A program made the position numbers and the translations under genes. DNA of 64,000 bases, from positions 75,454,001 to 75,518,000 of the forward strand of contig CM126221.1 in assembly GCA_052327205.1 (NCBI GenBank). Direction: 5' to 3'. Positions 1-64,000 of this stretch are shown piece after piece. The notes beneath the pieces were generated by a model. It did not search any database. It was not told where the DNA came from and worked only from the letters and a program-made list of their open reading frames with translations. Position 1 is the first letter of the stretch, and every line of letters starts with the position of its first letter. Origin of the DNA: Somniosus microcephalus. Taxonomy: Eukaryota.

Positions 1-139
1 CACACTGCCCTGGGTGCCAGGGATCCTGGCTGCAAGTAACTCTTAACAGCTATGAGGTCCAGGGAATTGACCGTTTCTGGTTTTATAATCTTTCAGCTCA
101 CACCAAGTCATGCTCGAACACACACTAATATTACTACAA

Positions 140-932
140 CAACTTGTATTTATATAGTGCCTTTAACGTAGTAAAACGTCCCAGGGCGCTTCACAGGAGC
201 GATTATCAAACAAAGTTTGACACCGAGCCACATAAGGAGATATTAGGGCAGGTGATCAAAAGCTTGGTCAAAGAGGTAGTTTTTAAAGAGCATCTTAAAG
301 GAGGAAAGAGAGGAGGAGAGGTTTAGGGAGGGAATTCCAGAGCTTAGGGCCTTGGCAGCTGAAGGCACGGCCACCAATGGTTGAGCGATTAAAAGCAGGT
401 ATGCTCAAGAGGCCAGAATTAGAGGAGCGTGGATATCTCTGGGGGTTGTGAGGCGTGAGGAGATTAGAGATAGGGAGGGGCGAGGCCATGGAGGGATTTG
501 AAAACAAGGATGAAAATTTTAAAATCGAGGCGTTGCTTAACCGGGAGCCAATGTAGGTCAGCGAGCACAGGGGCGATAGGTGAACGGGACTTGGTGCGAG
601 TTAGGACACGGGCAGCGAGCACAGGGGAGATGGGTGAACGGGACTTGGTGCGAGTTAGGACACGGGCAGCGAGCACGGGGCGATGGGTGAACGGGACTTG
701 GTGCGAGTTAGGACACGGGCAGCGAGCACAGGGGAGATGGGTGAACGGGACTTGGTGCGAGTTAGGACACGGGCAGCAAGCACGGGGCGATGGGTGAATG
801 GGACTGGGTGTGAGTCAGGACACGGGGCAGCGAGCACAGGGGCGATGGGTGAACGGGACTGGGTGCGAGTTAGGACACGGGGTGATGGGTGAACGGGACT
901 TGGTGCGAGTTAGGACACGGGGCAGCCGAGTT
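140..932 (-). mobile_element. L2/CR1-clade LINE 3' fragment with internal tandem amplification
   Basis: Minus-strand translation gives the L2 RT C-terminus (ARVLTRTKSRSPISPVLADLHWLPVKQRLDFKI; GGRAFSCQGPKLWNSLP); (caa)n tail near 135-143. Boundaries approximate. Confidence 0.85.
561..925. repeat. Approx. 54-bp minisatellite (about 7 copies) derived from L2 sequence
   Basis: Unit gcgagcacaggggcgatgggtgaacgggacttggtgcgagttaggacacgggca repeated; it occurs once in the L2 copy at 19062-19115. Confidence 0.9.
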
Positions 933-1944
933 TACAATAATAAAGCCGCTCAAATGTCATAAGTGGCTTTGTTACTGTGATTACCCCTTCACTGCAAGAA
1001 TAATAATTTAGAAGACATTTTTAATAAAAAAATATGTTTTCAATTTGCCATCGTCTTTTCATCCCTTCTCCCAATCTCGTCTCTTTCACGTTCTCTTCTT
1101 TTGATTTTCATTTTAATCTACTTTTTCTCCCTACCTAATTTATGTTGTTCCCCTTTTTTTTTAAAAAGGAAAGTCCTCATTAAACTTTTTGTCTAACCTT
1201 TCTGCTTCCTCCTGGCTCCCATTTTTGGAGTTGGGAGCAATTTATAACAAAGAGCTTTGATTCACTAAAAAAGAAATGCCAAAGGTTTTTTTTTTAAGCC
1301 CGTCAATAGTGTAGCTTTTCTTAAAGCTCTCGACAGTGCAAGCTCGCATCCCGACAGGTAAACGCGCTGCAGCATACAAAGGGTTAAAATCCAAATAAAC
1401 TGCTTTGTTATTGCCTGGAGATCACTGACGGTTCATCTTTTCTGGGAATGCTGGTTAGAGGCATTTGGAGGTGCTTGATTTTACAAAAGAATGACTTAAC
1501 TTTTTTAATGACCCCAAGTGTGCTAGATCCTCATGGGAACGTTGCTTATAATCCTCCTCGATTTTCAGAATTACTCAACTTGTTCTGCAAGGAATAAGAT
1601 TGCTGCCAAGTTAAAACTCTGGAGTGTCCTGCAGCTTCCTCCCCGTGACACACCATGGCAGCTGTACATACAACAGACTGATTATAAATAATATTTGTGT
1701 TGTCTGATGTTGACCAAGCATAAATGGTGTGTGTTACATCAAGGCCATGGTATATCAGAGTATGTCAAAGGCATCTGTTGTAAATGCTAGTCTCAGTGAT
1801 AGTGTGGAATACTTAATAGGCTATGGTTTTTGAACATTTTTCAGGGATTTAAAAGTATGATTATCATACTTTTTTTTTTTATATACCACGGCCTTGGTGT
1901 AACACACACCATTTATCCTTGGTCACTATTAGACAACACAAATA

Positions 1945-2732
1945 CAGTGGGTAGCATTCTCGCCTCTGAGTCAGAAGGTTGTGGGTACAAGTCCCACTCC
2001 AGAGACTTGAGCACAATAAGCTAGGCTGCCAGTACTTGAGGGAGTGCTGCACTGTCGGAGGTGCCGTCTTTCAGATGAGACGTTAAACCGAGGCCCCGTC
2101 TGCTCTCTCAGGTGGACGTAGAAGATCCCACGGCCACTATTTCGAAGAAGAGCAGGGGAGTTCTCCCCGGTGTCCTGGGGCCAATATTTATCCCTCAATC
2201 AACATCACAGAAACAGATTATCTGCTCATTATCACATTGCTGTTTGTGGGAGCTTGCTGTGCACAAATTAGCTGCTGCGTTTCCTACATTACAACAGTGA
2301 CTACACTTCAAAAGTGGAGTGGGCCTTTGGCATAGCGGTAGCATCCCCGCCGCTGGGCCAGAAGGTGTAGGGTTTTGAACCCCGCTCAAGTGGAGTCGGA
2401 GCTCCGGCTCTAAATTCTGGGTTGACATCCAGCGGGATACTTGCATCCATGGGTGTGGGTGCCCCCCCCCCTCGTATGGGTTGTGGGAGCCCGTAAAACC
2501 CTCCCGCCATAGGACTAACCACCCTAATGGCTGGTATGTAGATGGTTACGGTCACGGAAGGAGCGTTAATGCGGCCAGAAATCCTTCCACCACTTCATAC
2601 AGTTCCCCAAAGGGAACAGTGTGAGGACACGTATGATGACGACTTCAAAAGTACTTCATTGGCTGTAAAGCGCTTTGGGATGTCCTGAGGTCGTGAAAGA
2701 CGCTGTAGAAATGCAAGTCTTTTCTTTCTTTC
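1945..2732 (+). mobile_element. tRNA-derived DeuSINE (SacSINE1-like), interrupted by a second SINE
   Basis: tRNA-like head, Deu-domain core (ggaggtgccgtctttcagatgagacgttaaaccgagg...aagatccc), tail ending gcaagtctttt; matches about 11 other copies in the window. Confidence 0.85.
2316..2641 (+). mobile_element. Distinct 326-bp tRNA-derived SINE inserted in the DeuSINE
   Basis: 11-bp TSD acttcaaaagt at 2305-2315 and 2642-2652; A-box-like tggcatagcggtagc, B-box-like ggttttgaaccc; (atg)n-like tail. Confidence 0.75.
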
Positions 2733-2924
2733 ACGTAAATGTTTACACGTGAAGATTGCGTGGTTATATAAAAGCCTTCGGCTTGATCCCTTACGTTGTT
2801 AATTGCTAACTGCTGACGCTCGTGCAGCCCCGCAAACACTGCACTCAATTTAATCATCTCGTGCCCCTTTCACCAGTTTGGCAGCCGTTGTTGATTTATG
2901 GCAACCTGTAAATAAAAATCAGTC

Positions 2925-5900
2925 ATAGTTAGGCTAAATACGTGGCTTGAGCAGTGGTGTAAGAGGGAGGGTTTTAAATTTTTGAGGCATTGGAACCAGT
3001 TTTGTGGTAGGTGTGACCTATACAAAAGGGACGGTCTACACCTGTGCAGAGATGGAACTGATGTTCTCGGGGTAATTTTTGATAAAGCAGTTCGGGAGCA
3101 TTTAAACTAGTATGGCAGGGGGCTAGAAACCTATGTAGTGAAATAGAGGAAAGTGAAAGGCAGACAGAAATAAATGGTAAAAGGGTGAGGAACAAAAAAC
3201 AAAGGGCCAAACTAATTCATAAAAAATGTGAGCATAAAAAAAGCCTGAGGGTTTTATACCTTAATGCGAGAAGCATCAGGAACAAGGTAGATGAATTAGC
3301 TGTGGAAATAGAGGTTAATAATTATGATCTAATTGGGATTACGGAAACACGGTTGCAGGGTGAGCAGGGCTGGGAGCTTAACATACAGGGGTATTCAGTA
3401 TTTAGGAAGGATCGACAAAAAAGAAAGGGAGGAGGGGTAGCATTGCTAGTAAAAGAGGGGATAAATGCAATTGAAAGGAAGGATATTAACTCAGTTAATA
3501 CAGAATCTATATGGGTGGAGCTAAGAAATAGCGAGGGGCGAAAAACATTAATAGGAGTGGTATATAGGCCTCCAAATAGTAAAATAGAGGTTAGGGAGGG
3601 CATCACGAGGGAAATTAGAGAAGCGTGCAATAAGAGCACAGCTGTCATCATAGGTGACTTTAACTTACATATAGATTGGACTAGCCTAATCAGTAAAAAT
3701 AATGAGGAGGAGGAATTCCTTGAGTGTTTAAGGGATGGTTATCTGGATCAATATGTCGAGGAACCAACTCGGGAACAGGCTATATTGGACTGGGTACTGT
3801 GCAATGAGAAGGGACTAATCAGTAATCTTGTTGTACGGGGACCCTTGGGTCAGAGCGATCATAACATGATCGATTTCTCACTCGAAATGGAGAGCGAAGA
3901 AATTGACTCAGAGACTAAGGTCCTGAATTTAAACAAGGGGAATTATGATGCCATGAGACGGGAACTGAGTAGGTCTGATTGGACAACGTTCCTGGGAGGA
4001 CTGGAGGTAGATAAACAATGGCAAACATTTAAAGATAGAATGACAAAATTGCAAAAATTGTTTATACCAATCTGGCATAAAAGGAAATCTAAAAAGGTGA
4101 CTCAACCGTGGATAACAGGGGAAATTAGAGACAGCATAAAATCCAAAGATAGGGCGTATAAAATAGCCAAAAAAAGCGCCAGAGCGGAAGATTGGGAACA
4201 GTTTAAGATAGAGCAAAGGAGGGCAAAGGGCATGATCAAGAGGGGCAAAATAGCTTACGAAAACAAGCTGGCGGAAAATATAAAAACTAACTCCAAAAGC
4301 TTTTATAAATATATCAAAAGGAAAAGACTGGTGAAAACCAAAGTTGGTCCATTGCAGTCAGATACGGGGGAATATATAATGGGAAATAAGGAAATGGCAG
4401 ATCAACTAAATGCATACTTTGGGTCAGTCTTTACGAAGGAAGACACAAAAAACCTCCCTGGGATATCGGGAAAAATAGGGACATTGGCAAAGGAGGAACT
4501 GACGCAAATCAATATCTCTAAGGATATGGTGTTAAGGAAGCTAAAGGGATTGAAGGTGGACAAATCCCCAGGGCCTGATAACATGCATCCTAGGGTACTG
4601 AAGGAGGTGGCCCTAGAGATAGCGGATGCACTAAGGATGATTTTTCAGAATTCATTAGACTCGGGAACAGTGCCGATGGATTGGAGGGTAGCTAACGTTA
4701 CCCCACTATTCAAAAAGGGGGGTAGGGAAAAAGCAGGTAATTACAGACCTGTAAGCCTTACATCAGTTGTGGGCAAAATGCTGGAGTCCATCATTAAGGA
4801 TGAAATAGCGGAGCACTTAGCAAATGGGGACAGGATAGGACAGAGTCAACATGGATTTACAAAGGGTAAATCGTGCTTGACTAATCTATTGGAATTTTTT
4901 GAGGGAGTAACTGGTAGAATAGATGGGGGAGAGCCAGTAGATGTGGTGTACCTGGACTTCCAAAAGGCCTTCGATAAGGTCCCACATAAAAGATTAGCAT
5001 GGAAAATTGAGGCTCATGGGATAAAGGGGAAAGTTTTGGCGTGGATAGGGAACTGGCTGTCAGATAGAAAACAGAGAGTTGGAATAAACGGCTCATTTTC
5101 TGAATGGCAGGCAGTAACAAGTGGGGTACCACAGGGATCTGTCCTGGGCCCCCAGCTGTTCACAATTTACATTAATGACCTGGATCAGGGAGTCGGATGC
5201 AGCATTTCCAAATTTGCAGACGACACTAAACTAGGAGGTGGGGTGGGCTCAGAGGAAGAGACCAGGAAGCTCCAGAGCGATTTGGACAGACTGGGCGATT
5301 GGGCGGATAAATGGCAGATGCACTATAATGTGGACAAGTGCGAAGTTATCCACCTTGGGTGCAGGAACGGGAGGGCAAATTATTATTTAAATGGCAATAG
5401 ATTGGGAGAGGGGGGAAGTACAGAGAGACCTGGGTGTTCTTGTACACCAGTCACTGAAGGCGAGCATGCAGGTGCAACAGGCGGTCAAGAAGGCAAACGG
5501 TATGCTGGCCTTCATAGCAAAAGGGTTAGAATACAGGAACAGGGATACCTTGCTGCAGCTGTACAGGGCACTGGTGAGACCACACCTCGAGTACTGTGTA
5601 CAGTTTTGGTCGCCTCATCTGAGGAAGGATGTTCTTGCCATGGAGGGGGTGCAGCGGCGATTCACCAGGCTGATACCAGGAATGGCGGGAATGACCTATG
5701 AGGAGAGACTATGTAGTTTAGGGATGTACACACTGGAGTTTAGAAGATTGAGAGGGGACCTCATAGAAGTGTATAAAATTCTGACAGGTCTAGACAGACT
5801 GGATGCAGAAGGAATGTTTCCCTTGGCGGGTGAGAACAGAACTAGAGGACATAATTTAAGGATAAGGGCTAAACCATTTAGGACAGAGATGAGGGGGAAT

Positions 5901-6156
5901 TTCTTCACTCAGAGAGTGGTGAACCTGTGGAACTCATTGCCACAGAGGGCAGTGTACGCCAGCTCATTAAATATATTTAAGAGGGAATTAGATATATTTC
6001 TACGGGCAAAAGGGGTTAAGGGTTACGGAGAGAAGGCGGGGACGGGATACTGAATTAAAGGATCAGCCATGATCTCATTAAATGGCGGAGCAGGCACGAA
6101 GGGCCGAATGGCCTACTCCTGCTCCTATCTTCTATGTATCTATGTATCTATGTATC
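2925..6156 (+). mobile_element. 5'-truncated CR1 LINE: ORF1 esterase C-terminus, near-complete ORF2 (APE + RT), 3' tail
   Basis: 2925-3110 encodes LNTWLEQWCKREGF..RDGLHL (SGNH esterase); 3185-6053 encodes APE (YLNARS, GDFN, SDHN) and RT (GVPQGSVLGP, FADD) with one frameshift in the G-run near 5410; (tctatgta)n tail. Confidence 0.95.
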
Positions 6157-6595
6157 ATTGGCTGATTAGTGGGGTTAAAAATAATCTCTTCAGAGTCTGG
6201 TAGGGTAGTGGCTCTGTTACTGGATTAGTAACGATCCCGAGAATGTGAGTTTAACTCCCACCGTGGCATTTGGAGAATTTGAAATTAATTTTAACAATCT
6301 GTAAATAGAAAGCTGGTATCAGTTTCTTTTCAAAAAAGTGACCATGACGTTATCAGAGTGTCGTAAAAACCCAACTAGTTCACTAATGTCCTTTAGGGAA
6401 GAAAACCTGGTCTGGCCTAAATATGACTCCAGTCCCACACCAACCTGGTTAACTCTTAACTGCCCTCTGAAGTGGCTTTAGCAAGCCAGTCAGCTGTATC
6501 AAACAACTGTCCAGCGGTTCAGGAAGCAGTCCCACTCCCAGCTTCTCAGCAACTAGGGATGGGCAGTAAATGCCGGCCTTGCCAATAATGCCCAC

Positions 6596-6823
6596 TGACA
6601 TGAATCTTGTCATTCATGTGGAAATAACTTATGAAATGATACTGAGCAGCCTGCTGGTGGCGCTGTCCAGGGAGAGTATAAATACTCGGGCATGGGCCCA
6701 GCTTGCTCAGGACATTCTTAACAGGAACTAGTGAAGGACACAACTAGATCTCCATGTTGTAAAACAGTTGATTAAAGCCGTGTTTAATACTCAGACTAAG
6801 TGCCTAGTAGTTTTCTTACGTCA
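6596..6823 (+). mobile_element. Solo LTR (228 bp)
   Basis: TG...CA ends, flanks cccac/cccgc (5-bp TSD, one mismatch), TATA (gtataaata) and ATTAAA; reverse complement of 43442-43670; inserted in the tail of a SINE. Confidence 0.8.
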
Positions 6824-7609
6824 CCCGCAGCCCAAGAATGAATTTTTTAAAATGTTCTTTACCCTTTTTTTTATTTTTCCAAAAACAAAGCTATTCTGCA
6901 CAACGCGAGACGCTCTGGTTCCTGTCCTCCCACAGGTCGATTTTTACACTGGTTTCTGACACGAGAGTCAAGGTTGTTGAAAGGCAGGCTTCAAACCGCC
7001 CGCGGGCTTGACATGCAATGACTCCTAATGAGATAACATCAGAAGCAGCCGATGCCAAATTGACAGCCAGCATAATTTTAGCTGAAAAAGCATAAAGTCA
7101 GGTGATGTGGTGTTGCCTTGCTGTAAGTTTTAATATAAATGGATGTCTTTGATCTTTAGCAACCTCTAAGTGTCTAAATGTTTTTTTAACACTGATAATA
7201 CTATTGGAAGCAACTGCACAATATTCTAATTTTTAATATAAATCGCCCAAATTCCATCCTCCATTGCATCAGGACCCAATGTTTCGCAGTTTTCCAAGAG
7301 CTACCAGTGCAATACTCCAGCTTCCCATTTTAATGTCCTTCCCCCTCGTAAAGATTGGTACCAGAATTCGAAAGAAAAACTGGAAAAATGGCGCTCCTTT
7401 TATTAATGGTCTTCACTTGAGTGCCACTCTCCCAGAGTGCCACTCTCCCAGCGACCCACTCTCGGTATAAAATCCCCCTCGAGTTAATCCAAGGCTTTGG
7501 TTCATTGCGCTGCCTGTCTTTGAAGACAGCTGCTGCAGGAAGAAAACAGCTGACTTCGGAACTGATCCGACAAAAAATGGCTCAAATTGTATTGTACTTT
7601 GTATCACAG

Positions 7610-7735
7610 GAAATCGACGGGAAGGCTTTGCTGTTGTTACGGAGCGACATGCTGATGAAGTATATGGGACTGAAGCTAGGGCCAGCCTTGAAGATTTGCT
7701 ACCACATCGACAGACTGAAGCAGGGCAAATTCTGA
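7610..7735 (+). CDS. SCMH1: Scm polycomb group protein homolog 1, last coding exon (C-terminal part of SAM domain)
   Basis: Acceptor tttgtatcacag|GAA; [41 protein letters not shown] matches the recalled SCMH1 C-terminus; adjacency to SLFNL1 and CTPS1 favours SCMH1 over SCML2/SCML4. Confidence 0.92.
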
Positions 7736-9076
7736 ACTTGAACTCGGCCGATCGGAACATATCCCAAAAATTGCGAAAGACCAGAACGAGCCACTCCCCA
7801 CGCCCCTACCGAAAGGAACACGTTAATCACTTCTGGCTCGGCTTTCAAATGCCATGTGTCTTTCTAAGATACCAGCTAAACAGGATTATGGGTACTTTGA
7901 ATCGCCAGTGACTATATCACCTTGATGACAGAAAACCTTGGACGGTACCTTTTTTATTTTGTAAAGAGCTGCAGCTCGCGATGAAGCTTTGGTCCTGGAT
8001 TTTCAGAACTGGATAGGAGAGGTTTCTATCCAGCTGACATGAAATATTTTAAGAAAATGCTCTGGTTATTGCAGTTGTATTTCTTTTTTTTTTTACCAGT
8101 TTGTTTCAGTTGTTCATTACTTAAATTGCTCTTCACGGTAGGATCTGGCGTATGTTGTCCAGGCATTTGGCTGCGATGGGCATTTGCTGGTGACCTACCA
8201 TCTCTTTACACAACTCAATCATGGTTCATGCATTTCGAGTACTGGAAGGATGCAGTGAGACTCGAAAGCAGTGATGATGAGTTGCCTTTTGTGTTCCTTC
8301 AGTTTGCTCCAAAGGGGTAAGAAAATTTAACAGTAAGTTAAAGGATTTTTTTATATATATATATAATGAGCATGTAAGACTCCGAGGAGAACAGTATGGA
8401 AGGTATTGCTCTTCCTTTCCTGTCAGACGATCCAGTGTTCTTTTTGTAACAAGAGCCTGATCTCTCTCCGACAACACTACGTACAGTCTCATTTTTTGTT
8501 TCTTCAGTTGCTTTATTTTATTGTTTCTTCATTTTTGTTACCAAGTCTGAATTTTTGTACAGAACAAAAATCGTGTCGCACAATTGAACATGTAGCATTT
8601 GTGGTTTCCAAACTTTTACATATTGCACCTATTCAATTGGAGCTGTTAATAATATAGACCAAGTCAATTGGTGGAAATCCATTAAGCGGACTATTTTTTA
8701 AAAACTATTAACTTTCTTTTGCCAATTCCTCACCCCTCCCCATTTTTCTCTCCTCCTCCTGAAGGTGGTTGCTGGGCTATGGTTCCACGGGTGCTGGTTG
8801 CCCTCTGCTACCTTGCCCGAGCGGCTGTTTGTTTTTTACATTGGCAGGCGATTAAATCATGGGGATATTGCAGCCAAGCTCAGTCCTGCCCTCTTCCCAA
8901 CATGCACACTTGCCAGCAGGAGACACTGGTTAACAATCGGGAATGGGGACCTCCCTAGCCCACAGCACTACAACCCATTGTAAAACAGCAATTAGCATCC
9001 CAGTTAAGACTGGCTAATTTAGCTTGGACTGGAATTCATACCTGGGACCTTCTACTTTGTATGGCTCAGTTACAAA

Positions 9077-9251
9077 CAATGTTCCCGTTAACTTTTTTTT
9101 TGGGGTGCTCGCCCCCTTTAAGGGGCTGCGCGGCCCATTCAGAATACTGCACGTGCCGCAAGTGCGCGGTTTTTCTCATTGAAGAGCCGGCTGCACGGGA
9201 GGTCCAGAGAGCTGCGCGCCCATGTGGCCACACAGCTTAAAGGGAACATTG
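9077..9251. mobile_element. hAT-type MITE
   Basis: TIRs caatgttccc / gggaacattg; 8-bp TSD gttacaaa at 9069-9076 and 9252-9259. Confidence 0.85.
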
Positions 9252-10954
9252 GTTACAAACAGATTTTATCGACTAAACTATCAGGGAAAACCGAATGACC
9301 TGTTTCAATTGAATCATGTGATAGTTCCAATATTACATAGCAGGTACAGCACAGAAACAGGCCATTCAACCCAACTGGTCCGTGCCGGTGTTTATGCTCC
9401 ACACGAGCTTCCTTCATCTTGATCCTAACCCTAACCTATTCCTTTCCCCCTTATCTAGTTTTCCTTTAAATGCATCTATGCTAGTTGCCTCAACTACTCC
9501 CTGTGGTAGCGGGTTCCAGAGAATAGTTCACCGAGAACCTTGGAGCGAGGAAGAGCTGATCATTTCAGGTGATTTAATCACTTGAACGCTATCCAGAATA
9601 AGAGGCACTTGTTTTACCCAAGTGTGTCGCTTGTTTAGTTACGTCTACTGAGAAATATTACAAAGGCTGATTTGTACTTGTGTATTGAGCAGGACAAGCG
9701 AGCTGTTTCTCACCCTACTGCCCAAGGGCTTCACCGCCTCCACGGAAGTGGAGGGTTCCCGTAACCTTAAGGCCAAAAATAGAACCTAATGCAAAAGTGA
9801 GTAAAAAGGCTGGAATGAAGGTTTGCCTCCAGGTCAATGAACAGTCATCACCTTTTAGTACTTTCCAGAAGGAACAAAAGTAATTCATACAATACGTGAT
9901 CTTCAGTAAATGGAACAATCTTCGTTTATCTCACCGATCACTCGCCGTATATACAGTCTGAGTTTAGCTGTTTACACAATTACTCTAGCTAGCTTATCAA
10001 TATCCTTTGCCCCTCCTCCCCCATTTTATCCTCATCTTGTGAAGTCACCAATCTGAAGTGCTCTCCAAGATATTCGACTCAGTAGAATATTGTTCTGTTT
10101 TTTTGACCAGAGACACTTCAGATTCAGTTCTTAACCCTGGAGGGGATTTTTGAGTATGGTAGTGCGAATGCCTGGTGGGGGTGGAGTTGGAGAGAAATGG
10201 TCCAGGGGAGGCCCTTGTGTCTGGAATAAATTCCACTTTCCACATGTGCGAGATAAGTGGTCTGTTCCATGTCTTATTTTTAAGGCCATGTGGTGTATAC
10301 ATTATTTCTATTCAAGGCTGTGCCGGGTGGAAAGTATTATTGAAGATGATGATGCTCATTGACAAACTGCCATACAAGCATGGAGTAGATGGTGAACATC
10401 AGGCTTTGAAAAAGAACCTTTTTTTCTCTGCTTCCCTGTGGTCTATGTACTGTGTACTCCCTCCCGGCTTGTGGGTAAACTTCCCAGAGGAGAGTTGATT
10501 CCTGTCAAGCCCACAACATTCGACTCATGACCTCCAGCCAACTGCCCGATTGAGAACAAACGTCACCTCGGTAAGGAGTTGGCACAGAAATGATCAGATG
10601 ACCCATGATCTGTAGCCAAAAAACTATTGCCATGGCGACCAATGAGGCCTAGGTGAGTCAGGACCACAGGAAGAAGCTGTCCCTATAATAAATCAACTTA
10701 ATTCTGGATAAAAGTTTGGGACATAATGAAAGGGATAACTTGCCACCTGAGTTGAATTCCATTTTTGCAATGAATGAAAAGGTGTTTTGGTTTTAGCATG
10801 CCAGTGTACATCTGGGGGTAAAGCTGGCCCTACAGCGATTACCCCAAAGTCCTGGATAAATGCACAAAGCTTCATGGCCTCGCATTCAGCTGCAGGTTTA
10901 CAAAAGGGATTTCCTCGTAGTATTTTTTGTTGCAGTGTGATACAAGAACAACTA

Positions 10955-11271
10955 GAATCTCCCAAACCCGCGACCTCTACCACCTAGAAGGACAAGGGCA
11001 GCAGGCGCATGGGAACACCATCACCTCCAAGTTCCCCTCCAAGTCACACACCATCCTGACTTGGAAATATATCGGCCGTTCCTTCATCCTCGCTGGGTCA
11101 AAATCTTGGAACTCCCTCCCTAACAGCACTGTGGGAGTACCTTCACCACACGGACTGCAGCGGTTCAAGAAGGCGGCTCACCACCACCTTCTCAAGGGCA
11201 ATTAGGGATGGGCAATAAATGCCGGCCTTGCCAGCGACGCCCATATCACAGGAACGAATAAAAAAAAAAAA
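10955..11271 (+). mobile_element. CR1-clade LINE 3' end (second family)
   Basis: Encodes GSKSWNSLPNSTVG..FKKAAHHHLLKGN*, then tail gggatgggcaataaatgccggccttgcc and poly(A); same tail on the SINE at about 6200-6845. Confidence 0.75.
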
Positions 11272-12000
11272 TCTGAGGGATGCTTTGTCTTTTGCTAATC
11301 AGAGGGATTCCTTTTTGACTAACTGTAACCTTGCAATATCCAACAAAAAAAATCTGTTAAAAGACTGAATATCATTACTGCCATTTTGTGTTAGTGTCAT
11401 TGTCCCCAAATGTGATTAATGGCAGAGAAAGCCTCTAGCCGTTAATTATTAATGAAGAATGGTCTGTGCTACGTGACCTTTTCCAGAATACATTTTAACA
11501 TCAAATGCCTAGAATAAGACAATAAACTATTGACTGCGTGTATAACTGAGGTTCTTTATGGATAAGGCGATTGTGAAAGCTTTGGCATTCTGCTTGGGAG
11601 TGCTGTCGGCCAGACACTGTCTGCGGTAGAACACTAAACCAGGAGCAAGCTTATTGCATTCTCGCCTTGCAACAGCCCCTGGGATGTATGGCTCCTGTCA
11701 TGCATGGTCACTGGTGTGATGCACTTGGTATAACAGACATGTCAGTTTGTGCATTGAATATCAGTACACAACTTTGTTCATAGAAATAAAACAATAATTT
11801 ATTGTAAAACCTGCTATTGACTGGCTCCCATGTTTTCAGTTACTATTTCACTCTAATTTGTCTTCTCCCGTCACCGGGGTGTAATCTCTGGTTGTTTATA
11901 GCCCCTTACACCCAGCGCATTGCCCAATTGATCATTTGCCCAATGTGGGCCAGTGTCAGCGGGCTACTTGACGGTGTCACGGCTGAGCCAGCTGCTATTC

Positions 12001-12462
12001 TGTCAGCCAGTGGCGAGCACCCTCGCCTCTGAGTCAGAAGGTCGTGGGTTCAAGTCCCACTCCAGAGACTGGAGCACAAAAATCTAGGCTGACACTCCCA
12101 GTGCAGTGCTGAGGGAGTGCCGCACTGTCGGAGGTGCCATCTTTCAGATGAGACATTAAACCGAGGCCCCGTCTCTCAGGTGGACATAAAAGATCCCAGG
12201 GCACTATTTCAAAGAAAGGTAGAGGAGTTCTCCCTGGTGTCCTGGGGCCAATATTTCTTCCTCAGTCAACATCACTAAAACAGATTATCTGGTCATTATC
12301 ACATTGCTGTTTGTGGGATCTTGCTGTGTGCAAATTGGCTGCTGCGTTTCCTACATTACAACAGTGACTACACTTCAAAAAAAAAGTACTTCATTAGCTG
12401 TAAAGCGCTTTGGGACGTCCGGTGGTCGTGAAAGGCGCTATAGAAATGCAAGTCTTTTTTTC
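12001..12462 (+). mobile_element. DeuSINE (SacSINE1-like)
   Basis: Full-length match to other copies in the window. Confidence 0.88.
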
Positions 12463-13974
12463 TTGCCCAGCATCGACACACAATGCACTTTTCAGCTTAG
12501 AGCACAAGATAGCAATCGGGAGCTGCGTCCCTCAAATGGTTGCTTTAGACCCCCTCCACCACTCCTCCCTAACTCGGGGTCACTGATGTCAATTGGATTG
12601 TCTCCACTACCACACCTGTGGACATCAACCAACTTTGTACAAACCAGGCACTGAACCTGGTACTTTCCTTGTCTATATAACTTGGTCTATCGTTGCACTG
12701 TTGTATCTAAGTTGCTGCCCTGTATACATAGATCTAAATGTGTGAAGCTTGTATATCAGATTTTATGGTGATGGTTGTACAACCTGTGCAGCAATTCTGA
12801 GAGGAAAAAATGTTTAGAAACCAACAAATTTCCCTGACCAAGAGAACAATGGTTAGTCCAGACCAGGCCTCCGGTAGGGCTGCTGTTGTATAGATGAATC
12901 AAGAGGTACAGGATGAGCAGGAGACTGCACTGATTAATGATAAATAAAAAAACAGAACAGGCTGGAAATATTCAGCAGGTCAGGCAGCATCTGTGAAGAG
13001 AGAAACAGAGTTAACATTTCAGGTCGATTACTTTTCATTGATTAACTTGCCCTCTTTTTTTGTTTCCCTTCTGCTAAAGAATTGGCTCTCGTTTGCTTAA
13101 TACTTCCATTGCCATTGCGGTCAACTGCAATTGTAAACATCTCACGGGATTGCCGAAGGTGCAGCGTTCCAGTGCATCAACAGGTGCCACCAGGTCACCT
13201 ACCCCCCGAACTAAGGACTCTTCCTTGACCAGAAACCCCAGCTTACACGTGTTGGTTTTGCTTGGCCTTATTCTAGGCTTTACTGCTGGAAAGATTTTTA
13301 CGGGCCTCTCCTATTTCTTCAGTCCTTGCTGAGCTTGTTAGTGGTTCTTGTTTGTTTCTGACCTGTATTCCGATGAACACTTACCTGCTCACCTGACCCT
13401 TTTGCAGCCCTGCTGTTTTTGCAGAGCTCTAATAATACAAATCAACAGCATAAAATGTTGGTAGGAACTCTGTTCCATCACATGGCCATGATCCACACGG
13501 AGTGTGATGTTTGGAGTTCCTTGGAGATACTCTCGTCCCTCTCCGTAAAGCTGCCTTTGGAGCTCCGTAGTTGCTCCTTTCAAATAGTTCCTCTGTTGGA
13601 GAGGGAGCTTCAGGCACCAAGTGTTTTATGAAAGATGTGTGTATGTTTGCTATAACCTCTCCTTTGGCAGTGCCATCAGACCCGAATTTATGCTGCATTT
13701 TAGTTCCATACTGTTGGAATTTTGGAACCGATATGATTTGGGGGGAAAAAGTATTGCCCAAAGATGGTTATACTCCTGATCGGTTTTTAAATATCTGAGA
13801 ATGAATGAATGAAATATTTTGTTCCTTGAACACTAACCGTTTCAGACACCAATCATAGGGAGAGTGGCCTGATCTATGGTACAATGGGTCCGTAGGGTCT
13901 CCAAGCCATCCTAGATCTGCATTAAGGAATGACTGAATTCTAGTAGAATTAACTTTACAGATCAATGGATTTGG

Positions 13975-14398
13975 GTCGATTGGGCTTATACTCGCTGGAG
14001 TTTAGAAGAATGAGAGGGGATCTCATCGAAACTTATAAAATTCTAACAGGACTAGACAGACTAGATGCTGGAAGGATGTTCCCGATGGTCGGGGAGTCCA
14101 GAACCAGGGGTCACAGTCTAAGGATAAGGGGTAAGCCATTTAGGACAGAGATGAGGAGGAATTTCTTCACCCAGAGAGTGGTGAACCTGTGGAATTCTCT
14201 GCCAAAGAAGGCAGTAGAGGCCAATTCATTAAATATATTCAAGAAGGAGTTGGATATATTTCTTAAGGCTAAAGGGATCAAGGGATATGGGGAGAAGGCA
14301 GGAACAGGGTACTGAATTTGGATGATCAGCCATGATCTCATTGAATGGCGGAGCTTGCTCGAGGGGCCGAATGGCCTACTCCTGCTCCTATCTTCTAT
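13975..14398 (+). mobile_element. CR1 LINE 3' fragment
   Basis: LGLYSLEFRRMRGDLIETYKI...VVNLWNSLP plus CR1 3' UTR. Confidence 0.9.
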
Positions 14399-14549
14399 GG
14401 TGATTGCCAAAGTATAATGTTCATGTCGGAATGATGTAAAGCAATGAATTGATCCCTTATTTCATAAAGATGGTGCCAGCAACAAATGCTTTACACCAAA
14501 AATCCATACCCTTCATCAGATCCATGGGCCCACCCAAACAGTAGTGGAG

Positions 14550-15020
14550 CAGATTGGGTGACCGCTCTGCGGAACACCTCCGTTCAGTCCATAAAGGTGA
14601 CGCCGAGCTTCCGGTCGCCTGTCACTTTAATTCTCCGCTCCACTCCCTCTCTGACCTCTCTGTCCTCAGCCTCTTGCACTGTTCCAGCGAAGCTCAACAT
14701 AAGCTCGAGGAACAGCACCTCCTTTCGATTAGGCACTTTACAGCCTTCTGGACTCAACATCGAGTTCAACAATTTCAGACTATAACCTCGGCCCCTATTT
14801 TTTCACATGGCAGCCGTTGATGATTCTGTCATTTCCATTTACACCTCTTCTAGACTCATCTTTTGTTTCTTTACTTGTCCCATTAACATCTCCTTTTGCT
14901 TTGTACTATCATACCTTTTATCATTTAATCTCTCCTGCCTTCCACCCTGTCACAGACCTTCCCTTTTGTTCTTTCCTCCCCTCCCCCCTTTCCCTGCCCC
15001 TCCACTTGCTTAAAATGTGT
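14550..15020 (+). mobile_element. Penelope-like element 3' fragment (GIY-YIG C-terminus)
   Basis: LPVACHFNS...KLEEQHL..FRLGTLQPSGLNIEFNNF; related pieces at about 16190-16535, 39880-39965 and 54770-54990. Confidence 0.7.
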
Positions 15021-15024
15021 TCAT

Positions 15025-16165
15025 AGGATTACACAGGATATACGGCACAGAAACAGGCCATTCGGCCCAACCAGTCCATGCCGGTGTTTATGCTCCACTC
15101 GAGCCTCCTCCCGTCGTTCCTCATCTAACTCTATCAGCGTAACCCTCTATTCCCTTCTCCCTCATGGGCTTGTCCAGCCTCCCCTTAAATGCATCGATAC
15201 CATTCGCTTCAACCACTCCCTGTGGGAGCGAGTTCCACATTCTCACCACTCTCTGGGTAAAGAAGTTTCTTCTGAATTCCCTATTGGATTTCTTGGTGAC
15301 TATCTTATATTGATGGCCTCTAGTTATGCTCTTCCCCACAAGTGGAAACATTCTCTCTGTATCCACTCTATCAAAACCTTTCATAATTTTAAAGACCTCT
15401 ATTAGGTCGCCCCTCAGCCGCCTTTTTTCAAGAGAAAGGAGACCCAGCCTGTTCATCCTTTCCTGATATGTATACCCTCGCATTTCTGGTATCATCCTTG
15501 TAAATCTTCTCTGCACCCTCTCCAGTGCCTCTATATCCTTTTTATAATATGGTGACCAGAACTGTACGCAGTACTCCAAGTGTGGTCGAACCAAGGTTCG
15601 ATACAGGTTTAGCATAACTTCGCTACTTTTCAATTCTATCTCTCTAGAAATAAACCCTAGTGCTTGGTTTGATTTTTTTATGGCCTTGCTAACCTGTGTT
15701 GCTACTTTTAGTGATTTGTGAATTTGTACTCCGAGATCCCTTTGTTCCTCTACCCCACCTGGACTCGCACCCTCCAAGTGATAAGTGACCTCCCTATTCT
15801 TCCTACCAAAATGTAATACCTCACATTTAACTGTGTTGAACTTCATTTGCCAATTATATGCCCATTCTGCAAGTTTATTAATGTCCTGTAATTTGTTGCA
15901 GTCCTCCTCAGTATTGACTCTTCGCCCCGCCCCCACCCCCAATTTGGTATCATCCGCAAATTTAGAAATTGTGTTTTTGATTCCAAAGTCTAAATCGTTA
16001 ATATAAATTGTGAACAACAGTGGTCCCAGCCCTGATCCTTGTGGGACACCACTACCCACCTTCTGCCCCTGTGAATAGTTACCCTTTACCCCACTCTCTG
16101 CTTTCCATCTTGAAGCCAACTAGCTATCCATTCTGCTACTTGTCCCCTGGCTCCACATCCTCAAG
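15025..16165 (-). mobile_element. CR1 LINE RT 3' fragment
   Basis: ORF 15121-16119: GVPQGS.LGPLLF, FADD, RPHLEYCVQFWSP. Confidence 0.92.
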
Positions 16166-16927
16166 TAGTTGTCGCTCATTCTGCCAGTGCCATTTGCACT
16201 TCATCTGGAGCCATCTTTTGTTTTTTAACTTGTCCCATTACCATCTTCTTTTGCCTCGCACCATCATCCCTTTTGTCTCTTAATCTCTCCTGCCTTCCAT
16301 CCTATCACAGACCTTCCCTTTTTGTTCTTTCCTCCCCTCCCCCCTTTCCCTGCCCCGACACTTGCTTAAAAACCAGTTCCATCTCCAGCTTTTTCCAGTT
16401 CTGACGAAGGGTCATCGACCTGAAACGTTAACTCTGTTTCTCTCTCCACAGATGCTGCCTGACCTGCTGAGTATTTCCAGCATTATCTGTTTTTATTTCA
16501 GATTTCCAGCATCCGCAGTATTTTGCTTTTGTATTTTTGTAGTAGTGGAGCTTCGCTAAGAGCCAGAAACTTGTGGTTTCTTGCTGCAGCGAGAGGCTGT
16601 TCTAATGGGAACGCCTCAGCCTTAGTCAGATTTTTTTTTAATAAAGGCTACAGACAAATCTGAGAGATGACAGTACCAGGCCTTTGAGAGTCTTTCCAGG
16701 TGTGAATTCCCTGCACAGCAGGCCTGCAAGAGCTGGAATATTGTTTCTCCCGAGTGAATGAAAAGTATAGACTGCTCATCCATCCATCCTAGGAGCTGTT
16801 TTTTGGGGCCAGTAGTATATCATGTGGTGCCGACTGTTAAATGGTTAATTGCAGTTGGCTGTCGTGTTTTTATTTGTCAATGCAAACTTGCTTGGCTGAA
16901 AAATGATCATCAATACAAACAAAATAA

Positions 16928-17395
16928 ATCATAGAATCATCGGAATTTACGGACAGGAGGAGGCCATTCGGCCCATCATGTCTGTGCCGGCCGACAAAGA
17001 GCTCTCCAGCCTAATCCCCACTTTCCAGCTCTTGGTCCGTAGCCCTGTAGGTTCCGGCACTTCAAGTGCATATCCAAGTACTTTTTAAATGTGATGAGGG
17101 TTTCTGCCTCTACCACCCTTTCAGGCAGTGAGTTCCAGACCCTCACCACCCTCTGGGTGAAAAAGGTTCTCCTCAACTCCCATCTGATCCTTCTACCAAG
17201 AAAACAACCCCAGCCTATCCAATCTTTCCTCATAGCTGAAATCCTCCAGTCCTGGCAATATCCTCGTAAATCTCCTCTGCACCCTCTCTAGTGCAATCAC
17301 ATATTTCCTGCAATGTGGTGACCAGAACTGTACGCAGTACTCTGGCTGCGGCCTAACTAGTGTTTTAGGCAGCTCTAGCATTACCTCTCCCCCTT
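16928..17395 (-). mobile_element. CR1 LINE 3' fragment
   Basis: LVRPQPEYCVQFWSP; VWNSLPERVVEAETL; internal deletion. Confidence 0.85.
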
Positions 17396-17559
17396 CAAGC
17401 ATGATCATCAATACAAACAGAATAAGTACAACTAGCAGGCCATGGAAAAGGAGCAATCCAACAGGAAGATTGGCCACCCAGAGCCTATCATCCTGGAGCA
17501 AGTTTAGTGCCTCAGGCACTACACCAACTCCTTTATAAAAAAAAAAGCAAGCCATTAAT

Positions 17560-17790
17560 TAGTCCAGGCAGCGGGCGGTCGAGGGGGTCGTTCAGCCAGA
17601 TTGCCTGCCTCTCTTCCGCGGCCATGTTCGCGCCCGGGTGGCCCTGGAGATGGAGCACGCGGTGTCCACCGGCACACTTCCGCGACCGGTGGGCGCTGCG
17701 GGGACTGGAGTGCATCATCAACCCGGACAATCAAATTTTAATTTAATTTGTTTAAGTTTCATTTGAAGTTTGTTTAATTTACAGTCAAAT
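17560..17790 (+). mobile_element. Tx1/L1-clade LINE 3' fragment
   Basis: Translates as SRQRAVEGVVQPDCLPLFRGHVRARVALEMEHAVSTGTL..RDRWA..GLECII, resembling Tx1 ORF2 C-termini. Confidence 0.6.
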
Positions 17791-18112
17791 TTGTTTAAGT
17801 ACCCAACAAGAAGAGTACACCAACTCCTAAACCGTGGCTATCCAGCACTGATTATAATTCCTACATCTCCAGCTTTAGTCTTTCAGTCCAGGGCAGAGTT
17901 TCACCACAGGTGTGTGCACATTACCTGTGATTTAAGGGATGTGCTGCATTCCCGACTGCCAATTGATGAAATCTTTTAACTTGTTATCACTAAACAGTCC
18001 TTTACAAGCAATTGGAGTAATGAATTATATTCGAAACCAGGACGTGAACTTCTAAAAGGAGCGGTGTATTCTCGTAAATCATTTAATACGCCTAAATGTT
18101 AAACAGCAGTAA

Positions 18113-18542
18113 AAAGAAAAAAGACTTGCATTTATATAGCACCTTGCATGACCTCGGATGTCCTAAGCGCTTTATAGCCAATGAAGTACTTTTTCATATA
18201 TGCGCACAGCAAGCTCCCACAACAGCAATGTGATAATGACCAGATAATCTGTGTTTAGTGGTGTTGATTGAGGGATAAATATTGGCCAGGACACCGGGGA
18301 TAACTCCCCTGCTCTTCTTCAAAATAGTGCCATGGGATCTTTTACATCCACCTGAGAGAGCAGACGGGGCCTCGGTTTAATGTCTCATCCAAAAGACGAC
18401 ACCTCTGACAGTGCGGCACTCCCTCAGTACTGCGCTGGAGTGTCGGCCTGGATTTTTGTGCTCGAGTCCCTGGAGTGGGACTTGAACCCACAACCTTCTG
18501 ACTCCGAGGTGAGGGTGCTGCCCACTGAGCCACGGCTGACAC
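18113..18542 (-). mobile_element. DeuSINE (SacSINE1-like)
   Basis: Reverse complement of the SINE seen elsewhere in the window. Confidence 0.85.
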
Positions 18543-18654
18543 CTGTACTTTTTAGTGTTTTTTTTAAGGGCCAGTTATTGTAAAGTTACCAGTCTTGCTG
18601 TGGCGCCCAAGTTATATTACTACTTTTGTGCCAATACACACCTAAACCACCTTC

Positions 18655-19445
18655 AACAACAACTTGTATTTATATAGCGCCTTTAACGTAGTATAACATC
18701 CCAAGGCACTTCACAGGAGCGATTATCAAACAAAATTTGACACCGAGCCACATGAGCTGTTCGTTCAGATGACCAAAAGCTTGGTCAAAGCGGTCGGTTT
18801 TAAGGAGCGTCTTAAAGGAGGAAAGAGAGGCGGAGAGGTTTAGGGAGGGAATTCCAGAGCTTAGGGTCTTGGCAGCTGAAGGCCCGATTAAAATCAGGGA
18901 TGCTCAAGAGGCCAGCATTGGAGGAGTGCAGATATCTCGGCGGGTTGTGGGGCTGGAGGAGATTACAGAGATAGGGAGGGGCGAGGCCATGGAGGGATTT
19001 GAAAACGAGGATGAGAATTTTAAAATTAGCGCGTTGCTTAACCGGGAGCCAGTGTAGGTCAGCGAGCACAGGGGTGATGGGTGAACGGGACTTGGTGCGA
19101 GTTAGGACACGGGCAGCCGAGTTTTGGATGACCTCAAGTTTACGTAGGGTGGAATGTGGGAGGCCAGACAGGAGTGTGTTGGAATAGTCAAGTCTAGAGG
19201 TAACAAAGGCATGGACGAGGGTTTCAGCAGCGGATGAGCTGAGGCAAGGGTGGAGACGGGCGATGTTACGGAGGTGGAAATAGACAGTCTTGGTGATGGC
19301 GCAGATATGTGGTCGGAAGCTCATCTCGGGGTCAAATATGACACCAAGGTTGTGAACAGTGTGGTTCAGCCTCGGACAGATGCCAGGGAGAGGGATGGAG
19401 TCGGTGGCTAGGGAACAGAGTTTGTAGTGAGGACCAAAGACAATG
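18655..19445 (-). mobile_element. L2 LINE 3' fragment
   Basis: ORF 18812-19324: FHLRNIARL..LVHAFVTSRLDYSN..QNSAARVLT..LHWLPV. Confidence 0.9.
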
Positions 19446-20027
19446 GCTGCTCATCAATGTAAAGAGTGATGTTAGTGGTCCACAGTTCATTCCTTAAAAC
19501 TGCCAGTGTAGGTGGGTGTGGAAACACCGTGTGGCATCATGAGGTATGCTCCAGTATTGTTAACTCTGCTTCTCATTGTGATATGATCAGATGTTCTTCC
19601 ACACAAAAAGGCTGATCCCAACTATCTATTAGTTTAAGTTTAAAACATGCAAAAGGCAACTGAGAGCCTTTGTTATATAAACAATGCCCTTTATAACAGA
19701 TAGGAGTTGTGGCGCAATTCTGTGCAATTACACTTTCCCTTTAATTTGACAATCAAACTGTTTCCAAATGGATTATATGCCCAATAGCAGTCACGTGTGA
19801 GGTTGTTCCTGTTTGTGTTCCTTCTACAGGTTGTAGTGTCGGTTAATACAGGATAAGTAAAGTAAACAATGAGTTAAAACAGTGCAAACCATCGCTCTCC
19901 AACCAGGCCTAAAAGATGAGGCAGCTCGGGCTCATTTGCGTCTAATTGTTATTTGCTGGTTTGTTCTGTTTGAATGTCTTGTCTCGGTTGAGTCAGCATA
20001 TGCAGTCTAGCTATAACTCCGCCAGCT

Positions 20028-20335
20028 TGTGATAATGACCAGGTAATCTGTTTTTGTGATGTGGATTGAGGGAGAAATATTGGCCCCAGGACACCGGGGA
20101 GAGCTCCCCTGCTCTTCTTCGAAATAGTGCAATGGGATCTTTTACATCCACCCGAGAGAGCAGATGGGGCCTCGGTTTAACGTCTCATCTGAAAGATGAC
20201 ACCTCTGACAGCGCGGCACTCCCTCAGCACTGCACTGGAGTGTCAGCCTAGATTTTTGTGCTCAAATCTCTGGAGAGGGACTTGAACCCACAACCTCCTG
20301 ACTCAGTCGAGAGAGAGTGTGCTACACACTGAGCT
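20028..20335 (-). mobile_element. DeuSINE fragment
   Basis: Head and Deu core on minus strand. Confidence 0.8.
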
Positions 20336-20544
20336 GAAACCTAATTTGTGGCACTGCAGCAATGGACTGGGCTCCTTTAAAGTGCTTGAGGGATAAAACA
20401 TCAAGCCCTGTTGGTATCAGCAACCTGAGATGTATGTAAATTACTGAGAACCTCAATGTAACTTTTAAATGTGACTGTTCAGGATAGTGTCCACTCTGAG
20501 AGTCGGCCGTGGGGGAGCTACAGACTGTAAGTGGAAAAAGGCAG

Positions 20545-21255
20545 GTCAGGGGAGAGGAGGATAGGAGTCAGGGGTCGGGGGAGAGGAGGATGGGGGTTAA
20601 GGAGCGAAGGATGGGGTCAGGGGTCAGGAGAGGAGGATGGGGGTCAGGGGAGAGGAGGATGGGGTCAGGGGAGAGGAGGATGGGGGTCAGGGGAGAGGAG
20701 GATGGGGTCAGGGGAGAGGAGGATGGGGGTCAGGGGAGAGGAGGATGGGGGTCAGGGGAGAGGAGGATGGGGGTCAGGGGAGAGGAGGATGGGGGTCAGG
20801 GGAGAGGAGGATGGGGGTCAGGGGAGAGGAGGATGGGGGTCAGGGGAGAGGAGGATGGGGGTCAGGGGAGAGGAGGATGGGGGTCAGGGGAGAGGAGGAT
20901 GGGGGTCAGGGGAGAGGAGGATGGGGGTCAGGGGAGAGGAGGATGGGGGTCAGGGAGAGAGGAGGATGGGGGTCGGGAGAGAGGAGGATGGGGGTCGGGG
21001 GAGAGGAGGATGGGGGTCGGGGGAGAGGAGGATGGGGGTCGGGGGAGAGGAGGATGGGGGTCGGGGGAGAGGAGGATGGGGTCAGGGGAGAGGAGGATGG
21101 GGTCAGGGGAGAGGAGGATGGGGTCGGGAGAGGAGGATGGGGTCAGGGGAGAGGAGGATGGGGTCAGGGGAGAGGAGGATGGGGGTCAGGGGAGAGGAGG
21201 ATGATGGGGGTCAGGAGAGAGGAGGATGGGGGTCAGGGGAGAGGAGGATGGGGTA
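20545..21255. repeat. G-rich 21-22-bp minisatellite (about 32 copies)
   Basis: Unit gggggtcaggggagaggaggat; the three overlapping G/E/R-rich ORFs are by-products. Confidence 0.95.
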
Positions 21256-21421
21256 GAATCATAGAAAGTTACAGCACGGAAGGAGGCCATTTTGGCCCAT
21301 CGTGTCCACGCCGGCCAACAAAGAGCTATCCAGCCTAATCCCACTTCCCAGCTCTTGGTCCGTAGCCCTGCAGGTTACAGCTTCCCAAGTGCACATCCAA
21401 GTACTTTTAAACTGTGGTTAG

Positions 21422-21678
21422 TGTAAAGTCTGTGTGTTGTATAGCGAATTAATACACAGACTACAAGAGTAAACTTTAACAGGACTTTACTATTCGAAGG
21501 TCAGGGCGAATCTGCCCAATCACTCATTACACAGCACTTATATACCGGTGTGGTCACCACCGGTATTACAGTATACAGCAGCCAAAATAAAGTAGTGCAA
21601 CACCTAAAATAGTTCTCTTAAAGGTGGACGGTTACATACAATAGTTCTCTTAAAGGTAGAACGGTTACATACACAACA
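21422..21678 (-). repeat. 3' LTR of outer element
   Basis: TG..CA ends; adjacent PPT aaaaagggaggat on minus strand. Confidence 0.95.
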
Positions 21679-21744
21679 ATCCTCCCTTTTTAGCTTACAA
21701 CATACTTATTCCCCATTAAACATAACATATATCCAACTTCATGT

Positions 21745-21861
21745 AAAACAGTTCACAGATGTAGTCTCTGTGGAAAACAGTTCACAGATTCAGTCTCTGC
21801 GGGAAAACAGTTCACAGATTCAGTCTCTGCGGAAACAGTTCACAGATTCAGTCTCTGTGGA
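21745..21861. repeat. Approx. 30-bp tandem repeat (4 copies) in the outer element 3' region
   Basis: aaaacagttcacagattcagtctctg(c/t)gg repeated. Confidence 0.9.
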
Positions 21862-22127
21862 GGCGTCTCCTGTGCTTCCTGACTCGGTCCGGACAACGCC
21901 TCGGTGTTGTAACAGTTCCCTGTGGTGTAGTCGGTTCACGTTGCTGGAGTGACTCATCCAATAGTCCTTCAATGGACTTAACAGCTTGAACTTCCGTCAC
22001 TTCTGAACCAGCATTGCTGACTTCTAAAAGCTTGAGTACCTTGGAAAGTTTTTCTACTTCCGAACTGATTTGGCTCCGTTCGGAGGGACCACGTGTGTGA
22101 TCTGGCAGGTGATAATGGTTCAGATGG

Positions 22128-23879
22128 TCATCTTCTGCTTCGTCTTTTCCTTTTCTGCTTCTTGGAGACTCTCTGGGCTCCACTGTCAGCTGCCAGCTGC
22201 ATGCACATTTCCTCCTCTTCCTCCTTTTTCCGTAGTAGCGCCACCATCTCCCGGTGTTCCTTAGACTTTTTGTGATTCTTCATGGTTTCTGCACTTTGGG
22301 AGTTTTCATCACAAGCTGGGCAGAACAGGTCATCGTAATATTCGGTGTCGTCCAACAGGTCATGGTAATATTCGGTGTCGTCCTGAGCTAGGCCAGTGAG
22401 AGGGTCTTCTATTTCCTCCATACCCAGCTGGATGTTAGCCAGCTTTTGTTCCAAATCCAGACATTTTTCCTGAAGAGACTTCTTCATGTGTTCAGCTTCA
22501 TCCAGCTTTTTCTGGGCTTTCTGCAAGTCTTTTACTAATGACCTCATTTGTGATTTCAATACTTCAACTTCATTCGGAGATTGATTGATCGGACTATTCA
22601 ATCCCTCTACTGGAGCAGCTGTTTCAGCCTTCTGTTGTTCTACATTGACGTGAGTCAGCGTACTTTTGGCATCCACGGGCTGCTCTGCTGCAGTCTTCTC
22701 AGTCTGTGTTGTCACCTCAGCTATTTCAATAACTTTTGAGAGCTCCGAAACCCTTTCCTTTGAAGATTGAAGCTCGTGTTCAAGTTTTTCCCATTTCAGA
22801 GTCTTGTCCCTCAGCATATGAAGGAGTTGACTGACCGTTAACCCTTCTGACATCAGACGTTTCCCAGTATCGTCATCCTGTGTTTTTGACGGATAGGCTA
22901 CAGGGCTGTTGGTAACCTTGCACTGGGGTCCCTTTGCTGCTTCTAATTCTCCATCATCTGCAGCCTCCACCATTCGAATTTCAACAAATGAATCGTTCGG
23001 TGGTGCTGCACCCAACTTCAGTAGGAGCTCGGAATTCATGGCAACCAAATCAGCCTTTTCTGCCTGCAACCTGCTAACAAGCGCCTTCAGTTGCTGAACA
23101 TCTTGCTCCACCAGATTAGGGCACGCCCCTTCAGAACCCGAATCAGCTTTGATTCGTTTGGCCTCCTCGCGCAGACGGTTTGTGTGCTCCTGCTCCATTT
23201 TCTCCATCAGCTGCTTCTGTTGTCTTTCCAGATTCTCCCACTCTGTATCAAAGAACTTTTTCGTTGCATTCATCTCTTGCTCAAGACGGCGAATCATTTG
23301 TTCTAATTGTTGTTGTAGTTTGAATTGGAGTTGAGTTCGAGCCCGGTGTTCCTCAGAAGTGTGCATGTCTGTAGGCTGGACAGACTCAGAATTCTCTGTC
23401 AAACTATGTTGTTGTTGCTCAGTGGAATTCTGTTCTGAAACTTTGTTCTCCTCTAAAGCATAAGCATTTATGCACTCCTTCGTTTTTCCAACATTAGTCT
23501 GCAAGTCCATTTTAGCCTTGTCTTTTGCACATGGGTTGGTCTTACCATCATCAGTTCCAGAGTCTGGGCTGATTATCTTCACCGAGTTCTCACTCTTTAT
23601 GGTTTTTAGGAAGTGCCAGTCCATATTTATTTTCCTGATCCACTCCCGTCCCAGAAGTGGCGGACCCCCCTCAGGCAGTACATATAAGTCCATTCCTTGG
23701 TGTTCTTTGCCCTTGTCTCTCACCTTGACTTTTATCTTTCCGATGGGGTATACTCTTCGCCCCGTGTATGTCTGCAATACAATCTTGGTATCTCTCAAGG
23801 GAATATGTGAGAATAGCCTCTTGTAGTCCTTTCGGTTTATGACTGTTAGGGCTGATCCTGTGTCCAATTCCATTTTCAC
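22128..23879 (-). CDS. Chimeric ORF: retroviral-type aspartic protease fused to STK10/SLK-, optineurin- and DNAJC21-derived segments
   Basis: aa 1-90 protease (LDTGSA..LLGREW); aa 176-245 [37 protein letters not shown] (STK10/SLK PKK region); aa about 246-488 [31 protein letters not shown] (OPTN); aa about 500-579 [32 protein letters not shown] (DNAJC21). No stops over 583 codons. Confidence 0.9.
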
Positions 23880-24196
23880 TTGGACTCCGGCTATTTTGAG
23901 TGTGACCCAGATAATTTGTAGGTCAACTTCCTGATGCGCTCATAAAAGACTGAGTTAAGAGAGTAACTAAAGGCTTTTATTAGCAAAGAACAGAGCATGC
24001 CTCTCGTGGTTGACTGGGTTCCAAGAAGGCAGGGGGCTGCAGGTCAATCACCTTTATACCTGGGCCTGTGTGGGTGGAGCCAGCCGAGACATGTTGAGGC
24101 ATGCATAGGTACAACAGTGTGTAACAACAACAACAACAACAGTGGTTTACCACATTCACCCCTTGTTTAAAATTGAGTCCGGCAGGGTGAAGTGTA

Positions 24197-26821
24197 CTAA
24201 AGGTTCGTGTAAGTAAGTCTATCAGGTGGCCTTGTATGCCGTCCTGATCGTCGTGGTGGTGGCGGTGATGGTGCAGCATCCAACGTTGAGTCTGGCGTCT
24301 CATTGAGTGGTTGGGTGGTCAATGACGGGTCCTGGGGCTGCGGCATGCCGTCTAGCGGGGTTGGGTTGTGGGTAGTGGTGGATGGCAATGGTAGTGTTTC
24401 AGGGGCACCCAAAGGTGCGAGATCTCGTGTGGGGGGTGTGTCCTCCCGCCCGTCCGGGTACGCTACGTAAGCGTACTGGGGGTAGGCGTGGGTAGTGGTG
24501 GATGGCGAGGGGGGTGTTTCGGGAGCACCCGAAGGTGCGAGGTCTCGTATGGAGACTGTGTCCTCCCGCCCGTCCGGGTACACCACGTAAGCATACTGAG
24601 GGTTGGCATGGAGGAGGCTCACCCTCTCGACCAGGGGGTCCGTCTTATGGGACCTCAAGTGCTTCCGCAGTAGGACGGGTCCTGGAGAAGTCAGCCATGT
24701 CGGTAACGAGATCCCCGATGTGGACTTCCTGGGGAAGGAGAACATTCTCTCGTGAGGGGTAGCATTGGTGGCTGTACAGAGCAGTGACCGAATGGAATGG
24801 AGCGTCGCAGGGAGGACTTCCTGCCAGCGAGAGGTCGGAAGGCCCTTAGATTTCAAGTTTAAAAGGACTGCCTTCCAGACCGTCGCATTCTCCCTTTCCA
24901 CCTGGCCATTCCCCCGGGGGTTGTAGCTGGTGGTCCTGCTTGTAGCGATACCTCTCGAGAGCAGGTACTGCCGGAGTTCGTCGCTCATAAAGGATGAGCC
25001 CCTGTCACTATGAATATAGCTAGGGAAACCGAACAAGACGAAGAGGTCATTCAGACATTTAATGACCGTGGTACTGGTCATGTCTGAGCAAGGGATGGCA
25101 AACGGGAAACGGGAGTACTCATCAATTATGTTGAGGAAGTACACATTGCGGTCGGAGGAGGGGAGGGGCCCTTTAAAATCGACGCTCAGCCGTTCAAAGG
25201 GGCGCGTGGCTTTGATCAGGCTTGCTCTGTCTGGCCTATAAAAATGCGGTTTGCACTCGGCACAGATTTGGCAGTTCCTGGTCATGGTCCTGACCTCCTC
25301 GATGGAGTAGGGCAGGTTACGGGATTTGATGAAGTGAAAAAACCTGGTGACCCCCGGGTGGCAGAGGTCATTGTGGAGGGTCTTCAGTCTATCGACCTGC
25401 GCGTTGGCGCATGTACCACGTGATAGGGCATCTGGGGGCTCATTGAGTTTCCCGGGCCGGTACAAGATATCGTAATTGTAGGTGGAGAGTTCGATTCTCC
25501 ACCTCAAGATCTTGTCGTTCTTAATTTTGCCCCTCTGCTTATTATTAAACATAAAAGCTACTGAACGCTGGTCAGTGAGCAGGGTAAATCGTTTTCCGGC
25601 CAGGTAATGCCTCCAATGTCGCACAGCTTCCACAATGGCCTGGGCCTCCTTTTCGACAGAGGAGTGTCGAATCTCGGGGCCCTGGAGGGTCCTTGAGAAG
25701 AAAGCCACGGGTCTCCCCGCCTGGTTAAGGGTTGCAGCTAGGGCAAAGTCGGATGCATCGCTCTCCACTTGGAAAGGGATGGACTCATCCACTGCGTGCA
25801 TTGTGGCCTTCGCAATATCTCCTTTTATGAGAGTGAAGGCTGCACAGGCCTCTGCTGTCAGGGGGAAGGAGGTGGACTTGATGAGGGGTCTGGCTTTGTC
25901 CGCATAGTTGGGCACCCACTGAGCGTGGTACGAGAAAAACCCTAGGCATCTCTTCAGTGCTTTTTGGCAGTGGGGGAGGGGGAGCTCCATAAGGGGGCGC
26001 ATCCTGTCGGGGTCGGGGCCGATGACTCCGTTCTCCACTACACAGCCAAGAATGGCGAGGCGCTTGGTGCGAAACATACATTTGTCCTTGTTGTATGTTA
26101 GGTTCAGCCGCTGGGCCGTACGGAGGAATTTCTCTAGATTAACATCATGGTCCTGCTGGTCGCGGCCGCAGATGGTGACGTTGTCTAGATAGGGGAAAGT
26201 GGCCTGGAGCGCGTTCTGGTCGACCATCCGGTCCATCTCCCGTTGGAAGACTGAAACCCCGTTGGTGACGCCGAAGGGAACTCTGAGGAAGTGGTAGAGA
26301 CGACCGTCAGCTTCAAAAGCTGTGTACTGGCGGTCCTCAGCCCTGATGGGGAGCTGGTGGTATGCCGACTTCAGATCAATCGTCGAGAACACCCGGTATT
26401 GTGCTATCTGATTGACCATGTCAGATATGCGGGGGAGTGGGTATGCATCTAGCTGGGTGTAGCGATTGATCGTCTGGCTGTAGTCAATAACTAGGCGCTG
26501 TTTTTCGCCAGTCTTCACTACCACCACTTGTGCTCGCCATGGGCTGGTGCTACTTTCAATAATCCCTTCCTTCAGGAGTCTTGCTACCTCGGATTTAATG
26601 AAGCTCCTATCCCCGGCACTGTAACGCCTGCTTTTGGTAGCGATGGGCTTACAGTCGCGGGTGAGGTTAGCGAACAAGGAGGGGGGGGGGACTTTAAGGG
26701 TGGAGAGGCTGCAAATGGTGCGCGGCGGGCGGTTTAAAAGCTGCTGGCTGCAGACTGTGAGTGGGGGGAGGGGTCCGTCGTACGCTAATGTGACACTCTT
26801 ATGGTTGCACTGAAAATCCAA
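24197..26821 (-). CDS. Pol of inner Gypsy: protease end, RT (YLDN), RNase H, integrase
   Basis: RT (IDLKSAYHQ, PFGVTNG, FPYLDN), RNase H (ESDASDFA, EKEAQA, LTDQRS), integrase HHCC and DDE (SVDFKGP, HSDRGSSF, NGQVERE). Confidence 0.93.
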   Translation of the reverse strand: MDFQCNHKSVTLAYDGPLPPLTVCSQQLLNRPPRTICSLSTLKVPPPSLFANLTRDCKPIATKSRRYSAGDRSFIKSEVARLLKEGIIESSTSPWRAQVVVVKTGEKQRLVIDYSQTINRYTQLDAYPLPRISDMVNQIAQYRVFSTIDLKSAYHQLPIRAEDRQYTAFEADGRLYHFLRVPFGVTNGVSVFQREMDRMVDQNALQATFPYLDNVTICGRDQQDHDVNLEKFLRTAQRLNLTYNKDKCMFRTKRLAILGCVVENGVIGPDPDRMRPLMELPLPHCQKALKRCLGFFSYHAQWVPNYADKARPLIKSTSFPLTAEACAAFTLIKGDIAKATMHAVDESIPFQVESDASDFALAATLNQAGRPVAFFSRTLQGPEIRHSSVEKEAQAIVEAVRHWRHYLAGKRFTLLTDQRSVAFMFNNKQRGKIKNDKILRWRIELSTYNYDILYRPGKLNEPPDALSRGTCANAQVDRLKTLHNDLCHPGVTRFFHFIKSRNLPYSIEEVRTMTRNCQICAECKPHFYRPDRASLIKATRPFERLSVDFKGPLPSSDRNVYFLNIIDEYSRFPFAIPCSDMTSTTVIKCLNDLFVLFGFPSYIHSDRGSSFMSDELRQYLLSRGIATSRTTSYNPRGNGQVERENATVWKAVLLNLKSKGLPTSRWQEVLPATLHSIRSLLCTATNATPHERMFSFPRKSTSGISLPTWLTSPGPVLLRKHLRSHKTDPLVERVSLLHANPQYAYVVYPDGREDTVSIRDLAPSGAPETPPSPSTTTHAYPQYAYVAYPDGREDTPPTRDLAPLGAPETLPLPSTTTHNPTPLDGMPQPQDPSLTTQPLNETPDSTLDAAPSPPPPRRSGRHTRPPDRLTYTNL

Positions 26822-26864
26822 CCCCAGTAGAACGGCAGCGCAAAGATGGGGCAGGACCAGGAGT

Positions 26865-28013
26865 TTAATCCTGGTGGATAAAGCTTTCCGTGCTCCCGCT
26901 GTCGAAAAGGCAGGTAGTGGCGTGGCCGTTTACCTTAATGTCCATCATGGACCTGGACAGTTGATGAGGGAGAGATTGGTCCAGCGTCACGGAGGCCAGC
27001 GTATGGTCGAGCGAGTCGATGTGGTCGTCAGATGAGGCGGTGGTTGAGTCCGGGTCCCCCGTGGTTGAAGTTGGAGACGTCCGAGATGGCGGACAAAATG
27101 GCGGCGCCCATGGTCCCGATCCCCACGCGGCTGGGGGAGCCCAAGATGGCGGACCAGATGGCTGCCCCCACGGTTCGCACGCGGCGCTGCTGGCGTTAGC
27201 GGTTTTACCTTTGCAGGCGCTGACATAGTGTCCTTTCTTCCCGCAGCCGGAGCAGGTAGCGTTTCTCGCCGGGCAGCGTGCTCTGGGGTGTTTTGCCTGG
27301 CCACAAAAATAACATTTCTGTGCCTTGGACATCGCAGCAGCAGTTGAAGGTGGCGGTCCCATGACCCAAGGTTGTGGCGTCCACGTTGCGGAGCGGTTAG
27401 GGGAGAAGGCGTCCATATTCCTGTGGGCCGCGTCGAGCGAGAGCGTGAGGGACACTGCCTTTCTCAGGTCCATTTCTCCCTTTTCCAACAGTCTCTGCCG
27501 GGAGTAGTCGGACCTTAGACCCGCAACGAAAGCATCTCGGATCAGTCCCTCCGTGTGTGCTGCGGCTGATGCTTCTTTGCAATCGCAGTCTCGGCCGAGT
27601 ATCCGTAGTGCCCGTAGGAAGGCCTCCACCGATTCCCCGGGCTGCTGTCTGCGGGATCTTAAGAGGTGCCGGGCATAGACCGTATTTACCGGGTGTGCGT
27701 ATTGCCCTTTTAGCAGACCGATAGCCGCCGCGTAGGTCGTCGCGTCCTGGATTATTGTATAAACTTGGTGGCTCACCTTTGAGGCCAGGATTTCCAACTT
27801 GTTTTCGTCCAGGGTCACAGTTGAGGCTTGCAGGTAGGCCTCGAAGCAACGCAGCCAATGCACGAATTTGGTACCCGAACCCGCTTCTTGGGGGTCTAGG
27901 TCCAGGCATGTTGGTCTGAGGGCTCGCAGCAGCTCCTGTTGCTCAGCGTTTGGTGCAGCAGCCTGCTGTTCCGCGTTTGGTGCAGCAGCCTGCTGTTCAG
28001 CAAATGTCGACAT
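26865..28013 (-). CDS. Gag and N-terminal protease of inner Gypsy (cut by a deletion/frameshift)
   Basis: Two CCHC knuckles (CYFCGQAKHPRARC, CSGCGKKGHYVSAC); LFDSGSTESFI then stop; protease C-terminus (LLVLPHLCAAVLLGLDF) resumes in another frame. Confidence 0.9.
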   Translation of the reverse strand: MSTFAEQQAAAPNAEQQAAAPNAEQQELLRALRPTCLDLDPQEAGSGTKFVHWLRCFEAYLQASTVTLDENKLEILASKVSHQVYTIIQDATTYAAAIGLLKGQYAHPVNTVYARHLLRSRRQQPGESVEAFLRALRILGRDCDCKEASAAAHTEGLIRDAFVAGLRSDYSRQRLLEKGEMDLRKAVSLTLSLDAAHRNMDAFSPNRSATWTPQPWVMGPPPSTAAAMSKAQKCYFCGQAKHPRARCPARNATCSGCGKKGHYVSACKGKTANASSAACEPWGQPSGPPSWAPPAAWGSGPWAPPFCPPSRTSPTSTTGDPDSTTASSDDHIDSLDHTLASVTLDQSLPHQLSRSMMDIKVNGHATTCLFDSGSTESFIHQD

Positions 28014-28333
28014 TTTGTTTTTGCTAATAAAATTGATGCGCTATCAATTACTCATAAAAGACTGAGTTAAGAGAGTAACTAAAGGCTTTTATTAGCAAAG
28101 AACAGAGCATGCCTCTCGTGGTTGACTGGGTTCCAAGAAGGCAGGGGGCTGCAGGTCAATCACCTTTATACCTGGGCCTGTGTGGGTGGAGCCAGCCGAG
28201 ACATGTTGAGGCATGCATAGGTACAACAGTGTGTAACAACAACAACAACAGTGGTTTACCACACTTCCTTACTCGCATTGTGAATTCTCAGACTATCCAG
28301 TTCTTGGCTGTTGGAGTCTGAATCCGAATTCTG

Positions 28334-29095
28334 TTAATCTGAACTCTTCTCAGTCACCTTGTGTACCTTGCTGTGCTTTTCCTGCGGTGACTTTTTTTTG
28401 TTGCTGGTCTTCTTTCCTGACCGGCATACTTTAGCTATGTGACCAATCTTGCCACATTTTCTACATTCCTGGTTTTTAAACCAGCATTGGTTCTGGTCGT
28501 GTGTTGTCTTCCCACAACGATAACATTTCGTTGTACCCGAAGTCATTTGATCCACGCTGAGTACCGCTGCCTTCAGCTGCATTTCCGCCGTGCCTCTCGC
28601 TGCGGCTTCGTGCGATGCTGCAATAAGGACAGCCTTATCAAGTGTAAGATCGTTCTCTTCAAGCAGTCGCTTTCGTGTTCCTTCCTTCGACAACCCGCAC
28701 ACGAACTTGTCTCTCAATGCCTCTGTCAGATTTTCCCCAAACTGACAGTATTTCGCTAGTCTACGTAGTTCAACCAAATATTCCGCGTTGCTTTCCTCTT
28801 TCCATTGCGTTCTCGCATAAAATTTGAATCGTTCCGCCAACATCAGTGGTGTGGGGTTCAAATGATCCTTCAGGACAGCAACAATATTAGCGAACGTCTG
28901 ATCCGCCAGTTTAGCCGGTGATAGAAGATGCTTCAATAGCCCGCATGTCTTCGCCCCCATTGAGTTTAGTAAGGTTGTAGCTTTATCATCATCTTCTATT
29001 TTATTGGCCTCACAATATATCTCGATGCGTTCTACATACGTGGCCCAATCTTCTACCTCGGAATCAAAATCGTTGATGTTACCACGCTTAGGCAT
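28334..29095 (-). CDS. Gag of outer element (Mag-like, two CCHC knuckles)
   Basis: ATG at 29095 (MPKRGN); EDWATYVERI, ERFKFY, LRDKFVCGL, CYRCGKTTHDQNQC, CRKCGKIGHIAKVC. Confidence 0.92.
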   Translation of the reverse strand: MPKRGNINDFDSEVEDWATYVERIEIYCEANKIEDDDKATTLLNSMGAKTCGLLKHLLSPAKLADQTFANIVAVLKDHLNPTPLMLAERFKFYARTQWKEESNAEYLVELRRLAKYCQFGENLTEALRDKFVCGLSKEGTRKRLLEENDLTLDKAVLIAASHEAAARGTAEMQLKAAVLSVDQMTSGTTKCYRCGKTTHDQNQCWFKNQECRKCGKIGHIAKVCRSGKKTSNKKKSPQEKHSKVHKVTEKSSD

Positions 29096-30160
29096 CTTCA
29101 CAATCTTTCTAAGAAACAACAACGAAGTTTTCCTTTAACTTTTTTTTTCTAAAATGGCGGTTTCCCACGCTGATCTTCTTCCCCGCCCACTTTCAAGATG
29201 GCGGTTTCGCGCTTGTCTTCTTCCCCGCCTAACTGGCGGCTTCCCGCGTTTCTTCCTCTGGTGGGAGGGGTAAGCTTTGCCCTCGGACGACGACCGCTGG
29301 TTTACGGGGTTTGCAGCCTGCGCGCCAGCTTCAGTTTATTCTGAAGCGCGCGCGAGAACAGCCGATCGCGTTCCCTTTTTCGGCAGGGGCAACCGGCGCT
29401 GGGGACAACCAGTTGGCGTCAGACAGCTCCAGCTCCCGGTCCTTCACGGCAGCCGCTGTAAGCCGCTGGCCGGAACCTCGCTCGGCCCCGCTCCCCCCTC
29501 GCTCGGGCTCTGTCTCTCCCGCTCGCCGGCACGGTCTCGCTCGCTCTCTCTCTCGGGCTCCGTCTCTCCCGCTCGCTCGGCTCTCCCAGACCTCCCGCAG
29601 TCCGGTCCTTTCCTCCCCTGGCTGCGGCCGAGTCCCTCGCGGTTTATTGGTTTATTTATTTATTTATTGCCTCCGCGCCTTATGATCCCGGTCACAGCGC
29701 CTCGCGGCCTCGGTAGGTGCCCGGCCTTTTACCCGCTGCGTTCCCGCTTGTAGTCCGGTCTCTCACACCGGCTGCGTTCCCTGCACTGCGGCTGCCGTGC
29801 CCTACGCTGCCCCAGTCTCAGCGCCTCTGGCCCCAGCGCCTCTGGCCCCGACTTCTGTCCAGCTCCTTTCCCCTGGCCGTGGTCGAGTTCACCGCCCTTA
29901 TCCTCCGTTTCTTTTTTATTTTTCCCCCTACTCACAGTCAACGTGGCCGACTTGCTTCTCGTGGCTGATCGGCTCACTCACTACCGTGACAGAAGGGACG
30001 ATCACTGCCTGTTGCTGATGGAAGGCCTCGTGTCAGAATTCTTCCTTCTTCCTTGCTCTGCAGACTCAAGTCTTCTCTCAGCAGAACGGCGAGGGCGGAT
30101 GCCTCTTCTCGACGCTTGTTAACTGCTTCGGATGTATCGCTGCCGCAGGGTAAGATCGAA

Positions 30161-30170
30161 CTCGTCGCCA
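30161..30170 (-). promoter_or_regulatory. Primer binding site (TGGCGACGAG), complementary to tRNA-Ser(GCU) 3' end
   Basis: One nt inside the 5' LTR boundary; matches the recalled vertebrate tRNA-Ser(GCU) end CUCGUCGCCA. Confidence 0.8.
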
Positions 30171-30171
30171 C

Positions 30172-30428
30172 TGTAAAGTCTGTGTGTTGTATAGCGAATT
30201 AATACACAGACTACAAGAGTAAACTTTAACAGGACTTTACTATTCGAAGGTCAGGGCGAATCTGCCCAATCACTCATTACACAGCACTTATATGCCGGTG
30301 TGGTCACCACCGGTATTACAGTATACAGCAGCCAAAATAAAGTAGTGCAACACCTAAAATAGTTCTCTTAAAGGTGGACGGTTACATACAATAGTTCTCT
30401 TAAAGGTAGAACGGTTACATACACAACT
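30172..30428 (-). repeat. 5' LTR of outer element
   Basis: Differs from the 3' LTR only at 30294 and at the terminal base 30428. Confidence 0.95.
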
Positions 30429-31176
30429 GTTAGGGTTCCTGCCTCTACCACCCTTTCAGGCAGTGAGTTCCAGACCCCCACCACCCTCTGGGTGAAGACA
30501 TTTCCCCTCAAATCCCCTCTAAACCTTCCCTCAATTACTTTAAATCTATGCCCCCTGGTTTTTGACCCCTCTGCTAAGGGAAATGGGTCCTTTCTATCCA
30601 CTCTATCTAGGCCCCTCATAATTTTATACCCCTCAATAAGGTCTCCCCTCAGCCTCCTCTGTTCCAAGGAAAACAGACCCAGCCTATCCAGTCTTTCCTC
30701 ATAGCTAAGATTCTCTACTCCCAGCAACATCCTTGTAAATCTCCTCTGTACCCTCTCTAGTGCAATCACATCTTTCCTGTAATGTGGTGACCAGAACTGC
30801 ACGCAGTACTCTAGCTGAGGCCTAACTAGTGTTTTATACAGTTGAAGCATAACCCCCCTGCTCTTGTATTCTATGCCACGGCTAATAAAGGCAAGCATTC
30901 CGTATGCCTTCTTAACCACCTTATCTACTTGGCCTGCTACCTTCAGGGATCTGTGGACATGCACTCCAAGGTCCCTTTGTTCCTCTACACTACTCAGTGT
31001 CCTACCATTTAATGTGTATTCCCTTTCCTTGTTAGCCCTCCCCAAATGCATTACCTCACACTTCTCCGGATTGAATTCCATTTTGCCACTGTTCTGCCCA
31101 CCTGACCAATTTATTGATATCTTCCTGCAGTCTACAGCTTCCTTCTTCAGTATCAACCACACAGCCGATTTTAGTG

Positions 31177-32296
31177 GGGGTAATATACTGGCATGGGTGG
31201 AAGATTGGCTATCTAACAGAAAACAAAGAGTTGGGATAAATGGTTCGTTCTCGGGCTGGCAATCAGTAACTAGTGGTGTTCCGCAGGGGTCAGTGCTGGG
31301 ACCCCAACTCTTTACAATCTATATTAACGATTTGGAGGAAGGGACCGAGTGCAACATATCCAAGTTTGCCGACGATACAAAGATGGGAGGGAAAGCAGTG
31401 AGTGAGGAGGACATAAAAAACCTGCAAAAGGACATAGACAGGCTAAGTGAGTGGGCAGAGATTTGGCAGATGCAATATAATGTTGGAAAGTGTGAGGTTA
31501 TGCACTTTGGCAGAAAAAATCAAAGAGCAAGTTATTATCTAAATGGAGAGAAACTGCAAAGTGCTACAGTACAAAGGGATCTGGGGGTCCTGGTGCATGA
31601 AACACAAAAAGTTAGTATGCAGGTGCAGCAGGTGATCAGGAAGGCCAATGGAATCTTGGCTTTTATTGCAAGGGGGATGGAGTATAAAAACAGGGAAGTC
31701 TTGCTGCAGTTATACAGGGTATTGGTGAGGCCACACCTGGAATACTGCGTGCAGTTTTGGTTTCCATATTTAAGAAAAGATATACTTGCTCTCGAGGCGG
31801 TTCAGAGAAGGTTCACTCGGTTGATTCCAGAGATGAGGGGGTTGACGTATGAGGAAAGGTTGAGTAGGTTGGGACTCTACTCATTGGAGTTCAGAAGAAT
31901 GAGAGGCGATCTTATCGAAACATATAAGATTGTGAGGGGGCTTGATCGGGTGGATGCGGTGAGGATGTTTCCACTGATGGGTGAGACTAGAACTAGGGGG
32001 CATAATCTTAGAATAAGGGGCTGCCCTTTCAAAACTGAGATGAGGAGAAACTTCTTCACTCAGAGGGTAGTAAATCTATGGAATTTGCTACCCCAGAGAG
32101 CTGTGGAAGCTGCAACATTAAATAAACTTAAAATGGAGATAGACAGTTTCCTAGCAGATAAGGGAATTAGGGGTTACGGGGAGAGGGCAGGGAAGTGGGC
32201 GTGAGTCTAGATTCGGATCAGCCATGATCCTATTGAATGGCGGAGCAGGCCCAAGGGGCCGTATGGCCTACTCCTGCTCCTATTTCTTATGTTCTT
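31177..32296 (+). mobile_element. CR1 LINE RT 3' part, inserted into the minus-strand CR1
   Basis: Open frame ILAWVEDWL..GVPQGSVLGP..FADD..to 32204, then CR1 3' UTR. Confidence 0.92.
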
Positions 32297-32899
32297 AATC
32301 ATACCCCCTATAATCAAGTCAAGATCATTGATATATACCACAAAAAGCAAGGGACCTAGTACTGAGCCCTGCGGAACCCCACTGGAAACAGCCTTCCAGT
32401 CACAAAAACACCCATCAACCATTACCCTCTGCTTCCTGTCTCTGAGCCAGTTTTGAATCCAACTTGACACTTTGCCCTGGATCCCATGGGCTTTTAACTT
32501 TGTGACCAGTCTGCCATGTGGAACCTTATGGGTCAGCAGAGCGACTCGCTGCCGATTGAAATCCCATCATCGAATTGTAGCTTGCGTGTTTATTCTACCG
32601 GGTTGTATTTTATTGACGAATATTTCTCGACACAAACGCAAACTGTGAACCAGTGAACATTTTTAAAAGGGATTTCTAAAATTGAAACAATAAAAATCCT
32701 TCTAAATCCTGATGCCTGGTGTGGAGTATAAACACTGGCGTTAACCTGTTGGGCCGAATGGCCTGTTTCTGTGCTGTAAACACTGTGTAAGAAGAACCAG
32801 GTCCACAACTAGACCCAGCATCACTTCAGTGGTTTGTGTTTGGATCTGGACCGAAATAAAGTAACTGGTTTGAATTTTAAGTTCCGAGTTTTTTCCCTC

Positions 32900-33335
32900 A
32901 CCTCTCGAGTTAGAAGGTTGTGGGTTCAAGTCCCACTCCAGAGACTTGAACACAAAAATCTAGGCTGACACTCCAGTGCAGTGCTGAGGGAGTGCTGCAC
33001 TGTTGGAGGTGCCATCTTTCGAATGAGACGTTAAACCGAGGCCCCGTCTGCTCTCTCAGGTGGATGTAAAAGATCCCATGGCACTATTTCGAAGAAGAGC
33101 AGGGGAGTTATTCCCGGTGTCCTGGGGCCAATATTTATCCCTCAACCAACATCACTAAAACAGATTATCTGGTCATTTTCACATTGCTGTTTGTGGGAGC
33201 TTGCTGTGCACAAATTATCTGCCGCATTTCCTACATTACAACAGTGACTACACTTCAAAAAGTACTTCATTGGCTGTAAAGCGCTTTGGGACGTCCTGAG
33301 GTTGCGAAAGGCGCTATAGAAATGCAAGTCTTTCT
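32900..33335 (+). mobile_element. DeuSINE (SacSINE1-like)
   Basis: Matches other copies. Confidence 0.85.
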
Positions 33336-34977
33336 TAGTGGATGTACAGTACATCTATTGATCAGCAAAATGGTATCGGGAAGGGGTTGAGGCTACTGTA
33401 GAACAATCGAAGTAAATATGAGCAATAATTTACCAAGAAACGTACAAAACATGCGACTCAAACAAACCAGGCTGAAGCTCACCTCGCAATATACAAGTTG
33501 CAATTGAGACGAATCTTTCGATGGTTGTAATCTTTGCTGAGGTCCTTGTAGTTGCCAGGGTAATAACTGGTGCAGACTGAGCGGATGATTCACAGCCATG
33601 TCATTGCTTCAAAGAAATCGTGGAGTCTAGCCGCTGGTGCAGCTTGAAAGGTGATCCCGGTGTTTTGATGGGTTGGCATTACATCAGTCCTTTACATCAT
33701 GTCTTACGTCCCTTTGTTACATCAGACACAAGTATCATTTTTTTTATAAAAAAGAAGAAAGTCACTCACAGACCGTAAAAGAAACACCATCGATGATAAA
33801 GGTATTTCTGCTCTCTCTGACATGGAAGTGACACACTGAAGTTAGACAATAATGTGATTATATTGTGCAATTATATTCTTAAACAACAGGTCAAGACGAT
33901 GGGGAATAAGTAGATTCGAAGGAGACAAGCGGACTGGCTGATCCAGTGGTATTAATGAACTTTTGGGCACATTTGGAAATGTCTGTTTTTCCTGATATCC
34001 TTAGCAAAGTTTTCTAATTATTTCAACACAAAATGTAGCAATATTTCTCTGGTGCAAATTATTTGAACTGTTAAAATGCTACACAGCAGGAAAGTTGCCC
34101 TAATGTTTCACTTCTGTCTCCAAGTGGTTACATTTTATAAAATATTCTGCTTTAAGCACCTTTTAGTTTTTAGGTCTTTTTTTTAAAAAAGTAAGTGCTT
34201 TCTTAAATCGTGCCTTCCAATCTCACTTATACTCAGCGACTAGTTTATCTTTAAGTTTGCTCAATAGTACGTCCGCATCTCTTTCAGCGTTAAAGCGAGT
34301 TTTTTTTTTTGGGTTGTGGGGGGGGGGGAAGTTTTGAGCTTGCCTTGTGATATTCCTGGTGAATCTTCAGCAAAACTTTTAATTTCAAATATTGCCCATT
34401 GGCGCATCGCTCGCTGCGCCCTCTGGCGAACAGTCTGTTCCTTGTGTGGAACTGAACCGCCGGCCTCATCGACACCTTCCCATTGTTGCATGGTTTCAAG
34501 CATTGTTACATCCTGGGTGCTATCTGAAGCAATTTAAATTCAATAAAATGCAAAATAAAAACCCCAGTGAAACCAGTCTTTATTTTTCCTTTTAAAAATG
34601 AATGAATATTTTCTACACCAGAATGTATCAATTCATATCAAGAAGTGTTAAATATTTGTGAAGTAAAGATCATTTTCAGTTTACAAAGGACATATTTTTG
34701 TTGTAAAAGAAACATTTTGCAGGAATTCTAAAGTTATTTATAATAGTGGCTCTCCTGAGGTATTGCTCGTTGTTTTACAAGTACAGGAGCTTCATAAAGT
34801 GTAACAATTGTATAGTTCTGGCTGCTGAAGTGTATCTATGTTTACAGTGGCCTGTTCCTTTAAGTCTAATTGTTATAAATATAGGCACATACTGAGGTTA
34901 ATTGCAGTTGGGTGTTTGTTCATTCCTGGCTTCCCAGTCAGTCAAACCAGCAGAAAATGAATGACTACCTTTGATAC

Positions 34978-35392
34978 GGCTGTGGCTCTGAGGGTATCAC
35001 CCAGTAGGAAGGTTGTGGGTTCATAGTCCCCACTCCAGAGACTTGAGCACAAAAATCTAGGCTGACACTCCAGTGCTGTGCTGAGGGAGTGCCGCACTGT
35101 CGGAGGTGCTATCTTTCAGATGAGACATTAAACCGAGGCCCTGTCTGCTCTCTCAGGTGGGTGTAAAATATCCCATGGCACTATTTCAAAGAAGAGCAGG
35201 GAGTTCTCCCCGGTGTCCTGGGGCCAATATTTATCCCTCAATCAACATCACTAAAACAGATTATCTGGTCATTATCACATTGCTGTTTGTGGGAGCTTGC
35301 TGTGCGCAAATTGGCTGCCGTGTTTCCTACATTACAACAGTGACTGCACTTCACAAAGTACTTCATTGGCTGTAAAGCGCTTTGAGACGTCT
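34978..35392 (+). mobile_element. DeuSINE (SacSINE1-like)
   Basis: Matches other copies. Confidence 0.85.
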
Positions 35393-35482
35393 TTTGTTTT
35401 TTTGAATACTTTTGATACCTTGAAGTGTGCAATTTGAGGTGTAATAAATGAATGCTAGACACTAGACTATTTTTTAATAATG

Positions 35483-35520
<38 letters not shown>

Positions 35521-35611
35521 TAAAGGATCTCCTGTACTGTTAATGATGGTGCATCTGAGATTAAGCTGTTGGAAAACAAATGCTGAGGTTGTTGAGGGAT
35601 TCACTTCCTGA

Positions 35612-38600
35612 TGAACATAAGAACCTAAGAAATAGGAGCAGGAGTCGGCCATTCGGCCCCCTCGGGTCTGCTCCGCCATTTAATAAGATCATGGCTGATC
35701 TTCTACCTCATCTCCACTTTCCTGCACTATCCCCATATCCCTTGATTCCCTTAATATCCAAAAATCTATCGATCTCTGTCTTGAATATACTCAACAACTG
35801 AGCCTCCACAGCCCTCTGGGGTAGAGAATTCCAAAGATTCACAACCCTCCGAGTGAAGAAATTTCTCCTCATCTCAGTCCTAAATGGCCGACCCCTTATT
35901 CTGCGACTTTGACCCCTGGTTCTAGACTCCCCAGCCAGGGGAAACATCCTCCCTGTATCTACCCTGTCAAGCCCTGTAAGAATTTTGTATGTTTCAATGA
36001 GATCACCTCTCATTCTTCTAAACTCTAGAGAATATAGGCCTAGTCTACTCAATCTCTCCTCATAGGACAATCCCCCCATCCCAGGAACCAGTCTGGTGAA
36101 TCTTCGTTGCACTCCCTCTATGGGAAGTATATCCTTCCTTAGGTAAGGAGACCAAAACTGTACACAGTACTCCAGGTGTGGTCTCACCAGGGCGCTATAT
36201 AATTGCAGTAAGACATGTTTACTCTTTTACTCAAATCCTCTTGTAATAAAGGCCAACATACAATTTGCTTTCCTAATTACTTGCTGTACCTGCATGTTAA
36301 CTTTCAGTGATTCATGTACAAGGACACCCAGGTCTCTGTGAACACCAACATTTCTCAATCTCTCACCATTTAAAAATACTCTGCTTTTCTATTTTTCCCA
36401 CCAAAGTGGATAACTTCATATTTCTCCACATTATATTCCATTTGCCATGTTCTTGGCACTCACTTAGCCTGTCTATATCCCCTTGAAACCTCTTCACATT
36501 CTCCTCACAACTTACATTCCCACCAGCTTTGTATCATCAGCAAACTTGGATACATTACATTTGGTCCCCTCATCCAAATCATTGATATAGATTGTGAATA
36601 GCTGAGGCCCAAGCACTGAACCTTGCAGTACCCCACTAGTTACAGCCTGCCAACCTGAAAATTACCTGTTTATTCCTACTCTCTGTTTTCTGTCCATTAA
36701 CCAATCCTCAATCCATGCTAGTAAATTACCCCCCATCCCATGAGCCTTAATTTTGTTTAATAGCCTCTTGTGTGGCACCTTATTGAATGCCTTCTGAAAA
36801 TCCAGATACACCACATCCACTGGTGCCCCCTTCTCTATTCTGCTAGTTACAACCTCAACAAACTCTACCAGATTCATCAAACACGATTTCTCTTTCATAA
36901 ATCCGTGTTAACTCTGCCCAATCCTATTATTATTTTCTAAGTGCCCTGTTACCACGTCCTTAATAATAGATTCTAGCATTTTCCCTACTACTGATGTCAG
37001 GCTAACTGGTCTGTAGTTCCCCGATTTCTCTCTCCCTCCTTTCTTAAATAGTGGGGTTACATTTGCTACCTTCCAATCCGCGGGAACCGTTCTAGAATCT
37101 ATGGGATTTTGGAAAATGACAACCAATGTAACCACTATCTCTAAAGCCACCTCTTTCAAAGCCCTAGGATGCAGGCCATCAGGCCCAGGGGATTTATCAG
37201 CTTTCAGTCCCATTAATTTCTCCAGTTCTATTTCTTTACTAATACTAATTTCTTTCAGTTCCTCATTCTCGCTAGCCCCTTGGTTCTCCACTATTTCTGG
37301 AAAGTTTTTTGCGTCTTCTTCCGTGAAGACAGACACAAAGTATTTGTTTAATTTCTCTGCCATTTCCTTATTCCCCATTATAATTTCTCCTGTCTCAGCC
37401 TGTAAGGGACCCACGTTTACTTTCACTAATCTTTTCCTTTTACATACCTATAGAAGCTTTTACAGCCTGTTTTTATGTCTCTCGCTTGTTTACTCTCATT
37501 CTATTTTCCCTTTCTTTATCAATTTCTTGGTCCTGCTTTGCTGAATTCTAAAATACTCCCAATCCTCAGGCTTACTCTTTTTGGCAACAGTATAAGCCTC
37601 TTCCTTTGATCTAATACTATCTTTAACTTCTCTTGTTAGCCACGATTGAACCACTTTTCCGGTCAGGTTTTTGTGCCTTAAAGGAATGTATATTTGTTGT
37701 AAATTATGCATTAATTCTTTAAATACTAGCCATTGCTTCTCTACCATCATACCTTTTAATATAGTTTCCCAATCTACCTCAGCCAACTCGCCTCTCATAC
37801 CTACATAGTTTGCTTTGTTTAGATTTAAGACCCTAGTTTCGGATTTAACTAAATCACTTTCAAACTCAATATAAAATGTTATCATATTATGGTCACTCTC
37901 CCCTAAATGCCCATTTACTACAAGGTTATTAATTAACCCTTTCTTGTTGCACAATACTAGATCTAAAATAGCCTGTTCCCTAGTTGGTTCCTCAACATAC
38001 TGATCTAGAAAACTATCTTGTATACATGCCATGAACTCGCCCTCCACACTATTACTGCAAATTTGGTTTGCCCAATCTATATGTAGATTAAAGTCCCCCA
38101 TGATTACTGTATTATCCTTGTTACACGCGCCTCTAATTTCCTGATTTATACTCTGCCCTACATTACAACTACTGTTTGGGGGCCTATAAACAACTCCCAC
38201 CAATGTTTTCTGCCCCTTGCTGTTTCTTAGCTCTACCCAAACTGATTCTACTTCTGGATTTTTGGAGCTAAGATCCTTTCTCTCTACTGTCTTTATCCCA
38301 TCCTTTATTATCAGGGCTACCCCGCCTCCTTTTCCATTTTGCCTATCTCTTCTAAAAGTTAAGTATCCTGGAATATTTAGTTCCCAACCTTGGCCACATT
38401 GCAACCACATCTTCATAATGGCTATTCATTTCAACTGCGCTATTAATTCATCTATTTTGTTGCGAATGCTTCGCACATTCAGATATAGTGCCTTTAGCTT
38501 TGACTTATTTCTATTTTTTTCCTGGTGTCACCTTAGTCACTGATGCCCTATTACCTTTGTTACTCTCTCTGTCCCTTCCTGACCTACTCTGCTTATTTTT

Positions 38601-39870
38601 ACCCAATACTCTACTCTGCTCTATAACCTTGACATTTCTGTCATTGCTTTTAAATTTCCCCCCTCCTCCCGCCGCCCCCCCCCCCCTCCCCGCCTTCATT
38701 CGTTTAAAGCCCTGTCTACTGCCCTAGTTATTCAATTCACCAGGACACTGGTCCCAGCCCGGTTTAAGTGGAGCCAATCCCAACGGAACAGCTCCCTCTT
38801 TCCCCAGTACTGGTGCCAGTGCCCTATGAACTGAAATTCCTTCCTCCCACACCACTCTTTGAGCCACGCATTTAAACCTCTAAGGGGAAAAATTCGGTGG
38901 ACTTGCGCCTCCCATTAGCACCCTAAGAGGGCGTTAACGGGGTGCAAAGCAACTAGCGCCCGGGCGCGGTGCCGCCAACGCCTCCCGCGAAATTCAGCGG
39001 GAGGTTAGCGGAGGCAGTGACTGTTAGCGCCCTGCGGCGCTGCGCCTCCAGCGATGACGTCATCGCCAAAGGCAGCGCCCCGCTCGCGCCTCGGCCGTGA
39101 TCTTCAGTAGTGCCCCCTGACTTACCGCCGGACGTTATGTCCGACAGGGTCAAGGGGGGGGGGGGGGTGTATGTGCAGCCGTGGCAGTGCAAATTAAAGG
39201 GGAGGTGCCGGGCGGCCATTTTTGTTGCTGGCCGCCTGCCAGCACCTGCCCCTGTTGTGGTCCCCGACCTCCTGCTCTTTTGCTGGCACCCCGATCCCTG
39301 GTGGTCTAGCTGGGTCCTGGGTCGCTCTGCGCAAGGCCCCTCCCCTTTAATAAGCAGAGGAAGGCCTGCAGTACCACAGCACGTTGGCACGTAGTGCCGT
39401 GATACTCACTCGCAGCCCCCCAAGAGGGATGGGGAGCACTTCCGGTAGCGCCCCACCTCCCTCTTGGGGCGCCACCAGTGCTTTTCGGGCGCGGGAGCGC
39501 TAACTTTTTCAGGGCGCTAAAAGTAACGCCCCGGCGAAGTTAGCGCCCCAAAAGGGGCGCGACCCAATTTTGCCCCCCTAATCTGTTTGTCCCTTTGCCA
39601 ATTTGCGCGTGGCTCCGGTAACAATCCGGAGAATATTACCTTTGAAGTTCTGCTTTTTAATTTGGATCTTAGCTCTCCAAGCTCCCTCAGCAGAACCTCA
39701 TTCCTAGTTCTACCTAGGTCGTTGGTTCCTACGTGGACCCCGACAACTGGATCCTCCCCCTACCAGTCCAAGTTCTCGTGAGGAGATGTCTTTAGCCCTG
39801 GCACCGGGCAGGCAACGCAACCTTCAGAACTCTCGGTCACGGCTGCAGAGAACAGTATCCATCCCCCTGA
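35612..39870 (-). mobile_element. Degenerate long CR1 LINE (ORF1 esterase remnant, APE, RT) interrupted by a MITE
   Basis: Fragmented ORFs 37496-38416 (APE), 36908-37426, 36662-36898 and 35708-36187 (RT); multiple frameshifts. Confidence 0.9.
38884..39578. mobile_element. PIF/Harbinger-type MITE
   Basis: TIRs ggggaaaaattcggt / acccaattttgcccc; 3-bp TSD taa; GC-rich with ttagcgcc motifs. Confidence 0.8.
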
Positions 39871-40045
39871 CTATACTTGACAAAGGGTTTCAACCTGAAA
39901 CGTTGACTCTTTCTCTCTCCACGGATGTTGCCTGACCTCCTGAGTTTTTCCAGCATTTTCTGTTGTTATCCCCTGACTATACTGTCCCCTGGCCACTACT
40001 ACATTCAGCAAGTCTTCAGCAAAGACATTTCTTTCCAAATTCATA

Positions 40046-40700
40046 GGGGGAGAAATTGGGTGGAGCCGCAAACGGGGCGCCAAGCTCGCCTGAGCGCCAG
40101 ATTTTGCGCTGCGATCGGAGCAGCAGCGATCGCCGGAAATTCAGCTTGAGCGCCCCAAGAGGGACACAGGGCGAGGCTCAAGACGCTCCGCGTCCCTCTT
40201 GGGGCGCTGAAACTGAATATCGCAGCGCAACATGCTGCAGCGCCACACGCTGCGGCACGGCGCGCTGCGGTACTGCAGGCCTTCCTCCCATTCTTAAGGG
40301 GGAGGGGCCTGCACCGAGGAGAAGTGCCGGGCTCTTGGAAAACAGCTGGCAATGCCGCGGGGGGAGAACAGGAGGCCGGGGACGGAGGTGCTGGCAGGCG
40401 GCCGTCGAAAAAAACGACCACCCCGCACCTCCACCTTAATTTGCGCCACTGCCGCCACAGGTAGGCCCCGTGAACCGGGCGCGATTAGCGAGCAGCGCTA
40501 CAGAGGCGGTCGCTGCCAAATATCGTGATCGGGGCGCTGCGCACACCGATGACATCATCGGTGGCGGCGCAGCGCAACAGGCTAACGTCGCCATTAGCAC
40601 CCCCGCTAAATATCGCGGGAGGCGTGGCCAGTGGTGCTAAAGCCACTGAGTGCCCTCTTTAGGCGCTAACTGGTGGCGCAGTCCACCGAATTTCTCCCCC
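40046..40700. mobile_element. PIF/Harbinger-type MITE, inverted relative to 38884-39578
   Basis: TIRs gggggagaaatt / aatttctccccc; TSD ata at 40043-40045 and 40701-40703. Confidence 0.82.
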
Positions 40701-41250
40701 ATAGACTTTAGCCCAGAGGTGGTGAAGCTGGAGGAACGGGCAAGACAATAGAGGGATTTATAGACAAGGGCAAGAATTTTCAATTTGAGACTTTGGGGAA
40801 TCAGGAGCCCATGTGGGTGGTAGTGGGATTTGCTGCAGGGTAGAATATGAACAGAATCTTGGACGAGCTGCAGTTTGCAAGAGGAGGGTGATGGGAGGCC
40901 AGCGAGAATACTGGAGTATGGTGAGGTGAGCAAGGCATAAACGAGGATTTCAGCAGTGGAGGGGCTGAAGTAGGAATGGAGGAGGAAGGTGGATGTAGGT
41001 GGCCTTCATCACTGAGAGGATTTGTGAATGGGAATAGTACTACTGATTACGGTATTATGTCTGAGATGTCTGCTTTGTGCAACTTCTCTTTCAGGTAGAG
41101 AATTTCTGCCCTTAATTAAGGGGAAACCCCAGCAAGAAATTTTGACCGTCAAAATCTTATGGGACAATGGAAACATCACACGCGGCGCCAAACATCTAAG
41201 GGTTTGCTCTAGCCTCAACAAAATCCGCAAAATGCTTTGTTGGTAAAGCA

Positions 41251-41586
41251 ATGGATGATGACAATGTCAAGGCTCCTTGTTTGTCATTATTTGTGGGTAA
41301 CTTAAATCCGGATTACTCCAAGGAGCTGCTGAGTTACATGCTGAAAGATTTACTGGCTGCCATCGACATTGTCCTGCAAAGACATGACATAGAAGTCTTC
41401 AAGAAGCACAAACGAGCCCACGCATTCATCCGCCTGAAGACAGAGAGTGGCGTTCAAAACATCGTGAAACAACTCCAGGACCCTGCCATTTTGGATCACA
41501 ACGACATGAAGGGGTTAGTAGTTAAAGGGAAAACGTTAAAAGTTGCCAAAGATATCCGTGACACTTCAGAATACACCTTCGACAAG
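41251..41586 (+). CDS. SLFNL1: Schlafen-like 1, coding exon 1 (RRM-like domain)
   Basis: MDDD..LSLFVGNLNPDYS..RAHAFIRL; donor AAG|gtaagg, phase 0; upstream acceptor at 41094 suggests a non-coding first exon. Confidence 0.85.
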
Positions 41587-42244
41587 GTAAGGGGAGTTTC
41601 ATGATTTCATTTGCCTTGATTTTCTGGTCAATATTATTGCTTGACCATCGGTAACGAGTTTATTTTATAAAGGGATCAAGGGATATGGGGAGAAAGCAGG
41701 GACAGGGTACTGAGTTTGGATGATCAGCCATGATCTCATTGAATGGCGGAGCAGGCTCGAGGGGCCGAATGGCCTACTCCTGCTCCTATCTTCTATGTTT
41801 CTATAAATGGCCATATTTAAATAACTCCAATTGGGAAAATCTAGGTTCCAGAGTCTGTAATACAGGATGAAATCAGCCCAGGACAGAGGTTAGTGTGGGC
41901 GGTAGCAGTGGGAAGCTCTCTCTCAAAAAGCAGTGGATGCTCGCTCAATTAATTTTAAATCTGAGATCGCTAGATTTTTGCTGGCCCAGGATATTAAGGG
42001 ATATGGAGCCAAAGGCGGATGGATGGAGTCAGACTACAGATCAGCCATCACGATCTCTTTGAATTGGCAGAACAGACTCAAAGTGCTGAATGGCCTCCTC
42101 CTGTTCCTAAGGCACAGGGTAACCAGGCACAACCAACACAGTTTAGTAAAGAGCTGGTTCTGCTTGACTAATTGAATTGAATGTTTTGAGAAAGCCATGG
42201 TGTGCATAAATAGCATGGACATAACTTTAATCAAACACCATACA

Positions 42245-42938
42245 ATAGGATTCCATCGGATATATGGCACAGAAACAGGCCATTCGGCCCAACCAGTCCA
42301 TGCCGGTGTTTATGCTCCACTCGAGCCTCCTCCCATCTTTCCTCATCTAACTCTATCAGCGTAACCCTCTATTCCTTTCTCCCTCATATGCTTGTCTAGC
42401 CTCCCCTTAAATGCATCGATACTATTCGCTTCAACCACTCCCTGTTGTAGCGAGTTCCACATTCTCACCACTCTCTGGGTAAAGAAGTTTCTTCTGAATT
42501 CCCTATTGGATTTCTTGGTGACTATCTTATATTGATGGCCTCTAGTTATGCTCTTCCCCACAAGTGGAAACATTCTCTCTGTATCCACTCTATCAAAACC
42601 TTTCATGATTTTAAAGACCTCTATTAGGTCACCCCTCAGCCTTTTTTCAAGAGAAAAGAGACCCAGCCTGTTCATCCTTTCCCGATATGTATACCCTCGT
42701 ATTTCTGGTATCATCCTTGTAAATCTTCTCTGCACCCTCTCCAGTGCCTCAATATCCTTTTTATAATCTGGTGACCAGAACTGTACGCAGTGCTCCAAGT
42801 GTGGTCTAACCAAGGTTCGATACAGGTTTAGCATAACTTCCCTACTTTTCAATTCTATCCCTCTAGAAATAAACCCTAGTGCCTGGTTTGCCTTTTTTAT
42901 GGCCTTGCTAACCTGTGTTGCTACTTTTAGTGATTTGA
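42245..42938 (-). mobile_element. CR1 LINE 3' fragment
   Basis: ORF 42343-42960; same subfamily as 15025-16165. Confidence 0.9.
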
Positions 42939-43441
42939 TAGGAACTTGTTTTACTGCCATCAGACCCAGGCAGTTGAAAATAAGTCATCGTTTAATCAAT
43001 TTTGCAACAGGAAACCCAGTTTATTGTTCCTTAATAAATTAAATATACTTATGATTCCGCCCATTTAAAAACAATTTTTGTCAATTTCCACTTAAGCTGC
43101 TTTTAATTTTGGTCATTTCCGTGTCCACGCTACTTCTTCGCACAAGCTTTCTGAGTTCATTAATAATTCTGCAGTTTAAATTTCCAACCTAGGCCTTCAT
43201 TTATGTTTAACTTGGTGCTCAGTTAGTCGTGGAATGGGCTAGGTACATTAGATTTTGCCGACAGCTTTAAATAATTCACAAGCGCTACTTGTAAGCAGTA
43301 TAAATAATTCAAGCTTATTAAGCCACGATGTGGCAAATCCATCTCCTATATTGGTTGTGAGGTTGTTCACACAAGTCTCAGCAGCACAGTCCTGTTGTAC
43401 GGATTTTACTTCTGCTGTACCGTGAAAGGTCCCATTGCGTA

Positions 43442-43670
43442 TGACGTAAGAAAACTACCAGGCACTTGGTCTAAGCGTTAAACAGAGCTTTAATTAACTG
43501 TTTTACAACATGGAGATCTAGTTGTGTCCTTCACTAGTTCCTGTTAAAGAATGTCCTGAGCAAGCTGGGCCTGTGCCCGAGTATTTATACTCTCCCTGGA
43601 CAGCGCCACCAGCAGGCCGCCCAGTATTATTTCATAAGTCATTTCCACATGAACGACAAGGTTCATGTCA
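43442..43670 (-). mobile_element. Solo LTR (229 bp), same family as 6596-6823
   Basis: TG..CA ends; perfect TSD gcgta at 43437-43441 and 43671-43675. Confidence 0.85.
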
Positions 43671-44019
43671 GCGTATACACACGAGAGAGGCAGTGATTTA
43701 ACAAGGGCTTTCGCTTGGAAAGAGAGACAAGACTCGCAGACGAACCATCCCAAGCATTGCCTCACGCTTGTCAGAGGACAAATCAATACTGGGATTGGCA
43801 GAAAGGGCAGAGCAGATTGGCTGCCCTCTCACCTTAGAAAATGGTGGGGGTGCGCGGATAATCTAAAATAGGTGAGAAAACAACAAAAAAATGGACAGAA
43901 AGTATACATATATGAATTTTTTAACTAGTTTAAGCAGGCCCTGCCAAACAGACAGACCGGAGAATAACTACTAAATAATAATTTCACTGTATTTGTGAAG
44001 ACTAGTGAAAGGTTATAAA

Positions 44020-44480
44020 AAGACATCTTGCATTTCTACAGCGCCTTTCACAACACCAGGATGTCCCAAAGTGCTTTACAGCCAATGAAGTACTTTTTGA
44101 AGTGTAGTCACTGTTGTAATGTGGGAAACACGGCAGCCAATTTGCGCACAGCAAGCTCCCACAAACAGCAATGTGATAATGGCCAGATAATCTGTTTTAG
44201 TGATGTTGATTGAGGGATAAATATTGGCCCCAGGACACCGGGGAGAACTCCCCTGCTCTTAATGCCATGGGATCTTTTACGTCCACCTGAGAGAGCAGAC
44301 GGAGCCTCAATTTAAGGTCTCATCTGAAAGACGGCACCTCCGAAAGTGCAGCGTTCCCTCAGCACGGCACTGGAGTGTCAGACCTAGATTTTTGTGCTCA
44401 AGTCCCTGGAGTGGGACTTGAAACCCACAACCTCCTGACTCAGAGGCGAGGGTGCTGCCCACTGAGCCCCAGCTGACACA
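44020..44480 (-). mobile_element. DeuSINE (SacSINE1-like)
   Basis: Matches other copies. Confidence 0.85.
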
Positions 44481-44859
44481 TTTACATTGCTGCCTGCGTC
44501 TAGTCATTGACCTTTCCAAACACTACTTTGGTTTGAACAGATGAGGCCTGAAATCACACTGTAATATTAAACTGTATATGATACATCACATAGACAAACC
44601 TATAGGAAGAAGATTTAAATGCATGTGCCCCATCAATAGTTCAGAATCCAGTTGTATGGAATTAGCAAATCCCAGTTCTATTCCAGTTTCCCTCATGCCC
44701 TGATTACAGTAATGCACAGACAAGCTTCTTATATTTCCATTTATTATTCCTGGCTCTACATACATACGCAACAAGTTATGGATGAAATTTACCCTGAAAG
44801 TCTACATCCATACATTTATGCTAAACAGCATTTGAGCAACATTAAAGAAGATTCCAATA

Positions 44860-45183
44860 TTTCTCCTCCAGCCGCACAACCCTCCGAGATCTCTGCGCTC
44901 CTCTAATTCTGGCCTCTTGCGCATCCCCGATTTTAATTGTTCCACCATTGGCGGCCGTGCCTTCAGCTGCCGAGACCCTAAGCTCTGGAATTCCCTCCCT
45001 AAACCTCTCCGCCTCTCTTTCCTCCTTTAAGACGCTCCTTAAAACCTACCTCTGTTTTGGTCACCTGCCCTAATTTCTCCTTATGTGGCTCGGCGTCAAA
45101 TTTTGTTTGATAATCGCTCCCGTGAGGCACCTTGGGATGTTTAACCACGCTAAAGGCGCTATATAAATACAAGTTGTTGTTGT
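44860..45183 (+). mobile_element. L2 LINE 3' end
   Basis: GGRAFSCRDPKLWNSLP and (ttg)n tail. Confidence 0.8.
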
Positions 45184-45259
45184 AGTAACATCCATCAACC
45201 TATGCTTGGGTTGATATCTAAAACTGTTACTACTTCTTGATTCGGCTGAGGGGAAAAGC

Positions 45260-46354
<1,095 letters not shown>

Positions 46355-46429
46355 TGACGCATTTGGGTTTGGCGATGTAATATCTTTTTAAAAATGAACA
46401 CTTATTCCTCCTTTTAGGTTTAGAGTTTA

Positions 46430-46858
46430 GATTGAGTAGACTAAACTCTCTGGAGTTTAGAAGAATGAGAGGTGATCTCATTGAAACATGTACAATTCTT
46501 ACAGGGCTTGACAGGGTAGATGCAGGGAGGATGTTTCCCCTGGCTGGGGAGTCTAGAACCAGGGGTCACAGTCTCAGAATAAGGGGTCGGCCATTTAGGA
46601 CTGAGATGAGGAGAAATGTCTTCACTCAGAGGGTGGTGAATCTTTGGAATTCTCTACCCCAGAGGGCTGTGGAGGCTCCGTCGTTGAGTATATTCAAGAC
46701 AGAGATCGATAGATTTTTGAATATTAAGGGAATCAAGGGATATGGGGATAGTGCGGGAAAGTGGAGTTGAGGTAGAAGATCAGCCATGATCTTATTGAAT
46801 GGCGGAGCAGGCTCGAGGGGCTGAATGGCCGACTCCTGCTCCTATTTCTTATGTTCCT
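46430..46858 (+). mobile_element. CR1 LINE 3' fragment
   Basis: ORF 46432-46770 plus CR1 tail. Confidence 0.88.
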
Positions 46859-47237
46859 AACAATGAAGTCTGAGTTGAGAATTAAAGCCTGCCAAACAAT
46901 CACAGTCTGAACGTGAAGGATGGCAACTTGGGTGAGAAACTGGAGGGTGACCAGCACCCGTGGAGCTGTGCTCTGGTCTCAAGGGGCAGAACATTGTGGG
47001 GAGAAATGTTATAAAGTATAATGGAGCTTAATTAATGTTCATAACTCGCCTTGAATAGTTGGTGCCAACCAGAATCGAATATCCAAGATTCCAGAGTGTG
47101 GCCTTTTTTGCCTTTAAATGTTCACAAGCATGATGCCAAATAAATTTCTGCTTAACTTAAAGCCAGAGGTGAGGAACTCTGTAATTCCTGTAACACACCC
47201 CGTTTAAACTGAAGGCATTGCCCCAGTAAAAGCCATT

Positions 47238-47388
47238 GGGGGAAAAATTGGGTTGATTTGCGCCGCTCGTTAGCGCTCCACCTCCTACTTGGGGCGCCAC
47301 TACTGAATTTCCGGCGGAGGAGCGCTAACTTTTTCGGGGCGCTTATCTGTTAGCGCCCCTAAAGGGGCGCCACCCAATTTTTTCCCCC
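47238..47388. mobile_element. Short Harbinger-type MITE
   Basis: TIRs gggggaaaaattgggt / acccaattttttccccc; internal sequence matches the end of 38884-39578. Confidence 0.7.
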
Positions 47389-47834
47389 TCAGTATTAACT
47401 AATATTCAAATCACAATTAGCATGGAATGCTCCTTTAAAGGAAATATTTATTATCTACAACAAATAAACGCAATTGGCGATGTAATATTTTTTGCAAAAT
47501 GAATACTTATCCCTCCTGTAGATTTAGAGTTTAGATGGAGTAGACGAGGCCTGTATTCCCTAGAGTTTAGAAGAATGAGAGGTGATCTCATTGAAACATA
47601 TACAATTCTTGAAGGGCAAAAATCTAGCTGTACACTTTTACATGTGAATTGATTTGTGCCTATAGTTTGGAGGAAATGGTTATTATCTTAAATGTGACCA
47701 TTAATTCCTGTATATAATAGCAGCTGGTTAAGAATGTGGAAGATTGTAGCATTTGTTTTTGTGATGCTACTAGGTAAAGTTGAAATTTTTCTAGAAGTTG
47801 TTTTACAGAAAGATTGCACCCTTTGAAACTGCCT

Positions 47835-48846
47835 AATCCAAAAGACGGCACCTCCGACAGTGCAGCACTCCCTCAGTACTGTCCCTCCGACAGTGCAGCA
47901 CTCCCTCAGTACTGTCCCTCCGACAGTGCGGCACTCCCTCAGTACTGCCCCTCCGACAGTGCGGCACTCCCTCAGTACTGTCCCTCCGACAGTGCGGCAC
48001 TCCCTCAGTACTGTCCCTCCGACAGTGCGGCACTCCCTCAGTACTGTCCCTCCGACAGTGCGGCACTCCCTCACTACTGTCCCTCCGACAGTGCGGCACT
48101 CCCTCACTACTGTCCCTCCGACAGTGCGGCACTCCCTCACTACTGTCCCTCCGACAGTGCGGCACTCCCTCAGTACTGTCCCTCCGACAGTGCGGCACTC
48201 CCTCAGTACTGTCCCTCCGACAGTGCGGCACTCCCTCACTACTGTCCCTCCGACAGTGCAGCACTCCCTCAGTTCTGCCCCTCCGACAGTGAAGCACTCC
48301 CTCAGTACTACCCCTCCAACAGTGCAGCGCTCCTTCAGTACTGCCCCTCCGACAGTGCGCCCTCCCTCAGTACTGCCCCTCCGACAGTGCGGTGCTCCCT
48401 CAGTACTGACCCTCCGACAGTTCAGCGCTCCCTCAACACTGCCCCTCCGACAGTGCAGCGTTCCCTCAGTACTGACCCTCCGACAGTGCAGCGCTCCCTC
48501 AGTACTGACCCTCCGACAGTGCAGCGCTCCCTCAGTACTGCCCCTCCGACAGTGCAGCGCTCCCTCAGTACTGACCCTCCGAAAGTGCAGCGCTCCCTCA
48601 GTACTGACCCTCCGACAGTGCAGCGCTCCGTCAACACTGCCCCTCCGACAGTGCAGCGCTCCCTCAGTACTGACCCTGCGACAGTGCAGCGCTCCGTCAA
48701 CACTGCCCCTCCGACAGTGCAGCGCTCCCTCAGTGCTGCACTGCAGTATCAGCCTGGATTATGTGCTCCAGTCCCTGGAGTGGGACTTTGAACCCGCAAC
48801 CTTCTGACTCCGAGGCGAGGGTGCTGCCCACTGAGCCACGGCTGAC
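47835..48846 (-). mobile_element. DeuSINE 5' part with internal 33-bp minisatellite (about 27 copies, 47851-48730)
   Basis: Unit ccctccgacagtgcggcactccctcagtactgt is a segment of the SINE; SINE head intact at 48735-48846. Confidence 0.92.
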
Positions 48847-49532
48847 TGTAATGTTATGCGATCACAGTGATGATCAATATCAGTACTGTAATTGATCACA
48901 ATCGCTGAGATACATTTTTGGTGTTGCATTTATGTTCTCCAGTTAAACATTTGGTCGTTATTATTTATTCGTTATTACTCCAGATTTAAAAAATGAATCC
49001 AGTGGCAATCATGAATTCCAAGACACGTTGGCCTAGAAATTCGGTTGTTTGCGCCAGTGGTTAGCGCCTAAAGAGACCGAGAATGGGGGCGTAACCTAAT
49101 GTTGGGGCGGGCGCAATGAAGATAGCGACAACTCCCATATTGACTATACATTTAACGCCTGCGCTAAGTGTTTGCACGCGCCCGCGAGCGCAAGCAGATC
49201 ATGACGTCATTTCAGTGTGCAACGTCTTTTAGGGGTGCCTGAGCGGATATTGGGTGGCGCCCGGAGCCTTTACGCCTAGCGCTATTAGTGACAGTTCGAA
49301 GGAGCGTTAGCAGGCCCTTCTCAGAGTCGGGGGGTGCTATTTAAAGGGGACAGCTCTAGTACAGAAGCTTCAGCCACTTGGCCTGTTCATTGCGATCATT
49401 GGTGGAGAGAGTTGGTGAGCTACTGTGGAGCAGAGTTTTTGGAATTTAGCATTAGAGTACTTGGGACCCTCAAACCTGTCCGGAGCAGTTGGAGCACTAG
49501 ACCTAACAGCCTTTTGACCAACTGGCATCGGA

Positions 49533-50103
49533 ATGGGAGATGCTTTGGAGGGCGACGGCCTCATGGCCGAACACTATGAAGGGGCAGAGAGACGGCGGGA
49601 GAGAGGGCCGGGATTGGCCAGAAGGAGGAGGGGCAATGGAGGTCGGCCAATCCGAGGGTATGCTGCGAGGGTCTGTAGGCAGCAGGTGTCATACCTTGAC
49701 ATGTCGGAGGAGCAGTGTGTGCGAAGGCTCCGATTCGGGATGGACGTTGTTACTGAGCTGTGCCACCTGCTTGCTGAGGATCTGCAGCCGCGTCTACGGT
49801 GCATGACCTCTCTGTCGGTGGCCGCTAAACTGACTGTTGGCCTCAATTTTTATGGCAACGGATCCTTTCAGTGAGCCATTGGGGACATCGCGAATATCTC
49901 TCAGGTTGCAGTCCACTGCTGCATCGGGCAAGTTACAGCTGCCCTTTATAGGCGAAGACGTCAATTCATCACCTTCCCTCTGACCCTGGAGAAGCAGGCG
50001 GAGGAGGAGGAGGAGGAGGAAGATGGAAGGGCCCCTGAAAGTGGAAGGGCCATCCGTCACAGGCTCACGAGGACTCGTATCGAGGCCCCTCTGGCGGAAT
50101 GAT
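49533..50103 (+). pseudogene. HARBI1-like transposase remnant, catalytic core deleted
   Basis: SYLDMSEEQCVRRLRF..LSVAAKLTVGLNFYGNGSFQ*AIGDIANISQ..FITFP joined directly to the acidic C-terminus (EEEEEEEDG); no IDGTH or GDSGY motifs. Confidence 0.85.
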
Positions 50104-50376
50104 GAGTGTCTTAACTGCTGCGCACTTTGGATGTTTGAAAGCCTCTGAAGGCCAGCATCACTGTAATTAGTCACGTACACCATAGCACATTTAAACTTTA
50201 TTGTCACACAAGTCTTTCATTACAGCAAAACAACGTCATGTCAACAGAAACCATAACTAACAAAATAACAGTTAACTCTTCGGCAAAGCCGCTAAACTAA
50301 ACAAACTATTTCCAACAATTCCAACAGGTGAGGGTCTCCTTGATTTTTGGCCAAAGAAACGTCTCAGCACCTCCCT

Positions 50377-52358
50377 CTACTGCTGGCCCCTTGATGGAGA
50401 ACGACTTCTCTTTCGCGCTCGGCCCCTTCCTTCCCTGCTGCTCCTACGTAATTGCACCCCAGTGGCGGGGTGAAGGCTGGAGGACGCCTGCTGACTGTCT
50501 GGAAGCGCAGAAGCCCCTGAGGGACGGCCTGGCCGACCTCTGGGCTTGGAGGGTGCGGACGCAGGATGCTTGATCTGAGCATAGCTGGAAGCAGTGTGCC
50601 CTGCAGGTGGTGGCAGCTGCACTGCAGACGTGCCAGCGCTGGCATGTGCAATGGTCACCTGCCGAGAGAGGACACCTGCACCATTGTCGGACGACACACT
50701 GGCTCTCTGAGGGGACCGGCTCAGCTCATCCGCCACAATCGCATGCTCCACTGATTCCTGGCCTTGTATGGGACTGGAAGGGCTCGGGGTGATCCTAGCT
50801 GATGCAGATAGGGTGGCTGCAGTGAGAGTTTGCGTTGCCTCAATCTGGGTGTGGACGAGGCCGGCAAGTGACTGCGTGGCAGCAGTGAGGACCTGTGAGC
50901 CAGGTGCCAGTGCTTCGGAGAAGCCCTGGACAGTTCTTTCCATTGCTTCAGACAAGGCCGGTGCTGACCGCTCCACTGCCTCAGACAAGCCCTGCACAGA
51001 CCTTTCCAGGGATTGTCCGAAGCCCTGAACAGTCCTTTCCATAGCGGCCCCGAAGCCCTGGACAGTCCTCTCCATTGTTGGCCCAAAGCCCTCGACAGAC
51101 CTCTCCATTGTTGCCCCGAAGCCCTGGAGAGTCCTGTCCATTGTTGCCCCGAAGCCCTGGAGAGTCCTCTCCATTGTTGCCCCGAAGTCCAACACACTCT
51201 TTGCCAGTGTATCTATTGACTGAGGAATCCTCCCCACTGCAACCATCAGCTCAGTGTGCCTGAGCCGGGCCTGGGTGCTCATTTCAGCCAGGCGACGCAC
51301 CTCCTCTGCACTCTGTGCAGCAGTCATCACTACCTGCCTTGCCCTCCGGGGAGACGGTGGCCGAACTTGCCTACCCCCCTTGCGTTGCTGCATGCCGCTT
51401 GGTCCGGCAACTGCCTGATCCTCAGAGCCGCCCCCCCCCTCCCCTCCAGGGAACTACTATCCCCAGTCTGTAGATGTGTATGCTCCCCTGAGATTGGAAC
51501 GGATGGTCCGGCTTCCTCCTGATCCTCGCCTCCGGAGGCACTGGCACTGGCAGCTTCAGGGCGTGGAGCCCCAGTTGGTGATGTATCATCTGAAAGCAGG
51601 GAGGTGGAAGAGTGGCTTTAGCAAAAGGACAGGTTGCGGAAAGGCATGGCAGATTGCGGCACACTGAGGAAGCATGCTGGCGGGGGGACCAAGTGGAAGG
51701 AGACAGCTGCAAAAGGTGAGAGCCTTATCCTCGCTGTCGAGAATGAGGTCGGCAGCTACAGTGGTAACAGGACCAGACAGACTTCCTCCAAGAATCTGGT
51801 GCACTCTCTCCTCGAGATCCGTGAGAGTGACCACTTGTGGAGGTCCGCCACCGGTTCAACGCTGCTCCTTTCGCATCGTCGCCAGCTTAGACTGCAGGGG
51901 AAAGAAGGGGAAGTTCTGTAACATGATGCCTTGAGAGATCATCTCATGCCCCCCATGGTGCAAGAGCCCTTACATGTGGCCTTGAGTGAAATGTCCATGT
52001 GTGTTCCCAGAAAGGGCCATGGGTGCTTGCTGACAGATGGCCATTGGGGCATCATGGCAACAGGGTCCTCGAAGTTAGGTGCAGATGGAGGGAATCAGAA
52101 GTTTGCATAACCAACACTCACCCTAACGACCCGAGTGAGGTCGTTGAATTTCTTCCTGCACTGAACAGGGGTCCTGGTCGCCATGCTGTTGGAGTTGACC
52201 CTCTGAGAAACCTCCCTCCAAGATCGCCATTAAGCCTTTTGATTCGGCCTCTTGCCATTGTCAGGATACAGAACATCTTGACGGCGCTCAACTGCAGACA
52301 CCAACTGGTCCAGAGCCTCAGTGCTGAAGCGCTCTGCTCTCTGTCTCACCTTCTCCAT
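50377..52358 (-). pseudogene. Myb/SANT-like (NAIF1/MSANTD-type) Harbinger accessory gene, spliced, disrupted
   Basis: Exon 1 (about 52122-52358) FSxEALDQLVSAVE..RTPVQCRKKFNDL, donor gtgagt; exon 2 from 51891 KEQR*TGGGPP..LTDLEERV; last part has 11-aa repeats GFGATMERTLQ. Confidence 0.75.
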
Positions 52359-53244
52359 TCTCACCAAGTTTCTTGCGCCAGAGAAGGGCGAGCGCCGATT
52401 CTGAGGCCTACAGGGCGTTGAGTGTAGCAGCTCAGGCTGACTGACCCACCCCTTTAAGAACCGGCCAGCGCCTGGAAGTCTCGTGGTTTCCGATAATTGA
52501 GATCACCTGTGCTGCGCCCGTCCGCGCCGATATTGGGTAGCGCCTGAACTTTTGCGCCTTAGGAGCCCCGTGCAATGTCTGAGTTCGCGCCTCAATCCCC
52601 TTTGGGGGCGATGCAACCCAATATCTCGCCAGGCAGCGATAAGTTTCGTCTGGCTATAAACTTTGCGCAGCGCCAGTTCTAACGCCTCAAGCGGGGCTAT
52701 ACCCAATTTCTAGGCTATTGTGCCTTCATGCTCAATGAATGTGCTTTCCATTCTATGAATATACAAAAAAATTACCATGACATGGCTTACAGGGAAAAAA
52801 GGAAATACATTGTGTATCTAAGCAAATATTGTGCCCCTCACCTATCACATTTGGATAAATCTGTATCATTTAAAGTCTTGAGCCACACGTGCAAAGTTTC
52901 CATCTTACCATTATCTGATTAAGTCAAATAAGCATTAAAGTTAACTACTGATTTGCTCAAAGGTAGAAAGGTAAGAAAGCTGCCAATAATAAACCAATGG
53001 GCAGGTTAGGAAAAACTCCAGATTATGTTTACGGCATTGGTCCAATGCAGTTTCTGAGGTGCTGCTGCACCTTAAACGTGACGGTGATTCACGCATCGCT
53101 GCAGTATAGCAATTGTACTGAAGCTATTGTACTGAGGCAAACATCTGACTGATACCAAACATACAGGGCCTCGTGGTCCCCTTTTTTTTTTTGAACAGGG
53201 GTCACATTTGCTAGCCTCCGGTCCTCTGAGCACAATTTTTCTCA

Positions 53245-54480
53245 TGCATAGGAACAGGAGGAGGCCATTCAGCCCCTTGGGTCTGTTCCGCCATTCAATG
53301 AGATCATGGCTCATCTGTACCATTTACCACTGACACCCTTACCTAACAAAAATCTATCAGTCTTGAAAATTTCAACTGACCACGTCTTTTGGGGAAAGCG
53401 AGTTCCCGATTTCCACCACCCTTTGTGTGAAAAAAGTGCTTCCTGATTTCACTCCTGAATGCTCTAGCTCTAATTTTAAGATTATCCCCCCCTTGTTTTG
53501 GATTCCCCCACCAAAGGAAATAGCTTCTCTGTATCTACCTTATCAAATCCCTTATAATCATGTTAAATACTTCGATTAGATCACCCCCCCGACCTTCTAA
53601 ACTCAAGGGATTACACCTCAAGTTTTTGCAGCCTGGTCTAATAATTTATCCCCTTGAACCCCGGTATCATTCTGGTGAATCTGCGCTGCACCCCCTCCGA
53701 GGCCAGTATATCCTTCCTGAGGGGCGGGGCCCAGGACTGAACCCAGTCACTCCAGATGGGGTCTGACCAAGGCTTTGTACAACTGAAGCATGAATTCCTC
53801 ACTTTTGAATTCCAGTCCCCTTGAGGTAAAAGCCAACATTCCCATTAGTCTTTCTGATTACTTTTTGTACCTGTGCAGTAACTTTTAATGACTTGTGTAC
53901 CTGGACACCTCAATCCCTTTGCTCCTCCACAGCTCCTCGTCCATCACCAATAAAACAATATTCCAATTTCTCTTTCTCAGATCCCAAATCTCACACCTCC
54001 CCACACTGAACTCCATCTGCCATAGTTTGGTCCTCTCACTGGGTCTGTCTACGGCCCTTTGTAACTTCCTGCTCCCATCCACAACTTACTGTGCCTCCCA
54101 ACAGTGCCATCTGCAAACTTGGATATACAACTCTCTATTCATTCATCCACGTCATTGATATAGGTGGTAAATAGCCGAGGCCCCAGTACAGATCCCTGGG
54201 GAACACCACTTGTCACATCCTGCAAATCAGAGAACAAACCCTTTATCCCGACTCTGTCTCCTACTTCCCACCCAATTACTGACCCATGTCACAAGGTTAT
54301 CTGCCATTCTGTGCGCTTTTATTTTTCCACAATCTCTTGTGCGGACCTTATCAAAATGCCTTCTGGAAGTCCATATAGACAACATCCATCGACACTCCAC
54401 TATCCACATTGGTGACCTCCTCAAAAAAAAAAAAGTCAACTAGATTCATCAGACCCTTCACAAATCCATGACGACTCTCT
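53245..54480 (-). mobile_element. Old CR1 LINE RT fragment
   Basis: Degenerate GVPQGSVLGP, FDKV and CR1 3' UTR. Confidence 0.8.
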
Positions 54481-54994
54481 CACATCAGCTCTCAATTATT
54501 TCCACTTGAGTATCGTTTTCCTCAACTTTTCTATTTTTATACTGAACCTAATTGTGGCCACAATTTCTCCAATGTTCCCCTACTTTTAGGTCACCTATTT
54601 GCTCCATCTCATTAATCAAAACCAGTTTAAGAGTTTCCAGCATCCGCAGTATTTTGCGATTGTATTACTGTTTAATTCACTGCCACCTCTCTTCCAGGAA
54701 TGCCCACCTTGAAGAAGTTCTGCTCTTCTCTCCGACGGGATTTCCGTTTGTCTCCTTTACCTGGTTCATCTTCATTGCTTTCTGTTTCTCTCCTGCTTTC
54801 CATCCTATCACAGACCTTCCCTTTTGTTCTGTTCCTCCCCTCCCCTCCCCCCTTTCCTGAACATCGGTTATATCTCTTAACTTTTTCCAGTTCTGACGAA
54901 AGGTCATCGACCTGAAATGTTAACTCAGTTTCTCTCAGATGTTGCACGGCCTGCTGCGGGTTTCCAGCATTTTCTGTTTTTATTCCAGATTAAG

Positions 54995-55433
54995 AATTTA
55001 TATAGTGCCCTTCACGACCACCAGACATCTCAAAGCGCTTTACAGCCAATGAAGTACTTTTTTTGAAGTGTGGTCACTGTTGTAATGTAGGAAACACGGC
55101 AGCCAATTTGCGCACAGCAAGCTCCCACAAACAGCAATGTGATAATGAGCAGATCATCTGTTTTAGTGATGTTGATTGAGGGATAAATATTGGCCCCAGG
55201 ACACCGGAGAGAACTCCCCTGCTCTTCAAAATAGTGCTGTGGGATCTTTTACGTTCACCTGAGAGAGCAGACGGGACCTCGGTTTAACGTCTCACCTCTG
55301 ACCATGCAGCATTCCCTCAGCACTGCACTGGAGTGTCAGCCTAGACTTTTGTGCTCAAGTCCCTGGAGTGGGACTTGAAACCACAACCTTCTGACTCAGA
55401 GGCGAGGGTGCTGCCCACTGAGCCACGGCTGAC
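54995..55433 (-). mobile_element. DeuSINE (SacSINE1-like)
   Basis: Matches other copies. Confidence 0.85.
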
Positions 55434-56149
55434 CCTGTGGTTGAGAACGGAGTGCTGTCTTCTTTGTTGGAGAAGCATTATTTGACTGAGAAAACAACCC
55501 TGTAACACAAGAGCCTACATATTTCATGCAAAATATTTTCCTTATTCCAGCGTACCTTTAGATTATTAAAATCTCCTCGTTATAACTGTTGTGAACACAT
55601 GCCTGCCTTTCTAATTTGTCTGCAAATTATATCTTTTCACTGTTCAGCAATCTCTAACATAGGATATACGGCCCAGAAACAGGCCACACAAATACAATAG
55701 CAAAACGCTGGAAAAACTCAGCAGGCCAGGCAACATCCGTGGAGAGAAAATAGAGTCAACGTTTCGGGTCTGGGACATCTGATGAAGGATCCCAGCTGAA
55801 AAGTTAACTCTGTTTCTGTCACTCCACAGAAACAGGTCACTTGGCCCAATCAGTCTATGCTGGCATTTACATAGAAGATAGGAGCAGGAGTAGGCCATTC
55901 GGCCCCTCGAGCCCGCTCCGCCATTCAATGAGATCATGGCTGATCATCCAAATTCAGTACCCTGTCCCTGCCTTCTCCCCATATCCCTTGATCCCTTTAA
56001 CCTTAAGAAATATATCCAACTCCTTCTTGAGTATAAATAGAAACAGAAGATAGGAGAAACATAGAAAATAGTTTATGCTCCGCTTGAGCCTCCTCCCGTT
56101 CCTCATTTAACTCTATGTAAAGTTAGTTTTTTTTTTGTTTTCTCCTAAG

Positions 56150-56335
56150 AAATGGACAACAGAAATAAAGAAACTGCAGGATACAATCGACAGCTTAGTT
56201 AAGGAGGAGCATCGTTTGCAGGGAGAGCTTCGGCAACACCAACAATCAATCCTGGAATTGCAACACATGCAGCAAGAACTACAGACCATGAATTCAGACA
56301 AGGGCGCCATGTCGAATCTCTGCTGCGTAATCTAA
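56150..56335 (+). CDS. SLFNL1: Schlafen-like 1, last coding exon (coiled coil and CaaX-like end CCVI)
   Basis: Acceptor ttttctcctaag|AAA TGG, phase 0 continuing EWCRQ|KW; AATAAA at 56454-56459; recalled human SLFNL1 ends in CCVL. Confidence 0.85.
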   Translation, partial: KWTTEIKKLQDTIDSLVKEEHRLQGELRQHQQSILELQHMQQELQTMNSDKGAMSNLCCVI

Positions 56336-56809
56336 CACCGAGGGACAGCAGGCCAAGCCCAGAGGAGGGCAGCTGCCAGCTCCCAATTGAAAATCTTACC
56401 TCGAGTCACCAGGGGACATGATCACAAAGCAAGCAGCTCGGGAAAGACGGTTTAATAAAAAAAACTCTGCCGCAGAACTGAAATTCTCAACCAGCCTCAA
56501 AGGATTAATGTGGTGCTCCAGATTTTAGTACTTGTATTCAACTTTTGTCATTATTGAGGATAGGGATCGTGAGTCCAAATGGGCTGTGATTGGGACTTTA
56601 TTAACTTCCTGCTCCCCACTTTTAATGCACCCTACACCCGTACCTGGTACAAAGTGGTTCATTTAGTTGCACCTCAATTTAATTATTGCCCAGAACGCCA
56701 GCAGTAGAAGCGAATGCTGCAGCATGTTAGAGGACACATGACATTCTGGGTAAGTCGAGGTGTATTCTGCAGCAGGCCAGCTCAATTGAGCTCTTTAGCA
56801 ATGGAACCA

Positions 56810-57620
56810 AACAAAAACAACACCTTGCATTTATACGGCGCCTTTAACGTAGTAAAACGTCCCAAGGCGCTTCGCAGGAATGTTAACAAATGAAATTTGA
56901 CACCGAGCCACATACAGATATTAGGACAGGCCAAAAGCTTGGCCAAAAAGGTAGGTTTTAAGGAGTGACTTAAAGGAGGTGGGGAGGGAATTCCAGAGCG
57001 TAGGGCCTCGACAGCTGAAGGCACGGCCGGCAATGGTGGATTAAAATTGGGAACGCGCAAGAGGCCAGAATTGGAGGAGCGCAGAGATCTCGGAGGGTTG
57101 TTGGGCTGGAGAAGGTTAGAGAGGGAGGGCATGGAAGTACTTGAACACAAGGATGAGAATCAAGGCGTTGCCAATGTAGGTCAGCGAGCACAGGGATGAT
57201 GGGTGACCTGGACTTGGTGCGAGTTAGGACACGGGCTGCAGAGGTTTGGATGACCTCAAGTTTACAGAAGGTGGAAAGCAGGCGGCCAGCCAGGAGAATG
57301 TTGGAATAGTCAACCAGGCCACGTCAGGAGAAATTAGGGCAGGTGACCAAAAGCTTGGTCAAAGAGGTAGGTTTTAAGGAGCGTCTTAAAAGGAGAGGGG
57401 TAGAGAGGCAGAGCGGTTTAGGGAGGGAATTCCAGAGCTTAGGGCCTAGGCAGCTGAACGCACGGCCACCAATGGTGGAGCGATTAAAATTGGGGGATGC
57501 TCAAGAAGCTAGAATTGGAGGAGCGCTGAGATCTTGGAGGGTTGTGGGGCTGGAGGAGAATACGGAGATAGGGAGGGGCGAGGCCGTGGAGGGATTTGAA
57601 AACAAGGATGAGAACCTTTG
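56810..57620 (-). mobile_element. Two tandem L2 LINE 3' fragments
   Basis: Similar to 140-560 and 18655-19200. Confidence 0.8.
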
Positions 57621-58079
57621 ATGAGAAGGCAGAGAACGTTCCCATTGCTCGCCAAGCCCTTTTTGTTCAACAGGTGTCCCTGACGCTCCTCCTAAAATGG
57701 TAGTTATGTGATTGTAAAGTAGGGAAGTCACATTAGCACATTGTTTGCCAGTGCCATTTGAGACACGTCAGAAATGAATGTGCAACAGCACAAAATCCAG
57801 CCTGGGCAGTTTGCAGCTTCTGGACCTTCTTTGGCAAATAAGAACTGATTTGCATCAGAAATCGAGGACACGACGATACGTACGATTATTATACAAGTCA
57901 GCTCGACTGATTGTTCATGCAATAAAATATTGTATTCCAAGCAGGATTCTTTTTATAACTCAAGTTGTGTGTCTGTATGGTCATATGCAAATGGTTTTAG
58001 AGTCTTTATAACTTGTAAAACTTTTTAGCAGCCCCCTTTATGTATCCGATTGAAGTCGAAGCCCTCCATACCTAATCGC

Positions 58080-58870
58080 CTGAGAAAAACTGGATCGGCT
58101 GGGGTTGTTTTCTTTGGAAGAGGAGGCTGAGGGAAGACCTAATGAGGTGTATATTATGAGGGGCCTAGATAGAGTGAAGAGGAAGGGCCTATTTCCCTTA
58201 GCAGAGAGGTCAATAACCAGGGGGCAGAGATTTAAAGTAATTGATAGTAGGATTAGAGGGGAGTTGAGGAGAACTTGTTTCACCCAGAAGGTGGTGGGGG
58301 TCTGGAACTCACTGCCTGAAAGGGTGGTCGAGGCAGAAACCCTCATCACATTTAAAAAGTACTTGGGTATGCACTTGAAGTGCCGTAACCTACAGGGCTA
58401 CGGACCAAGAGCTGGAAAGTGGGATTAGGCTGGATCACTCTTTTTCAACTGGCACAGACCCGACGGGCCGAATGGCCTCCTCTGCTGTAGATTTCTATGA
58501 TCAGTTGTTCAAGATATAGATAGAAAAAGGCACGGACCAGATTAGCACCTAAACATCGTAAGTGTACTCGATTGGAATCTAGAACTAGGGGGCATAGTTT
58601 CAAAATAAGGGGTCGCCCATTTAAGACAGAGATGCAGAGGAATTTCCTCTGGGGGTCGTGAATCATTGGAATTCTCTACCCGAGAGAGCTGCGGAGGCTG
58701 AATCAGTGAATATATTCAAGGCTGAGACAGGCAGATATTTGAGCTACAGGGGAGTCAAGGGTTATGGGGAGCGGGCGGGAAAGTGGAGTTGAGACCAAGA
58801 TCAGATCAGCCATGATCTTATTGAATGGCGGAGCAGGCTCGAGGGGCCGAATCCTGCTCCTATTTCTTAC
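58080..58870 (+). mobile_element. Two CR1 3' fragments
   Basis: ORF 58105-58428 and second tail 58575-58870. Confidence 0.82.
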
Positions 58871-59120
58871 GAGACCAGAGACTACTTCTGAGCAACATCA
58901 TGGGCCATCAGAGTTTAAATATAGAAACCATGACTGAACGTGACCTAGACACTGAACCCACGTACCCATTCAGAAACACCCATGGCCAGTAAAAGAAAGT
59001 GTTCTTAAATGAAAATGGGCAACAGTTGCACAAAATGGGCTTTCCCAGTCTGCAGAGTAACCGACTGAAGAGTCATGAACCCAGTTTGCAAACACAGCTC
59101 ATATAGGAATATTTGACAAT

Positions 59121-61138
59121 TTTATTTTAAAAAGTGGCTCCTTAAAACTAAAAGGCATAATTCACACATCTGGAAGCGGTACAGTATTTCCATTCATCTT
59201 TATTTCAAAACTATATCAAGAGTTTGTTTCCATGATAAAATATAAAAAGCAGGCACAGTTTAATTTCAAGTTGGGTGCTGCCATGGGGGACACCATCAAT
59301 ACCTGCCGACTTTCCCCAACACTCGCCCTGTGGCTTCTCTCACGGTTAAAATCAAATTGCAATAAAATAAGGCGAGGGGCAAGCCCAGTGATGCATGATC
59401 TTGTTATATGGGAATAATTTGTTGATAAGATTCAGAATCTTTGCTTTTTAATACAGCGAGGCAAAATGGCAAGTGTGAGAAGAGTGCTGCGGAAAAGGGG
59501 GGGGGGGGGGGGTAGCCATGGACTGGATACATTTTTACTCTGCCATAGCAGTTTGCCAGTTCGAAGCTTCGAAGTGTTGCATACACGAATAAACAAAGCT
59601 CGTTAAAAGTTTGGCTTCCCGTAATCTATATCCTTAAGTTTGTAGTATCATCACGGAGCCAAATGGACTTCTCGTGGTTAGCGATTCCACTCTCATGACC
59701 AAACCAGGCATTTAGTCACCATCTTAACTCCAGCCTCAATATAAAGTTACTCGTCAGTTTAAGTTGGGGGGGGGACAAAAAAAAGGCATAAAATGTGTCT
59801 AATGCTAGACTTATTGAAAGCCAGTGGGAGTGTGGAAGGGAGGGGCGCCTCGAAGGTTCTCACTCCAACTACAAAGAGCATTTGATCGCGTTTTCACCAC
59901 GAGCTGGCCTTAAATGGGAGTTTTGTACACCATTCTGTTCCTATCCATTTCCAGGCTCGAATCCAAAGAGAAGAGCAGCGGAGAGTAGGTGAGGCAACAG
60001 GGTCGATCCGCCACTCCCAGGCAGGATCGCGGCTTTAGCGAGTGGCTAGCCGGCCTGGGAGAGGAGCCTCGGCCGATTTTTTTTTTCTTTTAAACGGCCA
60101 GCCCTCGTTTTTGCACGCCGCTTGCCGAAGAGATGTGAAAAAATGTCTGGGAGCAGTCGGACGGGATTCCGACCACCTTTTTGGGGATCAGGGAACGTTT
60201 GAGACCACCTTTTGTAATACTGGTTTTGCTCGGAGCATTCTCAGATTTAGTCACTTGAAGAAGGCCGAGGTCCTGAGTAATTGTGCTTTAAAAAAAAAAG
60301 TTCCATATCTGCTCTGAGCGATAAAATCAGCTGTAGCTCACTTGATTGGAATGAATGGAAACATGAAACAGACTGCACCACAACCCCAATTACAGCCTGG
60401 TTTTATTTTTGTATGGCAGTACTTGGATTGTATTTTCTGAACAAAAATCAAGTGTTTTTCACCCTTGTGTAAAAATAAAAATGTTAAATCTTTCATCAAC
60501 GTAAAACAAACTGTCCCAGTTTCATCCCGAGTGAGACAGAATGATGCAATCGTTCTGACCCTACAGAGACACCTGCAACATATTGAGGTATAAAGAAAAT
60601 ACGTCAGGAGGACCTTAAACTAATCACACACAAGTCTAAATAAAAATAAAAGTAGTACATTGTGTAGGTCACGTTTTGCAGAGGTAGTGTCGGGAAGAAA
60701 AAAATACCATCATTTAAAATGGAGTTTGGGAGATTGAAACTTTTCGAAACGAACAACTGGCGTAACGTAGCGATGTCCCAAATGAATGCCACATGATCAG
60801 CTTCCTAATTCCAATACAATGTCTCACTTTGATTTTATGTGGCTGTAGAAAAAATACAAGATTCAAAACTTAACTCTAAATCTACGCGGGCGGTCCAGAG
60901 ATACGAACAAAGCGCAATTCCTTTTATAAAACAATTGGATAGAATTTTCGCTGATTAACATCACACCGCAAACAGCAACACTAAATTAAACAAACAAAAA
61001 ATGATGGCTTTCTCGACAGCGTGATGAGTGGACAAGACCAACAGACCGGAGAATCGGCACGGATATGTAATACTGTAAAATTAAACAGATGTTGCAGCTC
61101 AGACGCCAACTGTTCAGATCTGTCGAATTAACCGGCAC
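59121..61138 (-). other. CTPS1: Candidate non-coding last exon (3' UTR) of CTPS1
   Basis: Minus-strand acceptor ctctctctttccatccag|GTG at 61139/61138; TE-poor AU-rich tract; AATAAA candidates at 59121-59126, 59199-59204 and about 60402. Confidence 0.5.
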
Positions 61139-62135
61139 CTGGATGGAAAGAGAGAGATTGAAGATTTAGGAGGGCCCAGAACTAGGGGGTCATAGTCGTG
61201 TCAGCTGTGGCTCAGTGGGTAGCACACTCGCCCGAGTCAGAAGCTTGTGGGTTCAAGACCCCACTCCAGAGACTTGAACACATGAGGGAGCGCCGCACTG
61301 TCGGAGGGTCATGAGTGCTGCACTGTCAGAGGTGCCGTCTTTCGGATGGGACGTTATCTCAAGATAAGGGGTCGGCCATTTTGGAACGCGACGATGAGAA
61401 ATGTCTTCAGAGGGTTGTGAATCTTTGGGCCGTGGGTGCTCAGTCGATGAGTATAGTCAAGACTGAGATCAAGAGATTTCTGGGCACTAAGGGAATCAAT
61501 GGATAGGATAGGAAACTGGAGCTGGTGCAGAAGTTCAGCCATGATCTCATTGAATGGCGGAGCAGGCTCGAGGGGCCGTATGGCCTACTCCCGCTCCTAT
61601 TTCTTATGCTCCTGTATAATAACTAAAATTTAGAAATTTTTTCCACCTATTTTCTCCTTCCGCTCTTGAAGGTGTCGAGTCCTTGTTGGGGAATTTCACA
61701 GGTGCCATTCTCCAGTATTTCACCCAAGTTTCCATCCTTCATGAAAATCTAGACAGTGTCAGTAGGCTATCTCACAATCGAGTCCAATCTTGTCCTCATC
61801 CAACGTCCACACGCACACTTTCTAGGGATCACTTGATAGCAATTGGGAACAGCAATCCTGGCATAATTGTCCCCCCCCCCCCCCCCTCTCAAACCCAAGG
61901 GCAGAGGCCCAACAATTTACTGCCGCCTTGACTGAGATGCAACCTGCTGGGACTTCCCTTACTTGTACAGCTCACCTGCTCAATACCTTTACCAGCTGAG
62001 CCACCTGGGGAGCAGATTGATGGTTAAGGTTCAATGGTCTCCAATTTGTAGCAGTAGCTGAAGATTTGAATCAAGCGTCGTCCGTGGCAAAATAGGATGG
62101 ATGGAATACAAAGTTCCACTATCCAACATGGACAC

Positions 62136-62266
62136 CAACGTTCCCTCTAACTTTTCGGCCCGTGCGACCCCTTTAACGGGCGTTTTTTTTCTATTTAAAG
62201 GCCGGCTCGCCGGCGGCGTGGGACCCGCAGAGTTCTGTGTGGCCGCGCAGCTTAAAGGGAACATCG
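62136..62266. mobile_element. hAT-type MITE, same family as 9077-9251
   Basis: TIRs caacgttccc / gggaacatcg; 8-bp TSD atggacac at 62128-62135 and 62267-62274. Confidence 0.85.
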
Positions 62267-62766
62267 ATGGACACTGACCAACTTAGTGTGCACAAAATAA
62301 ATTACACCTCTGGAAAAGAAAATATGGAAACGCTGCCACACTCAATCCCAGTGAACCAAGGAGGGTTTGGCACGGACATAAAAGATCCCACGGCACTATT
62401 TTGAAGGAGGGCAGGGGGAGTTATCCCCGGTGTCCTGGGGCCAATATTTATCCCTCAACCAACATAATAAAAACAGATTATCCCGTCATTATCACACTGC
62501 TGTTTGTGGGAGCTTGCTGTGCGCAAATTGGCCGTTATACTTCAAAGTGTTTCATTGGCCGTAAGGAGCGGCTTTAATAAATAATCACCTTAAGACAAAT
62601 ACTTAAAATCTCTCTCCTTATATTGCGCAAGATTTTTATTTCTTTTCCTTAAAGGAGCACCATCCAAAAACTTCTCGTGATCTATGCAGACTTACGCTGT
62701 TAACCATGGTAGAGGCTACCAGGACAGTTTCCAAATCTTAAGACCAGTCACAAAACCTACCGTCAC

Positions 62767-62854
62767 TCATGTGCTGGAGTAGGTCGCTGGCAGCTTTAAA
62801 TCAGCAATCTCAGAATCTGGTGAGCTACCTCCACTGTGATCACTGTACGTATCC
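62767..62854 (-). CDS. CTPS1: CTP synthase 1, last coding exon (not in the ORF track)
   Basis: Acceptor tttgctccctccag|G; (R)DTYSDHSGGSSPDSEIADLKLPATYSST* versus recalled human [23 protein letters not shown]; donor gtaggt 6 nt after the stop. Confidence 0.9.
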
Positions 62855-63223
62855 CTGGAGGGAGCAAATCACAGGACAATTTACATACACACACACCCCT
62901 CCATCCCGAGCATAGCTGACTGAGAGACTAAGAGCAGGAGCCCTGAAGGAACTGTCCCGTCGCTAGCCCAGAGCAGTGCCAGTGCTCCAACCGCTGCCAT
63001 GTCTGAGATCGGCAGAGAGCAGGAATCAACTCTGGGAACCTCCTGCTCGGAATGGCTTTTAAGCCTCTCCCAATGACTCAGTGGGGCCATACTAAAACAC
63101 ATTTTTAATCTGCAAGCATGTGCCTCATTAAAAGCCTCGTTAAATTCTACAAGCTGCAGAATACGGAAATTCAAAGTTCTCTGCTCTCACTGCCATTCAA
63201 ATCCGACCAGATAGGCCAGCTAG

Positions 63224-63730
63224 TGTCGGCCGTGGCTCAGTGGGCAGCGCTTCTCGCCTCACAGTCAGAAGGTCGTGGGGTCAAGTCCCACTCCAGAGAC
63301 TTGAGCACAAAAATCTAGGCTGACACTCCAGTGCAGTGCTGAGGGAGTGCCGCACTGTCGGAGGTGCCGTCTCTCAGATGAGACATTAAACCGAGGCCCC
63401 GTCTGCTCGCTCAGGTGGACTGAAAAGATCCCACGGCCAGAGGAGCAGAGGAGTTAGCCCCGGTATCCTGGCCAATATTTATCCCTCAACCAACGATTTT
63501 AATCGCTCCACCATTGGTGGCGGTGCCTTCAGCTGCCTGGGCCCTAACTTTGGAATTTCCTGCCTAAACCTCTCCGCGCCTCTCTCCTCCTTCAAGACGT
63601 TCCTTAAAACCTACCTCTTTCATCAAGCTTTTGGTCACCCGCCCATATATCTCATGTGGCGCGGTGTCAAAAGTTTATTTGATAATCGCGCCTTGGGACG
63701 TTTTATTACGTTAAAGGCGCTATATAAATA
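63224..63730 (+). mobile_element. DeuSINE 5' part joined to an L2 3' end
   Basis: SINE head and core to about 63493, then L2 tail (ggcggtgccttcagctgcctggg..ggcgctatataaat). Confidence 0.75.
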
Positions 63731-64000
63731 TATAAGTTTTTGTTTCTGTATGTTTGCTGGGCTGACTGTCATCAATTACGTAGAACTTACAGCAAAACAG
63801 GCCATTCGGCCCAACTGGTCCGTGCCAGTGTTTCTGCTCCACACGAGCCTCCTCACACCCCCTTGTCATCTCACCCTGTCGACATATCCTTCGATTCCTT
63901 CCTCCCTCCTTCATGTGTTTATCCAGCTTCCCCCTTCAATGCGTCTCAGCTGTTCGTCTCAACAATGAAGTGGGGAAATATCACGGCAGCTGCATTTTGG

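Follow-up and report, generated by a model that had tools for sequence, protein, structure and literature searches.

On its minus strand, the 64,000-nt stretch of DNA analysed here (the window) carries an LTR element in which Gag and protease are followed by pieces of three host genes, STK10, optineurin (OPTN) and DNAJC21 (Table 1). The LTRs end in TG...CA except for one changed terminal base in the 5' LTR, which is immediately followed by the primer-binding site, both in the window and in 20 whole copies from the genome, with single-base variants in two. Regarding the Gag-protease part, the nearest proteins were single-frame gag-pol proteins of ~1,310 aa named K02A2.6-like, with an identity to gag of up to 51%, which was also the best value among 7,395 candidate Gag-protease protein matches. 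The family may belong to the Mag clade of Gypsy. Primer site, purine tract, CCHC Gag and aspartic protease are those of a Ty3/Gypsy element, whereas the PR-RT-RH-IN series is incomplete, with no reverse transcriptase (RT), RNase H or integrase: the 602-aa frame at 22128-23936 gave no Pfam match to any of the three at E<=0.1, and the element is therefore a non-autonomous derivative. No tRNA gene was found in the window.

Table 1. Features of the element and its flanks in the window (positions in nt; point, no strand assigned)
Feature	Position	Strand	Remarks
Target-site duplication GTTAG, right	30429..30433	.	sequence
5' LTR, 257 nt	30172..30428	-	identical to 3' LTR at 255/257 positions; ~90% to LTR of L057
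Primer-binding site TGGCGACGAG	30161..30170	-	adjoins 5' LTR
gag, two CxxC knuckle motifs	28337..29095	-	Pfam zf-CCHC, weak Retrotrans_gag
Nested unrelated full-length Gypsy (gag, protease, RT, RNase H, integrase)	23932..28263	-	own LTRs
Aspartic protease; DTG motif 23853-23867	23600..23931	-	Pfam Asp_protease_2, E 3e-07
STK10 block a (shark STK10 aa 399-479)	23352..23594	-	81% aa identity
STK10 block b (aa 616-688)	23145..23351	-	Pfam PKK
Optineurin (~aa 133-383); DSFVEIRM motif 22971-22994	22413..23144	-	77% over 255 aa
Three STK10 codons, remainder of the circle's first exon	22404..22412	-	junctions compared with L055, L051
DNAJC21: acidic linker, C2H2 zinc finger, basic tail	22142..22403	-	Pfam zf-C2H2_jaz
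STK10 remnant (~aa 322-388), out of frame	21953..22141	-	89% to host exon
Integrase C-terminal tail remnant	21848..21952	-	sister copy compared with pol end of L057
Polypurine tract	21679..21696	-	sequence
3' LTR, 257 nt	21422..21678	-	pair with 5' LTR
Target-site duplication GTTAG, left	21417..21421	.	sequence

The nested Gypsy element is flanked by a CTTCC duplication of its own and is private to the window copy, being absent from 20/20 whole copies; as a candidate helper it was rejected for lack of any DNA match to the outer LTR. Uninterrupted copies carry a single Gag-protease-STK10-OPTN-DNAJC21 frame of 877 codons. The two pieces of the window copy, each aligned separately to such a natural copy, overlap by 5 nt and differ from it by a single 3-nt deletion and a single stop, at codon 254, which is the premature stop in gag at 28334-28336. 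The stop of the long frame itself (22128-22130) falls inside the out-of-frame STK10 remnant. The original prediction, made from the letters of the window, had listed the near-identical LTRs (255/257), the 5-bp duplication, primer site, purine tract, gag and protease and the absence of RT, RNase H and integrase, all of which were reproduced; its 876 codons with a single TAA agree with the natural copy once the 3-nt deletion and the stop at codon 254 are considered.

Regarding the cargo, the predicted gene identities were right. STK10 was recognized by its PKK domain (Pfam, E 6e-15) and by two blocks that are ~81% identical to shark STK10, optineurin by its protein identity (77%, 255 aa) and by PDB optineurin chains (E 0.002), and DNAJC21 by 8/8 matches among 128 candidates with the DNAJC21 domain set, seven of them named DNAJC21. 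The layout was partly different from that predicted: STK10 is not one segment but two blocks with an internal deletion, plus a further piece past the stop, and not all junctions are in frame, since the fourth one, the exit from DNAJC21, is out of frame. Block a showed 92.7% DNA identity to the host exon in a sister copy, and block b crosses a host exon-exon junction. The optineurin piece, judged by the domain positions in shark OPTN, is without the N-terminal NEMO domain, the C-terminal CC2-LZ and the zinc finger. Vertebrate optineurins also aligned over the STK10 block, which was set aside as coiled-coil noise. Among the best 120 of 420 protein matches to the cargo, all were host genes and none was a record of the fusion. 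In a sister copy, the integrase tail remnant has an 87.5% DNA match to the terminal part of pol from L057, the pol-bearing relative described below.

Copies, parent and selection

A 20-mer from the cargo had 3,832 exact matches in the genome (control, 0), corresponding to ~3,800 copies; the first-look candidate numbers (3,924; 42,270; 23,839; 127,531) were excluded from copy counts. Matching 5-bp target duplications were found in 18/20 whole copies, 15 of them different among the 18 measurable copies, and the LTR pairs differ at 0-5 sites; as in LTR-mediated retrocopies, the chimera has been retrotransposed further. At the switch site of the cargo, 13 loci run on into pol (exact matches, representing the parent). 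The one pol-bearing copy read, L057, carries RT, RNase H and integrase domains in PR-RT-RH-IN order and shows 93.5% identity over LTR-gag-protease to the intermediate L051, but is itself broken. Between its pol and 3' LTR there is neither a frame nor room for env, such that no env-bearing helper of the kind used by transducing retroviruses was seen. The predicted mobilization in trans was borne out by the 15 duplications and the existence of a pol-bearing parent, and the proposed checks for copies with distinct insertion sites and for a partner thus led to ~3,800 copies and the L057 parent family.

The order of captures is given by the intermediates L051-L055 and L058-L060, whose choice from protein searches is biased towards long frames. 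The sequence shared at the switch points amounts to 11 nt (pol/STK10), 8 nt (OPTN trim) and 5 nt (STK10 deletion). STK10 introns are absent, and together with the short shared sequence and the intermediates this upholds the prediction that spliced RNAs were captured one after another through template switching. The host exons of the other two genes were not found (0 matches of OPTN exons to a guessed acceptor pattern in a genome search; only element copies with a skate DNAJC21 query), and their intron loss was therefore judged from the exon-sized frames of other species.

The superfamily is transcribed, accounting for ~0.1% of the reads in two RNA runs picked by species label, of which 353/19,020 and 369/17,292 aligned reads were 99% alike to the window subfamily. 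Family-wide changes in the cargo (40N:18S) did not differ from neutral private changes (76:35; Fisher p=1); for Gag, family-wide differences of 13-16N:23-25S compared with private ones of 70:36 gave p 0.003-0.005. Some of this conservation could stem from recombination that renews Gag from the parent (protease dS between subfamilies, ~0.5). The purifying selection on captured coding sequence that marks a functional chimeric retrogene was not seen, and the predicted selection for a chimeric protein found no support, given the neutral cargo ratio and the expressed variants that delete the OPTN motif region. What seems to be selected is the keeping of an open frame, not the amino acids of the cargo. 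The 58 family-wide changes in the cargo include no stop (p about 0.05), and among the RNA variants listed 4/4 deletions inside the frame were multiples of three and 12/12 small indels lay outside it; another 18 joints and 18 indels exist beyond those listed.

That frame and cargo are both unselected, with codon-phased microhomologies yielding in-frame captures and frames being open from youth, is unlikely. The junction matches are indeed purine-rich codon repeats, the frame is lost on leaving DNAJC21 and 11/29 copies are already broken; however, the window lineage has diverged by 6-10% from the host exons, compared with ~1% for L051, and so has gone through many rounds with no stop arising, indels in RNA keep clear of the frame, and L058 has regained read-through. 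It is improbable that the same captures gave a protein of use to element or host, e.g., a Gag-tethered decoy in which the LC3-binding motif of optineurin, cut off from the ubiquitin-binding end, is combined with coiled coils and an RNA-binding zinc finger. Such a decoy would suit the sense orientation and in-frame entry of all three captures, the DSFVEIRM motif and zinc ligands kept within the window subfamily, the excess of copies over the 13 exact parent matches, and the strong transcription. On the other hand, the cargo changes at the neutral N:S ratio (18N:10S from the host to L039), the expressed deletions of 318 nt (374 and 216 reads) and 258 nt drop the OPTN motif region, OPTN is wholly absent from L051 and L059, and L060 is without most of the protein.

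The permuted STK10 cargo

In L051 the STK10 cargo, which replaces pol, measures 1,245 nt, exactly what five host exons add up to, and is ~99% identical to them; the exons are joined without the 4 introns, in an order that is circularly permuted relative to the host. The permuted order, STK10 389-704 followed by 290-388, was observed in 46 of the 47 best genome matches (one more match had a shorter second block, and one counted locus had none listed). At the junction the host donor C8:167191931-959 is joined to the acceptor C8:167198408-441, the donor lying 6.5 kb downstream of the acceptor on the same strand. This reversed exon-exon junction at true splice sites is present in L051, L052 and L059; in the window subfamily it is lost, and pieces from both of its sides remain in permuted order. 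The 11-nt sequence TATTGGATGAG occurs both in host STK10, at the point where the circle would have been opened, and in parent pol. The cargo is likely one lap of a back-spliced STK10 RNA opened at this match, the circle being read from its DNA product. With regard to the original prediction, the capture was serial as proposed, whereas the first cargo is a permuted STK10, probably from a back-spliced RNA, and the later pieces are nested inside it, not appended.

That the permuted STK10 goes back to a linear RNA in which mis- or trans-splicing repeated the exons, or to a duplication within the host gene, with no circle involved, is quite improbable. Two copies of the 11-nt match in a linear repeat would give the same one-lap product, but the cargo never extends beyond the five exons in 7 aligned elements, and non-colinear junctions are taken as the mark of circle-derived copies, although exceptions are warned of (PMC4897178). 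An exact genomic duplicate is excluded because the junction has a single acceptor match and a single donor match in 6.45 Gb, the donor having been found with a relaxed pattern since a stricter one matched nothing owing to one base by which the host differs. The chance of an assembly artefact or a single accident is negligible in view of thousands of copies, 15 distinct target duplications, DNA runs of three organism labels, RNA reads, and 40/40 scored genome matches that span the whole 1,373-nt cargo at an identity of at least 99%.

Proposed mechanism and related systems

Most probably, the family is a non-autonomous Gypsy which took up one lap of a back-spliced STK10 RNA, then further host RNAs in series, and in which the cargo serves as translatable stuffer. 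The family would make its own Gag and protease and borrow RT and integrase from the pol-bearing parent. During reverse transcription, the RT would have left pol at the 11-nt match just behind the protease for a back-spliced STK10 RNA packaged alongside, copied one lap of the five-exon circle and returned at the same match; the product is present in the genome, whereas the enzymatic step is deduced from it. A separate switch between two GAGTC motifs probably accounts for the loss of RT, RNase H and most of integrase. The intermediates show a deletion in STK10 after this capture, then an OPTN mRNA piece in place of the back-splice junction, then trimming of OPTN, then a DNAJC21 piece placed into the remaining STK10 exon; modules are exchanged between subfamilies by recombination as well. 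Copies with an open frame behind Gag-protease may finally have been favoured while the cargo amino acids drifted, an advantage that could lie in RNA stability or in packaging tied to translation, perhaps through the basic C-terminal tail.

In a more speculative, doubtful extension, the element would use host RNAs, circles included, as a store of exchangeable parts, some of which benefit the particle. The OPTN LC3 motif, the DNAJC21 zinc finger and the basic tail might then aid autophagy escape or nuclear entry, the Gag-protease-cargo polyprotein would be made at high level, and the excess of cargo copies over the parent by two orders of magnitude, the swapping of modules and possibly captures of more host genes would be explained.

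Transducing retroviruses (gag-onc) have a defective genome in which host coding sequence is fused to Gag, and depend on helper enzymes. The shark family shares these three traits with them, but no env was seen in either the element or L057, its spread is through the germ line, and its cargo shows no sign of a selected function.

LTR-mediated gene capture itself is known, fish, chicken and mouse all having such retrocopies (Tan et al. 2016, PMC5131818); the new aspects are the circle, the scale and the intermediates. Those retrocopies likewise have part of the internal frame replaced between two retained LTRs, short shared sequence at the switch points, multi-gene chimeras, further copying and often an intact frame. 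They comprise, however, few loci per species (5/7 in zebrafish, 8 in mouse) as compared with ~3,800 here, and the main text of that study never uses the word 'circular', whereas the shark family has a permuted first cargo and graded intermediates. Maize Bs1 is also an LTR element whose interior joins parts of three host genes in a single frame, but is a plant element with one to five copies that share identical switch points, and no circle figures in the summaries given in PMC5131818 and PMC13317346. The scale in the shark (by our estimate roughly 17 Mb) is thus far above that of Bs1 and of known animal cases, and the family offers a rare stepwise series of gene capture in a vertebrate.

The mouse circRFWD2 pseudogenes (Dong et al. 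2016, PMC4897178) resemble the shark cargo in their non-colinear exon junction, confinement to the exons of the circle, lack of poly(A), LTR sequence nearby and tens of copies. Their mechanism is called mysterious in that account, which names no carrier and leaves open the route of circular RNAs back into genomes; in the shark family, by contrast, the carrier, the parent, the switch site and the exact one-lap length are visible, and the cargo is in frame with Gag-protease. Parent, host exons, switch site and one-lap cargo together point to LTR template switching, which can now be tested.

No earlier description of the shark family was found in a search of freely accessible papers and preprints. 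A shark genome preprint (10.1101/2024.09.09.611499) reports intronless OPTN copies, LINEs or LTRs within 1 kb of them and an LTR expansion, as in the present case, but reads the single-exon copies as duplicated host genes, its main text making no mention of a Gag fusion, STK10 or DNAJC21. Element transcripts bear the same junction as an STK10 circle would. Copies of the present family will mimic duplications of OPTN, STK10 or DNAJC21, and also highly expressed circRNA junctions; gene-family and circRNA counts need correction in sharks with the family.

Element structure and its pol-bearing relative

The window element lies on the minus strand and is bounded by LTRs that are identical at 255 of 257 positions, with GTTAG on both sides; a primer site and a purine tract are present, and Gag and protease are encoded. 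Matches to RT, RNase H and integrase were confined to the nested element, none being found in the rest of the window element, in agreement with the original prediction of a young LTR element with Gag and protease and without RT or integrase of its own. The cargo behind protease matches STK10, optineurin (OPTN) and DNAJC21, the three genes named in that prediction, and the nearest named proteins are from sharks. The Gypsy group of the element is presumably Mag. Both the nested element and a stop disrupt the window copy; its two halves, each aligned alone to a natural uninterrupted copy, overlap by 5 nt.

Features of the window element and its surroundings
Feature	Position in window	Remarks
Element	21422-30428	minus strand
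LTRs	30172-30428; 21422-21678	
Nested Gypsy	23932-28263	young; gag (391 aa) and pol (910 aa) in frames of their own; LTRs carry a CAA microsatellite and agree at 98.6%; 120-nt tandem duplication in integrase tail
Stop	28334-28336	
LINE-like repeat around element	30432-32204 and many other places	many diverged copies within the window; presumably CR1/L2
Minisatellite	20549-21279	22-nt, purine-rich; 140 nt away from element
Two GC-rich tandem arrays	47700-48856; 50921-51217	33-nt period (codon multiple); inside 48-52 kb GC-rich block

Pol-like sequence continues past the TATTGGATGAG site at 13 loci or more, a floor because the search pattern was exact. The search for an autonomous partner, which had been proposed as a check, yielded the pol-bearing relative L057, a copy that is itself broken; it contains RT, RNase H and integrase domains, is 93.5% identical to the older copy L051 across LTR, gag and protease, and has an integrase tail matching the tails of cargo elements. 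GAGTC stands behind the protease site and again where the retained integrase tail begins, and pol was likely lost by a switch between these two motifs.

Captured host exons

With shark STK10 as query, 47 scored loci carried aa 376-704 (shark protein numbering) without introns, and in 46 of these rows another block, from aa 290 onward, follows directly. The frame order in L051 and L052 is Gag, protease, STK10 389-704, STK10 290-388 and integrase tail. The splice acceptor ahead of aa 290 and the splice donor past aa 704 each occur at a single site genome-wide, the donor 6.5 kb downstream of the acceptor on the same strand of contig C8. Between them lie five host exons of 135, 675, 131, 124 and 180 nt (sum 1,245); the cargo of L051 is 1,245 nt long, with about 99% identity to these exons. 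It starts and ends at one shared point inside the 675-nt exon, after TATTGGATGAG, 11 bases also present in the pol of the parent, behind protease. The STK10 cargo of L051 is one lap of back-spliced RNA. We infer a closed circle as its template; a linear exon-repeat RNA, from which an identical product is expected, is improbable. The 131-nt exon has a GC donor in the host locus (C8, ~167193683), forming a GC-AG intron.

The eight loci of the capture series were picked from 47, 66 and 86 scored matches, long frames being favoured. L053 and L054 lack STK10 480-615 and carry OPTN (~aa 133-428) where the back-splice junction had been; in L055, OPTN is shortened at an 8-nt match. DNAJC21 lies within the remaining STK10 exon in the window subfamily, L058 and L060. 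The claim that every junction stays in frame does not hold: the frame shifts where DNAJC21 gives way to STK10 again, the protein stopping there in the window copy, L059 and L060 and reading through in L058. L059 combines DNAJC21 with the back-splice junction, OPTN being absent; the modules therefore recombine, and either OPTN or DNAJC21 may have been captured first. A protease dS of ~0.5 between two subfamily groups, versus 0.1-0.2 in gag, is a further sign of recombination. The proteases of L051-L055, L057 and the window family form two types ~0.5 dS apart that are scattered across subfamilies, which suggests a second helper lineage. In L060 an in-frame deletion fuses Gag (~aa 100) straight to the OPTN end and DNAJC21.

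Gene capture by LTR elements, with short matches at the junctions and chimeras of several genes, has been described at low copy number in animals and maize Bs1 (PMC5131818, PMC13317346), circle-derived copies are described in mouse and human with LTRs close by and the mechanism left open (PMC4897178), and in a shark preprint single-exon OPTN copies near LINEs or LTRs are classed as gene duplicates (10.1101/2024.09.09.611499). A literature search found no account of this Gypsy family, nor of an LTR element capturing a one-lap circle. The family is a novel form of already known LTR-mediated gene capture.

Copy number, mobility and transcription

In a search of the genome (6.45 Gb), all 40 scored matches spanned the full cargo at no less than 99%. 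The nested element is absent from all 20 copies retrieved whole. Their LTR pairs differ at 0-5 sites, and 5-bp duplications match in 18 of the 20, 15 being different; four loci have common flanks. A 20-mer of the STK10 cargo, found in 32 of 32 checked sequences, had 3,832 exact matches (control 0), one of them expected from the host gene. Further copies with distinct target duplications, whose count had been proposed as a check, thus exist. The frame is intact (no stop or frameshift, 876-877 codons) in 18 of 29 frame-covering copies, or 15 of 26 once shared-flank loci are merged. L037, L038, L039 and L041 lie on different contigs with the same flanks and target duplication, as duplicated segments or redundant haplotigs. 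L049 (C1:400484695-400494694) is a tandem pair with one common LTR and both 876-codon frames open; L035, L050 and L054 are inserted into coding sequence of other retroelements.

DNA runs under three organism labels contained 0.35-0.56 of the words. In two RNA runs of organism B, possibly another species than that of the window, 19,020 of 16.65 million (X13) and 17,292 of 14.40 million records (X14) aligned to L039 at 92% likeness, filling all 30 bins; the records were strongly one-sided in X13, with the orientation that element transcripts should have, and mixed in X14. Reads alike at 99% numbered only 353 (X13) and 369 (X14), and the signal is therefore that of the superfamily, mixed with parent elements and host mRNA. 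At L039:4446, 169 reads of X13 leave the DNAJC21 linker for other sequence, which translates into another CxxC start, CPTCNFDSH, and may come from a fourth cargo gene.

Selection and proposed working of the family

Family-wide differences (present in 90% or more of 26 copies of the window family, compared with older copies that agree) comprised 13-16 non-synonymous and 23-25 synonymous changes in gag (one seeming stop per count being an artefact of a multi-hit codon), 5 and 5 in protease, and 40 and 18 in the cargo. Private mutations numbered 70 and 36 in gag-protease and 76 and 35, with 5 stops, in the cargo. Family-wide and private changes differ in gag (p 0.003-0.005) and not in the cargo (p=1): Gag is conserved, the cargo is not. 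Since the translated STK10 blocks also show 18 non-synonymous versus 10 synonymous changes from host STK10 to L039, the cargo residues drift.

The open frame seems to be kept. None of the 58 family-wide changes in the cargo is a stop, versus 5% expected (p about 0.05), and among the RNA rows listed the deletions inside the frame (75, 318, 258 and 39 nt) are all multiples of three and 12 of 12 small indels lie outside it; one DNA contig has an 89-nt gap of undefined content, a length not divisible by three. Elements whose frame stays open behind protease are probably favoured, with the cargo as filler. Plain drift is unlikely. A useful chimeric protein, for which selection had been predicted, is slightly less likely still; the cargo ratios speak against it. 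Two expressed deletions take out aa 526-633 and aa 550-636, the region holding the optineurin motif.

The element's structure, its parent, the exons of the host gene, the junctions, the number of copies and their transcription were observed. Gag and protease are probably produced in cis, with RT and integrase supplied by the parent, and co-packaged host RNAs and sister elements are probably fused through template switching at short matches. A basic tail lies at or close to the end of every full-length frame examined, and the open frame may serve to supply it.
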